NCBI RefSeq assembly: GCF_041146345.1
Contig: NW_027191409.1
Span: 496,001 to 560,000, forward strand
Source: Neodothiora populina
Lineage: Eukaryota
Direction: 5' to 3'
DNA: 64,000 bases
Both the position numbers and the translations under genes were made by a program. The notes beneath the pieces were generated by a model. It ran no database searches. It saw only the letters and a list, made by a program, of their open reading frames with translations, and was not told where the DNA came from. Shown here in pieces: positions 1 through 64,000 of the stretch; the stretch's first letter is position 1, and each line of letters starts with the position of its first letter.

Positions 1-202
1 AGGCGGTGTCGCCGTCACTAGAAATGCCGTCAGTGAAGGTGTGCGAATGTTGATGGACAGACGGAAAGAATGGAGAGACCTCATTGGTCCAGTGGTAGAT
101 TTCGGAACCACAACGATACCCAAAGAGACAGTATTCGACAAGGCTTCTATGGATCGCCTTGATAAAGTGGAGGCGGAGACCGGTGAAGTCGAGGGTGAAT
201 GA
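1..202 (+). CDS. Possible 3' end of an upstream gene (partial, hypothetical)
   Basis: Frame starting at base 2 is open for 66 codons (GGVAVTRNAVSEGVRMLMDRRKEWRDLIGPVVDFG...EVEGE) to TGA at 200-202; protein-like composition, no recognised motif. Confidence 0.35.
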   Translation, partial: GGVAVTRNAVSEGVRMLMDRRKEWRDLIGPVVDFGTTTIPKETVFDKASMDRLDKVEAETGEVEGE

Positions 203-980
203 CACGAATCATGAAATGGCCATTAGTAAAGTCTGTAGCACCTCGTGGAGAGAATATCACACGTCTTCCTCCCTCCATCTGAAGGATGCAGCTCCCTTTT
301 ATGACTGCCGAATATGCGAATTGGGGTTCAACCTGCCATGACGTACTATCGTACAATGCGCATCGACGAGATAGTGGACATGTAATCCAACCGCGAATGC
401 TAGTTGGTCAGAAAGCATCTCAAATTCGGACCTTCCTTCGAACTACTCGAAGGTCGAGTAAGAAGGAAACGCAACGCCGAACGACCAGCAAACGACACCC
501 AAACCAGGAACGAAGTCCTAAAGAATGAAACACGAGACCAGTCTAGTTCCAAGCTGAGATTCCAGTGAGCAACAAATAGAACTACGGCCAGTCCGTGCCA
601 TAACACACATCAAGTATGGAAATGCCATCAGCAGTAAGGTACTCGACATGAACATATGTGGTACACATCCAACTACTTTCTCTGTAAAAAAAAATGACAC
701 AAAGTCAATAAGGTGCCCTTCTAAAAACTCAATTTACAATTAGGTTGATACCACGTGCCCCATACTACCGGCAGCACGTTCAAGTCACTACATGACTGAT
801 GATTCCTGCTGTCAAACCGACCATTTTCGTCACTGATGGCTCAGTGGACAGTAGGTCAGGTAAGAATGAATTGTAGCTGCTGTCTTGATGGACTGTGAGT
901 CGAGTCAGATTGGACTGGGAGTGAATGACGGGAGACTCGGAATGTGATTGTGATGGAATCTACGTGTATGGTAAGGTAAG

Positions 981-1134
981 GTATGTCAAGCTCCATTCAG
1001 CAGTATGTCAAGTCCCAGGGAATATCATGTCAGGTTCCAATCAATAGCACGTCAAATGTCGACGGAGAGTAGATCAACTCATAGTAAATAGCATATCAGG
1101 TTCCACTGAATAGCATGTCAAGCTGCAGTGAATG
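981..1134. repeat. Degenerate 22-nt tandem repeat, 7 copies (consensus approx. GCATGTCAAGTTCCAGTGAATA)
   Basis: Units start at 981, 1003, 1025, 1047, 1069, 1091 and 1113 with exact 22-nt spacing. Confidence 0.85.
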
Positions 1135-1723
1135 AATTGCTTAAATGGACATAATTCGGACATAGCTCCATTGCACGAATACGCGGAGTGACGGCTACCT
1201 CCGTTGCGCCGGAGTAAAGCCAATCTCTGTAGTGGCTCGCTCCATAGCTCCGTCTTGCCATTACATATGCTGAGTGACGATTGGCTCCGCAACCCCGCCA
1301 GCTTCCAATTACATCGCTTCCAAGGTGTGACAGCAAGTAGTCTATCGCCAGACGCGGGAGGCGAACACGAACAATCCGATTAGTGGCAGCGAACGGCACT
1401 TGCCAGCATACCATACCTCTGTACAGTGGAGCTAGCTTGAGACAAAACCTCGGTTGCCCTGTTATGTCAAACCTTCCGTCATAATCGTACACGTTCAACC
1501 CATGTGCGATCAGCGACGGGGCTTATTTGAGCACGCAGGCTTGCGTGGGTAAATCGGTAGCGTGCAATCGGTGAACGAATTGGACTGCCTGGTTTGGGGC
1601 TCCAATGAGGCTCAAAATATACTTCTTGTGGACCGAAACGCCAAACTTCATCATGATGCATATCCCTCATTCTCATCGTAGTTTTGTACGATCAGCTTGT
1701 CTGTTCCGATGAGCTCAATTCCA

Positions 1724-1730
1724 ACGTCAT
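1724..1730 (-). promoter_or_regulatory. CRE/ATF-type site (ATGACGT) upstream of catalase
   Basis: ACGTCAT at 1724-1730, about 165 nt before the ATG, with a TATA-like ATATATA near 1811; Aspergillus catA is known to depend on the bZIP factor AtfA. Short motif, could be chance. Confidence 0.4.
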
Positions 1731-1894
1731 AATAGTGTAATCCCATCAACCTGTGTGAACCCTTGCCTTACCTAAGGCGATGTAGCCACAACAATGTGGA
1801 TATTCCACGCATATATACGCGGGCGAGGACGCTCCTCTTTACTCTGGAAACCCAATTCTTGCTTCTTCTTGTCTCACAGTATACATAATTTCAG

Positions 1895-4332
1895 ATGGCA
1901 CCTGGAGTAACAGACGTGATCAAGGAAAAGATTGTCGGCATGACTGAAAACCAGAAGGTTGCTGATCTCCAGCGCAACACTGTTGAGTAAGTCGACCCAT
2001 CACTAAGTGAACTCTTCACTTTTGCCATTGAGGCATAGCTGACAAGAAACCTCTAGCTATCATGATCCAAGCAACAGAATCACTACCGACTATGGTGTGA
2101 AGCAGACCAACACAGACGACTGGCTGAGAATTGCCACCGAGGATAAGACTGGCCCCAGTCTGCTCGAGGATCACGCCGGCCGTGAGAAGATTCACCGTTT
2201 CGACCATGAACGCATTCCAGAGCGTGTTGTCCACGCTCGCGGTGCCGCGGCCCACGGTACATTCAAGCTGTTCGAAAGTGCAGCAGATGTCACCTCTGCT
2301 GGTGTCCTTACCGACACCTCCCGGACCACGCCTGTTTTCCTTCGATTCTCTACTGTGCTAGGAAGCCGTGGCAGTGCGGACACGGTCAGAGATGTCCGTG
2401 GTTTCGCGGTCAAATTCTATACCGAAGAGGGTAATTGGGACATCGTCGGCAACAATATGCCAGTTTTCTTCATTCAGGATGCCATCAAGTTCCCAGATGT
2501 CATCCACGCTGGCAAACCCGAGCCTCATAACGAGGTTCCTCAAGCCCAAACCGCACATTCGAACTTCTGGGATTTTCAGTTTTTGCAGTGAGTGTTTCTG
2601 AGTCGTTATCATGTCGTTGGCCAATTTGTCCGATTGTTCTTCGATTTTACCGGATTTCTTTTTCTCTTTTCCATTCATTAAAAAGAAACACCACCAATCG
2701 CAAGTACAATTACTGACCGTTACTCGCAGTACCGAAGCTACGCACATGTTTGCTTGGACCCAGTCAGATCGTGCTATCCCTCGTTCTTACCGGATGATGC
2801 AAGGATTTGGTGTCAACACTTATACCCTCATCAACGATAAGGGCGAGCGCCACTTTGTCAAATTTCATTTCACCCCTCATCTTGGTGTCCACAGTCTTGT
2901 CTGGGACGAAGCTCTGAAGATCGCAGGGCAAGACCCTGATTTCCACCGCAAGGACCTGTGGGATGCCATTGAGAGCGGATCCTATCCCAAATGGGACTTC
3001 GGCATCCAGGTCATACCCGAATCAAAGGAGAATGACTTCGAGTTCGATATCCTCGACGCCACCAAACTTTGGCCTGAAGAGGAGGTGCCAATCAGGTACA
3101 TTGGCGAGCTTGAACTAAACCGCAACCCAGACGAATACTTTGCCGAGACCGAGCAGGTCGCCTATTGCACTGGACACATTGTACCAGGTATCGGATTCTC
3201 TGATGATCCGCTTCTCCAAGGACGCAACTTTTCTTATTCTGACACGCAACTCACACGTCTGGGTGGACCAAATTGGGAATCACTTCCGATCAACAGGCCA
3301 AGATGCCCAGTCATGAATCAAAACCGTGATGGCGCGTCAAGACATACTATCACCAAGGGAAGAGCAAACTATTGGCCCAATCGGTTCGAGTCCACTCCAC
3401 CAGCTAAGCCCCAGGAAGGGGGTTACGTTGACTACCCGCAGAAGGTGGTAGGTATCAAGACCCGCTTGCGCAGCAAGAAGTTCGGCGAGCACTACAAGCA
3501 AGCGCAGTTGTTCTATAACTCTATGAGTGAGCCAGAGAAGATGCACATGATGAATTCATTCTCATTTGAGTTGGATCACTGTGATGATCCGGTCGTCTAC
3601 AACCGCATGTGTGAGCGCTTGACTTATATTGATCTCAAGCTCGCCCAAGATGTTGCGGAGATGGTCGGCGCGCCGATTCCCCAGGAGGCGGCCATTCCTA
3701 ACGAGGGCAAGACTGCAAAGGGTCTCAGTCAAACTGAGTACCCTCCTAAGAATGGTCCCACCATCGAGACACGCCGTGTTGCCATCATCATTGCTGATGG
3801 CTACGATGCCGTGGCTTACAACGGCATCAAGGCTGCTCTGACTGCTGCAAAGGCACTCCCCTTCACCATTGCTCCTCGCCGTACTCCTATCTATGCTGCT
3901 GGCGAGAAGAAGGAGGCCGGTAAGGGTGTGACTCCTGACCATCACCTTGAGGGCATGCGAAGCACCATGTTCGACTCGGTTTACGTACCGGGAGGTGCTG
4001 ACAGCATTGCTACGCTACGCAAGAATGGACGTGCCCTTCACTGGGTCCGCGAGGCTTTCGGCCACTTGAAGGCCATTGGTGCCACCGGTGAAGCAGTGCA
4101 GTTTGTCAAGGATGCATGCCAATTGCCAGGTATAACTTTCAGTGAAGGAGGTGATGTCGTTGACTCATACGGCGTTGTCACTGCAGCGACCGTGCAGCCC
4201 CAGAGCTTTAAGGAGACTGTGCAAATGGTCAAGGGCGCAAAGGACTTTGTGGATGCATACTTCTACGCCATTTCGTTGCACAGGAACTTCGATCGTGAGC
4301 TCGAGGGCTTGTCTACTATGGTTGCATACTAG
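1895..4332 (+). CDS. catA: Large-subunit monofunctional heme catalase (CatA/Cat-1 type, no signal peptide); exons 1895-1986, 2057-2587, 2730-4332
   Basis: [26 protein letters not shown] and [10 protein letters not shown] (proximal Tyr) motifs; C-terminal DJ-1/GATase-like domain; two GT-AG introns restore the frame. Confidence 0.95.
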
Positions 4333-4420
4333 GCAAAGTTGCTACAACTCACCCTATACCCATTTAACTATGATTAGATTTCAGATAGTCCTTTTTCAAT
4401 AATTCCATTTTACTTCATTT

Positions 4421-5340
4421 TGACTTGCTATTCATGGATCCTTCATCCACATCTCAGCATGACTTGACCCACTGTTCATTCATGTTCATCCAACCTGACT
4501 AGCCATTCATTGTACCTTCATCTACATATCGATACAAATTAATTTACTATTCATCTCTGATTTTCACTCTAATCTGACCTGCCTTGCATTTGACCCTTGA
4601 TCAGAACTTACTGATCATTCTTCATCTTGATCGCAATCTGACCTGCCATTTATTGAGAAATTAGTCTATACTTCATTGGGATCTGACATACTCTTCAGTC
4701 ATAGCATCATCTCATCCTGACCTTCTATGCATTAAATCTTCATCCACACTTCAATGTGACTTGACTTAAAACACTTGTAGCCATCGATTTGAACTGCCAT
4801 ACTGTTAATCGAATCTTTATTCATAATCCAAAGTAATTTGACTTATAACACTTATGGTCTTGGGTAAAGCTGACCGGCTATTCACTAGACCTTCAATTAC
4901 GATTTCTCATAACTCGACTTACTGCTCATCTCAACATGACTTTCTATCTATTGAAACTTCATTCATAGCTTACTTGATAATTCATGATCTTCATATTACA
5001 CTGACTTGCCATTGTTTGGAATTCATTTATGATCCATTATAGCTTGATTTACTCTGCATCCATGTATCTCATTCCGACCTAACCTGCTGTTCAATGGACC
5101 TCCACTCACAGCTTACTGATTATCCTCCAAGGTCCAAGTCAAGTTGACCTGCTATTCATGAAGCCTTCATCTGTATTCCTTGGACTCGGCCTACTTTTCG
5201 TTCATGACTTCGATCCACTCTCACCTGCCATCTATGGAACCTGCATCCACAACTTTGTCTATTATGCATGATTGCACTTCAACTTGACCCCAAGTTCATT
5301 GAACTTCTAACTTTCATCATGACTTGACTCGCTGTTACCA
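4421..5340. repeat. Degenerate higher-order minisatellite: ~30-nt core TGACYTGCYATTCATGGAACCTTCATCCAC every 64-79 nt, about 13 copies
   Basis: Cores at 4421, 4496, 4575, 4639, 4718, 4795, 4871, 4937, 5002, 5080, 5145, 5221 and 5285; AT/pyrimidine-rich, no long ORF. Confidence 0.8.
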
Positions 5341-6127
5341 CAAGTTTCAACTTGGTCAGCAGGATAATCAAGTATGGTAACTTCATAATGTGTCCTTCAA
5401 TTCACACGGATTGCGCTCTCAATTTGACTTGAGATTTTTATCTCTTAGGACTGTCACTATCTACTGACCCTTTTGGTCCACAACGACCAAAGCTTTCGAG
5501 AATACCTTTCCACAACTATACCACATACAGACCAAGGAAAGAAGAATACCCACAGCACTCTCGTGTGCAGGACGATGAAACAAAAACCACCAAAAAAGCT
5601 ATGAACGAAACCCTAGTCTTCACCGCCACCATGTCGTGCAACTACACGAGGGCCATTCGGGGGTTCCCTTTGGTTCTCCCACCCCTCCCTTGACCTTGCA
5701 TATGACAGCTGTTATATGCACATATCCAACGGGTGGTAGCATAAGGGGTTTTCTGCTTGTCTCTTCTATTCTCTCTGATGAGGTTCACACGTCGGAGAGC
5801 GGGCGGTTCCACACGTGCATTGGTGGACAGCTTCTACGTCCGATCTGCGGTGCATGCAGCAAAAGCGGAAACAGCAGCAGCAGCGAACACAACGGACATA
5901 CGCTTGTGGGGATTGCAAGTGGCAATAGAGCATGCAAATGGCGAAGCCCATCACCCCACCTGCTGCGCAAGCAAAAGACGGTGGAAGGCAAAGGTTGCCG
6001 TTGTACGTGTTATGTGTTGTGTACCAAGCAAGCTACAAACAACGCGCAGCAGCAGAGGCGTGGCACACACACTCACACACCTACATACACATATAAACGC
6101 TTATGTGTTTGTATGTATGTGTGCGTG

Positions 6128-7498
6128 TCATACAAGGAAAGTCCAAAAGCTAGGGTACACAAACTCCTCGTCGAAGATGCGACGGACCTGCTCCAGCACA
6201 AACTTTTCCACTTTACCCACGTTTTTGAGCACTTGTTTGCCGCTCTCGCGTTGCCCAATCTCGCTCTCGACTCGGATTTCTTCAAGCAGGGCGCCGGGTC
6301 GTTGCTTGCGCTGATCAGTCGTGGTGGTGTCGCTGCTGCTGTTACCCTTCTCGGCGGCGGCGGCGGTAGCGGCGGCTTCGTCGTCATCCTGAGATTGAGA
6401 CTGTGAGTCACCTACCAGAGCTTCGGCATCTTCGGGACAGAGAAAACAGAAATGTGCTTTCTTCTTGATGTATGCTAAGATGCCGACGCCGTCAAAGGTA
6501 AGACCCGTGATGTTAAGCTGCAGGGGGATTCCAACGAAGCTGGGCATGGGATAGTCAAGGAGAATTTCGGCGGTGAGAGAGAGTTTGACGTTGCCTGCGT
6601 ACGACACATGAAAGACTATCTGCACGTCCTCGATGCTGCGTTCCGGCTGTGTCGTGGATCCAGGAACAAGTTTTGGGGAGTCGTCCTCCTGTCCATCCGA
6701 CGATGATCCGTCGAGAACTTCCTCGGGCCAGTCGTGTTGATGGCGCGACGTGGGACGCGATGAGGGTGTTGTCGCTGACGAATGAGTCAGTGATCCAAAG
6801 GACATCGAGCGATGATGATTATGCTGATGACGATTGTCGTTGTGCTGTGAATTGTGGTGGTTGTCATGTACCGACTGATCCGCATCCCCAAGAGCAAGTT
6901 TCCCTCTACTGGTATCCTGCAAGGTGTTGTGAAACTGTGCACCTGCTACAGCGGCTAGCGGAGTCGTGGTACCAGAGAGACCTGCAGATAGTGGCAAGTG
7001 GAAGTATCCAAGATTCGATGTACCTCCTAGTATACCAGGTGTAGTCGCCCGAGGTAAGAGTTGACCACCCAGTATATCCCGACGATTGAAAACTCCCGGT
7101 CCGTCGCGATGCTGCGTGTCTGAGGGAAGATTGGCACTTCGCTCATGTCTATCTGTGGACGTGTGAGATCCGCGAAAAGTGCCGGAACCACTTTGATCAC
7201 CCAACTTTCCATTCTGGTCGCCGATATCCTTGGGCGCCGGCTGCTCGCTATCTTCTAAGTCGCCGTCATCTTCATCGTCTTCTCCCTGATAGAAATCAGG
7301 CAAAGGTTCGCAAATATCCTTCAGTTCAACTTTGGGTGATATCTCGCCAAAGTCGAATGAATGCACTTTGACAGACCGTATCATACGGGGAAGTGTGACT
7401 TTTTGAAAGCGGTCATCTATGAAAGCTCTGATAGACTCTGCGAGCGCATCACCATCAGGTCCTTGAGTCAAGGATTCCCAATTGATATCTATTGACAT
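6128..7498 (-). CDS. MDM12: Mitochondrial distribution and morphology protein 12 (ERMES SMP-domain subunit)
   Basis: Starts MSIDINWESL; contains LLDYPMPSFVGIPLQLNITG and C-terminal KQVLKNVGKVEKFVLEQVRRIFDEEFVYPSFWTFLV; apparently intronless. Confidence 0.95.
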   Translation of the reverse strand: MSIDINWESLTQGPDGDALAESIRAFIDDRFQKVTLPRMIRSVKVHSFDFGEISPKVELKDICEPLPDFYQGEDDEDDGDLEDSEQPAPKDIGDQNGKLGDQSGSGTFRGSHTSTDRHERSANLPSDTQHRDGPGVFNRRDILGGQLLPRATTPGILGGTSNLGYFHLPLSAGLSGTTTPLAAVAGAQFHNTLQDTSRGKLALGDADQSVHDNHHNSQHNDNRHQHNHHRSMSFGSLTHSSATTPSSRPTSRHQHDWPEEVLDGSSSDGQEDDSPKLVPGSTTQPERSIEDVQIVFHVSYAGNVKLSLTAEILLDYPMPSFVGIPLQLNITGLTFDGVGILAYIKKKAHFCFLCPEDAEALVGDSQSQSQDDDEAAATAAAAEKGNSSSDTTTTDQRKQRPGALLEEIRVESEIGQRESGKQVLKNVGKVEKFVLEQVRRIFDEEFVYPSFWTFLV

Positions 7499-9296
7499 GG
7501 CGGTCGTGCTGTTGGCGATTGCGATAATGCGTGCACCTGGACCAGCGTTAAATGGAGATGGCAAGTCCAGGCGAAGCTGCTGCACAGATATACGTAACCG
7601 ACGCACTGACCATTTATTTTTATGTTCAGTCTGGATGATGACTACTTCTACAAGTCTCAATGCTCGATTTATAAAATCGTATGCCACTCATGTCCTGAAA
7701 TCGAGTATAAATGTATTTAGCTGTATCTTGAATTGCATCTCCAGAGTGTGCTGTATCAACTACCGTGCGATGATCATGGTCATATCTTCTCCGTCGCAAC
7801 AACCACAGATCACAAGTTTGCTCCTCTTCTTACTTAATCCTGGACCCTTGTCAAAGTCCGCCCAACGATCACAGGCTACGTTTGACTCCAGGACTACCTC
7901 ACTCTCCCCCCGGCCCGTACTCGCTCTACCTGACATTGACAGCTTGCTAAAAACGTATGCAAGCCCAAACATGCACACGCACCTCGGCCCGTACCGCGCC
8001 GTGTGCATTCATACCGGCCCAAAATGTTCCTATTCAAGATTCTGTGCGACCGCTGCTGTTCCACTGTGCTTACTGTGTGGACATACGATGGTCTTAGCCT
8101 GGGTGTTGACACCTGACGCATGTCCGTTGTAGTTTCGCGCCTTGGGTAAAAGAACCAGCTTCCAGCAGCACCGTAGGAGCCCAATTGCTTTTGGTAAAGA
8201 TACAACCCCCCAGAGGATTTATTGCGGCCTCGTTCATTACTGGCACCCGCGGTGGTGCCCCTAGATTACACCAATTCCATTAAGCTGCATTCCATGTATT
8301 CGCCTTCGTGTGCTTGTAGTGTATCACTGCCGCAAGGATATAACAAAGAAACATGCTTTTCGATGGTCAGCCACTGTCATATAGATTGCGCGAGGCTCAT
8401 ACCATAATAATCTTATCCTCCGCACTTCGGACATCGTTGATCGTGATAGATTTTTCTCTCTTTGACACCCTTACAGGCTCCACTCCTGGAAGAAACACAC
8501 GGCGATGTCTCCTCGGCTTGGTGGCCACACGCATAGACATGCACAATCTTGGTGCACATTCCGCCTACTCTGAAGCGTCTTCTTGTAGGTGGTCTGATAT
8601 GCTGCTAGAACAAGGAGACAGGAGTGAGAGATACTGTTGACTAAAATTAGTCGACGTTTGGCCCCAATGTTCCTTCAGCCCTTACAGATAACTCGGGTCC
8701 TATCAGTTCTCTATCAGTCTCCGGCAATGGATGTGCACTGTGCGTATAGAACAGCCTGTGTTCGAACTTCTCGAAGGCAGCGGCACCGAGTCACGTCTTA
8801 TACATTGAGTCCATCTCACTCAGATACCGATGATTTGGTCAGTCCCACAAGGCCATTTTTTTGGTAGCCGTCGAGCTTGCGAGGCTTTAGTCCATGCTAA
8901 GCAAGGGCATGTAGCACTACTGCGAGGACGCGAACTAAATGGCCAAAGAGATTGCGAGACCACCGATGAGTCCAAAGCGTGCTAAGTAGCACTTGCAGCC
9001 GGAACGTACATCCCGCAATCTATCGCTAGTTGTGTTTATCCTGACTTTAAATGGCAAGCAACCTGCCCTGCGTTTCATGCCTCTCTCTTACTCATGTTCC
9101 GACACTCTGTAACCGGAAAATTTGTTTTGTGATGTGTCTCACAATCTGTGACATTTTTTTCCAGGTGCCATTGACAGCTACTTTCGCTGTACGCACACGC
9201 TATCGTGAATGTGCTTTGCTTAGAGGGAGCCCCTTCTGCGCGCCTGTTGAACCACCCCCACCACGGACCTTTATTTATTTAGAGCCTACGATCAGA

Positions 9297-9313
9297 CCCC
9301 CCCCCCCCCCCCC
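9297..9313. repeat. Poly-C tract (17 nt)
   Basis: Direct reading. Confidence 0.9.
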
Positions 9314-10308
9314 ACCTTGCTTGGCTGACCTCAAAAGCGAGACCTCCTCACCAACGTAGTAATATATATCTACTGTATCGGACGCGTTACGTGTACTGCG
9401 CCCCAGAAAAGTTCGTGTTATAAAGGTGTCAAGAACGCAAACGGTATCTGACTTGCGATGCGAAACAGCACATGCTATTCCGGGTAAAAGCTCATCTGCA
9501 TGCCATGGGCAATCGAAAGCTATAGTCAACGATGCTGCCGCAATGCAAGCACGCTTCGCGAATCTTTGCGAACATCGGCGTGCGGATAGCAACTATTGAC
9601 ACAAGCAGCTATGCTACCTTGAGTAACCAGGATTTGTAGCGGGATCCGGAAATACTGCCGATGCATGATTGCGCAGTAGCTTGCTGCTCGTCGGATGTCC
9701 CGTATCTTATTGGCCTTATGATGGCGGGTGTGCGCATTGTGCGAACAAACGTCCAAGGATGACCACATGAGCACTATTTTGACAGGTCGTCCGTACCTCC
9801 CTCCAGTATCTAGGTCACATGATGGGGCGAGCGGGCTCGGGCAGCTTATCCCTACTTTCTCCGTTCTACAGTACAAACTGGACCTACTCGATGCGGCCCA
9901 CCTCCATTCGTTTGCAAATCGTGATTGACATTACTGTACCTCGGCAAATAAGCACGTCACAAAAACTGATGTTTGCCCACATGATCTGTCGAGTCAACAG
10001 ACTACAGGCACATGAAAGTATACTGTCACCGATCTCTACCAGTAACAACGCTCATGGGCAAATGGATGTCTACGTACCACCTCCGACGAGTCCCTAATAG
10101 CTGAAAGTACGTCACTTGATGCTAGGACTATATACGAGCCATGTGGTCCACCTCATGGGATCTTCGCTTGAGGGATCATTTGCTCGCTGCACTATATTTT
10201 TGCTTTGGTATCCTATACCATAACGTGAAGCTATCGACAGAGCCGGCTGAGCACCATCTCATCTCTGCCCTATAACAAACGCACCTAGCATAATCGCTCT
10301 TGGCTCGG

Positions 10309-10671
10309 ATGATAGACATGATGTCTTCCGCAATCAACATCCCCACCGGCAGGGCACAGGACAAAGACGGGTTCAGATACCTCAGTCTATCACCTACCCA
10401 TGGTATACAAGCGAAAGCTAGCTCAAGCTCCCCAGAGCCAGCTTCACCACGTTTAGCCGAGGCTTCTGCTTCGCCGAATGAGCACTATTCGGCTCCTTTG
10501 TCTGAAACTCAAGCACTCAACTTGTCGAACACAGCGATGATGGACACTATTGTTCGCACCAGCAGCAATGCGAGTGACAAGCTGATCGCAGAGTCTGAGC
10601 AGCAGCGGGTTTTGAAGCTGAGCCATGCACGAGCTGGCGACTCTCATGTCGGCGACTGGGCGCCAGAATGA
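10309..10671 (+). CDS. Small Ser-rich hypothetical protein
   Basis: About 120-aa ORF with clustered ATGs (MIDMMSSAINIP) ending RVLKLSHARAGDSHVGDWAPE; start uncertain. Confidence 0.5.
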   Translation: MIDMMSSAINIPTGRAQDKDGFRYLSLSPTHGIQAKASSSSPEPASPRLAEASASPNEHYSAPLSETQALNLSNTAMMDTIVRTSSNASDKLIAESEQQRVLKLSHARAGDSHVGDWAPE

Positions 10672-11159
10672 GTCAGGCCTCAGATGGCAAGGGTCGAGTG
10701 CAAGCGGTGACATGGATGCAAGGCTTCCAGTGGGTTACTTGAGGTCTTCTCGGTGGATTTCCTCTCAAGTGACTGCATTTACGGACAAGTCGAAGATTTG
10801 GTTCACAGAGTCTTGACAAGGGACAAAGACCGGGAATGAGTGGTTTGATTTCCTTCTTATGATTTGACGGCTACCGGTATGATGACTACTGTCTTTTGTG
10901 GATGTTCTATGTCTATGAGGATGAACGTGAATATCAATTGAGAGCTAGCCCATTGCTAGCTCCCACCACTCCCATGTGGTAGGGCTGAATACTCAAGGTA
11001 TGTGATTGTGTTGTCATTGCCTCTGCATTCCTTGTGGAATTGCAGGAATGCTGAGCAACACAAACATCTAATGAGACCATATATCCATTGCATTTTCACC
11101 ATTGCAACACTTTGACCACTTTTCCTCAATCTCTTCCAATATTGTCACTGCTTGTCATC

Positions 11160-12773
11160 ATGGCTGGGAAAAGAGGCGCTCAGAAGCCCGCTGAGGCTGG
11201 CGACAGCACAGCTAAGAATCAAGACGCCTCTACCACAGCAAAGAGGGGCACTCAGCGCGAAGGCTCTCCTAGACGCAGAGTCGAGTTCCGACTAGACGAC
11301 AACGACAGCAGACCAACAGCAAGCAGTTCTCGCAACCCCCTGGACACTGCGCCAGCTCTACGTCTAGACGACCACGGCGCAACAGAGCAGCTCCTTCGAG
11401 AAACACGCGCGAGTCACAGCCCGTCGCCTCGTCGAGCAGATTTCAAAGGCAAGCAACCACCAAAGCCTTACGCAGGCGCGACGTACCCAATAAACATGGA
11501 CGCCGACATGCAACCCATGCAATCCATCCACAAACCACCACCATCGACTCCCCAGCAGCAGAAGGAGCTCGACGACGACAACTGGGTCTGCACCGAACTC
11601 TTGGCTCTGCGGGCCCAGATCAAGCTCTTCTGCGAAGACCACTTCGACTTCCAGATCAAGTATCCCGTCGAGCCCGCGTTTGCGGCCGCGCCGCGCGAGC
11701 TCATCAGCTATGTAGGCTGTGTTGCGCTCGGGGGCTCGAAGGGTCGAGAGGGCTGGAGGGAGTTGATCGATAACATCGTGCTCAGGAGAGCGCTGGTCTA
11801 TGGCATCATCTATCGTGTGGCCCACGAGCACATCTTCTCGAGTCTGTTCTTTGGTGCTGATCGTAGGCTGATCTTCCGTCTGATGAGATTGGAGCAGGAT
11901 CAGATGGATATGGACGGCTTCTACCGCGCAGCGCAGCGAGCAAAAGCCATACAGGAAGCCGGCGTGCCCAAGACCGATCTGACTCCGCTACCAGGCGCCA
12001 TAGTCGGCACAGCGCGCCTGACAGCTCAACTCGAGACCATCCTGAACCCAATCCGTGACCTCGACGACACCGTGCGAATCGCTCGTATCGACGCCGCGTA
12101 CATCGAAGGCCTACGCTCGATCCTACTCCACGCGGTCAGGATCAACAATTACATGCGCAAGCTCGACGACGTCCTTTACTACTTCCAACCAATCTTCAAG
12201 GACGAGGAGTTCGATCCCAACGAGATGGAGTGCGAGAACCTGAGGGATATGCAGCTCGATTGCCCGCTCGACGACCCCACTGAGGCGGCTGTTGCGGCTG
12301 CTATGGGCAAACAACCTCGTCGCACGAAGAAGATTCGCGGCGACCCCACCGATCGGGTGCTGGTTCGCGTCATCTGTTCGCCGGGCTGTATCGCGTACAG
12401 AAAGGGAGGCGGGGATCTCGCAAAGTATATCTTGCAGCAGGAGAGACTCCATCAAGACCAGTTCCTGCCGCCGGAGCTGCGGTCTAGGTTTGCACGAGAG
12501 AAAGTGTATGGCCGTGTCATCACGGAAGAAGATGGGCTGAGATCCAGACGTCTCACCAGGGTAGATTATATTGCTCTCTATTGGTGTTGTAGCACTTGAA
12601 CTGACTGAGATCCTCTCTAGGCTACTGCCGCTTTTCGATGGGGCAAGCCGCAATTCGAAGATGATGCGCATATGCACAATTATCAGGAGTTGGTTGAGGC
12701 TCAGTCTGAGATTTCGAAATTCTGCGAGAGTACGGAATTGCAGAAGGGAGCCAGTGGATGCATCATCATGTGA
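11160..12773 (+). CDS. Uncharacterised fungal protein with predicted C-terminal CaaX (CIIM); exons 11160-12560, 12621-12773
   Basis: Long ORF with strong codon bias; intron GTAGAT...CTGAC...TAG (12561-12620) continues in frame to ATAAFRWGKPQF...GASGCIIM*. Confidence 0.8.
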
Positions 12774-13061
12774 AGCGAGTGCACTTCTTCGAGGAGGCTT
12801 GTCACTTGGTTGCACTTGAAAGGTTGGACGAGATGGCGTTTGCGTTGCTTGGGTGTAGTACCTTTCCCCCTCAAGATAATTGGTTTCGCCAAATTGAGAT
12901 TTTCGTACTTTGATTCTTCTTCAATGAATGCCATGAAGGATATGCTATTGGGGCAATTGATAGACTTGCGACAAGAATAGTCTCAATTGTGCGGGATGAG
13001 ATCGGGAAGATTGATTTTACAGATTGGCGTTGCATTGATTCATTAGGGGTATTCGACAAAT

Positions 13062-14581
13062 TCAATAAACTCGCGTCAGCTTCCATCCAACCTTGGATAA
13101 CCTGACAATCGAGAAAGCGAAGAAACTTATAAGATAGCAAAGGCCCGTGAAAAGGACCAGACCCCAGTAAGAGCCGTCGCACGCAGCCAACACGGCACCG
13201 CCAATGGGCAATCCGGTCAAGGTGCCGAAGCTGACCAATGTGTAACACGTCGCATAGTATCTGCCGTACTCCTCCGTATCGCAAAGCTGTCCCACGCAGA
13301 CGGGCGTGAGACTGATATTGGATCCTGAAGCAAAGCCGAAAAGCACCGAGAACGTGACTGTCAAAGCAAGGATAGATCGGTGGCTTCCGTGTCCGCCAGC
13401 TTCCGAGAGAACAGTAGCTGGTAACCAAAATGCCAGCGTGGATACGCAGCAAATGATAATTGCCATGATCATGGTATTGAATCTGCCAAATTTGTCTGCC
13501 AGGAAGCCAGGGGCCCATCTGCCTAGACATGAACCCGCGTTGAATATTGCAATGAGATTGTATGCGAATCGCTGGTCCATTGCGCCCGAGCTTAAGGAAT
13601 ACGAGGTTAAGTATGAGATTGGGAGGAATAGTCCCCACTCTGCGAAGAAGACCCCGGCTGTTGTCCACGCGAAAGCACTATCGCGGAAGATCTTGAAATC
13701 AGGAAGGACACTGCCACCGGGCTTTGGCGGTAGTCGAGACCGGACGAGAAGATTCGCAGGTATAAGCAGACCAAGATAAAGAAACCCAAGTATCCGGCAA
13801 CTCCACCCCCAGCCGACCTCAGGCAAGAGTTTCTGCAGCATCAGAGGAAATACAACACCTCCAAGAGACCCCCCAGCGGCAGCGATACCTGTCGCATTAC
13901 CTCGTCCTTCCAGGAAAAAGTGGCCGAGACTCGAAATGGCGGGCGTGAAAAGCAGACTAGTGCCCATACCACCTAGGATACCAAAATTAAGCATGAAATG
14001 CCAATATGCTGTGCAGCTTCCGAGAATCAGCATCGAAGCAATCATGCAAATGCTGCCCGCAAATATGAGAAGTCTGGGTCCTTTAAGGTCGAAATAAGGA
14101 CCAATCTGGACACCACCGAAAAAGGATAACTAATCAACAGTCAGATCGCTGCAACAGATAGATTTACACCAAGAATATGCCATCATACAAAGGAATACAC
14201 CGAGAATATCCATGCAATCTCGCTCTCCTCATAGTGCGCCAGCTGATGGGAAGCAATGTAGGCCTGGAACACACCAATTGTGTTCATAGTGCCCAAACTA
14301 GCCAGCATTGCACAAAATGATCCGAAGACGACACCCCACGCCTGCCACCCGCCTTCGGGATAAGTGATACCATCTTCGTCGGAAGGGTTCACATCATGAG
14401 TGGTAGAAGAGGATTTGATATCACCTCGTACATCTGCCTTCTCATCTGAGCTGTCATGGTGTCGAGGGAACACACTCGATGGCGTCGCCGGTGGGTTAAG
14501 GGATGAAATGTTGTTCGATATTGGTCGTGAAAGACTTATATAGTCTGGTCCTGGCATGCTGCCATTTGGACTCGGATTCAT
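13062..14581 (-). CDS. MFS monocarboxylate-porter family transporter (MCH4/MCH5-like); intron 14130-14188
   Basis: [40 protein letters not shown] and LADKFGRFN motifs; about 12 hydrophobic segments. Confidence 0.92.
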
Positions 14582-15791
14582 ATGTCAAACAGGACGCTGA
14601 TGGAAGTAAACGACAACACCAGAACCTTCAAGACTATGGCGAGAAGGTCTTAAGAAACAGAATCATCAAGCACAGTCGAGTCACAGCCGTGGCAAAACAA
14701 AATAATAGCATACTGCAGGTCTTTCTTTTGATTTGGGCTTGGCCGACGGGCTCGGCCGGTCAGTGATGGGGCAAGTCAATGCCCCACTTTAGCCAGAATA
14801 CCCCATCTTCATGGAGGATGCCAGTACGCCGCATCGCACCACACGGCACTAACGGCGCAAGCATGTCTTCATAGCGGGAATCCTACCGCACCAAGCACAC
14901 CCTCGTAGTATCTTGACAATAGGAAGCTTTAGGTGAATTGTTGTCGGCACAAAAGCATTAAAGCTTGCGCTGCCAGTGTGGAGGTTTTCGATGAAATATG
15001 CACGGTTGATCGCATAATCTATCAGATCAGTACTGCAGGCAGACAAGGATCATCGTTTCGACTTTTTGTCTGGGATTCTCAGCTCCTTCAGGATTGGAGA
15101 TAGATTGACTCCAACTCGCATGTGTACCTGCCCACCAGGAGAATACCTTTACCACAGTCGATGGATTGCTCAATCATTTTGTTTTGGAAAGATCGGAATA
15201 CTTCAACAATGCGATAACACCAATGCGACGCGTGTCTACATTTGACCTAGCATCACAAAGTGACTGAACCTCATGCGAATGCCATGGTCCATTGGCAAGA
15301 ATAGCTTTTGTAGCAGTCGCCCGTCGCCCGTCGCCCAGCGTCACCGCAAGGCAATCCTTCGTAATCACGCAAGTGGATCACACCACTGCAGAGCGAATCA
15401 GTTGTCATGACTGAAGCTCATCAGTTTGATTGTTGAGACCAGTTATGCTCCATCACCACATCGATAGAAGGAAGCATAACAACTCGGTCTGGTGGTTGTG
15501 ACTGCTTGCTTGCAGAACGAGCAAAGCGAATCGGCTTGACTCCCAGGGTATTCGAGCTGGTATTCTCTTTCTGTCCAGACTGAGTCTTACGTTACAGCAC
15601 TTCCAGAGCAGTGATTGTCGAGTTGCACCTTCTCCCAAGATACTTTCGGTAGGAGCTAAGGCAGGAGCCGCCGGTGCGACTTTTCTCACCATCTCCCGTC
15701 TCTGCGACCAAGATCTGACAGATGCAATACAGATTGCAGCTTGCAACGTAATGTATTGAAGGCAGTAGAAGCTAGGATGAAGGGTAGCACA

Positions 15792-16553
15792 TCATGTACG
15801 CCAAGAGGGGGTTTCAACAGGAGCCTCATCCGTGCCAGTCTTCTCACGGCTGGCCTCCAGCATCTGTCTCAAAGTCTTGCGCTGCTTGCCCTCGTAACTA
15901 CTTTCCCGTCTTAGGACTGACCAAGGTTTCTCCTCCCTCTTCAGATCCACATCGCTTAATCCAACGTGAGGCACCCGCTTGGCCAGATCTTCCTGAATGG
16001 CGGATTTTGAGTCGATCGCAAAGGGCCCGTTGTAGGGGTTGACATTGATGTGATCTCGGTGGTGAAAGGTAGAGTGATTAATCGTCATCTGATACTGCTG
16101 AGACGGGTCACCCAGTCGATGTTGACGCGGTGAAGAGGCGCGCGATTGGGCGGATAACCTCTGAGCTGCTGCCGAGTCTGCCAAAGCCATGCGGTCACTC
16201 GACAGGGTGCCGGTAGTATTGACATTGAGAGTATTCGAAGCATCCGACGAGAAGTCCTCGCTGTTCGAGTTCCCGTCCTCGAGATTGTCATGTGCCAAGG
16301 TGAAGCGCAAAGGCGAGGCGCGGGCCAATCGTCGCGCAACTTCCTCTTCTTTGAACACCACAAGGAAGGAATTGTAGGCTGGGAGAGCGTCGTACTTGAG
16401 GTTCCTGAACATCTCTACCTTGCCGTAGCCTTGAAGCATATGCAGGATTGCGCGGCTCTCGGCCATTCCCTCGGGTCGTGGGAGTACTCGCAGATGCACC
16501 GTCCGGAGACCCATGGCGCGGGTCACGCCGGGAATCGCGTAGCTGGCGGCCAT
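15792..16553 (-). CDS. Hypothetical fungal protein with RRM-like N-terminal region
   Basis: 253-aa ATG-initiated ORF with good codon bias; TVHLRVLPRP...ILHMLQGYGKVEMFRNLKY...FLVVFKEEEVARR suggests an RRM-like pattern. Confidence 0.75.
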   Translation of the reverse strand: MAASYAIPGVTRAMGLRTVHLRVLPRPEGMAESRAILHMLQGYGKVEMFRNLKYDALPAYNSFLVVFKEEEVARRLARASPLRFTLAHDNLEDGNSNSEDFSSDASNTLNVNTTGTLSSDRMALADSAAAQRLSAQSRASSPRQHRLGDPSQQYQMTINHSTFHHRDHINVNPYNGPFAIDSKSAIQEDLAKRVPHVGLSDVDLKREEKPWSVLRRESSYEGKQRKTLRQMLEASREKTGTDEAPVETPSWRT

Positions 16554-17137
16554 TGATGTCTGTACGAGATGGAAGATGGTTTTATCGGATGTGGTTCACG
16601 TCTTCGTTGCAGCGACTTTCGCATGAAACAATCATTTCCAAAGCCATTTATGTGCCAAGATCTAGCGGATATAGCGGCGTTATGACTGACGCTCGTCTCA
16701 GCATACGCAGGTGGTTCTTATCGGACACTAAAATAAGGTATCCTACAAGATCTTACTCTTCTACATAAGAATACAAATCATTGCGATCGCCCCATCGAGG
16801 TTCTTCAGGTAGTAGGCATCAAGGATTCACAGAAAATGCCATTTCGGAGAATGGAATTTCGATTAAGTATGATGAGTGCCAGGCTTGATGCTCTTGGCCT
16901 CGGCAGGGTATCTAGCATTAGAACATTGAGTCTTCCTTACTCCTCCAAGAACTGATCCGGCAGATCTTTGAATAACACGCAGCACCAATGTGTACCGAAT
17001 GTATCTTCGTCTTCCCGTGGAAACATGTCAAATGTCTCCATCAACTTCTGACTGTACTCAGAAGGGTACCCTGAAACATATAGCCGCGTTGCTCAGCGGT
17101 CGGATCGAAGCTGCTTGTCTTGCTTCAAATAAGATCT

Positions 17138-17815
17138 TCATGCCACGCGAGTCAAGCCTCTGTGTGGCCGATTATTGCGCAACCGCATGCTTTTCGAGAC
17201 GTTGGCTGCGGTCTTGGGAGAGCTCGATGAGCGCTTGCAAGTAGAGGATGAGGGGTTCTGTTTTGACAGGATCGTGTTCTCTTCTAGACTGCTATAACCC
17301 TCGTCGTGCCTTGTGTCACAGGTCACATCCTCGCTTGAAGCTAAGGTGCTTGAGGATGAGACAGAGCATTGGTCTTCCGAACGTATCATCTTCTCGACCA
17401 TTTCCTGAATGCTTCGTAGATGAGATGGATCGCAGAGCAGTCTGACACCTTGCTGACGGCTGACTCTCCTGCCAGAGGGTGCAGAGGATCCGACATATCT
17501 TCTCTGTTGTCTTGGCGCGCATGAGAATATATCATCGACTAGATCGATCTGAGATGGCTCAGAACGAGCGATTGGCGTAGCAAGGTGGTGCAGACTATGC
17601 TCGCTGAAGCGGAGAGCTAGTTGGCTTATTGAAGGTCGCTGTGAGGGTCCAGTTCGAGTCTCCCGTAACGAGGAGTGGCATGTGAGAGTCGGGCCAGGGT
17701 AGTCCTCTTCGTGACAAGGCAGAGAGGAAGGATGACGCGATGCCGTTGCAATTCCGTAAGAGCCAAACATGTTTGCTGTGTCACTATGAACTCGGTGCCC
17801 GCCAGTGAAATGCAA
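17138..17815 (-). CDS. Ser-rich hypothetical protein
   Basis: 225-aa ATG-initiated ORF with central block RRVSRQQGVRLLCDPSHLRSIQEMVEKMIRSEDQC. Confidence 0.6.
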   Translation of the reverse strand: MHFTGGHRVHSDTANMFGSYGIATASRHPSSLPCHEEDYPGPTLTCHSSLRETRTGPSQRPSISQLALRFSEHSLHHLATPIARSEPSQIDLVDDIFSCAPRQQRRYVGSSAPSGRRVSRQQGVRLLCDPSHLRSIQEMVEKMIRSEDQCSVSSSSTLASSEDVTCDTRHDEGYSSLEENTILSKQNPSSSTCKRSSSSPKTAANVSKSMRLRNNRPHRGLTRVA

Positions 17816-19036
17816 GTCTTGACGAGAGAGGTGTGCGATGATTTGAAAAGCAGCTGAAAAGATCGGCAGGCACCTACGTTATGTATCACTTACAGGTGTT
17901 TTACTGTTGACAGGTACGCGTACGGTTACATGGACAGAATCCTCTATCCGGCCCAAGTCGGTACTCCAGAGAGTGAGAAAACATGTTCGAATCGCCAGCG
18001 ATGAGGTTCGCCAATATGGTGGCTGAGAGCCCAGGCCCTTTCGTGCTCGTCTGGCCCAACCAAGATACCTGCAGAAGCCTGACATGGTTGTAAGCTTGAT
18101 CCGTGCGTTGGTCGGAACGCAGACCGCAACCCAACGTCACTGTACAAAACAACATGTACAGTACCTTAAGTCAGATAGAGTGCGAACCACGTCTACCGCC
18201 CTTTAAGACCGACATCCATAGCCGGCTGCTAAAAGGTCTTGTATCTTGAGTGACATTCTCATCTCCCTGCATAGTGACATGTTTCGGCTTTGATCAGCTT
18301 GCGCAGCGATGCGCGCATGTCTTTTTCATCGCCGATACTCTCGCCTGCCCGCCCTGAAGCACAAGCATGCTCGATTCGCTCACTCTCAATGCTGTGTAGA
18401 TATCGTGGTTCTTGACTTCCAGTATCTGAATCATCATCAGGAGACCGAAAGGCTTAGCAAGACTAGGCGAGACATTGACGGTAGGGTTCGCTCATTGGCC
18501 CAATCACATAGCAATACTCATGATACATTTAAAGTAATTTTCGAATCAGAGCAAAGAATTTGGTGAGATGCCGTGTGTGGGGGGATGGAACCTATCGATT
18601 CGTTGTAACGGCTTCAGTGAAATAACAAGCTATGTCCGCGGCCGTTTAGACTTCTGGACCGCCCGTTTGCATTTTCAGTCCGCAAAACCCGCGATTTAGA
18701 AATCTGTGATGTGAAGATCGATCTTGCAATCTTGTGTCGATCTGTTCGCAAATATGAAGAACTCTCCCAAGTCACTCATAGCTCAGTTGTAGTCTGGCAG
18801 GATGTCTCTGGGAGCATAAGCTAAATGTCTGTGAGCATACAAGTTCGGCCACTGACTGGTATATTCGGTGCACTACTTTGCTAATCTGACCCGAGGGAAG
18901 TGCAGGTAGGCGAGCACCGCGCGCTATGCGTGGACGATCATAGGGATAACAGACCAGGCCGTCAAGCCTGATCGCATAACAACGATCTGAAGTCGATAAG
19001 CGGGACCTCAAAGTGTCTGCGAAGCTGGTGGTCCCT

Positions 19037-19372
19037 TCATTGACCATCATGCTTCACGTTGATCTTCTGACGTTCCTGGCGGTAAATCTCCTCGAATTCG
19101 ATATCGGTGATAGGTAGTTTTGTGGTAGCGATCTGACGGAGTTTTTCCTTGTCATTCAATTGGCTCCTCATTTCATCCACGGTGGCAGTCAACATTTGCG
19201 CTTCACTGCGGCCTTGGCCCTTCATGCCAGGTACGATATCGGCTAGACGGTCAAATCCCTCTCTGATCGCCTGACGACGCTTCTGTTCAGAAGCGATGTG
19301 GTTGTTCTTCTTCTCCTGCTCGGTAAGGCGTGGCCTTTCGGCGAATTGAGTGTTGTTGATGGCAGCCGACAT
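19037..19372 (-). CDS. Small bHLH transcription factor, INO4-like
   Basis: RPRLTEQEKKNNHIASEQKRRQAIREGFDRLADIVPGM...RSEA basic-HLH signature typical of the Ino4 group. Confidence 0.88.
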   Translation of the reverse strand: MSAAINNTQFAERPRLTEQEKKNNHIASEQKRRQAIREGFDRLADIVPGMKGQGRSEAQMLTATVDEMRSQLNDKEKLRQIATTKLPITDIEFEEIYRQERQKINVKHDGQ

Positions 19373-19994
19373 GGGGATCGCCGGTCAGCTATAGATAGAG
19401 GGATTATGGCCGACTGTGATATGAGGGATGGAGAAGTCCCGATGTAGTTTTGATGAAGTGCTGATTGGATGGACCCGATGACAGCAAATGAACGGAACAA
19501 TCAACCCTCAAGGATCTAAGATCCAGTCACTTGACACGAAAAGTGTGAGTCCGAAGCTCATCTGTGCTAAAGGACCTAGGTAAACTGAGAGCGAGAGTGA
19601 GAGTGAAAGTGACGGGATGATCAACAATGGAGTTAAGACGGAGACAATGTACAGCTCGACTCTGCTCTCAAAGTACTTGTACGGAGTCACGAGTCACGCC
19701 TCAGTGCCATATCACATCAAGGTAAGGTACAGATAGAAGTCGTGGCACAATAAGAAAAAAAGACGAAATGCGCGACGCATTCATTACGCGCTTTCAACCT
19801 TTTGAAACGCCAAGAATCTCAGATTAGATCTCGAGGTCAGTGCAAGTGGAGCCTGTCTCGAAAAGCAGCCAATGACGGTGCTGCTTCATGTGGCTAATAT
19901 CAAGGTAAAGCCCCAGCCTGGTGAAGGCATGTGATGGCTGTTTGTAATGATGCCTAAATAATTAAGTGTGAGGGTGAGCTTGTGGCTGACGACA

Positions 19995-20036
19995 CAGGTT
20001 CAGGTTCAGGTTCAGGTTCAGGTCCAGGTTCAGGTT
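19995..20036. repeat. (CAGGTT)7 microsatellite
   Basis: Direct reading; one unit is CAGGTC. Confidence 0.9.
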
Positions 20037-20279
20037 CACTGTGGGTGCAGTAACGGCGCTGTGTTTCTTTGTTGTTACAGGTACAGCTGGACACTTTTCA
20101 CTCTGACACTGCACACCGCAAAAACCGTGATAGCTAATTCTTTACATACTGCTTGTAGGACAGTCGGAGCCGGACTGGAAAGTGTTCGCCTTCCTGTATT
20201 GATATACCGTCTTCTGCCCTTTGCCTTGCCACTCTCTGTCCCGAGCAAGGTTCTACTCTTCGTATCTCAGGGCTTGTTT

Positions 20280-20309
20280 CATCCACATCCACATCCACAT
20301 CCACATCCA
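20280..20309. repeat. (CATCCA)5 microsatellite
   Basis: Direct reading. Confidence 0.9.
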
Positions 20310-20710
20310 ACGTGACAGGCAGGATCCGCATGCCCTGCTCTTTCCTGATATTCTGCAAATCTGATCGTTTTGTCGACTAATTGCCACAGTATCAAGGTGC
20401 AGGTGACATCTATCTGGGGAGAACAGCATCTTGCCAGACTTCCGCAGGCAGGAGCTCCACCAGCGCCTTTCATCTCATCCCTGAGCCTCGCAGCTTTGCC
20501 TGATTTCGGCTTTTGACCTCATTGCGACGGACAACCTCTACTTCTAGTGCAGGCTGCCTTTTCCCATCTGCTGATCATCTTCCCACTGATCATTCTCGCC
20601 GGATGCGATGATCGTGCGCTTGATAGACTGTTGTATTCGAACACTGCCCGTCATCGTCACCATCTCGCCTCTTGTCCAGCACGTGCAGGGCCGTACGGCC
20701 AATACATGAG

Positions 20711-23700
20711 ATGTCAACGGCATCTGCCCATTCTTCCATGAATAAAGGCCGTATCAACAGTCTGCAGCAACAGGATGCTTCGAACCTGATTCAGCGCGCC
20801 GTCTCCTACTCGCAGCGCAGGCCCGTCACAGACGACGAGGCCTACTCCTACGCCCTTCGTGCCGCCTATCTCTCACATCTCCTTCAACCAAAGGCACGCC
20901 GCATCCAGCATGTCTCTGCTCCACACAAACCTCTCGTCTCGCGATCCTCGACCTCGATCAACGACTTCGTCAAGGACTTCTCCCTGATCAGGGACTCCAA
21001 GAGCACAAGATTCCCACATGGCTTTACTTCAGAGCTCGACAAGCGTATCACGGGTGTCCTCATTGGCCGTGAGCGCATGCCCGAATACAATGATCCTCTC
21101 GTCAAGCGAACCTTTGCCGCCTTCCTGAACGAATTCAAGAACCCTACGTTTCGCAAGTCGATGGAGAAGGACCGCCGTGTCGAGGACTTGTTGTTGATCT
21201 TCTACTCCAAAGCTACGACCGAACTGCAAAAGGGCAAGGCTGCCGAGGATGATGCGTGGAAGTTGATGGTCGATCGACACGTTGCTCTGTTTGTTCGCTT
21301 CGTCAGCTCGACCCTTAAGAACAATGACTGGGCTCGAGAGCGCCCAGAGCTGAGCAGCAGACTACAAACATTGGAGAGTAAATTGCTCGTCCACTCTCAG
21401 GATCTCGCGGATGCTTCTCAGAGAAATGGCGGTACTGGTGGATCCACCGTTGAAGTGGAGATCCCTCGCAGTTCAGAAGCCAAAGATATGCCGATGGCGC
21501 TGCGCATCGCCAACATCTTCGGGGTGTCCTACGACCAAATACAAGCGGACATTGATGCCAACAAGTCTGTATGGACCGAGAAGGCGGCGCTTCAGGATTT
21601 GAAGACCTACCAGACGCTTCTCAGCCTCAATTCTACAAGGACACTGCGAAGCGACGACTTTCTCCTCGAGGACGCCTACGAACAGTGGAAAAAGGCTGAA
21701 ATCCAGGACTTGTCACAAATGATGCTTGCCGTGATTCGCTCGAGTCCGGATCTTGCACGGAGTACAACAAGTACAACAGTACCAACCCTCAGATCTCCCA
21801 CTGGGTCCACGTCAGAGTTCACATATCCCGATATCTCGAGAACGCTATCAGACCCGACAAGCATTGACTCGTCGAGCCTCAACGAGGACATTGCCAGTCT
21901 TAACTTGGATCTGTCGCCACAGGATTCCCTATCAGACGATGTTCCATTCATCTTTATACCACCCGAGCCTCGAATGTACTACCGGACCGTTCTACAGAGA
22001 GCTTTGGCTAACGACCTTTTCGAGGATCAAGTCCCCGATGCCGATGGCACAGTTCCACCCATCCAATTACTCTCCAAACATTCGATTGACATATTGAATG
22101 AGCTCGCACTCCGATGGCGCATTCCGCACACTTCACGCATGGCCTTGTTCCTCGACGTAATTCGAGAGAGATATGAGCGCCAAGAAATCAGTCTGGACGC
22201 GCTCGATGCTGCATTCAGCTTCATTAAAGAAGCTCCTGTTGAGAATAAAAAGTCTAATCGCTCAAGTGTAGTATTGCAAGCTACCTTTGTAGACCCTTCC
22301 AGGTGGACTATCGCCGATCATACACTGCATACACAGACCCTATCCGCGATACATGACGCTTTACTGCACGAACTATTTGAGCTTCTGCTGCACTGTTACG
22401 AGAACAAACCTCCTTCGGTTGGACCGGTCATGTACATTCTCGAAAACAACGTCTATGATGATCCACTTTTTGCGAAAACGCCAGAGGACTTGGACCAATT
22501 TTCAGATGCGCTGCGAGAAGCATTGCGTGAACCTGCGCGGAAGGCCTATGACGGCATGCTCTCCAAGCATGTGCCCGAAGATGCTGAGTCGTGGGAGTTC
22601 TACAACATAATACAACTAGGCAAAGCCGTGGTAGGACTTGCCGATAAAATACAGAAGCGCTATCGCAAGAACCCGGAGATCATGGGGTATGCAATACAAA
22701 CACTGGGTGCTTACAACTGAGACTAACACGAAAGTAGTGTAAATCCTCTCACGACGCTTGTTCAGGAGATATTCCCCTCGTTCGCTACTGACGCACGGGA
22801 CATTTGCGAAAAGATCATGGGCGTGGCGAAGGATCGTGGTGAGGAAGTGCCGATCCAGGACGGCTTCGACTTGTACAAGGAGCTCACACAGATGCGACAA
22901 GTGCATGGTCAAGCACTCCCAAGGTAGGAACACCGCAGCCCCTTTCCAATGGGTAGTACTAACCAAGTGCCAGTGTCCCCTTCGCCTTCCATATAGAGGC
23001 GCTCCTAGCTGATTTCGTATGGCGTTGGATTGCGTTGACCGATGCTAAGATGATCGAGTGGATTGAAGGCGCCGTTAGGCAGGACGACTTCACCATCAAA
23101 GCCGGTCTCGGCGACGCTGAGGAAGAACGCCACACCGTCTCGGCGGTAGATATGTTTCGATCGTTCAGTCAGAGCATTGATCAAATCATGAAGTTGGAGT
23201 GGGACGATGACTTTCAATACGCCAAATTCATGACCGCACTATCGAAGTCGATAGGGATAGGTATCGCCAGATATTGCGAATTGCTCGAGCAGAAGTTCGT
23301 CAAAGAGATGGACCGGATGACTCCAGAACAAGAAGCAGCAGCGAGACAGACAAGACAAGAGAGGTGGATGCAAATGGCCAAGGAGACGTGGAACAACAAG
23401 GAAAAAGTCGAGCCCTTCCAATTCTTGCCTGAGGTCAGTACTCTCGGATTGGATAGACATGTGACCCCTCACTGACCATATTCTGCTAGTCTCTGGTTAA
23501 ACTCAACGATATTGAATACACCACGATTCAACTGGATAAGTTGGAAGGCGAAATTAATGTAGATGCCTGTGCTGCAGTCATCCAGCAGAAGACGCCTCCA
23601 GCGCCCATGAAAGTGCGGCAGACGAACAAGTTTGTCTTCACTATCAAAATCATCGAAGCCGAGGACCTTAAAGCATGCGACATGAACGGATTGAGCGACC

Positions 23701-25028
23701 CATATGTGGTCCTCGGTGACGAGTATCAGAAGCGATTGGCAAAGACTCGGATTGTATACGGCAGTCTCAACCCTAGATGGGACGAGACAGTTGACATAAG
23801 CACCCAAGGACCGCTCAACATCATAGCCACGATATGGGACTGGGACGCACTTGGCGACCATGATTGCGTCGGGAGAACTTCACTCAAGCTCGATCCATCA
23901 CATTTCAGTGATTATATGCCCCGAGAGTTCTGGCTGGACTTGGACACTCAGGGCAGACTACTCTTGCGTGTCAGTATGGAGGGGGAGAGAGACGATATTC
24001 AATTCTACTTCGGCAAAGCTTTCAGGACGCTCAAGAGGACGGAGCGTGATATGACCCGCAAGATCACGGACAAGGTACTACATACAAGATCTTCATGCTT
24101 GAACGAGCAAAGCTGACGTTGATTGCAGCTGTCGTCCTATATTCAACAATGTTTATCCCGAAGGGCTTTGCGGAACATGCTCTCCCAGGGCTTATCGATA
24201 TCGTCTGTTCGAGGCTATTTCCAGAAGGCGAGACCGCAATCCGTGGCTCAAGCACCAACGCAAGCCGACGTTGCGAATGCCCTGAAACCTCTATTTACCT
24301 ACTTTGACGATAACTTCGCAATCATGAAGCAAACGCTTACAGAAACAGCCATGGTGATGGTGATGACGCGGCTCTGGAAGGAGACATTGGTCACCATCGA
24401 GTCTCTCCTCGTTCCACCACTTTCAGACAAGCCGTCGCAGCAAAGGCCGTTGACTCAACAGGAGCTCGACATTGTTTTCAAATGGTTGCAACTTCTGTTC
24501 GACTTCTTTCACGCAGTTGATGACGAGTCTGGTGTTGCCAACGGAGTACCTTTGGACATTCTCAAGTCTCCCAAATACCACGATCTACAGAACCTGAACT
24601 TCTTCTATTTCGAGTCAACGGAGAACCTGATCAGGACATCAGAATCCATGGCGAAGGCGACTTTGGCGAGGCAGCAAGCGCAGCAGAATCGTGAGCTTAA
24701 TCGGCTCTCGGCTCCAGCGACTCTCACACAGGGCCACTCGTTCAGTGGGGCAGCCAGTCTTGTGGGTGTACAGAGCACGAGACGCAGCAAGAGCATTATG
24801 CTGAGCCGCAATCTGGGCACGATGAAGAAGGCGAAGGAAGAGAAGAGGAAGGAAGCACAGGCGGAACCCAGCGATGATATCATCCTGAGGATATTGAGGA
24901 TGCGGCCCGAAGCCGAGAGATACCTGCGCGACCGCAGCCGGCAGAAGGAGCGTCTGGCAGCACACGCAGCCGCTGAGCTGATCGTGCGGCAGAGCCTCCT
25001 GGCACAGCGGACGCAGAGGACGAGATAA
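20711..25028 (+). CDS. Munc13-homology (MUN) and C2 domain protein (YOR296W/Git1-like); introns 22687-22737, 22924-22973, 23434-23489, 24075-24128
   Basis: Five exons join in frame at canonical splice sites; C2 domain FTIKIIEAEDLKACDMNGLSDPYVVL...LNPRWDE...IWDWD; MHD-like segments (SAVDMFRSF; LKPLFTYFDDNF). Confidence 0.88.
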
Positions 25029-26406
25029 CAAGCAGGAATTGCGCGTCATGGAACAGCAAAATGACAGAACGACACCAAAGGGTCGACTTACAGGAGGTGT
25101 GAACAAGCGGGCGTTTCAGGCATCTGGTCACCAGGCATGCACGTGAGCAACCTGGTCATTAATGTATATGATTATTGCAGCGAAATCCGATGACGTTTGC
25201 GCAAGAGAATGCAGTGACGACGAACGTGTCGGAATCGACCTGATGAGCCAAGTCGAAGAGCCTCAATCCTTATACAGCGATGCGTGTGTCCAGCTGCGTA
25301 CTCGAATAAGGCACCTTACAGTATATCTATAGAAAGCATGAGGCAAGGCGAGATCACACTAAATCGCTAGTAAGAACGGACGGAAGCCGGAGCAGCCCTG
25401 GAGCGGGGAAGTAAGCGAGCGCTCAGGGTTTCCACTGTGACTTGAGACTGCGCGAATGGCTCGGAACAAGGCGAAGCCGTGGACAGCGTACTGTGGTAGC
25501 ACCAGGAGGGTCTCGGAACTTGGCAAAAGGTCAGACCGCGAAAAGGTGATTGGGCGAGTTTGCGACACACGGGGATAGCCTGAAAGTGCGCGCGCGGCAG
25601 GAGGTGAAGGTTTTGCAGATTCTGGAACATGCCCATTCGCCTGTCGCGGCTTCCGCCTGGGAGTAAACGAAAAGGAAGAGAAAAAAAAAACCCCAGATCA
25701 GTCTAGGAAAAGGAAGTCGCTCACACTCGGTGTCTTGCTACCATTGTCGTAGTCATAATATACCCAGACACTCTATCTTGCTCTTGCGCCTGACTTGTCT
25801 GTCTTGTTTCAATTCCAGAAGAGACAGAAAGACACGAGTCAAAGCTCGCGATACACTGCTCGCTGCTGTGTACCTGTAGACTACTTATACTCTTTCAAAC
25901 CCCAGCATATAGGCGTAGGTGGTCGGTCATCAGCCGCAGTCTCAGGCTATTACAGTAGCCCGCCACCCTTTCCTCCCACTTCCTGTCCCCTCGGAAGTCC
26001 ACCCTTCTCAAACACCGCTCATTCGACAAGGGTCCAACATTCTCTTGCAAAAGTAAAAGTAAAAGTAAAAGTGAAAATATCACATGCAGAAAAAGTGAGC
26101 GCAAACAGAGAATTAATCCCTATCCTCGACCACCATCCAGCCTGCGCCTGCCGTCTAAGTCGGGCTTTTCTGGTCTCTGGCATTGCACTGCACTTGTATC
26201 GTCCCGCACGTCTCACCAGCAGGCCCGGAACTGTTGATACTCATCAGGCACAACTTGGTCCTCTCTTGCCATTAACCGTCCACTCTCTTGCTTTCTTTAC
26301 AAAATTGTTTCATCGTCATCCACGATTTTGTCGGTTGAGTAACGCCTCGTCACGGTCAGCCTTTAGCCATACCACCTCGCCACGCACCAACGCACATCTT
26401 GGCGAC

Positions 26407-27267
26407 ATGAGGCGGAAAACAGCAGTGGCAAGTCTGATCTACGCGCGATTGTTTCCCGACCCCGAACCGGAGGAGCCAACGAGTTTCCAGTCGCATCTGG
26501 CCCGCAATCTGATCCCCGAGGTCCGTGTCGAAGTCGCTACCTTCTACGGCAGTCTCGACAGCATCGAAGCACGCTATCCCGGACTCAACTACTGTCATCC
26601 GCCTCATCGTCTGCGCCTGGGTCGCTTTCCCCATCATGCAAGGCTGTTCCAGGTCATAGAAGAGCTCGGCCTGACACCCACCGAAGTTCACGAACTCGCT
26701 CGCTGGGAGGGCACTCTATGGGCAAGGCAGAGGTTCGAGAGAGACGAGGGCATCAAAGTCAGGGATACAACCGGCGATGGCATCATCCCATGGGTCGACG
26801 CCCGACTGGTGAAGAAGGCTCACGACAAGGGCATCCGCGTCAAGGTCGAGACTGCCGTCCAAGTCTCACAGCAATCCGAGCTCGACGGCCCACACGACTG
26901 TCAGCAATACACTCCGGTCGAGGACTTTATCGATTACGATGACAGCATGGCCGAGGGCGAAGCTGAAGGCGAGGACGAAGTGTCTGCTGCCGAGGTTGAT
27001 ATGCCTGTGCCTGTTCCTGCTGTTGCCGCCGCTACGACTCCGGAAAACCGAGCTACTGCCCAAGATCTTGATAGACGCGTGCTGGCTGCTCTGGCCGCAA
27101 GACAGCAAGGCGTCATCATGGACATCAACCCTGAACTAGAAGCCTATCTCAAGGAGTTGGTCGAGAGTGGTCGCTTCGCCTCCAGGCCAGCGGACGGACC
27201 CGTCTCCCAGGCTGGTCCTGAAGTCGTCGTCGGTGGAGGACCCGCACTTCGCCAGCCCACCGCTTGA
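26407..27267 (+). CDS. Hypothetical protein, structured N-terminal domain and acidic tail
   Basis: MRRKTAVASLIYARLFP...IEARYPGLNY...RWEGTLWARQRFERDEGIKVRDTTGD; strong codon bias begins at this ATG. Confidence 0.82.
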   Translation: MRRKTAVASLIYARLFPDPEPEEPTSFQSHLARNLIPEVRVEVATFYGSLDSIEARYPGLNYCHPPHRLRLGRFPHHARLFQVIEELGLTPTEVHELARWEGTLWARQRFERDEGIKVRDTTGDGIIPWVDARLVKKAHDKGIRVKVETAVQVSQQSELDGPHDCQQYTPVEDFIDYDDSMAEGEAEGEDEVSAAEVDMPVPVPAVAAATTPENRATAQDLDRRVLAALAARQQGVIMDINPELEAYLKELVESGRFASRPADGPVSQAGPEVVVGGGPALRQPTA

Positions 27268-27692
27268 TCCTTTTCTGTCCTTATTCTCATCTCTTTCGGT
27301 TGTTTGCGATATGTATGCAAGCAAGCATTGCCAGATCATCTGGATTTCGTTTATGAAGCCTGGCGTTGGCGGTGGATGGTGCATGGCGTTTCAAGGTAGC
27401 GAATGACCGCACAATTCGGGAACGGCCTTTTTTTCAAATTCAAACGGAGCATCATCTAAAGAAAAAGCTCATCATATGTTTCCTTTGTTCTCAACAAGCG
27501 CAACGGGCCAGGCAGGCGAGAGAGCGAGCGAGCGACCTCTTCCTGGTCGCTACACCAAAATTGCTTATACCCCTTCTTTTTCTTTTCTCTCTTTCGTTTC
27601 AGCATCTGCTGGACATTTCACAGCTACTACTACAAGTCGAAAAACTACATGAATAGAAATGATGAACCTGCTTTTCCCCCCTCTGTCTCTCC

Positions 27693-27722
27693 GCTGCTGC
27701 TGCTGCTGCCGCTGCTGCTGCT
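27693..27722. repeat. (GCT)n microsatellite, about 10 units
   Basis: Direct reading. Confidence 0.9.
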
Positions 27723-30038
27723 AGACTGTGGTCATGTTCTTGATCGGATGAATATATTGATGCACGGTCCCGGTGACAAGACGCACGCGGAGGGCTGGAC
27801 TGAGCATCTTTGACTCGTTCTGCCTATATACGAGGTCACTTGTTATGTTAAGTTATATTTCGCTGCCATTTACAAATGACAAGAGAAGGAGAACAAGAAC
27901 AAGAACAAGAACAAGACAAAAAGCCATGACTAGTGCTCCCCATCTCCCACAAGGTGATTCATCGTCTAACCTTGATACACTATCTCCACGAATAGATTAT
28001 CATCGTCATCATGGAACAAGATCAATATACAATCAGCCAGCCCTGATGCTCATTTCTGCCGCTGCGCCACAAGAGACGATAAGGATGAAGACGGAAAAGA
28101 GAAAGTCGACGAGATGGGACCATCCCTGTTGTTGTGTCGTGAGTACTTTCCCCTTTGGGCCAGACTTCAAACAGCCCTTCCGGTCTGGAAGTGGAGGGAG
28201 ATAGAGAGGGCACGATACTCGTTGACTACCCTAGAGGATCTATTGTGGGATACAGTATTATCTGTCTTACTCATCAATGTATCTACTCATTTACTAAGGT
28301 ACCTTACCTTGGCGAACTAAAGCCGGCAAACATGAGGCGAGGTGAGAGGAGGGGAGAGGGGCGATTGATTTGACTCGATATTGTACTGCCTCTTCGCGAA
28401 GAGTGGAGTACCAACATAATCACTTGTCTAATTCACAGATATGACTTCGCTTTCTATCCCTGCTGTTACACTTGCTCGTTTGTTCCTTAGAATGAATCAA
28501 GGTAGGGCTTGAGTAGTAGGTAAGGTATTACTGCACTAACGCTAGGTGAAGGTGTTGGTGTTGCTGCTACTATTACTGCTTCCTTCCAGTGAGTATTACT
28601 CGTACTTACAACCAATTTTAACGTCAAGATGAGGTCCTCGAAGTCGAGGTGTACGGTACACATCAACGCATTACTCGCAGCCTACTTTTCCGTGGGAAGT
28701 ATAGACTCAAGATGTAGACGTGGATACTGCCTATGCTCAAGGTGGCTTCCGGTTGTGCAATTCTTCGTCTAGAGCTCTAGGAGGTTACTAGTTGATGTAG
28801 ACCAATGCAGATCAGTCGAGCGTCTTGTACTGTATAACGAGTGTATTGATTAATGGTCACAGAGAAGAATCACTATGCCAGTGATCCCATGATGAATAGT
28901 CGATAACTCTCTGTTGCACGATCAATAAGTCCCTGATACAAGGCTGCTGATTTCTCAATCACCAGATAATGAACACTTAGTGAGTAATCAATGAGTAGAG
29001 ATGGGTTTCTTCGTAGCATGCCCAGCATATGCGCAGATATAAACCAGGCGAAAATGCCGAGAACAACTCAACTCACTTGACCATCCTTCTATCCATCCAT
29101 CCATCGTGACAACAACTGCCGAACCCCACGCATGACTTCACCTCACGACAACTCGTGATCCCATCCCCCCCATCATCGCACCCTCCTACACTACGGTAAT
29201 TACACAACCATTACTCGACAGAGACACACACATGCAACGAAGGTCTTTGAGACTTTGTACCATCATCTCCAGAAACTTCCCCATCGGGACTAGCCCCACC
29301 TGCCAACCCGCGCGCGGACCCTTGGATGGAGAAGAAGGGCCCAGAGATCTCCGACCTTCAGTGAGAGAGAGCCTCCACAAAGGAAGGGTGCCAATCGTCC
29401 AAGTATGACAGTCGATAATTATGTGCTTTATCGCAGCTCGCTGGCGTGCCCCCGCGCGCGCCAATCTTTTGGCGCGGCCTTTGTGCCCTGGTTTTACATG
29501 GTCAAGTAGGTGGAATAGCGTGTTCTGCTCATGTGGTTTCGCGGGCTGGATCATCGGTAGGATAATGGTTTTATGTATTATTCTCTGATTTCGCAGCAAT
29601 ACACTACCCTCCATGTTTACCGATTGGGGGCGACGGCCGGAGGGTGGTAGAGATAGTGGTTTTGGTTTTTTTTTGGTTTTCTCCAATTCCGCCGCCGCGC
29701 CACCTTTACTTAGATCACTATCCCTGCTGGTAATTGTTATTTCTACTTCTTGCCTTGTCTTGTTCCCGTAGATTAGGGTCCTTGGGGGTTTCCACACTAC
29801 TGCCTGCTCTGATATACATATATAGTCTGCCTACCTTCCATCATACCTTCGATTAGCAGTTTTTTGTTCTAGCCCTTTTATCCTCGTCCTCCTCCTTTTG
29901 ATCTTTTTGTATATTAAATCTACCTACTCCTCTTAATTCATTACTGGTCAATCTCCTATTGTCGTATTGCCATATAACACTACGACCATACTGCATCGCG
30001 ACAGCGTTAGAGGCAATCTCTCCTCCGCCTGGCTCAGT

Positions 30039-31880
30039 ATGGCAATCACTAAGACGAGGTCGAACGAGAAGAATGCACATTCTACCGAGAACTTCCCGAC
30101 GACCGACGATGTAGCACAGGGCTCGGTCGTGGTGAACGCATCCGGTCACACCCAGGAACTGGAGCGCAACTTCAGTCTGGTGAGCATATGTGCCGTCGGC
30201 ATCGTGACGGGCAACACCTGGGCTGCTCTGGGAGGATCCATAGTCATCGCCCTTTACAATGGTGGTCCGATGGGAGTCATCTTTGAATTGTAAGATGGAA
30301 ACAACCCTTGCTAGAACCTCATTGGCTAACACTGTCGACTCAGCTTGGCGGTAGCCATGTTTTACTGGATGGTGGCTGCTTGTATCGCGGAGCTGGCGAG
30401 CGCGATACCAAGCTCCAGTGGCGTGTATCACTGGGCTTCAGTCACGGCCGGAAAAAAGTATGCAAGAATCGTCGGCTTCTTCGCAGGATGGTGGAACTTT
30501 TTTGCCTGGATCTTCGGTTCTGCCAGTATGAGCTCTATCCTGGCCAATCAGATTCTGGCCATGTGGGGTCTATATCACCCGGACTATGTGGCGGAGCGCT
30601 GGAATGTCTTCATCGTTTACCTGATTCTCACATGGTCCTGTTGCGCATGTGTGCTGTTCGCCAACCGAGCATTGCCCTGGATCAACAACCTCGGTTTATT
30701 CTTCATTCTTGCTGGCTGTCTCGTCAGTGTCCTGGTGTGTGCTATCATGCCCAGCTCGAACGGGTCTGGATATGCCACGAAAGATGCAGTATGGAAAGAT
30801 TGGGATAACCAGACCGGATACACCAGCGATGGTTTCGTCTTCTTGGCGGGCATGCTGAATGGAGCTTACGCCATTGGCACCCCTGACTGCGTGTCTCACC
30901 TTGCGTGAGTATTTGGCGACGCTGGATCGATATACAAGCGCTAATCCGCAGATGACAGAGAAGAGATTCCAAACCCCAAAAGCAACATTCCCAAAGCGAT
31001 CGCTGCTCAGGTCGTGACGGGCTTCTTCACCGGCTTGGTCTACCTCATCGCTCTGTTCTACAGCGTCAACGACATCGATGCTGTGTTCAATGCAACCTTC
31101 ACCAATCCTCTTGCTGAGGTTTATCGTCAAACCACCGGCTCGAACGGCGGTTCCTTGGGACTGCTTATTGTCATCTTTCTTCCCACGATCTGCACTTGCA
31201 TCGGAACCTATATTACCTCTGGACGCATGCTTTGGACTCTTGCACGTGGTACGTTTTTGTCTCATGAGACATCGCTGTGATCATTCACTGACGTCTCTCA
31301 CTTTAGACCGAGCAGCACCCTTCAGCAACACTCTCGGGCAGATCTCGCCTCGTTTCGGCAATCCTTTCGCTGCGACAGTCGTGTGCGGGTGCATCTGCAC
31401 GGTACTCGGACTCATCTACATCGGTTCCGACGTCGCCTTCAACGCATTTGTGGGCAGTTTCGTGGTCCTGTCGACAGCGAGCTACCTTGCCGCTATCCTG
31501 CCACATCTGTTCAACGGCCGTCGAAACATCACACCAGGCCCCTTTTGGATGCCGAATGCGATCGCATATATTGTGACTGCGATCGCATGCGCGTATATGC
31601 TGGCATTCATTGTCATCTTCTGCTTTCCCTACTCGTGAGTTTTTCTTCATCCCAGTGAGCACTTGTGAATTTTGATAGCTGACACATGTCTGCTTCCAGA
31701 TCACCAGTCACCTCGGAGACATATGAGACCGCCATGAACTGGACCTGTGTGGTCACTGGAGGATTGACGATATTCATCGCAGCATTCTATCCTTGGCAGC
31801 GGAAGAATGGGCTCACGAGTCCCGCCGACACGGCGCGGTCCGCGTCCTATGTGGACGCTGTGGCTGTCGATGACATCTAG
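30039..31880 (+). CDS. Amino acid/choline permease (APC superfamily, HNM1/UGA4-like); introns approx. 30290-30343, 30905-30958, 31249-31306, 31635-31699
   Basis: ELERNFSLVSI, IAELASAIPSSSGVYHWAS, GMLNGAYAIGTPDCVSHLAEEIPNP and SGRMLWTLARD motifs. Confidence 0.9.
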
Positions 31881-32229
31881 TCCGTTATATTGCACTTTAG
31901 CATAATGATGTTCTTGCTTTTGGTTCTGTTGTTTTGCAGCTAATGATGCGCACGAGCGAATGGGTTTGTAGAGTACAGCCATATTGTGATGCAATCAAGA
32001 TGTTTTTCATCGATGACACGGGATATTGCCTCTGTCTTTCATATTACCTTGAATTCTGGCTCGTGTCCGTTGCTTGTGACAGACATTGCAATTTTACCAT
32101 GGTGAATCCTGACGATGAAATCTGTATACGAACATCTGATCGGAGTTAAAAGATGACCCAACCAATCCCCGTCTAAAGGGTCCCGCCCACATCAAAAGCC
32201 GCCTAATCGATAAGAGAAAAGTCCCGGAC

Positions 32230-32253
32230 CGGGTAATATGATTGATGGCTAAA
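32230..32253 (+). promoter_or_regulatory. Candidate XlnR/AraR pentose-response sites (CGGGTAAT; GGCTAAA)
   Basis: CGGNTAAW match at 32230-32237 and GGCTAAA at 32247-32253, about 460 nt upstream of xylitol dehydrogenase. Confidence 0.5.
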
Positions 32254-32703
32254 TCGGTTACCAAAATATAACACGACGGCTGATGTATGCGGTTGGAGAA
32301 CTGGTGGATGATACTCTTTTTCCCTCATATGAATAGAAGAGCTGCTCGTTCCTTCTTTCTCGGATGTATAGACAAAGCCGAGGATTGCAGACCTGTCACC
32401 GTGAGTATCGTACTTTATGCAAAAGCAGGAAATATTGGCTGCTGACGAGTGAGCGATGATGTAACAGTTTAGAAGCGCAGGTATCACCTCACACCCTCTG
32501 TTTACCCCTCGCTCACACCAGGCGGTCTCCGCATAAATAAATATCAGTCGATTTACCCACTGTCAGTGCCTCTGGGTTTGTAAGGACAGGTTAGAGGATA
32601 TCCTGCCAGAACTCGATTGAAGACAAAGGACAACTCTCTGACCTTTGCAAAAGCCCATTCTCATACACATACACAAAACTCATATCTCCATCTTCTCGCA
32701 AAC

Positions 32704-33888
32704 ATGTCTGAAGCTCACAAGGTATGTACGGTATACACAGCTCTCCATGCATCTTTTGTGAACCTCGAGTCTACTATTTTTCACGAGAACTTTCCCCTTC
32801 TAAACCTCTTCACCTGCTGAGTCTGGCTTTCCTCTCCACAGAACTCGTCCTTTGTGCTCAGCAAACCCCACAACGTGTACTTTGAAGATCGAGCGATCCC
32901 GGAAATCAAGGATCCCTACAGCGTCAAAGTCAATGTCAAATTCACAGGCATCTGCGGCTCCGACGTGCACTACTGGGAGCATGGATCGATCGGCGACTTC
33001 GTGGTCAAGGCGCCCATGGTGCTGGGCCACGAGTCGTCGGGAGTCATAGAGGAAGTGGGCAGCGGCGTGACCAGCCTCAAAGTAGGCGACAGAGTAGCCA
33101 TGGAGCCCGGCGTGCCGTGTCGTCGCTGCATCCGCTGCAGAGAGGGCAAGTACAATCTCTGTCTCGACATGCGCTTCGCAGCCACGCCTCCCTACGACGG
33201 CACCCTGGCCAAGTACTATGTCCTCCCCGAAGACTTCTGCTACAAGCTCCCCGACAGCGTGCCGCTCGAGCACGGCGCGCTGGTGGAGCCGCTCAGCGTG
33301 GGCGTTCACATCACCAAGCAAGCAGACGTCAAGCCGGGCCAGAGCGTCGTCGTCTTCGGCTGCGGCCCAGTCGGTCTGCTATGCATGGCCGTGTCGCGGG
33401 CATTCGGCGCCAGCAAGGTGGTGGCGGTAGACATCAACGAGGAGCGGCTGAAGTTCGCGCAGGGCTACGCCGCGACCAACATCTTCCGCTCGCAGAGAGA
33501 GACGCCCGAGCAGAGCGCCAAGCGGCTGATCGAGGAGTGCGGGCTGGGCCTCGGAGCCGACGTCGTCATCGACGCCAGCGGCGCAGAGGTCTGCATCCAG
33601 ACGTCGATCCACGTGTGCAGAAACGGAGGCACCTACGTGCAGGGCGGCATGGGCAAGGCCGACATCACTTTCCCCATCATGGCCGCCTGCGCAAAGGAGC
33701 TCACCATCAAGGGAAGCTTCAGATACGGGCCCGGCGACTATCATCTAGCCGTCGACATGATTGCGAACAACAGAGTCAGCGTCAAGGAGCTCATTACGGG
33801 TCAAGTCAAGTTCGGGGATGCAGAGCAGGCGTTCAAGGACGTCAAGGCGGCCAAGGGTATCAAGATCCTCATCGAGGGCCCGCAGTAA
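32704..33888 (+). CDS. xdhA: Xylitol/sorbitol dehydrogenase (D-xylulose reductase, Zn-dependent MDR); intron 32722-32841
   Basis: TGICGSDVHYW, PMVLGHESSG, CRRCIRCREGKYNLC structural Zn site, GCGPVG, KGSFRYG. Confidence 0.9.
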
Positions 33889-34338
33889 ACAAGGTGATTT
33901 TATTCTGTTGTGATGATAGCCGACTGGCGGGTTTTGGCATGCAGCCAGATGGTGGGGTTGGAGAAAGCGGTAGATATCCTAGCTTTACATATGTATAGGA
34001 AAAAGCCACCCCCTTCTTCAGTCTTCAATACTTCTTCGCGGACAGTAAGGTATGGGTACTTTTGACACTCTGCAGAGTATGTACTATTGTTTTATTTCTC
34101 CTCTCTTCATCTTCTTCACCCCGTAGTCCACTTCGTGTGACGCTGCATGTTCTACTCTCGCCGACAGTCACAGATGTGGCGCTGATATGCCCCCCCCCCC
34201 CCTGATCCCTGCCTCCTTTTGCGTCTGGCTACCCTCGCTCCGTGGACATGATGCATGGCTCATCTGGAGCTAGCTCTTTCCTGGGCAAGGGGCATATGTT
34301 GGCATTTGTGTCGAACCGCATGATTCGCCGGGGAAGGA

Positions 34339-35768
34339 TCATCTCGTCAAGTCACCCAACATGAGGGTTCGGTCAGTCGAGGCGGAGAGTACTAGAAATG
34401 CCAGGGTCAGTATTGGATTGATTCCACCCGCCGAGGAGTGATATCCACAGAGGCAGGAGAAGGAGAAGAGGCACTTACTCAGTGGCTGATCGTGCGGCGC
34501 GAAGCGCACATCGTTGACGGCGCCTTTGTGACCAGGCAGCTTCTGCAGCAACTTGGCCGTGTTCGCGTCCCAGATGACCAGACTGCGATCGCCGCTTCCG
34601 GCGGCTATGCGCTTTCCTTGAGTGTCCCAGCTCGCGCGCAACAGGTTCTTCTCCATGCCCGTGGGCGCGCCGTCGAAGGTTCTGATCTGTCGGTCTGTGG
34701 GCGCGAAGGGTCGGATGTCCCATGTTCGCACCGTGCTGTCGTGCGAGTTTGAGAGAAGGGTTTGCGAGTCCGGCGAGACTTGCAGTGAGGTGATGGTGTC
34801 TGTGTGGCCGATCAGGGAGTAGGCGACTGCTTTCTTCCGCAGGTCCCAGACTTTGATGTCGTTGTCGATGCCGCCCGAGTACAGCTCGTTGCCGGCTTCG
34901 GAGAGGGTGACTGCGGTGACGGGGAAGTCGGTTTCGATGTAGTCGACTGCGGCTTTTTGTCGCGGGTCCCAGATCTGCGGGGGTTCTTTCGTTCAGCTCT
35001 ACCGTTTCCTCTTTCTGCTTAGATTCTGCAACGTACGCCGATGTAGCCGTCGTCCGAAGCGCTGAACACAATCTCCTCTCCTCTCTTGCTCACGTCGATG
35101 CAGTTGATGACTTCTTCGTGTCCCGGGTGCTTGCGAATGCGCTGCCCACTCTCGAGGTCCCAGCTTGCAATGTGCATATCGGCAGATGCAGAATAAACCA
35201 CGCGCGAGTCCCGCGACCATTGCAGATCGAGCACGGCGCCTTTGTGTCCGGTCAAGATGCCGTAGTTTTCGCAGTCGCCCGACGTCCGCCACAGTACTAA
35301 GGTGCTGTCAGAAACAAGGGGCTCTCATACACATACACGGAGTGAGTAGCGTACATATGTCGCGATCCATGCTGCCTGAGGCTATGAATCGGCCTGTCGG
35401 ATCGAATCGTGCTGTGAAGACTTCGCCGGAGTGTCCTGCATCGCATCAGCTGGCGCATCCTGCCCGTGGCTGCTCTCTTTCTCTGCTTCCACCTACCAGT
35501 GAGTTCCATGACAGGCGAGGGCAGGGGACTGTTCTGGTAGCTCTGCGGTTGACATGATCGCGATCAGCAATTGTTTCATTCATCTTTCTCGCGCGTCCCA
35601 GGCTCTGTTCCTCGAGCAATTGGCAACGACTGAGGACTGCGCACTCACCCCGTGTATGAGCGCTCCTCCATTCTGTGAAGTACTTGTGAGGGCCATGCTG
35701 TGATCGGACTTTTGTCTCTTGACAATCTGGCCAGACGAGCTGGCTGCGGGTCGCTTTTCTGAAGACAT
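34339..35768 (-). CDS. U5 snRNP 40 kDa WD40 protein (SNRNP40/Spf38-like), five introns
   Basis: PVMELTGHSGEVF, ASGSMDR, LTGHKGAVLDLQWSRDS, MRTWDIRPFAP and EKNLLRASW motifs; canonical introns join the exons. Confidence 0.92.
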
Positions 35769-36434
35769 GATGCAGATAATGGATGGCTTGATTATTGTTT
35801 TGTGTTGGCGGACAAAAGTTCCATGCAATAATCAATCTCGCCGAATCCGATATTACAAAACAAAAAATAGGTATTATTATTATGTCTAGCGAATGCAAGT
35901 CTACAAGGTACAGGTAAGGTAAAGTGATCTACTGATAATAGTAATATTGATTCATAGCACATGTTTGTCTTGTGTTTGTCTCGAGCTCGTGAGGTTCTAC
36001 TGCCCTGTATAAGGCTGTCTCGGGTGTGTATGGCTTCTTACTGTATCAGTGTAGATTTGCACTAATCGTACATTTACACTAACTGTACGCGGGAGTCCGT
36101 AAAGTAAAAGTAAGCTACAGTCACAGCAAGGTAGTTACAGCAGGCAGTCGTAAGGAATCAGAATTAGATTGGCTCTACTGTATGTCGTTTGTGGAGATCC
36201 CACCCCTCCGCTCCCCCCAAATTCACATGCCGTGAACAGTCTATAGTCATCTCTACTGTAATTTGACCTCTTGTCCTGCTGGCTACACCATCCCATTTCA
36301 TTTCATTGCATCTCATTCGCTTCCATCATCCCTCCCTCCACATCCAGTCCAGGCTGTCGATCGCCCACATCCAATACCAGCGTCGACGACAAGCGAATCA
36401 GTCTTGATACGGCCGCTCACATACCCGCGCAGCC

Positions 36435-37192
36435 ATGGCGTCCAAACACGCCCGTCTCGGCGAAGAGTGAGCATGGCCACGGTTTATATCTTGTCCATGA
36501 CCATCTGCTAATTCAAGTATCACCAGAGTATGGAAGTAAGTCGTTGAATGGCTTGCTTGTTCAAACAAATATCGCCCCCCAAGCAGTCGCATTAATACTC
36601 GTCCAGGAGCCGTGTGGAAAAGGTCAACGCCGAACTCGTCACCCTGACCTATGGAACCATCGTCGCGCAGCTATGCAAGGACTACAACAGCGACTATGCA
36701 GAAGTCAACAGACAACTAGACAAAATGGGCTACAACATCGGCATGCGCCTCATCGAGGACTTTCTCGCAAAGTCCAATTCAGGCGCCTGCACCAACCTCC
36801 GCGACACTGCGGAGATGATCTCCAAAGTCGGCTTCAAGATCTTCCTCAACATCACTCCCACCGTCACTGGCTGGGCAGGGGACGGCAAGTCGTTCAATCT
36901 TGTCTTCGATGAGAATCCTCTTGCCGACTTTGTCGAGCTCCCGGACGATGGCAAAGCCCAAGACGAGCTGTGGTACTCGAATATCCTATGTGGTGTCCTA
37001 AGAGGTGCTCTAGAGATGGTGCGTTCAGACTACGAAGAGGCCCGAGTCTCTGAAGCTCATTTGATTGTTCAGGTGCAAATGCAAGTGGACGTACACTTCA
37101 CCAGTGATGTACTCCGCGGTAACGACACCACGGAGATGAGAATTAGTCTCATCAAATTCATCGAGGATGAAATGCCTCCGGATGATGAATGA
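36435..37192 (+). CDS. BET3: TRAPP complex subunit Bet3; exons 36435-36466, 36527-36535, 36607-37018, 37073-37192
   Basis: KVNAELVTLTYGTIVAQLCKD, MGYNIGMRLIEDFLAK, NPLADFVELP, YSNILCGVLRGALEMVQ. Confidence 0.95.
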
Positions 37193-38763
37193 ACACACTC
37201 ACCGAGCAGCAAGCAGACATGGCGCCCAAAGTACATGCGGGTCTTTGCTCGTCGCTTTACACCCGTTCTGAAACATCTACAGCGAGCAAGTCAAGCAGAA
37301 ACCTACCCTGCGACGCGAATGCGCTACATTTTCTACAGTATTTGGTGGATGCACAACAGAGTCGGGCCAGTCGATGAAAAAACAATATCGCAACAAATCA
37401 CACCAGAGGTGAGCGACAGGTAATTCTGATCAGATGCAATTACATGTGCTAAGGTAGTCATTGCTGGCCACGAGCCAGCCAACGATCGTCTTCGCCAAGG
37501 CCGGTCTACCGCACGTGATCGGTAACTAAGGTACTTGTTTGTCTCAAGATTACAAGTGCGCATGGAAGTTTGCGAGATGGGTCGCATAAGCTAAGAGTTG
37601 TCGGAAGTGAGGGGCAAACAAAGAACCGGTAGATGGATCGATCTGATCAGTGAAACGTCACATGAATAGCTCTTTGTGGCTCAGAAAGTATTTTATTAAT
37701 AAATAATAAATAGAAAAGAAGCGGGTGGAAGTGCTGGTTAAAGTGCCTGAGGGAGGGAGAGAGGGGGGGGGGGCATTTGCTGGGATGCAGCGGGAGGGAA
37801 GATGTAGGGAACGTCGAGGGAAGCTTAGCGGTAGGGAGGCGGAGGTGTCTACGTCGATTAGTAGGAGAGCCGGAGGCTGGGCACGCCCCGTGCTCAGGCT
37901 CTTTCCCCCAACTGCTCGGAGGGCACGCCAGTCCAGTTTCCTGACTCCATTAACGCACCTGCCAATCCCGTATGGTTATCACACCCAAACGTGAGCCTTA
38001 TACCACACAACAAATTGATATCTGACGGTGTTTTGGGCCTTTGTCTCTGCGTTGTTGTGCAGTTGTTGTTGATATCTTTCATTATCTGCCGGCTGCGGTC
38101 ACGTGAATGTGAAACACAAGACTGCGCTGCTGTTCTTCTCCTGCCGCTCCCGCATCTTTGGATCGTTTGAATCGAAAACCGAAAACCCCACGACAGGGTC
38201 TCCAGACCTCAGCTCGCTCGCGCCTAGTCTCGACTTGTCCACGTCCACGTCCACCGCTCTCCACCACGCCAACATCGCGCCTCTCTCTGCCGCGAGAGCT
38301 GTTCAAAGTCGGCCAGCAGAATAATCCCGAGTCAGACACTGATCACTGACTGCTCCATCGACGCTTATTATCCTGATCACCCTTCACCCTACACTGACAC
38401 GACGCGCGCAGCCAGGGCGAGCTCTCGTCTCTTCACTCTTCGCTTTCGCACTCGGGAAAGTGAGTGTGTGTGGCCGATACCGCGCTGCTAACCACGGACT
38501 GCCCGACATCAACCATTTCAAGCCGTCCACATCGTCCATCGAGTCTCGCGTCTTCGCATCTCAGCGCGACTGCCTCTTCGTCACTCCCAATTGGCACGAC
38601 TGAACTGCCTCCTGCCGCAACCGGCCGTGTCGCAGTCTAGTCCCCAGTCGTCGTCGTCGTTTTCGTCGTCGTCGTCGTCGTCGTCGTCTCCTGGTCGTCT
38701 CACGGCCTTCTTGTCCGATAGCTTCGAGCCTGAACTGGCCTTGACCGCGATACTCCTTTTGGC

Positions 38764-41274
38764 ATGAGCCAACCGATGAACATGAGCGGCATGGGCGCTC
38801 TGGGTGGTGGCGCTGGCGCTGGCGCTGGCATGGGCGGGCCTAATGCGCCCGGCGGCCAGGCCATGAGCATGAACAGCGCTGGCACTCCTGGCAACGCGCC
38901 TACTGAAAAGGACATCCGCACCAAGTTCCACACCTTCATCTACGACTACTTTGTCAAAACAAATCGTTTCGAACTGGCCCGTGGCATCATGAATACCATG
39001 GAGATCGAGTCCGACAGTCCACAGAAGCCCAGTCCCAACCGAAAAGAAGTCAACGGCATCAACGACGCGGACTCCAAAGAAGACATCAAGAGGCCGGACG
39101 ATCTGCCCGCCGCCCGAGTGCCATCTCCCACCGACAGCCCTTTCATCTATGACTGGTTCTGTCAGTTCTGGGATCTCTATGAGGCTCAGCGAGGCAAGGG
39201 CAGTCCGTCGAGTCGTACCTTCCTGATGGGTTCTCAGGTAAGCGATATGGCGACTTCCAAAAACAAGAAACAAAATCTTGCTGACATATACAACAGCAGC
39301 GGATCATGAACGAGCGACGCATGCGCGCAGACCCCCAGATGCAGGGAGCCATGGGCGGAATGCGCAACGGTATGATGCCTAACGGAATGGCCATGCCGCC
39401 CGACCTTGCCAGAAAGATGATGATGCAAGGTCGCGCCCACCCGTGAGTTGAAAAAGAACTATGCGCCGTTTCGCGCGCCCCCTCGTTCGCTCGTACATGA
39501 CTGACACAGGTCGTAACCCACAGTGCCCAGATGCAGCAATTGCAACAGAATGCGCTTCGACAACAGATGATGCAGCAGACGCAGATGCAGAGAGAGGGCT
39601 CGAATATGGACCTCAACGGACAACAGAGGACCCAGTCGCCCTCGGCGGGAGAGAATGCGCCCTCGCCCAAGCGGCCGCGACTCGAAGGCTCCTTCAACGG
39701 TGCACCGATCGGCCAGATGGGTAGAGGGCAGGCTCAGGGTATGCCGGGACAATCTGTGAGTACTTTTGTGATTCTTCTCCTTCCAAGCCGATCGGCGCAA
39801 ATATGCTGACCTTCCCGTGTAGCAGGTAGAATATGCCCAAGCCGTGCGCCAGAGCATGACGAACACAATGAACTCTAACATGAACAAGGGCATGCCTGGT
39901 AGCGCTCCTGTCATGACGCAGGGCTCACCTGCCATGGATCCGGCCAATGTGAACGTCGAATTCATCAACGGCACCCAGATCCGTCCTGGCGCCGCTACGG
40001 GACCCCAGGCCGGAGGCGCCAACAGCAACAGCAACCACGCGTTACAGGACTACCAGATGCAGCTCATGCTGCTCGAGCAACAGAACAAGAAGCGCCTGCT
40101 CATGGCCCGGCAAGAACAGGACAACATGACCAATGGACCAGGCGGTCCGGGCACCTTCCCGCCAGCCATATCTCCCTCCGGCAGCAGGGCCGGTTTGTCT
40201 CCCAATTCCGCTGACCAGATGAAGCGCGGCACTCCCAAGATGTCACAAGGCGTCGTGCCCTCGCCGACTCCAGACGGCGCCATGGGTCAGGCACGCAACT
40301 CTCCCGGTCCCGCTTTCGATCCTTCGCAGATGAACCCCAATATGCCGCAGAACATGTTCCCTCAGATGAACAAGATGCCCATCGTAGGCCCCAACGGTCA
40401 GATCATCCAGGCGCCCGGCTCGCACCCGGCAATGCCCGGCCCCATGACACCCCAGCAGATGGAAATGTTTGCGCGAGCCAACGGTGGACGACTACCCAAC
40501 GGCTTCATGCCGCAAGGCCCGCCGCCTATGATGCCTGGACAGCAGCCCGGTGGTCCCATGCCACAGCAACAGCAGCAACCCCCTAATATGACTCCTCACC
40601 AACGCAATGCCGCCATGCCCCCACCACCAGCACCTACAGGCGACAACGGCAAAGGCACACAGCCCTCGTCACCGCAACAACAGCCTGCGGCTCCACCTAC
40701 TCCATCTCAGGGCAAGAACAACGCCGCCAAGGGTAAAAAGGACAAATCCAATAAGGTCGGTCGTTCTCGTCGTTGCATATTGCTGGCTCACATACTGACC
40801 GAAACGCTAGAAGGCACCGGCAAAGAAGGGCACCACAGGCGCTACACCCGCATCGGAAGCCGAACAACCACCCACTCCTACTCCAGCTCCACCTATCACT
40901 CCCACATCCACCCAGGCTTTCCCTCCGAAGAACGGACAGCCTGGTCTCCCACAAGCTCAGCAACCACAATCGCAGAACAATCTGCCTCAAAACCAGCCCG
41001 ATCTCTCTGTGGCTGGTGGTCCATTCGGCAATCTCGACGGCAACGACGTGAGTTTTTTTTTTCCTTTCTTGTCTTCATCCCAAAACCCATGACTGATAAA
41101 TTTTCGCAACAGTTCTCGACTATGAGCCTCGATTTCGGCAATCTCGAAGGGCCTGATGTCCTTGACAACTTCGACTTTGATTCCTTCCTCAACCAAGAAG
41201 CCAGCGACGGCAACTTTGGTTTCGATGCGAACATGGGCTTTGACACTGGTCTAGAAGCGGGCGGCGTAGACTGA
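38764..41274 (+). CDS. SOM1: cAMP/PKA-pathway transcriptional regulator Som1/SomA (Flo8-like, LisH/LUFS), five introns
   Basis: N-terminal FHTFIYDYFVK...FIYDWFCQFWDLY; NHALQDYQMQLMLLEQQNKKRLLMARQEQD; C-terminal DVLDNFDFDSFL; Q/P/M-rich. Confidence 0.93.
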
Positions 41275-41939
41275 TCCGCCATCTGAAGACCTGGGACTTT
41301 CGAAGACCATACGGAAAACGGACGAGTATGTTTTCTTCATTTCGGCGTATACTGTGCACTCATACATGTAGCTTGGTCGATCCCGGCCAGACTATTGTCA
41401 CTGCATCTGATCTTTCGCTTCAAAAGAAAAAACAGACGACCCCTTGTTGCACGAAATTTTGAACCACGAGGAGCATCTATACCCAAGTTTGCTGCATATT
41501 TATTACTGCTCACTGATCTATTGCTTTTACACTAAATATCATCTAACCTTCTTTCTCTTCTCTTCAACTTGAACTTCATTTCCACCATACTGGGACTTTT
41601 CCCTTTATCTTCTGCTATTTTTATTCCTGCTGATCGTCTCCTTGCTCTGGGAGAATCGAATCATCAACCACTCTCCTTGTATTAAGACGGCAGACAAGGG
41701 TATTCCAGGAATGACGTTTGCCGAGAGGAGAGGAGTCATGGAGCCTGGTGTCGGGATCCGGACCGGCAGCCTCCTGCGGGGGGCTGGAGGCGATGGTTGA
41801 ACTTTGATCACTACTCTTCTGTAGGAAGGGAACAATGGAAGAAGGGGCAAGTGGAGCAGGCGTTCTTTTTCTGTCTTTATTGTTTTCGGGAGTAATTGGG
41901 GGGCGACGTGCCATGGACCATGTCGGGAGGAAGCAAGGG

Positions 41940-41941
<2 letters not shown>

Positions 41942-41971
<30 letters not shown>
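41942..41971. repeat. (GT)15 microsatellite
   Basis: Direct reading. Confidence 0.9.
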
Positions 41972-41973
<2 letters not shown>

Positions 41974-42935
41974 TGCGAGTATTGCGAAAACAATGAGAGA
42001 CATGTTTGCGTTTCTGTTTTAATTTTCTTTTTCTTTGAATTCCAAAGTGGAACAAAAGCAGCTACTCTGCAAATCAGTCAGTCAGTTAAAGTCGGTCGCG
42101 TCGGTCAGCGAGCCAGTCCTCGGTCCAGTCAGTTATCCGGAAGTGCAGCTATCCAGTTCAGCTCTATTTTCATTCGCCTCTTTTTTCTTCCCCTGAAGAA
42201 TATCATGCCTGTCAGACTGTTAGTTCTCTTTTCCCGTGATTAATGGTAGTAGCGGCTTTTTGGGGCATGTCTTGGACTTGTTTGTCTTCTGCCCCTGCTC
42301 CTGCCTGAACAGGACCAACGAATATGGTTGTCTTGTTACTTCCTTCTCCTCTGTCTTTCTGTGACTTGCTTTTCTCTGACTCTGTGTGCGAAGAACGGGT
42401 GATGGGGTTTTTTTTCATGATGGGTTCTTACTACTTTGAAGTACGAAAGAGTTTGTTTTTAGTCAATGACTTTCCGATGAATTGAAAAGAAGTTCCCTAT
42501 GCTTAAGTAATGAGGTCTTTGTGAACAAGAGATGACTTTCGGTTCAGCAGGTAATGACTTTCTACTTAACATGCAAAGACTGTGTAATAAGCAGTCAATG
42601 AAATTTCGATGAACAGTCGATGAGTCTCTTATGACTACCCTCTGAACAGTCGCTGACTGAAAGCGAGTTCCTTTGTACTTCCCGATCTCCTTGGACATCA
42701 ACATAACCGGCTGAGTAGAAGGAAACAACGTGGCTACGTATGGTAAGGAGACAGGTAGGGTTAAATCAAGCTCAGAAGATGTTATCGTCGTCGTTTCAGA
42801 GGCTAATTAGTCAGCTCGCTGGCGTTTCGGGATATGTCTAGATATCAAGTGACGAATAGTGAGGAAAACGCATAGGATGGCAATTGCTGAACGGTTTCAT
42901 GGTTTGTACCTCGAATCTTGCTACGATTAAAAAAA

Positions 42936-44349
42936 TTATCTAGGCTGGAGCACTTTTTCTTCTTTTCTTTCGCGGTCATGTGTCGTGTCTTGCTGTTGTT
43001 CGGCAGCAGAACCGTGCATATGCACTACTCCTCTCGCCCACGGTATGTCCGTTTGGACTTCGTTGATAGGCTTCGGGTTCTGGCTGCTGAAATTACTATG
43101 GTTGAGTCTGGGTTCGTCGTCGTAACCATCATCTTTGACGTGCCCGTCCCCTTTAATCATCATCATAATGTCGTCGTCGCTATCGCTCTCGCTATCAGAA
43201 CTAATATACTGCTGATCACGACGAATAGCGCTCGACGGCTTCGAAGTCACCGACATGGACGCTGAGCCCGCCGTGGACGGTCTTTTTAGGGAGGGATCCC
43301 TCAACTCAGCCAAGAGCTTTCGCTCCCGCAATAATGCAGACGCAGAAGACGATGAGGGAGGAGAAGACGAAGCCGATGAAGAAGTGGTTTGAGATGATGC
43401 TGCTGCTGCTGCTGCTGCCGGGGGTTGGAAGACATGTTTCGGAGGAGGCGGCATGGAGGGTCGGATATTGTTGACATTCGTTTCTGTTGCAAGAGGTTTG
43501 GTCTTTGCTTTTAGTGGTGATGATCCGTCGTTCAGTCTTCGTCGCTTGGTAGGTCCTCCTGTGCTGTTGGAGGAGCTCGATGAAGTTGACGAAGGTGTGG
43601 CTATGTTGACTGCTGTTGCGGTGGCGACTGATAACAAAAAAAGAAATTAGGATCGAGCTCCTGAACAAAAGGTTGCTCGGTTCGTCAAACTAACCTATTA
43701 CAACCTCGGGGCTGAAATGTCTTCGAGGCAGCGGCTTGATATAAGCAGATGGTCGATAATAAGTCTCCTTTGCAGCAGGTAGTGACTTTCTCGGCAGACC
43801 CTCGTCAACATCGGCGGCCGCTGTTCTTCTTGCACGTCGTTTCTTATAAAGATGAGTATAAGTAGGTCTAGGCCGTCGACCATTACCACGACCTTGCTCA
43901 TCATCACCAGTGGTGGCGATGCCAGAAAACGAGTTCTCACGACTGCGACCATCACTACCTCTACTGCTACTACCACTACTGACGCGACCTCCTCGAGGCG
44001 AATTAGTCAACGACTTAACATTCCGTTTTAACCAGGCAAGTTCGCGATTCCTCCTCGCGAATTCACGATCTTTAATCTTCCGTGCTTGCTCAGCGACCCT
44101 GTCGTGCTTGAACGCCAGATTCTCAAACACCTCGAGGGCGCGCGGCGAGACGTAGTTGAAGATCTCCTCGAGCGTCACGCCGGGTACTTTAACGCTGCCG
44201 ATTTGCACTTCATAGGTCGGCGCGCCCCATTCGGGCGGCGAACGTGAGCATATCGTCGCCGCCGCTAGGGGCGCTTCATCCTCGAGTCGGGTGCGTAAAC
44301 ATGAGGTGGTGGTGTTGACGCCGCCATGTGATGTTTCGGCGAGCGTCAT
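42936..44349 (-). CDS. Low-complexity hypothetical protein; intron 43628-43694
   Basis: Two ORFs joined in frame by a GTTAGT...CTAAT...CAG intron; structured block TYEVQIGSVKVPGVTLEEIFNYVSPRALEVFEN; both ends uncertain. Confidence 0.65.
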
Positions 44350-44631
44350 GAATACCGCTCACTGCCATTGTCCTGTCAATACTTATGAAGTCTGGATTGA
44401 TACAGATAACAACAGGTTTAACATTGTTGTTATAACGACGCGTCGACGCAGCTTTAAGGGCAGGGACCGGGGGGCTGTTTTCCTGCTTGTTCTTGGGCTG
44501 TAGAACGAGAAACGCGACTTACGTGATAGTGAACAAACCTGTTAGATTCAACGATAGGTTCGCAGAGCATTTAACAAGTCGAGAGAGACGAGCTATGGGT
44601 ATAGATTCGATTGACCGTGAGAGAAGATGCT

Positions 44632-44632
44632 G

Positions 44633-44662
<30 letters not shown>
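44632..44662. repeat. (GAA)10 microsatellite
   Basis: Direct reading. Confidence 0.9.
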
Positions 44663-44663
<1 letters not shown>

Positions 44664-45150
44664 GTATTAGTAGAATAATTAAATAAGTCCCAAGTAAGGA
44701 CTATAAGTTAGAGCGCAGATTAGGTTGGGAAGGCAGGGCAGTGCATGCGGCGTCAGCGCAATTTAGTATTTATTTCATCTTTAATGCTTTATATCCACTG
44801 TAATGCGTCTTAGGTCGCTTTTGCTTTACTTTCCAGCAGGTCTTCAACATCTGTATACCTTCTTTAGTGAGAACTAATAGAGATCGATACCAAGAAATGA
44901 TGAATAACACATTGATATGAAGATGTTAACCATTTATCAAGTCAAGGACAGGGTCTCCCTTCATACACCGCCCATGCGACCCTGTCCAGACACCCCGACG
45001 CACGGACCGCGGCGATAAAGCGGGATAAGACAGTCCAAACTTTTGTTGCAAGCAAGCAATTCAATAAATCTACTTTTTCCCTCTCTCTTACAATAACAAC
45101 ATTCTGCACACCACCCAAAGCAGAAACATCATCACATCACACGAGCAAAG

Positions 45151-45981
45151 ATGTCGTCGATGCGCAATGCCGTCCAACGGCGCAACCACAAAGAGCGCGC
45201 CCAGCCCCTGGAGCGTCAGAAATGGGGCATTCTCGAAAAGCACAAGGTAGGATTGAGGATACGAGAGCAATAGATTATCTCTGAAGTGTATGGCTAATTG
45301 GAACATCAGGACTACTCTCTCCGAGCCAAAGACCACAATGAGAAGAAGCGACGGATCAAGCTGCTCAAGCAAAAGGCGGCGGACCGAAACCCAGACGAAT
45401 TCGCCTTTGGGATGATGTCGACGACGACCAAAAACGGCGTCAAGATTACACAGCGCGGCAAGGAGAACGGCAACCCGGGTGTGCTGAGTATGGATGTCGT
45501 CAAGCTGCTCAAGACACAAGACGCTGGTTATCTGACGACGATACTGCAACAAACGAAGCGAGAAAAGGAAAAGGTGCAGAAGGATGTGATGTTGGCTGGT
45601 GTCGGCGTGGACACTGCCCCTGCGAACAAGAAGAAGTCGTTTGATGATGATGGAATGGAGATCAGGGGACCCGTCGAGGACATGGATGCCGACATGGACG
45701 ACGATGACTTTTCCTTTTCCGATTCTGGAGACGAAAGTGCAGGAGATGATGGGGAAGCAGCAGCCGAGCAAGGGCTGACAAAAGAGCAAATTCAAGTCCG
45801 CCGACGGAAGCGTCATGCTCGGGAAGTGCTACAAGGACGTCTGCAAGCCCTAACAGCAAGAGAAAAAGATCTGACTTCGGCTCTGTTCACCTTGGAGAAC
45901 CAGAGGGCCAAGATGAGCAACACGGTCGGCGGCACGAACAAGAACGGAGTCAAGTTCAAGATCAGAGAGAGAAAGCGCTGA
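45151..45981 (+). CDS. UTP11: U3 snoRNP/SSU processome protein Utp11; intron 45247-45309
   Basis: [19 protein letters not shown]...GILEKHKDYSLRA...[10 protein letters not shown]...LLKTQDAGY...KFKIRERKR. Confidence 0.95.
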
Positions 45982-46034
45982 AGTGTATGCACAAGAAGGA
46001 ATAGACTGGCAGAGCTGGTCAGCGGCTGCTGCGC

Positions 46035-46887
46035 CTACATGCGACTCGGCATCCGCATTGCTCCATCTAATCTGACCACCACACCATTCATCATTGGATT
46101 CTCTATTCCGTGTCTGACGAGCTCCGCAAACTCGTCGGGCTTTCCAGCCCTGCGAGGGAACTCCATGACTTTCTCCAGAGACTTTCTAGCTTTGTCGCTC
46201 ATCATCGAAGTCATCCGGGATTCGAAGAGAGAGGGTGCGATGGTGACAACACGGATGCCATATGGCGCCAAGTCGCGGGCCAGGGGCAGGGTCAAAGAGC
46301 GAATCGCGCCTTTGCTTGCGGCGTAGGCGACCTTGTTGTTTCGTGTCAGTATGAAGACGAATACGACAACACCTGCTCGGCAGCACACTCACCTGGCCGG
46401 GCTGACCGTCAAATGCAGCCGAAGATGATACCAAAACAATGACACCACGTTCTCCGTCAGGACCCATAGGTTCAGCGGTAGTCATATGAGGCAGGCATTG
46501 GCGAACCAGATCCAGAGTGCCTCGTAGGTTGACGTTGAGAACAAAGTCAATATCAGACAGAGGAAGGGGCTCGTTTTCGCGGTTTATAATCTTGCCAGGA
46601 TTGCCCACACCGGCAGCACTTATGACACCACCAATGACTTTTTGCGTCTCCGTCGCCCATGCCACAACCGCAGCGACGGCAGCCTCTATGCTTTCGGTCT
46701 CGGTGACATCGGTCTCGAAGAAGCGCGATCGTTCGGTGCCGATCGACTCGCGAGCCTCCTCTCCCGAAGCTTGATCAATGTCCAGCATGGCTATGTATGC
46801 GCCATGTATATAGAGATCGCGAGCCGTAGCTAGACCCAATCCCGACGATGCGCCTGACAGCACGAAGATCTTGTCCTTTATCTGCAT
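46035..46887 (-). CDS. Short-chain dehydrogenase, 3-hydroxyacyl-CoA dehydrogenase type 2 (HSD17B10-like); intron 46332-46392
   Basis: SGASSGLG, GERGVIV, FDGQPGQVAYAASKGA (YxxxK), NGVVVRLDGAMRMP. Confidence 0.92.
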
Positions 46888-47677
46888 TGTGATGACTGTG
46901 GTGTGAAGAAGGGTCTAGATGTAAAACATAGCAAGTAAGATTCAGTTTATCGCTGACATTGTCGAGGTTTGATAGTATATCTGCGTGTAAAGAGTGCATC
47001 AACTTTCACGTGTGAGTGATCGGCGGGGGAGCCAGAAGGTCAAGCTTCTTTCTTTCCTTACGCCTAGGTTACTTCCCCAGATCTTTTCTTCCACACCCGC
47101 ATGAGGAAAGAGTAGGTACCCTAATAATAGTTATAACGACGGTCGGCTATATCTACGCATATATAGGACTTGAGCCTTTGAGAGGAGGGATTTCTGTCTT
47201 TCAGAGGAGATGTATAATTGTGGTTTTTCGGTACAAGAATAGAAGAATAGAATATACACTACACTCCACTTACTCTCATTTCGGATTCGCGGCATATGGA
47301 GGACTCTTTCAGATCTCTTCTGGATTGCCGTAATGGTGAGGAAGGGTAGGGATGAGTCTTGATGACATAACCAATCTCCACCCAGGTTTCACCGTCGATG
47401 GTATGTCGTGTTTTTGAGCTCCCCCGAGATATGGTGATGCAGCAAGACGTATGGGACGTGGAGGCAGGACTTTGACGTGCGTGATTGAGTAAATTTCTCC
47501 GACCAAGCCCTTTTACAATCGAGCTCTTTCCTCATTGTGGCAAGTGACATGGTGTGCCTGCCGTATTCATTCAAGGCCTTGCCCAGGTTCAGCGAATCAT
47601 GTTCTCCTTGGGACGGGTTATCTTTCCATGCTGCTGAACTCCAGAGAAGCCTGACCCGACTGAAACCTCTAGTCCCG

Positions 47678-48258
47678 TCACTTGACATTCGTCTTATCCT
47701 CTTGCTGCTGCTGCTGCTGAAGGTGATGCCTCTGCTTATCCGACGCGACTCTGTTTCCATGCTCGTCCAATCCCCACCACTCGCGATGGAACTTCTCCTG
47801 CTCTTTCCGCTTCTCTTCTTTGGCTTCTCTCTCCTTGCGTCGGACGTCTCGCGTGGCGAACCACTCGTCTCGCGCAGCGTCTTGCTCGGCTTGGTTCGCG
47901 TACTGTAACATACAGGTGTTCATTGCTCTCCGTTGCGGTCGGCATAGGAAGGGGGCGGTGAAGGTTCGGTTGGTGGCGCATGCTGCAAAGTCTTTTTTTC
48001 TTGCTGTTAGTTTCTTATGTCCTTCTTCCTGGTTGTGCATCGCATGAAGCTTCTGATAAATCGTGCAGGGAAGCATTTCATACCTCTGACTTCGTCGGCG
48101 CACTTCGTTCGCACTCGCTTGTAGTATATTTCTCTCACTTGTCCCTCTTGAGTGGCGGATAGCGGTAGCGGTTGCCGCGATGGCTGCAGATCTGGTAGTT
48201 TTTGGGCCGATGCATCCGACATTGGTGGTGTTGTCGACATTGTGGACGATGATGCCAT
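47678..48258 (-). CDS. Cmc1-like twin CX9C cytochrome c oxidase biogenesis protein; intron 47992-48083
   Basis: Spliced KCADEVRDFAAC...LCRPQRRAMNTC gives two CX9C motifs, followed by QDAARDEWF. Confidence 0.85.
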
Positions 48259-49840
48259 TACGGGGCGTTGTCGTATGTGTATTCGATTTCTAAGCGGGCT
48301 TGCAATCCTTGTACTGAAGCTGCAGCTGCGTGATCGTCGTATGTCGTAGTATGTATGGGTATTGTCAAAGCCAATGAAGAGTATATACTCTCGCTTTACT
48401 TCCACTTGCAGAATCGTCAGCGGCTGTAATGATCATGATTTCGCCTCAATCGAGAATAAAGATCCACGAATGGCAAGAGCAGAAACGGAGAACAATCCTC
48501 CATCTCTTGTTTTCCAGTCTTCCGTATCTTCTCTCGCTCACCCATACAACACGATGAACTTCAGATCTCGTCGGCTCCTTACCTAAAGTATACCGTAACC
48601 TCCGCCTGCCAGTCCTTTCTTCTGCCCCCTTCTACCGAAAGATACGAAAGAACGGTATCAGATCCGCCGCGTATGTGATAGCCCTCGCTATGACCCGCCT
48701 GTGTCTTCGTCTCCTCCGTCACTAAAAAAATGACTCAAAAGATAAAACTCAGCCACACAAGTACAGTACAGCTTGACCGAATCAGATCCCCGTGACTGGG
48801 TCTCAGTATGTTGGAGAAAAGAGAGATATAAATAACCCCAATCTCTCTCTCGCGAGTGCGTGCGTGAGTATGTATGTCGTTGATCCGTGAGTTATGCAAA
48901 GACTTTGTCAATGCCACAATACGGCGCCCTGACTCAGTTAGTCTGCTTTTGTTCTCTGTCTCTCTACTTGTATCTCCTGCGCCTCTTTTCTCTCTGGTGT
49001 CGTCCACCTGAGATGATGGATGGGGACTTTGGGGGGGAACTCGGTCCGGGCGAACGAACGCAAGCTCCAGATGGCGATATGAGTGCGTGGTCTGTGCGTT
49101 GGCTGCTTGCTGCTGCTGCTTCTGCTGTGCCTTGCGTTGCCCTCCGCCGCCCTTTGCTCTCGAGGCTTAGTGGAGGGTGACAGATAGATAGGAGGCAAAA
49201 GACGGGCAGGAATGGCGATGAGGGTTGATGCCAAAAGTCACGCAATTGTTCATCTATAGTTGTATACACCATGCATAGTGGGGTGATTTTATGCTATCTT
49301 CACTCGTGCGTGATCACATGTCTTCGAGAGACATATGCGACTAGTTGTTCGCATTGTTTTAATCGTCTACTAACATGGGTCATGGCTATGGTCTCGAATT
49401 CTACTGTAGATACAGAGCAAATGCACCTGAAAACATCTGGAAAGCCAACGAGGCTTTAACAATGCTGCTGTGTCGATTGTTAAGGAGACATCTATGTACA
49501 GTAACAATGAAAGCTATAAAAACAAGAAAATCCAAAAAATTGCTAGGCTTTATGCTGAGAGCCTGTTCCGTCCCTATGTCTGGTATGCAATGCAGCGAGG
49601 GTATCAAAAGATCAACGCCGGCGCTGGTGAAACGAGTGCGAGAAGCCATATCGAAAGCAAAAACAAAATCCCCGTAAGATGTACATGGGGGAAACAAAAA
49701 ACAAAAATGCCCCACCAAGGGAAGAAAGGCACCCTAGAACGCCGTAACCAACACCTGGTTACCCAATGCCATGAATGATTCAAGAGACCTTGTGCTGTTG
49801 CCAAAGCCGTTCGCTATAGGATATGCAAAACATGCTGTCG

Positions 49841-51370
49841 TCAGTAGCAGCTTAACATCCGGGTCTTGCTCCACGCTCGGAAGCGCACCCAGTGGCTCTT
49901 CGCTGCTTTTGTTTTGCTCACTTCGGTATGAACCCTCGTCTCCGATGCTGCACCACCCTGTCCACCCTGGATCGGAAGACTGAGCGTGGGCACGGGACTG
50001 TGGCGAGAATACTCGGTGCCTGCCATCTTCTCGTCCAGAGGGGAGGCTTCGGCCACAGCGTTTGTGCTGCGACGGCGATTGACCTTGTCCTCGAAGCTCG
50101 ACTGATGGTGTGTCCTGTCATCGGCTTCCGATCTTCGTCGGTCGCGGTCTTCCTTCCTCGATCGTTTCATCTCGGCTGTATCTCTCCGCTTCATCTCCAA
50201 TTTCTCCAATTTACGTGCCTTGGCCGCTTCTTTCTCTTCGAATGCTCTGCGTAGAGCTCGAATGTTGGCTGCTCGGGCGGCAGGATCTTCGGGTTCCGGG
50301 CTGCGTGAGAGAAAGCCAACCGCTCTGTCAATCGATGTTCGTGACGAGGGAGTGGTTGATAGGTCGAGAGACAGGCCGGTGCTACGGCGGGAATGGATAG
50401 GCTTGATTTCGTGGCTCGATCGGACAGAATTGGCTGACTGTTCGGACAGATTCGACTGTGACGTGCTTGTCAATTTGGTCAACGAGGCGGCACTGTAGGT
50501 CTGAGACGGCAGCATTGATGAGGCGTATGGTGCAGATGTCGACGAGACGGTCCTCCTGGAGCGCCAGCGCTCGATGCTAGTGCGACGGAGATCGTCCGTG
50601 ATGATGTCTGCGCTTTCTTCGACCTCGTCTTCTGAATTTGGAAAGGTAGTATTTGAGAAGGCTGGGGGCGGAGCGTAGGGTTGCGAGACATGTCGCGTCG
50701 TGTGGATGAAGGACTGAGTCGGGCGTAGTGTAGTTGCATGCGTCGACAAGGGTGAAGACAGGCTGGTCGCTCGACGGTGATGTGTGGAACGACGACGGAT
50801 GGTAGGCAAGAAGCCAGCCTCATGTGTAGGGTGCGAAGTGTCCGTGTCGCTATCGTTCATATCGCACAGCCTCTGAGAAGAGTCGTAGTCGCCAGAGGGC
50901 CGTGATAGATCAATTCGACCCTGTTCCTCGTCGTGGTCCCGCATGGACATTTTACGCAGGTAGGGCTTTATTTTCTGTGATGCGATTGCTTTACTGGGGT
51001 GGTTCATGAGGTCATGTTTGATTGGAAACGAGGCTATCGATGTCGTCGAGACAAGGGATGAGCCAGAGTCGCTTCTCTTATGAAGCCGGCCATGTCTGCT
51101 CGCGTAGCCGGAAGGAGCGGAAGTCATGCTTCGACGTGGTTGCGGACGTGCCGGAGCAGTGAATGTGGAGGAGCTGATGATGCTGGAGGTTGTGGTGAGG
51201 TGCTTGGGTAAGTATATCTCTGGTACATTCGCATCTGCATTTGCATTTGAACTGGTTCCGCTGCCATGTGCACTGTCGAGCGAGGGGGCTGATGTTCCAG
51301 AGGTGATGGAGGATGAGTGCCTCCAAGGTGACGATGTTGAGTGGCTTAGCATTGTTGGCGAAGCCATCAT
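49841..51370 (-). CDS. Ser/Arg-rich hypothetical protein
   Basis: 509-aa intronless ORF with KIKPYLRKMS, GRIDLSRP, a coiled-coil RRAFEEKEAAKARK and C-terminal WVRFRAWSKTR. Confidence 0.8.
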   Translation of the reverse strand: MMASPTMLSHSTSSPWRHSSSITSGTSAPSLDSAHGSGTSSNANADANVPEIYLPKHLTTTSSIISSSTFTAPARPQPRRSMTSAPSGYASRHGRLHKRSDSGSSLVSTTSIASFPIKHDLMNHPSKAIASQKIKPYLRKMSMRDHDEEQGRIDLSRPSGDYDSSQRLCDMNDSDTDTSHPTHEAGFLPTIRRRSTHHRRATSLSSPLSTHATTLRPTQSFIHTTRHVSQPYAPPPAFSNTTFPNSEDEVEESADIITDDLRRTSIERWRSRRTVSSTSAPYASSMLPSQTYSAASLTKLTSTSQSNLSEQSANSVRSSHEIKPIHSRRSTGLSLDLSTTPSSRTSIDRAVGFLSRSPEPEDPAARAANIRALRRAFEEKEAAKARKLEKLEMKRRDTAEMKRSRKEDRDRRRSEADDRTHHQSSFEDKVNRRRSTNAVAEASPLDEKMAGTEYSRHSPVPTLSLPIQGGQGGAASETRVHTEVSKTKAAKSHWVRFRAWSKTRMLSCY

Positions 51371-53996
51371 CGACCACGAACTCCCCGGCTAATAATATGA
51401 TACTTTCGTATCAATAGGCAGAAAGCAAAAGTCGAAAAGCTGGAGACAAGACCGGCGTTGGCTTGGGATAGAGGCGTCAGATGCAGGGATACGCCGAACT
51501 TAATCCTGACACTGATACCGTTGTACGAGTACTGTATCCTTACGGCTGTATGGTGCAGCAGTACAAGTAATGGCGTAGTGCGGCTTGTACCTGTACAGTA
51601 GTGGCCTTATATGATGCTGATCAGGGCTGCAACTCCTGCAACTTCGAAACGTCTTGTCCCGCAACCTAGATTCAAGTACTGTATCTGCGTATCACTCGTT
51701 TCGGGCAACACAGTGAATGATGTAGTCACTGGCGCATCGTCATGGATATCATGTGCTATGCAAGAGAAGGATAAAAGCCTGCAGAGAGAAAGACCAAAGT
51801 GGATCAATGCTTCGCGATTGACAATTCCGATGTGAGAAGGAGGGGAAAATGCCAGGGTAGCCAGTCCGACTCAATGTTGGGATCTTCGGCCGAGAAGGGA
51901 GTCTATTAAGTGTGGAATGACAGAATGACTGAGGTGATGGTCCACACTGGTCGATAGAGTGCGTGGAGACGGAAGATCCTAATCGGACACGTCGGATATC
52001 GGCACCTCACACACAGCAAGGTAATTGTACAGTACGAATGCTTCTTCTGTGCACAAGCAGCACCACAGGGCTAAGGTGTGTAACAGAGATATTGCTGGCG
52101 TCCAATATAAACGGATTGGAAACGCAATGACCGCACTCGCAATATCCCAAAGAATGTCGGTCAGTGGTAGTGAAAGGGACACTGGTGTGGTAATTGATTT
52201 GCAAGATCTCCCCGGGCTTGTGCGGTCGCGCAACGTGCGAATGCAGTATTTGTGCATATGAAGAAACCCCGCCACAGTCTAGACAGGCCCGTTTTGCAAA
52301 CGATTCGCCAGCCATCCTTGGATCACTCTGTTTCATGCCCGTTGTTATAGGTCTGCAGTCTGCCCCTCTCGCTCTGTATGGCAGTGTGGCTAACGATTCC
52401 ATCGGCGGTTTTACTTTTCTTCAACGATCTGCTATCGTCGCAACCGTATTCCGCTCGTCACTGATTGCCCGCACTGTGATTTTCCTGTTTCTGCTTTTGT
52501 GCTTTCTGGAATCCGATTTGTTAATCCAACCACCTCCGCTTGTCTCAACATGTCACATGTATTTGTCTATGGCGGCGATCATGGAAGACTTCCATTCTTC
52601 CATTTTCTGGTCCGGCGGCCCCGATTCGCTCTGTTCCAGGAGTGAGCATGCCTGACCTTCCGATACACCATTTGCGCACTGAAAGCATGACGTCGCAGAG
52701 CTGCTCTTCCGATGCAGGTAAGGTATCATACAGTAGACCTACATTAGCCACGAGATGTCATTCACCACGCCCCGGTCTCCCCGGCCCGTGTGTGGTGACA
52801 GCCTCAACGAACGTGCATATCCTTTTCTCTGCTCCTGTATACGACAAAGCTTGTGTGTGATTACTGCATGATATGATCGCATGTACAATAGCACGACTTG
52901 GCTTATAACAATTTCGCTATCGCGTGCTACTGAGCAAGACAGTAATGATGTACATCTCAGTGACCGCTAAGGGCTCTGCTACGCACACCAGATCTTCCCT
53001 AGTCAAGGGCGGAAGTGTGACCCCAATCTCGCCGATGGTACCTGTCTCTCCCTCCTCCTGTGCTCCTTTTTTTGTCGTCGCGGTGACGCTCTACCTGTTC
53101 CTACATGTCTTGCCTCATTCTTCGAACGTCTCTTTTGACTTCGGGCTTGTGGTCCGGAACCTCGAGTGCATTCATCAACTACCGGCGTGTGGGCCTTTGA
53201 GACCTTTTTCTCAACCCACAACTAATACCTACCCCACATGTGTCAAAAAGGAAAAGTCCCGCTCGATAAGGCCCATTAATTACTCGCTTATGTACATAGA
53301 TCCACTTCCTACTGCAGTAGGCTTCGGCCGGTTTTGCACACTTTTTTGAACCTGAAGGATTGCATGGGTCTAAGGGTGGAGTCACCACTGTTTCTATTTT
53401 GTTGACCGTAAGCAAAGTACTCTGACCTACAGTTTTCCAGTATCCTCGATCTCTAACAGTGCTTTACCTTGGATCAGAAGTGCGACAGTGAGTTGGTAAG
53501 GGGACCAATCGGAAGTTTATGGCTTTAGGAACGGCCCACTTGATGCACGACGCTAAGTCGAGGTCCACCTACGTGCCTTTGAGGTACTATTTACTCCGTT
53601 CGTAGCCACGGCCGGTTAACTTTGCTGCTCTTTGTCGCTTCGAGTGCTTGCCAATACGACTTAACAGACGATAAAACTATTTGAACCATGGGTTAATGAT
53701 ACAGCCCATGATAGACTTTCGTGAAAAGAGGAGCTATCTCATCGTGACTCGGGCTACCACGGAGACCATCACACAACGCCGTAGGAGATTCAATAGAGAC
53801 GACTCTCTTGTATCATGTGAACAGATCCATTGTCGGCAGGACATGCACTTACGGCATTTCGTATAGTCCGTATCCTAGAATTAGGAGTTCGGTATAGACT
53901 TTCTACCTACACTTTTGGGCAAGCAATGCTACTTGCACCGGGGTATCAATCTAATTCAAAGGATGGAGAAGGTATGCCAGGTTGGTGTTATGAGGT

Positions 53997-56641
53997 TCAA
54001 TCGCTGTCAATCTCAATCACCTCGATACTACCTTTGCTACTCTCTCGTTCAGCACCAGACACTCGATTAGCACTTGTTTCGTACCCAGGCTCATCCTCGG
54101 CTGTTGAGTTTTGGCTTTCCAGCTGCCGTCGCTTTCCACAATAATTGCACGAGTGTCAAGCAAACCCGCAGCCTGCAAACCGTCGCGGACCTGTTGCAAG
54201 AAATCGTCCATGATGAGTGATGGAGGACTGGCATCTGATCCGCAGATGGGACATTTCCAGTCGTCGACCTCGCTGACTTGCTCTGATGCGCCTCGAAATG
54301 ATCTTGTGTCTAGGAAAACGCCGAGGTCGAATGCCTCTCGATGCGTGCAATGAACCCCTCGGACTGCTATATCGAACATACGCGCATTCGAGAACGGCTC
54401 GAGCATTCCTATGGTCACGTTGGATTGAATGATGGCAATCTCATCACTTCGCGTCTCAGACTGACTCGACAGGTGCGAGACGATTGATGATCGAACCTCT
54501 TCAGCCGATAGGTGCTTTAGCGATGCCCGTATTGATTCTTCGGTAGCAAATTGAACAATTTCAATACCGACCATGAGATCAATCGGTTTGACACGATTGG
54601 ACATGAGATTCGTAAAGACTCTGAGCTGGTTTTCCTCTTTGAGACCTTTCGCGATGTTCACAGGTAGGGATCTGCCATGCTGAAGCTTCCGTCTGACTTC
54701 CAAGGGAGTAGCATTGAGCGTGAAATAAAGCCAAGAGGGCCACTCGACATCTTTGATTGACCAGTGTTTCGCGGAGTAGTCGCTGAGTTGGCAGCATTTC
54801 AGACGAAAAGCCACCGTTTTCTCGTCGAATGTTGCTGACAGCGGGATTTCGTCCCCTTTCTCACAAGATTGGGGAAGATTAACAAGATGATCACGGTCGA
54901 TCTGAAACTTGAAGTCTTGTATTGGTCGGGCTGCTAAATTGCTTGGCGGAAGTGCGAATCCGCATACATATCTGTAATACCTTGACTTGGTATCAACATC
55001 TACCGAAGCATGGGCAAATCTCAGGGAGGGTTCGCGGAGATGCACTTGGTGAAGTGCTGTCCGTAACGGATCTGGCTGGGCGTATTGTCGCACAGCCGCA
55101 TCTAGCGGAGGAATGAGCGAAGGCTGCGGATTGGACTTATTCGATATTTCATGCTGCAACTGGTGAACACTCCTGTATTGAGGATGTTGAGCACCAGCAC
55201 TTGCAAACGAAGCTCTATTGTTAAGAGGATTTACTGAAGTCGATTCCGGAAAGCCACGGGCTCGGGTCGTTGAGTCTGCTGGCATATGTGTATTCTGCAA
55301 AGGTCTCTGCTGCATATGAGAAATAGGTACAGCATTCGGGAAGTCGTTCGAAGCCGAATTAAATAAATCCCGGCGGAGGTTCCAATAAAAGGTATTGTGG
55401 TGAAGCACATCGGTTGGTGCACTTCCCATTCTTGACTCCGCCTGTTCCTCAATAAAGTGCTCATAAGCTCGCCTTAAGAACTGAGGGTATTGTGGGTGAT
55501 TCCTGAATACACGACCCCACAGAACTTCTACAGCATAGCTAAAGGCGACTCTTTGGAAGATGAAGCTCCTCCTCATCCCAAGTCTTGCAAGGTCATTTGC
55601 GAAGGGCAGAACTTGATCTCGCACAGTGACCATGCATGTCAATGGCCAGTCATGTTGAACTGTCAAGCATTCGGATATGTCATTTAAGAGCAGTGCGAAC
55701 ACAGACGTACCCATCGATTCCTGCACACTTTGAAGGTATGAGGGAAGAGCATCGACAAACCGACGCGTTTGTGGGCCAAGAAGAGTGTCCGTTCCGATAA
55801 TATCCTCTATGCCGGAGGTATTCGCAGCATTCAAGATTGTAACATCTGGAAAGAGACATCTGACCCGGGGTTCATGTCGTGCCCTCAGGATGAGAAACAG
55901 TGTGATGTAGAAGACATCATACGCGTGCGAAGCTATTGCCAGCTGCTGTAGTCTATAGGTATCTATGTGGGACATTTTTCGTTCACGCAGCGCAGCCTCG
56001 ACGAAGTGCAACAAATTCTTAGTTACTTGCGCATATACAGGGGGCAAGCAGACGTTTTCTGCGTTGTCGCATGTTCCCGGTTGAAGTGCTGTACGATCGG
56101 TCAAAGCAGCCACGGATCCGGTGGCACATCTGTCTGTAGGGATAGAGTGAAGGGAAGGAACAGCAGCTGGTTCTTCGCTAAAGGCAGGGGTTGGAGGGAA
56201 GTGAGCATGATTAATCGAGGGAAGACCCCGTGAGTGGAGTCCGCCAGCCATCGGGGCAGTTGCTGGTGCCACTGGGCCTGGTATGATTGGAGAAAGAATG
56301 TGTGAACCTGATGGACCACAATCAGGCTGGGCGACAATCGGTACAGGCGTCATCTGCGCAATTGGTATGGCGCTCTGAGATCTACTGGCATGCTGTGTGG
56401 GCTGAGACACCGCAGTTTCAGGACCAGTGGCATTGGCATTGCGAGATAATTGTCGACATTGTCGGTAATCGTCTGTTCGGACCGACGCATTTTGTAACCA
56501 GCTGGGTGTTGGGTGAGTCTTACCAAGCAGTAATTGAGCAGTCGCGTTGGATGTGGCTATATCATGGTACGACTTTTTACGTTTGAGGTGTTGCGGCATG
56601 GCGGGAAAATGGACAACAACATGGAGATCCCGTCCGCTCAT
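53997..56641 (-). CDS. SP-RING (zf-MIZ) domain protein, putative SUMO E3 ligase-like; probable frameshift near 54110
   Basis: EPFSNARMFDIAVRGVHCTHREAFDL...WKCPICG SP-RING; upstream WPSWLYFTLNATPLEVRRKLQHGRSLPVNI; continuous ORF ends 54017, alternative-frame tail ends 53997; start may be a downstream Met (MPQHLKRKK). Confidence 0.85.
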
Positions 56642-57818
56642 TGACTACCTGGAAGTAGATTTTCCTCTTCAAATGTCCTAGACGTTGTATGACAGTGCCG
56701 TGGTGGAATGGCGCACATTCAGATACTTTTGCCTCCTTCATGAATTGCTGTACACTGCACCTTCCCGAGTTGTCAGCCAAGTAGCGCGCAGCTGCGTCGG
56801 CAAACAGTAAGACGTGCCTTCCCAATTAGAGCAAAGTGCATTTAGTGGTCCGGCGCGTAGACTTCATGCAGTCATGAAGACGCTTCACACTTGACATGTC
56901 CAGGCAAGGTACCTTGACTTACTTATACTTGCAGATCAGATGCGCGCCTCCGAACACATGTTTTCGCGAATGTCTGTTGTGATTCGACACGATAGACGAA
57001 CGAGGACGCAAGGGCGCTTCCGCAATTTGACGGGCGTCTTGAACTGGGCACATAAGGATAAGGCCGGGCAAGGAAAAGAAGGGAGTAGCATTGCACTGCA
57101 AGGGCTGGCGGGTCCAGCTTTGCAACGCGAGCTACAGCATTCTACTTGTAGCCGGACCCACTGTCGTTCCACTCTCCGTCTCCAGATGTCTCTCGACTAC
57201 ACAGATCATTGCGCCTGATGGGCCATGTCTGGTGTAACAAGTAGACGAGAGAGTGGATGCAGTGAAGATATCTTGGGATGTTTAGACTTGGTCAACAAGG
57301 TCCAGCCAAAGAGGGGCTCTGATATAGTAGTGTCGGTAACTTGACAATCCACACCCACGCGAACCTTAAAAGACATATCTCCTCAACTGGCGCTCAGGGT
57401 AAGATACTCGCACTCCAATTATAGACAGAGCAAGCCAAACGTCGGTTGATCAATGGAATTTAAAAGATGCAGCGCAAGCAGCGCTTTTACAACGGTGTTT
57501 CGCTGCAATTTCGTCCAATGAACGGTCGCGCATGACTCGGCCCAGAGCACACATTACGGTATCGTACTGTGTCTGTATCATCATCACCACTATACTTAGT
57601 ATACAAACTACATTTGTCTAGACTCTTCTCATCCCACCTTCTACCTTGTCTTGGGTTACTGTACCGGACTTCTACTTTTACTCCACACACATTCAACACA
57701 TACTGACTGCGCGCGCACAATCATTCATGATCACCACGTCCCATTTCCTGCCTGCTCTCTGCAGTACATCTTGACCTGAGCCCATCTCAGGCACGCCATC
57801 GAGCTGGGAGCAGCGCGC

Positions 57819-60800
57819 ATGATGGCCTCTTCAAGCTCGCGACAGCCAACCCATGCGCAGCATCAAGCCCCCCCAGGCTCCATCCTGCTTGTTGTCCGTA
57901 AGTCAATCCTCTCTTACTTGCTGTCTTTATCGTGTCATCCTTCCCGCGAACTTGCATTATCACCCTTGCCCTTCTCTCGTTCCATAGCAATACAGCGCAT
58001 ATGATACCTCTTCCGTTACACAAATCACTTTCCGGACTCCTCCTCATCACATTACCCGGACTTTTGGTTGCGATAGTCGACTCCAAGAATCACTCTTCCA
58101 CCCCCGCTCGGAATCTCCACGCCGTGTTGTTGTCTTACGATGGCCTCGGTCCATGACATACAGGAAAGCTAATTAGCGCTCCAACTCAGATGACTTCGTC
58201 GCTCGTAGTCCTGATGAGCTGAGCCTCGCCAAGGGCGATCGCATCGAACTCATCGAACGCGACGATGACTTCGGCGATGGCTGGTTCCTTGGCCGTCATA
58301 TGACCAATGGTACTACTGGCCTTTTTCCAGAGGGTAAGCGGGCTTTCACTTGAGTCAACAGCTCTCGCCGCTGAGAATCGCAGTCTACACAACCCCGGCA
58401 CCCAAAGCCACCTTGCCCGTCTCTTCGAACCAGCAACGAACCCCTCGACTTGGCCCCCTGAGTCCGACACTCTCGTCTTTGCCCGCAGAACAGCATGCGT
58501 CCGCCTCCTCTCGACCCTCGTCAGGTGCCGCGCCGCCGTCGGCTGCGCAGTTCGATGGCAATGGTAATGCCAATGTCCATGCGAGATACTCGGGCGACCT
58601 ATCGAACCAGAGGCCTCTCAGCTCGAGCGGCAATGGAATCCAAGATGCCACACGCAGTTCACTATCAGCGAATCCGCCGTCGACTCGCACGACTCAATCA
58701 CTGGCACCACAGCACAACTCTGTCATGCACGAGACGCTGAGCGTCATCGACGAGCACATCACCGATCTCAGAACCCCGCGACAAAGCCATCTGAGTACAA
58801 ATCGAAGCAATCAAGACGCCGACAGTGTCTATTCGCATGACGCGCATCGCCTGTCATACATTAATGGACACGAGACAGATGAAGAGGAGGAGGAGCAGCA
58901 GCAGCAGCAACAGCAACATCTACACACGGAGAGCGAGGTCATGGCTTGGACACCCGCTCGCGTGGCCCAATACCTCGAGCAGCAAGGGGTCGAGAAGCAG
59001 CATTGCGACATCTTTCGCGAACAGGAAATCTCGGGCGAAGTCATCCTCCACATGGAGCAGTCGGCCGTCTTCATCAAGGAATTTGAGCTCGGTTCAGTCG
59101 GCCGCCGCCTCAAGACGTGGCAGAAGATCAAGGCTTTGCAGGACGAGACAAGGGCCGCTGGGATCCCCGGGATGGCGAGGAGTATATCGGATTACTCTGC
59201 CGCGGCCGATGATTCTATGTCTATGAACGAGGTCGCCCGCACTCGGAGTGCCTCCATTACTGTTCCTCCCCAGAGACCTTCAACGGCGGCTCCTGTTTCT
59301 TCCTCTTTTCCCACCTCTGCGGGCTTCGCAACTCAGCCATCACCTGCCCTCGCCGCTCATCTACAATCGTTGAATTCGATCACTGCGCGCCCAGAAAGTA
59401 TGGCCCGACCCAGCGCTGCCTCCATCCGCAGCCTGAACCATTCCCGACGTCACTCGTCGCTGGGTTCCATTGGTGACGCAGCGCCTCCTCCTGCCACATC
59501 CCGCTACTCTCAACACCGTCAATCGTCGTCTGGCGCCTCGCCCTTGGCAATTGCATCTGCAGCTGCTGCGTCCAGGCGCCGCTCTTCCGTGCAAGAACAA
59601 CCTCACACCTCGATCCCTCAACACAGCGACCACCTTTCCGTCGGCAACTACGGCTTTGCCAATCCCGACTCTCCTGGAGACATCGACCGAGGTTACTTTT
59701 CCGGAAACGAAGTTGAGAACCGGAACAAGCGCAATGTTTTGCAGAAACGATCCAGCCAGATGCACGCACGGAACGCTAGCGCAGTGACGGACTCGGCAAG
59801 ACACAGCACCCAGTTCAGATCGCACGGCAGAGTGGCGAGCGTTGAGTCCATGCGAGCACCCGTTTCGCCCATCTTGTCGCCTGAGTCGGCGCAATTCTCC
59901 TTCGACAAGGCCGCCGGTCATCGCGCCGTCAGCAGTCCTCTGGTCACCACTGGCACGAAACCTTTCAGCGCCATCCAGGAACCTGCTTCACCTATAGTCA
60001 CGAAGCTCGAGTACGGCCAGTCATCCATCACAGCCGACAGTGATGCGTCCTCGGCAAATTACTCGCCGTCTCCAGCATCGCATTCCTTCACCTTCTTCTC
60101 GAAGCCACGTGTGGGCGGCTTGCGCGTGGCGTCAGACGCCGTCACGCAAAACGAAAAGAGAGCTCAGAGTAATCTGAAAGGATCGCCAATCACATCGCCC
60201 ACACGCACAGGTTCCACTACACCGTCTACCGACACGCCGTCGATCGAAATACAAAAGCCAGATACTCAATCTCGAGTTTCTACGGGCTCATCATCATTGG
60301 TCGCTCCTCCACCCCCAGCCGCTCGTGCGCGGCCCAAGACAAAGACAAAGAAGTCGACCTCGGCTTATACACGTGGGTTGGAGAAGCGGACTCCGGCAGA
60401 GCAGATGACTGGATGTGACTATAGTGGATGGATGAAAAAGAAATCGTCCAATCTGATGGGTTCGTGGAAACCCCGCCTCTTCGTCCTTCGTGGGCGTAGA
60501 CTGTCTTACTATTACTCCGAGAACGATACCGAGGAGAAAGGTCTGATCGATATCTCCTCACATCGCGTCCTCCCGGCAGAAAATGAAAGAATGACTGGCC
60601 TACATGCGGCATTGACCGGTGCATCTTCGTCTCCTGTGATGCCAGCCAACACCACTACCCAGACATCGGCGGCTACAGATCTAGCCTCGAAACCATCCAT
60701 CGACTCGGAGACTGGGCTTTTCATATTCAAGCTTGTGCCACCCCGCCAGGGATTGAGCAAAGCAGTCAACTTCACCAAGCCGGCTGTGCATTATTTCGCT

Positions 60801-61160
60801 GTCAACAGCCGCCAGGAGGGACGTCTCTGGATGGCAGCTCTGATGAAAGCGACAATCGACTACGACCCCAGCGGCAAAGTCGTCACCAGCTATAACCAGA
60901 AGACCATCTCGCTTGCAAAGGCTCGGGCCAGGAACGAGCGCCCACCAGCCTTGCGAGAGATCAGCAACGAAAGTGCGACCGAGGACAAGGCGATCGCAGA
61001 ACTGGATGGGGGCTCTGTCGAAAGACCCGATTCCTCTGTCGACCAGACTGGACTAGGAATAGACGGCATCGAATCCAGCAAAGGCGATACCGATCCTGCT
61101 ACTACTGGCGGTGCTGAGAAAAGCGATGCTGTGACAGGAGTTCGGACTTCGTCCACATGA
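57819..61160 (+). CDS. Polarised-growth scaffold Boi1/Boi2/Pob1 (SH3-SAM-PH); exons 57819-57897, 58190-58333, 58384-61160
   Basis: Spliced SH3 LLVVHDFVARSPDELSLAKGDRI...GDGWF...GLFPEVYT; SAM WTPARVAQYL...EISGEVIL; PH YSGWMKKK...WKPRLFVL...WMAALMKATI. Confidence 0.93.
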
Positions 61161-61466
61161 AATTAATCCGGGTGACATAAAACCAACCTAATAATGTTTT
61201 TGTCCTTTAATCTTTTGGATTTCTTTATGATATGAGTCACGACAGGGAAGGTTCTGGCCGTGGGCAGGCTGTCATTGCTGCCTTTTCAAACTCTCACATC
61301 AACAAGGAATATTCTTGTATGTCCTCTCCACTGGGGATATTGTTGATCTTGTCGCTTGTCTGATGGACCAAGGCATCGGCTTTCTTGCACCAAACTCTCA
61401 CTGCATGTACATAATTGCCATGAAAAAAATCTTACTTTAATTATGTCATTCTTGACAACTGTTTCT

Positions 61467-62638
61467 CTATTGGAAGTTCACAAAGGCTCCTCCGTCAACA
61501 AGTATTTGGGATCCGGTCACGTAACCTGATAGATCCGATGCGAGGAAGACTGCCGGGCCCGCGAGATCCTGCTTAGGCGTTAGTGATCCATTTCCAGCGT
61601 TGTTGTGACCATCGAGAAGCAGGAGTGAGTAGGTGACACATAAACAAGGAAGCGAAATGGAGAAAAGGCAAAGCAGAACAACGCAGGGGGAAAACTCACA
61701 TGCGGCACGCCCAACCTCCTCAACGGCACCCGTCCCTCCATATACCTCAACTTCCCCTCATCGCTAAGATCTTCCTCATTCAACGCCGTCCTGATCGTCC
61801 CGGGAAGCAGCGCATTACACCTGATCCCATAAGGTCCCAACGCACACGCACAGCTTTGGATCAGCGACGAGACGCCCGCTTTGGTCGGCGTGTAATGCGT
61901 CTGTCCTGCTCCGCCTACTAGGGCGCTGATGCTTGAGATGCCGATGATGGAGCCGCCTTGGGGGGTTTGTGAGACCATTTGGCGCGCTGCTGCTTGGATT
62001 GCGAGGAAGGCGCCGGTCAGGTTGATGTCGATTGTGGATTTTAGGAGGTCCGGGGGGAGGCTGTGGGGTTTAGAATGTTTGGTCAATGTCTTGGATATGA
62101 TAGTGTTGTGCGTTTCTGGTGTTCTTGTGTTTGCTTCGATTCCATCTTTCTGTGTCTCGGGTGTGGGAATGGCTCTGGTCCCCAGGGAGAGGAAACTCAA
62201 GTCCACTCGCCCCATCACCGCACACCATTCATACAAGAGAAAGGAACCCCAACCAAAAAGCGAACGTAAGTAAAGAAGACGTAGGAAAGATACTCACCTC
62301 AGAAACTCCGCAAATTGGCACACGCCAGCATTATTAACAAAAACATCCAACCTGCCCCATTTCCGCACCACCGCATCAATAAACCCCGTCCCCGTCTCGA
62401 CCTTGGACACATCCCCCGCGAAACCAATGAGTCTGCTTCTTCTCTCATCTGCGTCGTCGCCATCGCCGCCGACTTCTTGCACGAGTGACTCGAATGCGGC
62501 TTCGGATGCTGCGTCGGGGTAGTAGTTCACGGCTACTTTTGCGCCTTGTCGGATGTATTCGAGGGCTATTGCGCGGCCGATGCCGGTCACGGCGCCGGTT
62601 ATTGCTGTTACTTTTTCGTGCAGCAGGGCGGGTGACAT
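61467..62638 (-). CDS. LRA1: L-rhamnose 1-dehydrogenase (SDR); introns 62061-62297, 61569-61699
   Basis: TGAVTGIGRAIA, SSISALVGGAGQTHYTPTKAG, CNALLPGTIRT, DGGAFVNFQ*. Confidence 0.85.
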
Positions 62639-63567
62639 GTTTGTTTGTTATTGGGGTTGGATTATGGGGATGCTTGGTTACTTCTTTCGGGTTCGAATAT
62701 GCGTGTGAGAGATCCAGAGAGGAGAGGAAGAGTGAGCAAGTGGATCGAGTCACTTGGGAATAACAATGAGGCAGGCAGCTATATCATATCAAGTATGATC
62801 CGTGGTCTGATGTCTTGCGATTGACAACCGATATACCTTATCCCGGGGCCTCGTGTGTCTCTTTAGGTTCGTTTTGTAGGAAGCAACAAGAATAACGCAG
62901 GAGAAGATCACGACCAGGTGTCTTTCGGCACCTTCGCTGTTCTTTATCCATTTCTATATAGTCGACTTACTAACTTCCTCGCTCGGACTCTGTTCCCCGT
63001 GTTCCCCCAGGAAAAAGTCGCGGTCATGGTGGAGTGTGGTTTTGGTTTTCCCCACATCTCGGGGTAATGAGTACCGTGAGGAGCGAGAGCGAGTGACTGG
63101 GTGATGGGCTGGCCGTCTCGGATTGTTCGAGTAATTCCTTGCATCTCTAACAGGAGCAGGGTGCCTTCTCTGTCTTTTCCCTTCTTGGTAGCCGCTTCTG
63201 TGCGACTGTGTTTGTAGTTGAGAAGGTTTCGGTGTGGTGTGTGTATACTGTATTAATTTTGGAAACCTGTTCATTGATATCAATCACTTCCATAATACTA
63301 CAGCGAGTATAGACTCAAGAATACAGTGACCTCTCGTATAGAAGTCACCACTTTGGATTTTCCAGATCAAGGATCCGGAGACACAATGGCTGAACGCAGT
63401 ACGTAGGTCACAAGTCTGATTGCGTGAAGAACAATTGAAAAGATGAGGGCATAATCACTTAGGTAGACCACTTCGATTGCGATAGTATTCTACGAATTAA
63501 TCGGGATAAGGGGGACCCTGTCCATACTGCAGATTTCTAGATATCATGATGCTCCTCCCGTATACAC

Positions 63568-64000
63568 TCAATCGTCGAAGCCACCGAATTCGCCTTCCGA
63601 GCCCGAGCCAACTTCTTCACGCTGCTGATTCTTGCTTGCGGCCACGGCCCCTTTCCTGTTGTTTTCCATCTTCCTGATATAACCACTCTTGGTACTGATG
63701 CGAGTCTTGCCGGCGCCCGTCTTGGTGTCTTTGCCAGTGGCAGATCTCCTCGACTCGATTCCACGCTTCTTGAGCTGTTGCCTGTCACGTTTACTCGGAG
63801 TGGGCAAGGCGTCGAGCAGCCATTGTTGTACATCTTTCGAGCTTCCTGTCGAACCCCGGAGCTTTTGGCTTGCCGCTATAAGATTGGCCACGGTCTTGAT
63901 GGTGGCAACATCGTCGTCGGTGTAGTATGTAAGCGCGACACCACCTTCCCTGCCTGCTCTGCCGGTTCGTCCGACGCGATGGACGTATGCCGCCGCGGAC
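63568..64000 (-). CDS. ROK1: DEAD-box RNA helicase Rok1/DDX52, C-terminal part (gene continues beyond window)
   Basis: Motif VI YVHRVGRTGRAGREGG followed by QQWLLDALP...SKRDRQQLKKRG...RISTKSGY. Confidence 0.85.
   Translation of the reverse strand, partial: SAAAYVHRVGRTGRAGREGGVALTYYTDDDVATIKTVANLIAASQKLRGSTGSSKDVQQWLLDALPTPSKRDRQQLKKRGIESRRSATGKDTKTGAGKTRISTKSGYIRKMENNRKGAVAASKNQQREEVGSGSEGEFGGFDD

Follow-up and report, generated by a model that had tools for sequence, protein, structure and literature searches.

How did a catalase gene of Neodothiora populina come to lie between two arrays of the same short motif in mirror orientation, and do these arrays have a role? A sequence-only reading had offered two answers, namely that the arrays are relic ends of a mobile or amplification cassette that carries catalase as cargo, or that they are paired binding-site arrays. 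The locus was analyzed within a 64,000-nt stretch of DNA, the whole of which is called the window here. Two decayed arrays of one ~22-nt motif, opposite in orientation, do flank the catalase gene, and the gene itself is a long-resident one rather than the cargo of a mobile element.

Catalase transcription unit and its neighbours

The catalase mRNA as assembled extended over 1872-4423 on the plus strand, as a spliced and polyadenylated transcript contig (X2 record 3, 2364 nt) that has two GT..AG splice joints and, past 4423, 24 A residues with no genomic template. The coding sequence was located at 1895-1986, 2057-2587 and 2730-4332 (plus strand), with introns at 1987-2056 and 2588-2729, and poly(A) addition at about 4423 left a 3' UTR of about 91 nt. 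The protein contained the Pfam domains Catalase, Catalase-rel, Catalase_C and DJ-1_PfpI, and was 100% identical over 533 aa with an NCBI Neodothiora populina protein of 741 aa. Upstream of it, the C-terminal end of another gene was found at 2-202 on the plus strand (ORF open at the 5' end of the window, stop at 200-202), and a low-depth transcript contig (X2 record 2) covered 400-672, beyond the stop of this gene. On the other side, an MDM12-like (SMP-domain) gene was convergent with catalase (5926-7687, minus strand; ORF 6128-7687; Pfam PF10296 MMM1, E 2.5e-07), and its transcript contig (X2 record 4), covering 5926-6347, reached down to at least 5926.

Both arrays were located outside the catalase mRNA, as defined by the transcript contig, and bracketed the transcription unit symmetrically. 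The upstream array started about 150 nt past the end (672) of the transcript contig of the upstream gene and ended about 730 nt before the start of the catalase contig (1872), and the downstream array started no more than 5 nt from the catalase poly(A) site (4423). The motif was absent from the proximal promoter region of catalase (1145-1871, plus strand; 0 PWM matches of at least 8 bits), in which CCAAT boxes, four on the plus strand and two on the minus strand, and the direct repeat D10 (copies at 1179-1203 and 1265-1289) were found. A separately assembled 42,209-nt X1 contig showed 0 differences over 400-6347; X1 is possibly the source sample of the window, so this check is non-independent, and the runs that contained the stretch were all from one sample.

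Structure and relatedness of the two arrays

The upstream array was composed of two parts, both on the minus strand. The gene-proximal part (969-1144) contained seven units at 969-1122, in a strict 22-nt register with 0 indels (TRF period 22), and a unit-like inner boundary at 1123-1144. The mean pairwise identity of the upstream units was 0.58, TGAC or TGAT stood at the identical offset in 7/7 of the 22-nt units, and the spacing of direct-repeat family D3 in this part was 22, 22, 44 and 22 nt. Five PWM matches of 18.8-26.2 bits were detected here, all on the minus strand. The gene-distal part (829-968) held longer, more decayed units that resembled the downstream ~37-nt units. PWM matches there scored 23.2 bits (837-860) and 8.0 bits (881-904) on the minus strand, and the inverted pairs I2, I4, I8 and I9 fell in this part. 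Where the sequence-only reading had placed a longer inverted copy (829-858), longer units extended out to about 829, with minus-strand matches at 837-860 and 861-834. The strings quoted in that reading were all found at their positions; one was misread, and the reverse complement of 1101-1122 is CTTGACATGCTATTCAGTGGAA, not ...CACTGGAA.

In the downstream array (4419-5346, plus strand) the core was counted 19 times; the units were ~37 nt long, with a higher-order period of ~75 nt, and belonged to the direct-repeat families D1 and D2. The periods of the two sides differed, 22 nt upstream versus ~37/75 nt downstream, and the sequence-only reading was right in its structural part, inverted arrays of one motif with unlike periods. 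All 19 downstream PWM matches of at least 8 bits were on the plus strand and 14 reached 17 bits, with an irregular core spacing of 22-79 nt and a mean pairwise unit identity of 0.63. Ten of the 40 columns of D1 were invariant in 8/8 copies, compared to ~4 expected under even decay, which is a rough estimate from the mean column identity. The array was G-poor (12% G, 36% T), its GC was the lowest in the window, and no ORF longer than 66 aa was found across it. A further unit (TCAATTTGACTTGAGATT) may lie apart at 5419-5436 on the plus strand as the last of the series; it belongs to family D8, is 83% like the reference copy and falls below the PWM threshold. Neither array carried the RIP signature (TpA/ApT above ~0.89 and (CpA+TpG)/(ApC+GpT) below ~1.03), the indices being 0.56 and 1.40 upstream, 0.57 and 1.65 downstream, and 0.63 and 1.26 for the whole window.

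The relatedness of the arrays, and the claim that inverted arrays of one motif flank catalase, were supported by several comparisons. The separately derived consensi CTTGACATGCTATTCA and CCTGACCTGCTATTCA were identical at 14/16 positions, and all 24 other offsets gave 8 matches or fewer. The best local alignment of the reverse complement of 800-1149 with 4400-5349 scored 35, versus 17 in direct orientation, and exceeded the composition-matched control, as only 1/300 dinucleotide shuffles reached a score of 35 (mean 23.1, sd 2.8). Pairs of 14-mers with at most 3 mismatches between the arrays numbered 234 in inverted versus 8 in direct orientation; 330 tile/strand combinations from the rest of the window served as natural controls and gave a mean of 15.5 (sd 11, max 64). 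When a motif model (HMM) of eight downstream units was scanned over the window, the two best matches beyond the downstream array were at 1129-1100 (E 0.0098) and 861-834 (E 0.026), on the minus strand in the upstream array, followed by one at 55661 (E 0.041) that was inside a long open frame and looked like chance. The reciprocal HMM of seven upstream units had its best non-self matches in the downstream array, all on the plus strand. Strand consistency of the PWM matches was complete (19/19 downstream on the plus strand, 7/7 upstream on the minus strand), and TGAC was counted 20 times on the plus versus 2 on the minus strand downstream, and 9 times on the minus versus 2 on the plus strand upstream. 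TGAC was the best-kept part of the unit, with 1.0-1.6 bits versus 0.2-0.8 bits at most other positions, a contrast inflated by the PWM having been trained on these arrays.

The likeness between the arrays spanned 30-43 nt per unit; the reverse complement of 1098-1139, inner boundary included, aligned with 4400-4442. Colinearity ended beyond 43 nt, the arms were unequal (~320 versus 930 nt), and the conservation profiles of the two arrays, taken from phase-defined units, correlated weakly (rho 0.23, p 0.4). In the self-similarity analysis of 255 window tiles, the two arrays were the top complex tiles, and the other high tiles overlapped simple short-period repeats. No comparable array was found in the other 58 kb of the window by HMMs, PWM or tile self-similarity, nor any further motif copies within the 64 kb, in agreement with the initial impression that such an array is present nowhere else in the window.

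Related loci and the mobile-element question

The array motif was searched in 32 metagenome loci encoding catalase relatives (202,117 nt), a set that is distant (63-81% amino-acid identity) and includes many short flanks, and 0 matches at E below 1 were obtained. As the motif was found at none of these related loci, the arrays look lineage-specific. An MDM12-like gene was present beside the catalase relative in 3/32 loci (L006, L012 and L014). In L006 it was adjacent and convergent to the catalase relative, as here, but without the array, and the stop-to-stop spacer was 885 nt versus 1795 nt here, a difference of about the array length. In L012 and L014 it was within 4-5 kb of the catalase relative, and in L014 the homologous C-terminus of the upstream gene was also detected upstream of the catalase relative. 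A foldback of ~36-nt units was found 3' of the catalase relative in L015, sequence-unrelated to the motif here.

If catalase were the middle of a foldback-type transposon or composite element, 829-5346 would have moved or been amplified as a unit, and the arrays would be its terminal inverted repeats. Inverted arms of tandem subrepeats with differing periods do resemble foldback, Galileo and Tetris elements (PMC4079207), and the L015 array shows that a genuine foldback of ~36-nt units can lie 3' of a catalase relative. Nevertheless, catalase has kept its ancestral neighbours (the MDM12-like gene in L006, L012 and L014, the upstream gene in L014), and the loci that share the MDM12-like neighbour lack the motif. 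The earlier remark that neither a transposase nor a clear target-site duplication is visible was upheld: transposase, RT or integrase domains were found in 0/53 long ORFs scanned, and 0/7 candidate end pairs (at least 10/12 complementary) had a flanking duplication of at least 4 nt. No second copy of 400-6400 was found at 80% likeness or above in the X1 contigs (28 million letters), where a single contig fitted the stretch and copies only ~60% alike would escape detection. The very unequal arms, non-colinear beyond 43 nt, also speak against terminal repeats. The proposal of catalase as cassette cargo is therefore not supported, and the foldback reading is largely refuted and has hardly any probability left. 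With a resident catalase whose neighbours are shared in 3/32 loci, the segment between the arms is unlike an inserted middle domain. One candidate end pair with a 3-nt flanking duplication was observed, located inside the arrays.

Origin and possible role of the arrays

We consider the most probable reading, at somewhat under even odds (about 0.45), to be two homologous minisatellite-like arrays of common descent, which expanded locally and are mostly inert. A source sequence of ~30-40 nt with the core CYTGACNTGCTATTCA would have come to flank the gene on both sides in opposite orientation, likely because a non-autonomous element of foldback or MITE type that carried the repeat inserted twice, or through a local inverted duplication. 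Each copy may then have grown in place by slippage or unequal exchange, the 22-nt core alone multiplying upstream, and the ~37-nt unit and the ~75-nt double unit downstream, and the units would since have decayed to ~60% mutual identity. In this reading nothing at the locus is mobile today, and whatever effect the arrays still have is probably passive; the downstream array, beginning at the catalase poly(A) site, about doubles the spacer between the convergent catalase and MDM12-like genes. The data show that the arrays are homologous, how they are oriented and how far they extend, that they lie outside the mRNAs, that the motif is absent from the related loci and that RIP is absent; how the arrays arose and that they lack a function is inferred. 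Several features favour this reading. The likeness of 30-43 nt per unit exceeds a typical binding site, and the consensi agree at 14/16 positions; the units are old and degenerate (0.58 and 0.63), with irregular downstream spacing; and the layered higher-order copies (D1-D3) are typical of unequal exchange. The motif looks lineage-specific (0 matches at E below 1 in 32 loci), the syntenic L006 lacks the array and has a spacer shorter by about its length, and the same fungal group contains the sequence-unrelated ~36-nt array of L015. A shared selective constraint was not demonstrable (rho 0.23, p 0.4), nor was any of the stress-factor consensi compared present in the arrays. On the other hand, symmetric flanking of one gene and nowhere else in 64 kb is hard to ascribe to chance, and is unlikely for random insertions unless the repeat family is or was common. 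The start of one array at the poly(A) site, the position of both outside the mRNAs, the complete strand consistency and the well-kept TGAC (with the inflated contrast of a PWM trained on the same units) also fit the inert arrays less well. The same applies to the absence of the RIP signature. It applies also to the seven upstream units, which show ~40% substitution and yet have kept an indel-free 22-nt phase (about two turns of the helix), a hint that their spacing is constrained. As neither element ends nor a target duplication were found, the transposon origin itself is unproven.

The main rival, less probable than inert arrays, is the second of the two earlier answers, in which both arrays would be homotypic site clusters for one DNA-binding protein, with the core TGAC(C/A)TGCTATTCA, forming paired borders of the catalase transcription unit. 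Bound factors might act as boundaries or roadblocks that keep transcription of the upstream tandem gene from running on into the catalase promoter, and that of catalase from running on into the convergent MDM12-like gene, or might join the promoter-upstream and terminator regions in a gene loop; the mirror orientation would matter if the factor were polar. The arrays bracket the unit from outside the assembled mRNAs, the downstream one within 5 nt of 4423, and are unique within 64 kb, which is consistent with such borders, as are the 19/19 and 7/7 strand consistency, the TGAC strand bias (20 versus 2 downstream, plus; 9 versus 2 upstream, minus), the indel-free 22-nt phase, and the 10/40 invariant D1 columns against roughly ~4 expected. 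Against it, the Yap1/AP-1, CRE, STRE, HSE and AbaA consensi gave 0 full sites in either array, and the AbaA-type CATTCY occurred only twice per array. The motif was also absent from the 32 distant loci (63-81% amino-acid identity), the conserved positions were not demonstrably common to both arrays (rho 0.23, p 0.4), and ~930 nt of sites seems far more than a boundary would need. The unit likeness extends far beyond binding-site length, which argues for copying rather than selection for sites. An improbable elaboration is that a captured repeat was amplified locally and that the resulting arrays serve as orientation-dependent platforms for a putative DNA-binding protein, a fungal and CTCF-independent analogue of paired loop anchors or of polar roadblocks, shielding the strongly inducible catalase and its close neighbours from each other's read-through; the L015 foldback could then be a hint that arrays of this kind are acquired repeatedly on the 3' side of catalase. 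Quite improbable, too, is a role at the level of nascent RNA, in which the arrays would serve as clustered signals for termination or decay, met in the same sense by sense read-through past the poly(A) site and by divergent antisense transcripts. The mirror layout means that outward transcription reads UGACCUGCUAUUCA on both sides, and the strand asymmetry of the downstream array (12% G, 36% T) and its start at the poly(A) site would suit such signals. Nonetheless, neither array gave evidence of being transcribed, nor was a known termination motif recognized, and the upstream array, at least 730 nt from the 5' end of the mRNA contig, seems far away for a divergent-transcript terminator.

Factor-binding arrays would provide a natural, easily deletable model for the insulation, in compact fungal genomes, of a highly inducible gene whose tandem and convergent neighbours are under 2 kb away, and would point to an unknown DNA-binding specificity. 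If the arrays are inert, the locus would neatly illustrate how a single repeat family can give rise to two minisatellites of different phase on either side of a gene, and would caution that inverted repeats around a gene do not by themselves make it a mobile cassette. Like minisatellites, the arrays are non-coding and run head to tail in units of 22-75 nt, with periodicity also at a higher order, in promoter-upstream and 3' intergenic positions; unlike typical polymorphic minisatellites, the same unit occurs on both gene sides in mirror orientation and is much more decayed. Tandem repeats close to genes reportedly modulate expression, as in a review (PMC3899988) and in work on yeast promoter repeats. 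Foldback-type transposons (Drosophila FB, Galileo, Tetris) have inverted arms of tandem subrepeats with modular periods and can seed satellite-like arrays (PMC4079207, PMC3573991, PMC3688188), with a target-site duplication of 8-10 bp for Tetris (PMC4079207). The arms here are likewise inverted, of tandem subrepeats whose periods differ; unlike in foldback transposons, no defined terminal domain, no 8-10 bp target-site duplication and no further copies (at 80% likeness or above) were seen, the "middle domain" is a resident catalase with conserved neighbours, and the arms are unequal with units ~60% alike.

Mirror-oriented elements that bracket a transcription unit, here a stress gene, are also found in paired boundaries, such as the S. 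pombe IR-L/IR-R inverted repeats, scs/scs' around Drosophila hsp70 and convergent CTCF sites. The resemblance is architectural only; unlike these pairs, the arrays here are without conservation at related loci, and these fungi are not known to have CTCF. Roadblock termination by DNA-bound factors is exemplified by Reb1 in yeast; the roadblocks known so far use a single site or a handful, of defined consensus. As with Reb1, the putative sites here lie just downstream of a poly(A) site and between closely spaced genes; unlike Reb1, they comprise ~19 degenerate units over 930 nt.

Two arrays of one motif around the catalase gene

The catalase coding sequence (1895-1986, 2057-2587 and 2730-4332, plus strand) lay between an upstream array at 829-1144 and a downstream array at 4419-5346. 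Read on the minus strand, 7 units of the upstream array followed one another at exactly 22 nt between 1122 and 969 with 0 indels, and TGAC or TGAT occurred at one fixed offset in 7/7 units; the gene-distal units at 968-829 were longer and more decayed. By a 24-nt PWM, 7 cores were detected upstream (7/7 on the minus strand) and 19 within 4419-5346 (19/19 on the plus strand, spacing 22-79 nt), and the repeat search revealed a higher-order period of ~75 nt in the downstream array. The PWM score was at least 17 bits in 20 of the 26 array matches and 15.0 bits for the best of 21 matches outside the arrays, a contrast which is partly circular because the arrays themselves were the training set.

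Reciprocal HMMs, local alignment and 14-mer pairs were adopted as non-circular tests of the likeness. The top two matches of the HMM from 8 downstream units beyond its own array were in the upstream array (minus strand; E 0.0098 and 0.026), and the best non-self matches of the HMM from 7 upstream units fell exclusively on the plus strand of the downstream array. The best local alignment between the arrays scored 35 in inverted and 17 in direct orientation, and 35 was attained by just 1 of 300 composition-matched (dinucleotide) shuffles. Near-matching 14-mer pairs numbered 234 inverted vs 8 direct (330 natural controls: mean 15.5, max 64), and the separately derived consensi CTTGACATGCTATTCA and CCTGACCTGCTATTCA were identical at 14/16 positions. 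The bracketing of catalase by inverted arrays of one motif, which the sequence-only reading had described, was thereby confirmed, including its likeness beyond shuffled sequence. The units were about 60% alike, and the similarity between the arrays covered 30-43 nt per unit, the inner boundary of both arrays included. As the sequence-only reading had also noted, no further complex degenerate array was found among 255 tiles of the window. HMM matches at a second site (55.6/56.7 kb) fell within a long open frame with no array and were attributed to chance.

A separately assembled contig of the DNA run X1 reproduced 400-6347 with 0 differences; X1 is possibly the source sample of the window. The TpA/ApT ratios (0.56 and 0.57) and (CpA+TpG)/(ApC+GpT) ratios (1.40 and 1.65) of the two arrays were on the non-RIP side. 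The downstream array had a GC content of about 0.38 with strand asymmetry (12% G, 36% T) and was crossed by no ORF > 66 aa. The Rfam scan of 1-8000 gave nothing above threshold, only sub-threshold chance matches, and the tRNA scan gave none. The arrays are thus not RIP products, not coding and not a known RNA.

Genes and transcripts of the locus

The product of the gene at 1895-4332 was a large-subunit catalase with the Pfam domains Catalase, Catalase-rel, Catalase_C and DJ-1/PfpI. Its exon 3 translation showed 100% identity over 533 aa to an NCBI Neodothiora populina entry, followed by a runner-up at 81% and Aureobasidium proteins at about 75-77%; judged by sequence, the DNA is fungal. The upstream gene, an ORF on the plus strand, ended with a stop at 202, and ORF and Pfam searches located a convergent gene at 6128-7687 on the minus strand, whose product has an SMP domain of the MMM1/Mdm12 type.

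The run X2, recorded as 'DNA?', yielded transcript-like contigs. One of 2364 nt covered 1872-1986, 2057-2587 and 2730-4423 with GT..AG at both introns, and carried 24 untemplated A past 4423. Given the splicing at both catalase introns and the untemplated A-run, X2 behaves as a transcript assembly. The ends of exon 1 and exon 2 were set by X2 contigs at 1986 and 2587. With the contig end at 4423, the 3' UTR is about 91 nt long, and this mRNA end was at most 5 nt from the first downstream unit (4419). The MDM12-like mRNA extended to at least 5926, and the 3' region of the upstream gene was carried to 672 by a low-depth contig. Based on these mapped limits, both arrays lie outside the assembled mRNAs; the lack of X2 contigs on 673-1871 and 4424-5925 is absence of cover and no evidence of silence.

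In the proximal promoter of catalase, a 25-nt direct repeat (1179-1203 / 1265-1289, 76% identity) containing GAGTGACG was observed, and CCAAT boxes were present in 1145-1871, 4 on the plus and 2 on the minus strand. These are more ordinary candidates for catalase regulation than the arrays. Directly past the MDM12-like stop codon, an imperfect CA/TG-rich palindrome (6063-6128) gave sub-threshold Rfam mir-3149 matches on both strands and is probably a mere hairpin-prone 3' UTR segment.

Origin and possible role of the arrays

The sequence-only reading had suggested relic ends of a mobile or amplification cassette with catalase as cargo, or paired binding-site arrays. This interpretation was supported in part: its inverted structure stood, and the cassette found no support. 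Catalase relatives with 63-81% identity were encoded at 32 metagenome loci, and an MDM12-like gene was found nearby in 3 of these, namely L006, L012 and L014; the remaining 29 had short flanks or different neighbours. The gene was adjacent and convergent in L006, as in the window, and 4-5 kb off on the other strand in L012 and L014; the C-terminus of the upstream gene was also present upstream of the catalase relative in L014. The synteny comparison that had been proposed recovered the convergent adjacency in L006 and no array there, its stop-to-stop spacer being 885 nt with microsatellites only vs 1795 nt in the window, a difference which in this single comparison about equals the array length. 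No transposase, reverse transcriptase or integrase domain was detected by Pfam in 53 long ORFs (the 66-aa open frame at 2-199 and 52 from a set of 70 stop-to-stop ORFs with at least 140 aa), and the systematic search for end-inverted repeats with flanking duplication gave 7 candidate end pairs, 0 with a duplication of at least 4 nt, in agreement with the original remark that neither transposase nor target-site duplication was visible. With a likeness threshold of 80%, only one X1 contig matched the stretch, which rules out recent copies only. Catalase is a resident gene, and a cassette with catalase as cargo is very improbable. Inversion splitting one ancestral array was rejected, as the orientation of catalase to both neighbours was the same in the window as in L006 and L014.

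The arrays resemble foldback-type transposons in architecture, namely the internally repetitive inverted repeats described for Tetris (PMC4079207), but differ from them in the defining features of ends, target duplication and insertion-like middle. Structurally they qualify as degenerate minisatellites, if unusually arranged. Among the papers listed for foldback elements and subterminal repeats in fungi there was no fungal example, and by title or abstract opening no listed paper on Neodothiora populina dealt with this locus.

The likeliest reading is that the two arrays are homologous, minisatellite-like and specific to the lineage, having a common descent and having expanded separately. Units about 60% alike together with layered higher-order copies, the usual trace of unequal exchange, support this reading, and the likeness over 30-43 nt including the inner boundary is more readily explained by copies of a single source than by a short binding site that evolved independently. 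The source may have reached both flanks in opposite orientation through a repeat-bearing non-autonomous element that inserted twice, or through local inverted duplication; thereafter, only the 22-nt core would have multiplied upstream, and the ~37/75-nt units downstream. It is possible, if doubtful, that the arrays act as binding sites or boundary elements at the borders of the catalase unit, as suggested by their symmetrical placement at the two borders of a single transcription unit, the poly(A) site at the start of the downstream array, the complete strand consistency, the well kept TGAC and the upstream 22-nt phase without indels. However, Yap1/AP-1, CRE, STRE and HSE consensi were absent from both arrays, conserved positions were not demonstrably common to both, and the motif was without conservation in distant relatives (unit HMM vs the 32 loci, 202,117 nt: 0 matches with E < 1). 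A termination signal at the RNA level is unlikely; paired boundary elements and roadblock terminators serve only as putative analogues in function.

Alignment of the intergenic regions of the window and L006 gave no block with E < 1 from which to define insertion borders. A short spacer block looked alike by eye (window 5694-5716, CTTGCATATGACAGCTG; L006 2788-2809, TTTGCATATTGACAGCTG), about 420 and 540 nt past the MDM12-like stop respectively, and BLAST returned a 9-nt exact core only (E 4.7).

Foldback of L015 and 3' flanks of catalase relatives

The metagenome locus L015, genomic DNA with introns, contained a true foldback of ~36-nt units (GGCACAGCAGGGTAAGTGCGCACGAAAAAAAAATTAA) at 2890-3466, about 250 nt past the stop of the catalase relative. 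Its arms (left 2890-3065, right 3066 to the contig end) were in opposite orientation, and as folded single-stranded DNA it gave z = -5.5. Homology of its unit to that of the window was suggested by a match to CCTGCTGT by eye and by window-PWM scores of 11-12 bits, but was rejected because the L015-unit HMM showed no preference for the arrays (best array match E 12, rank 15). The L015 foldback is unrelated in sequence to the window unit, and it shows that this fungal group does have structures of the array type.

Only two long-period arrays were observed in the 266 kb examined, each just 3' of a catalase gene, and among the 3' flanks of the catalase relatives only that of L015 had one. A repeat-rich 3' flank as a common trait of these relatives was dismissed, the self-similarity of L016, L011, L014 and L006 being microsatellites and low-complexity sequence. 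About 400-1500 nt past the catalase stop, L011, L014 and L016 shared a conserved stretch turning G/T-rich and low-complexity on the plus strand, which looks like a low-complexity minus-strand gene rather than an array and explains the high self-similarity scores there.
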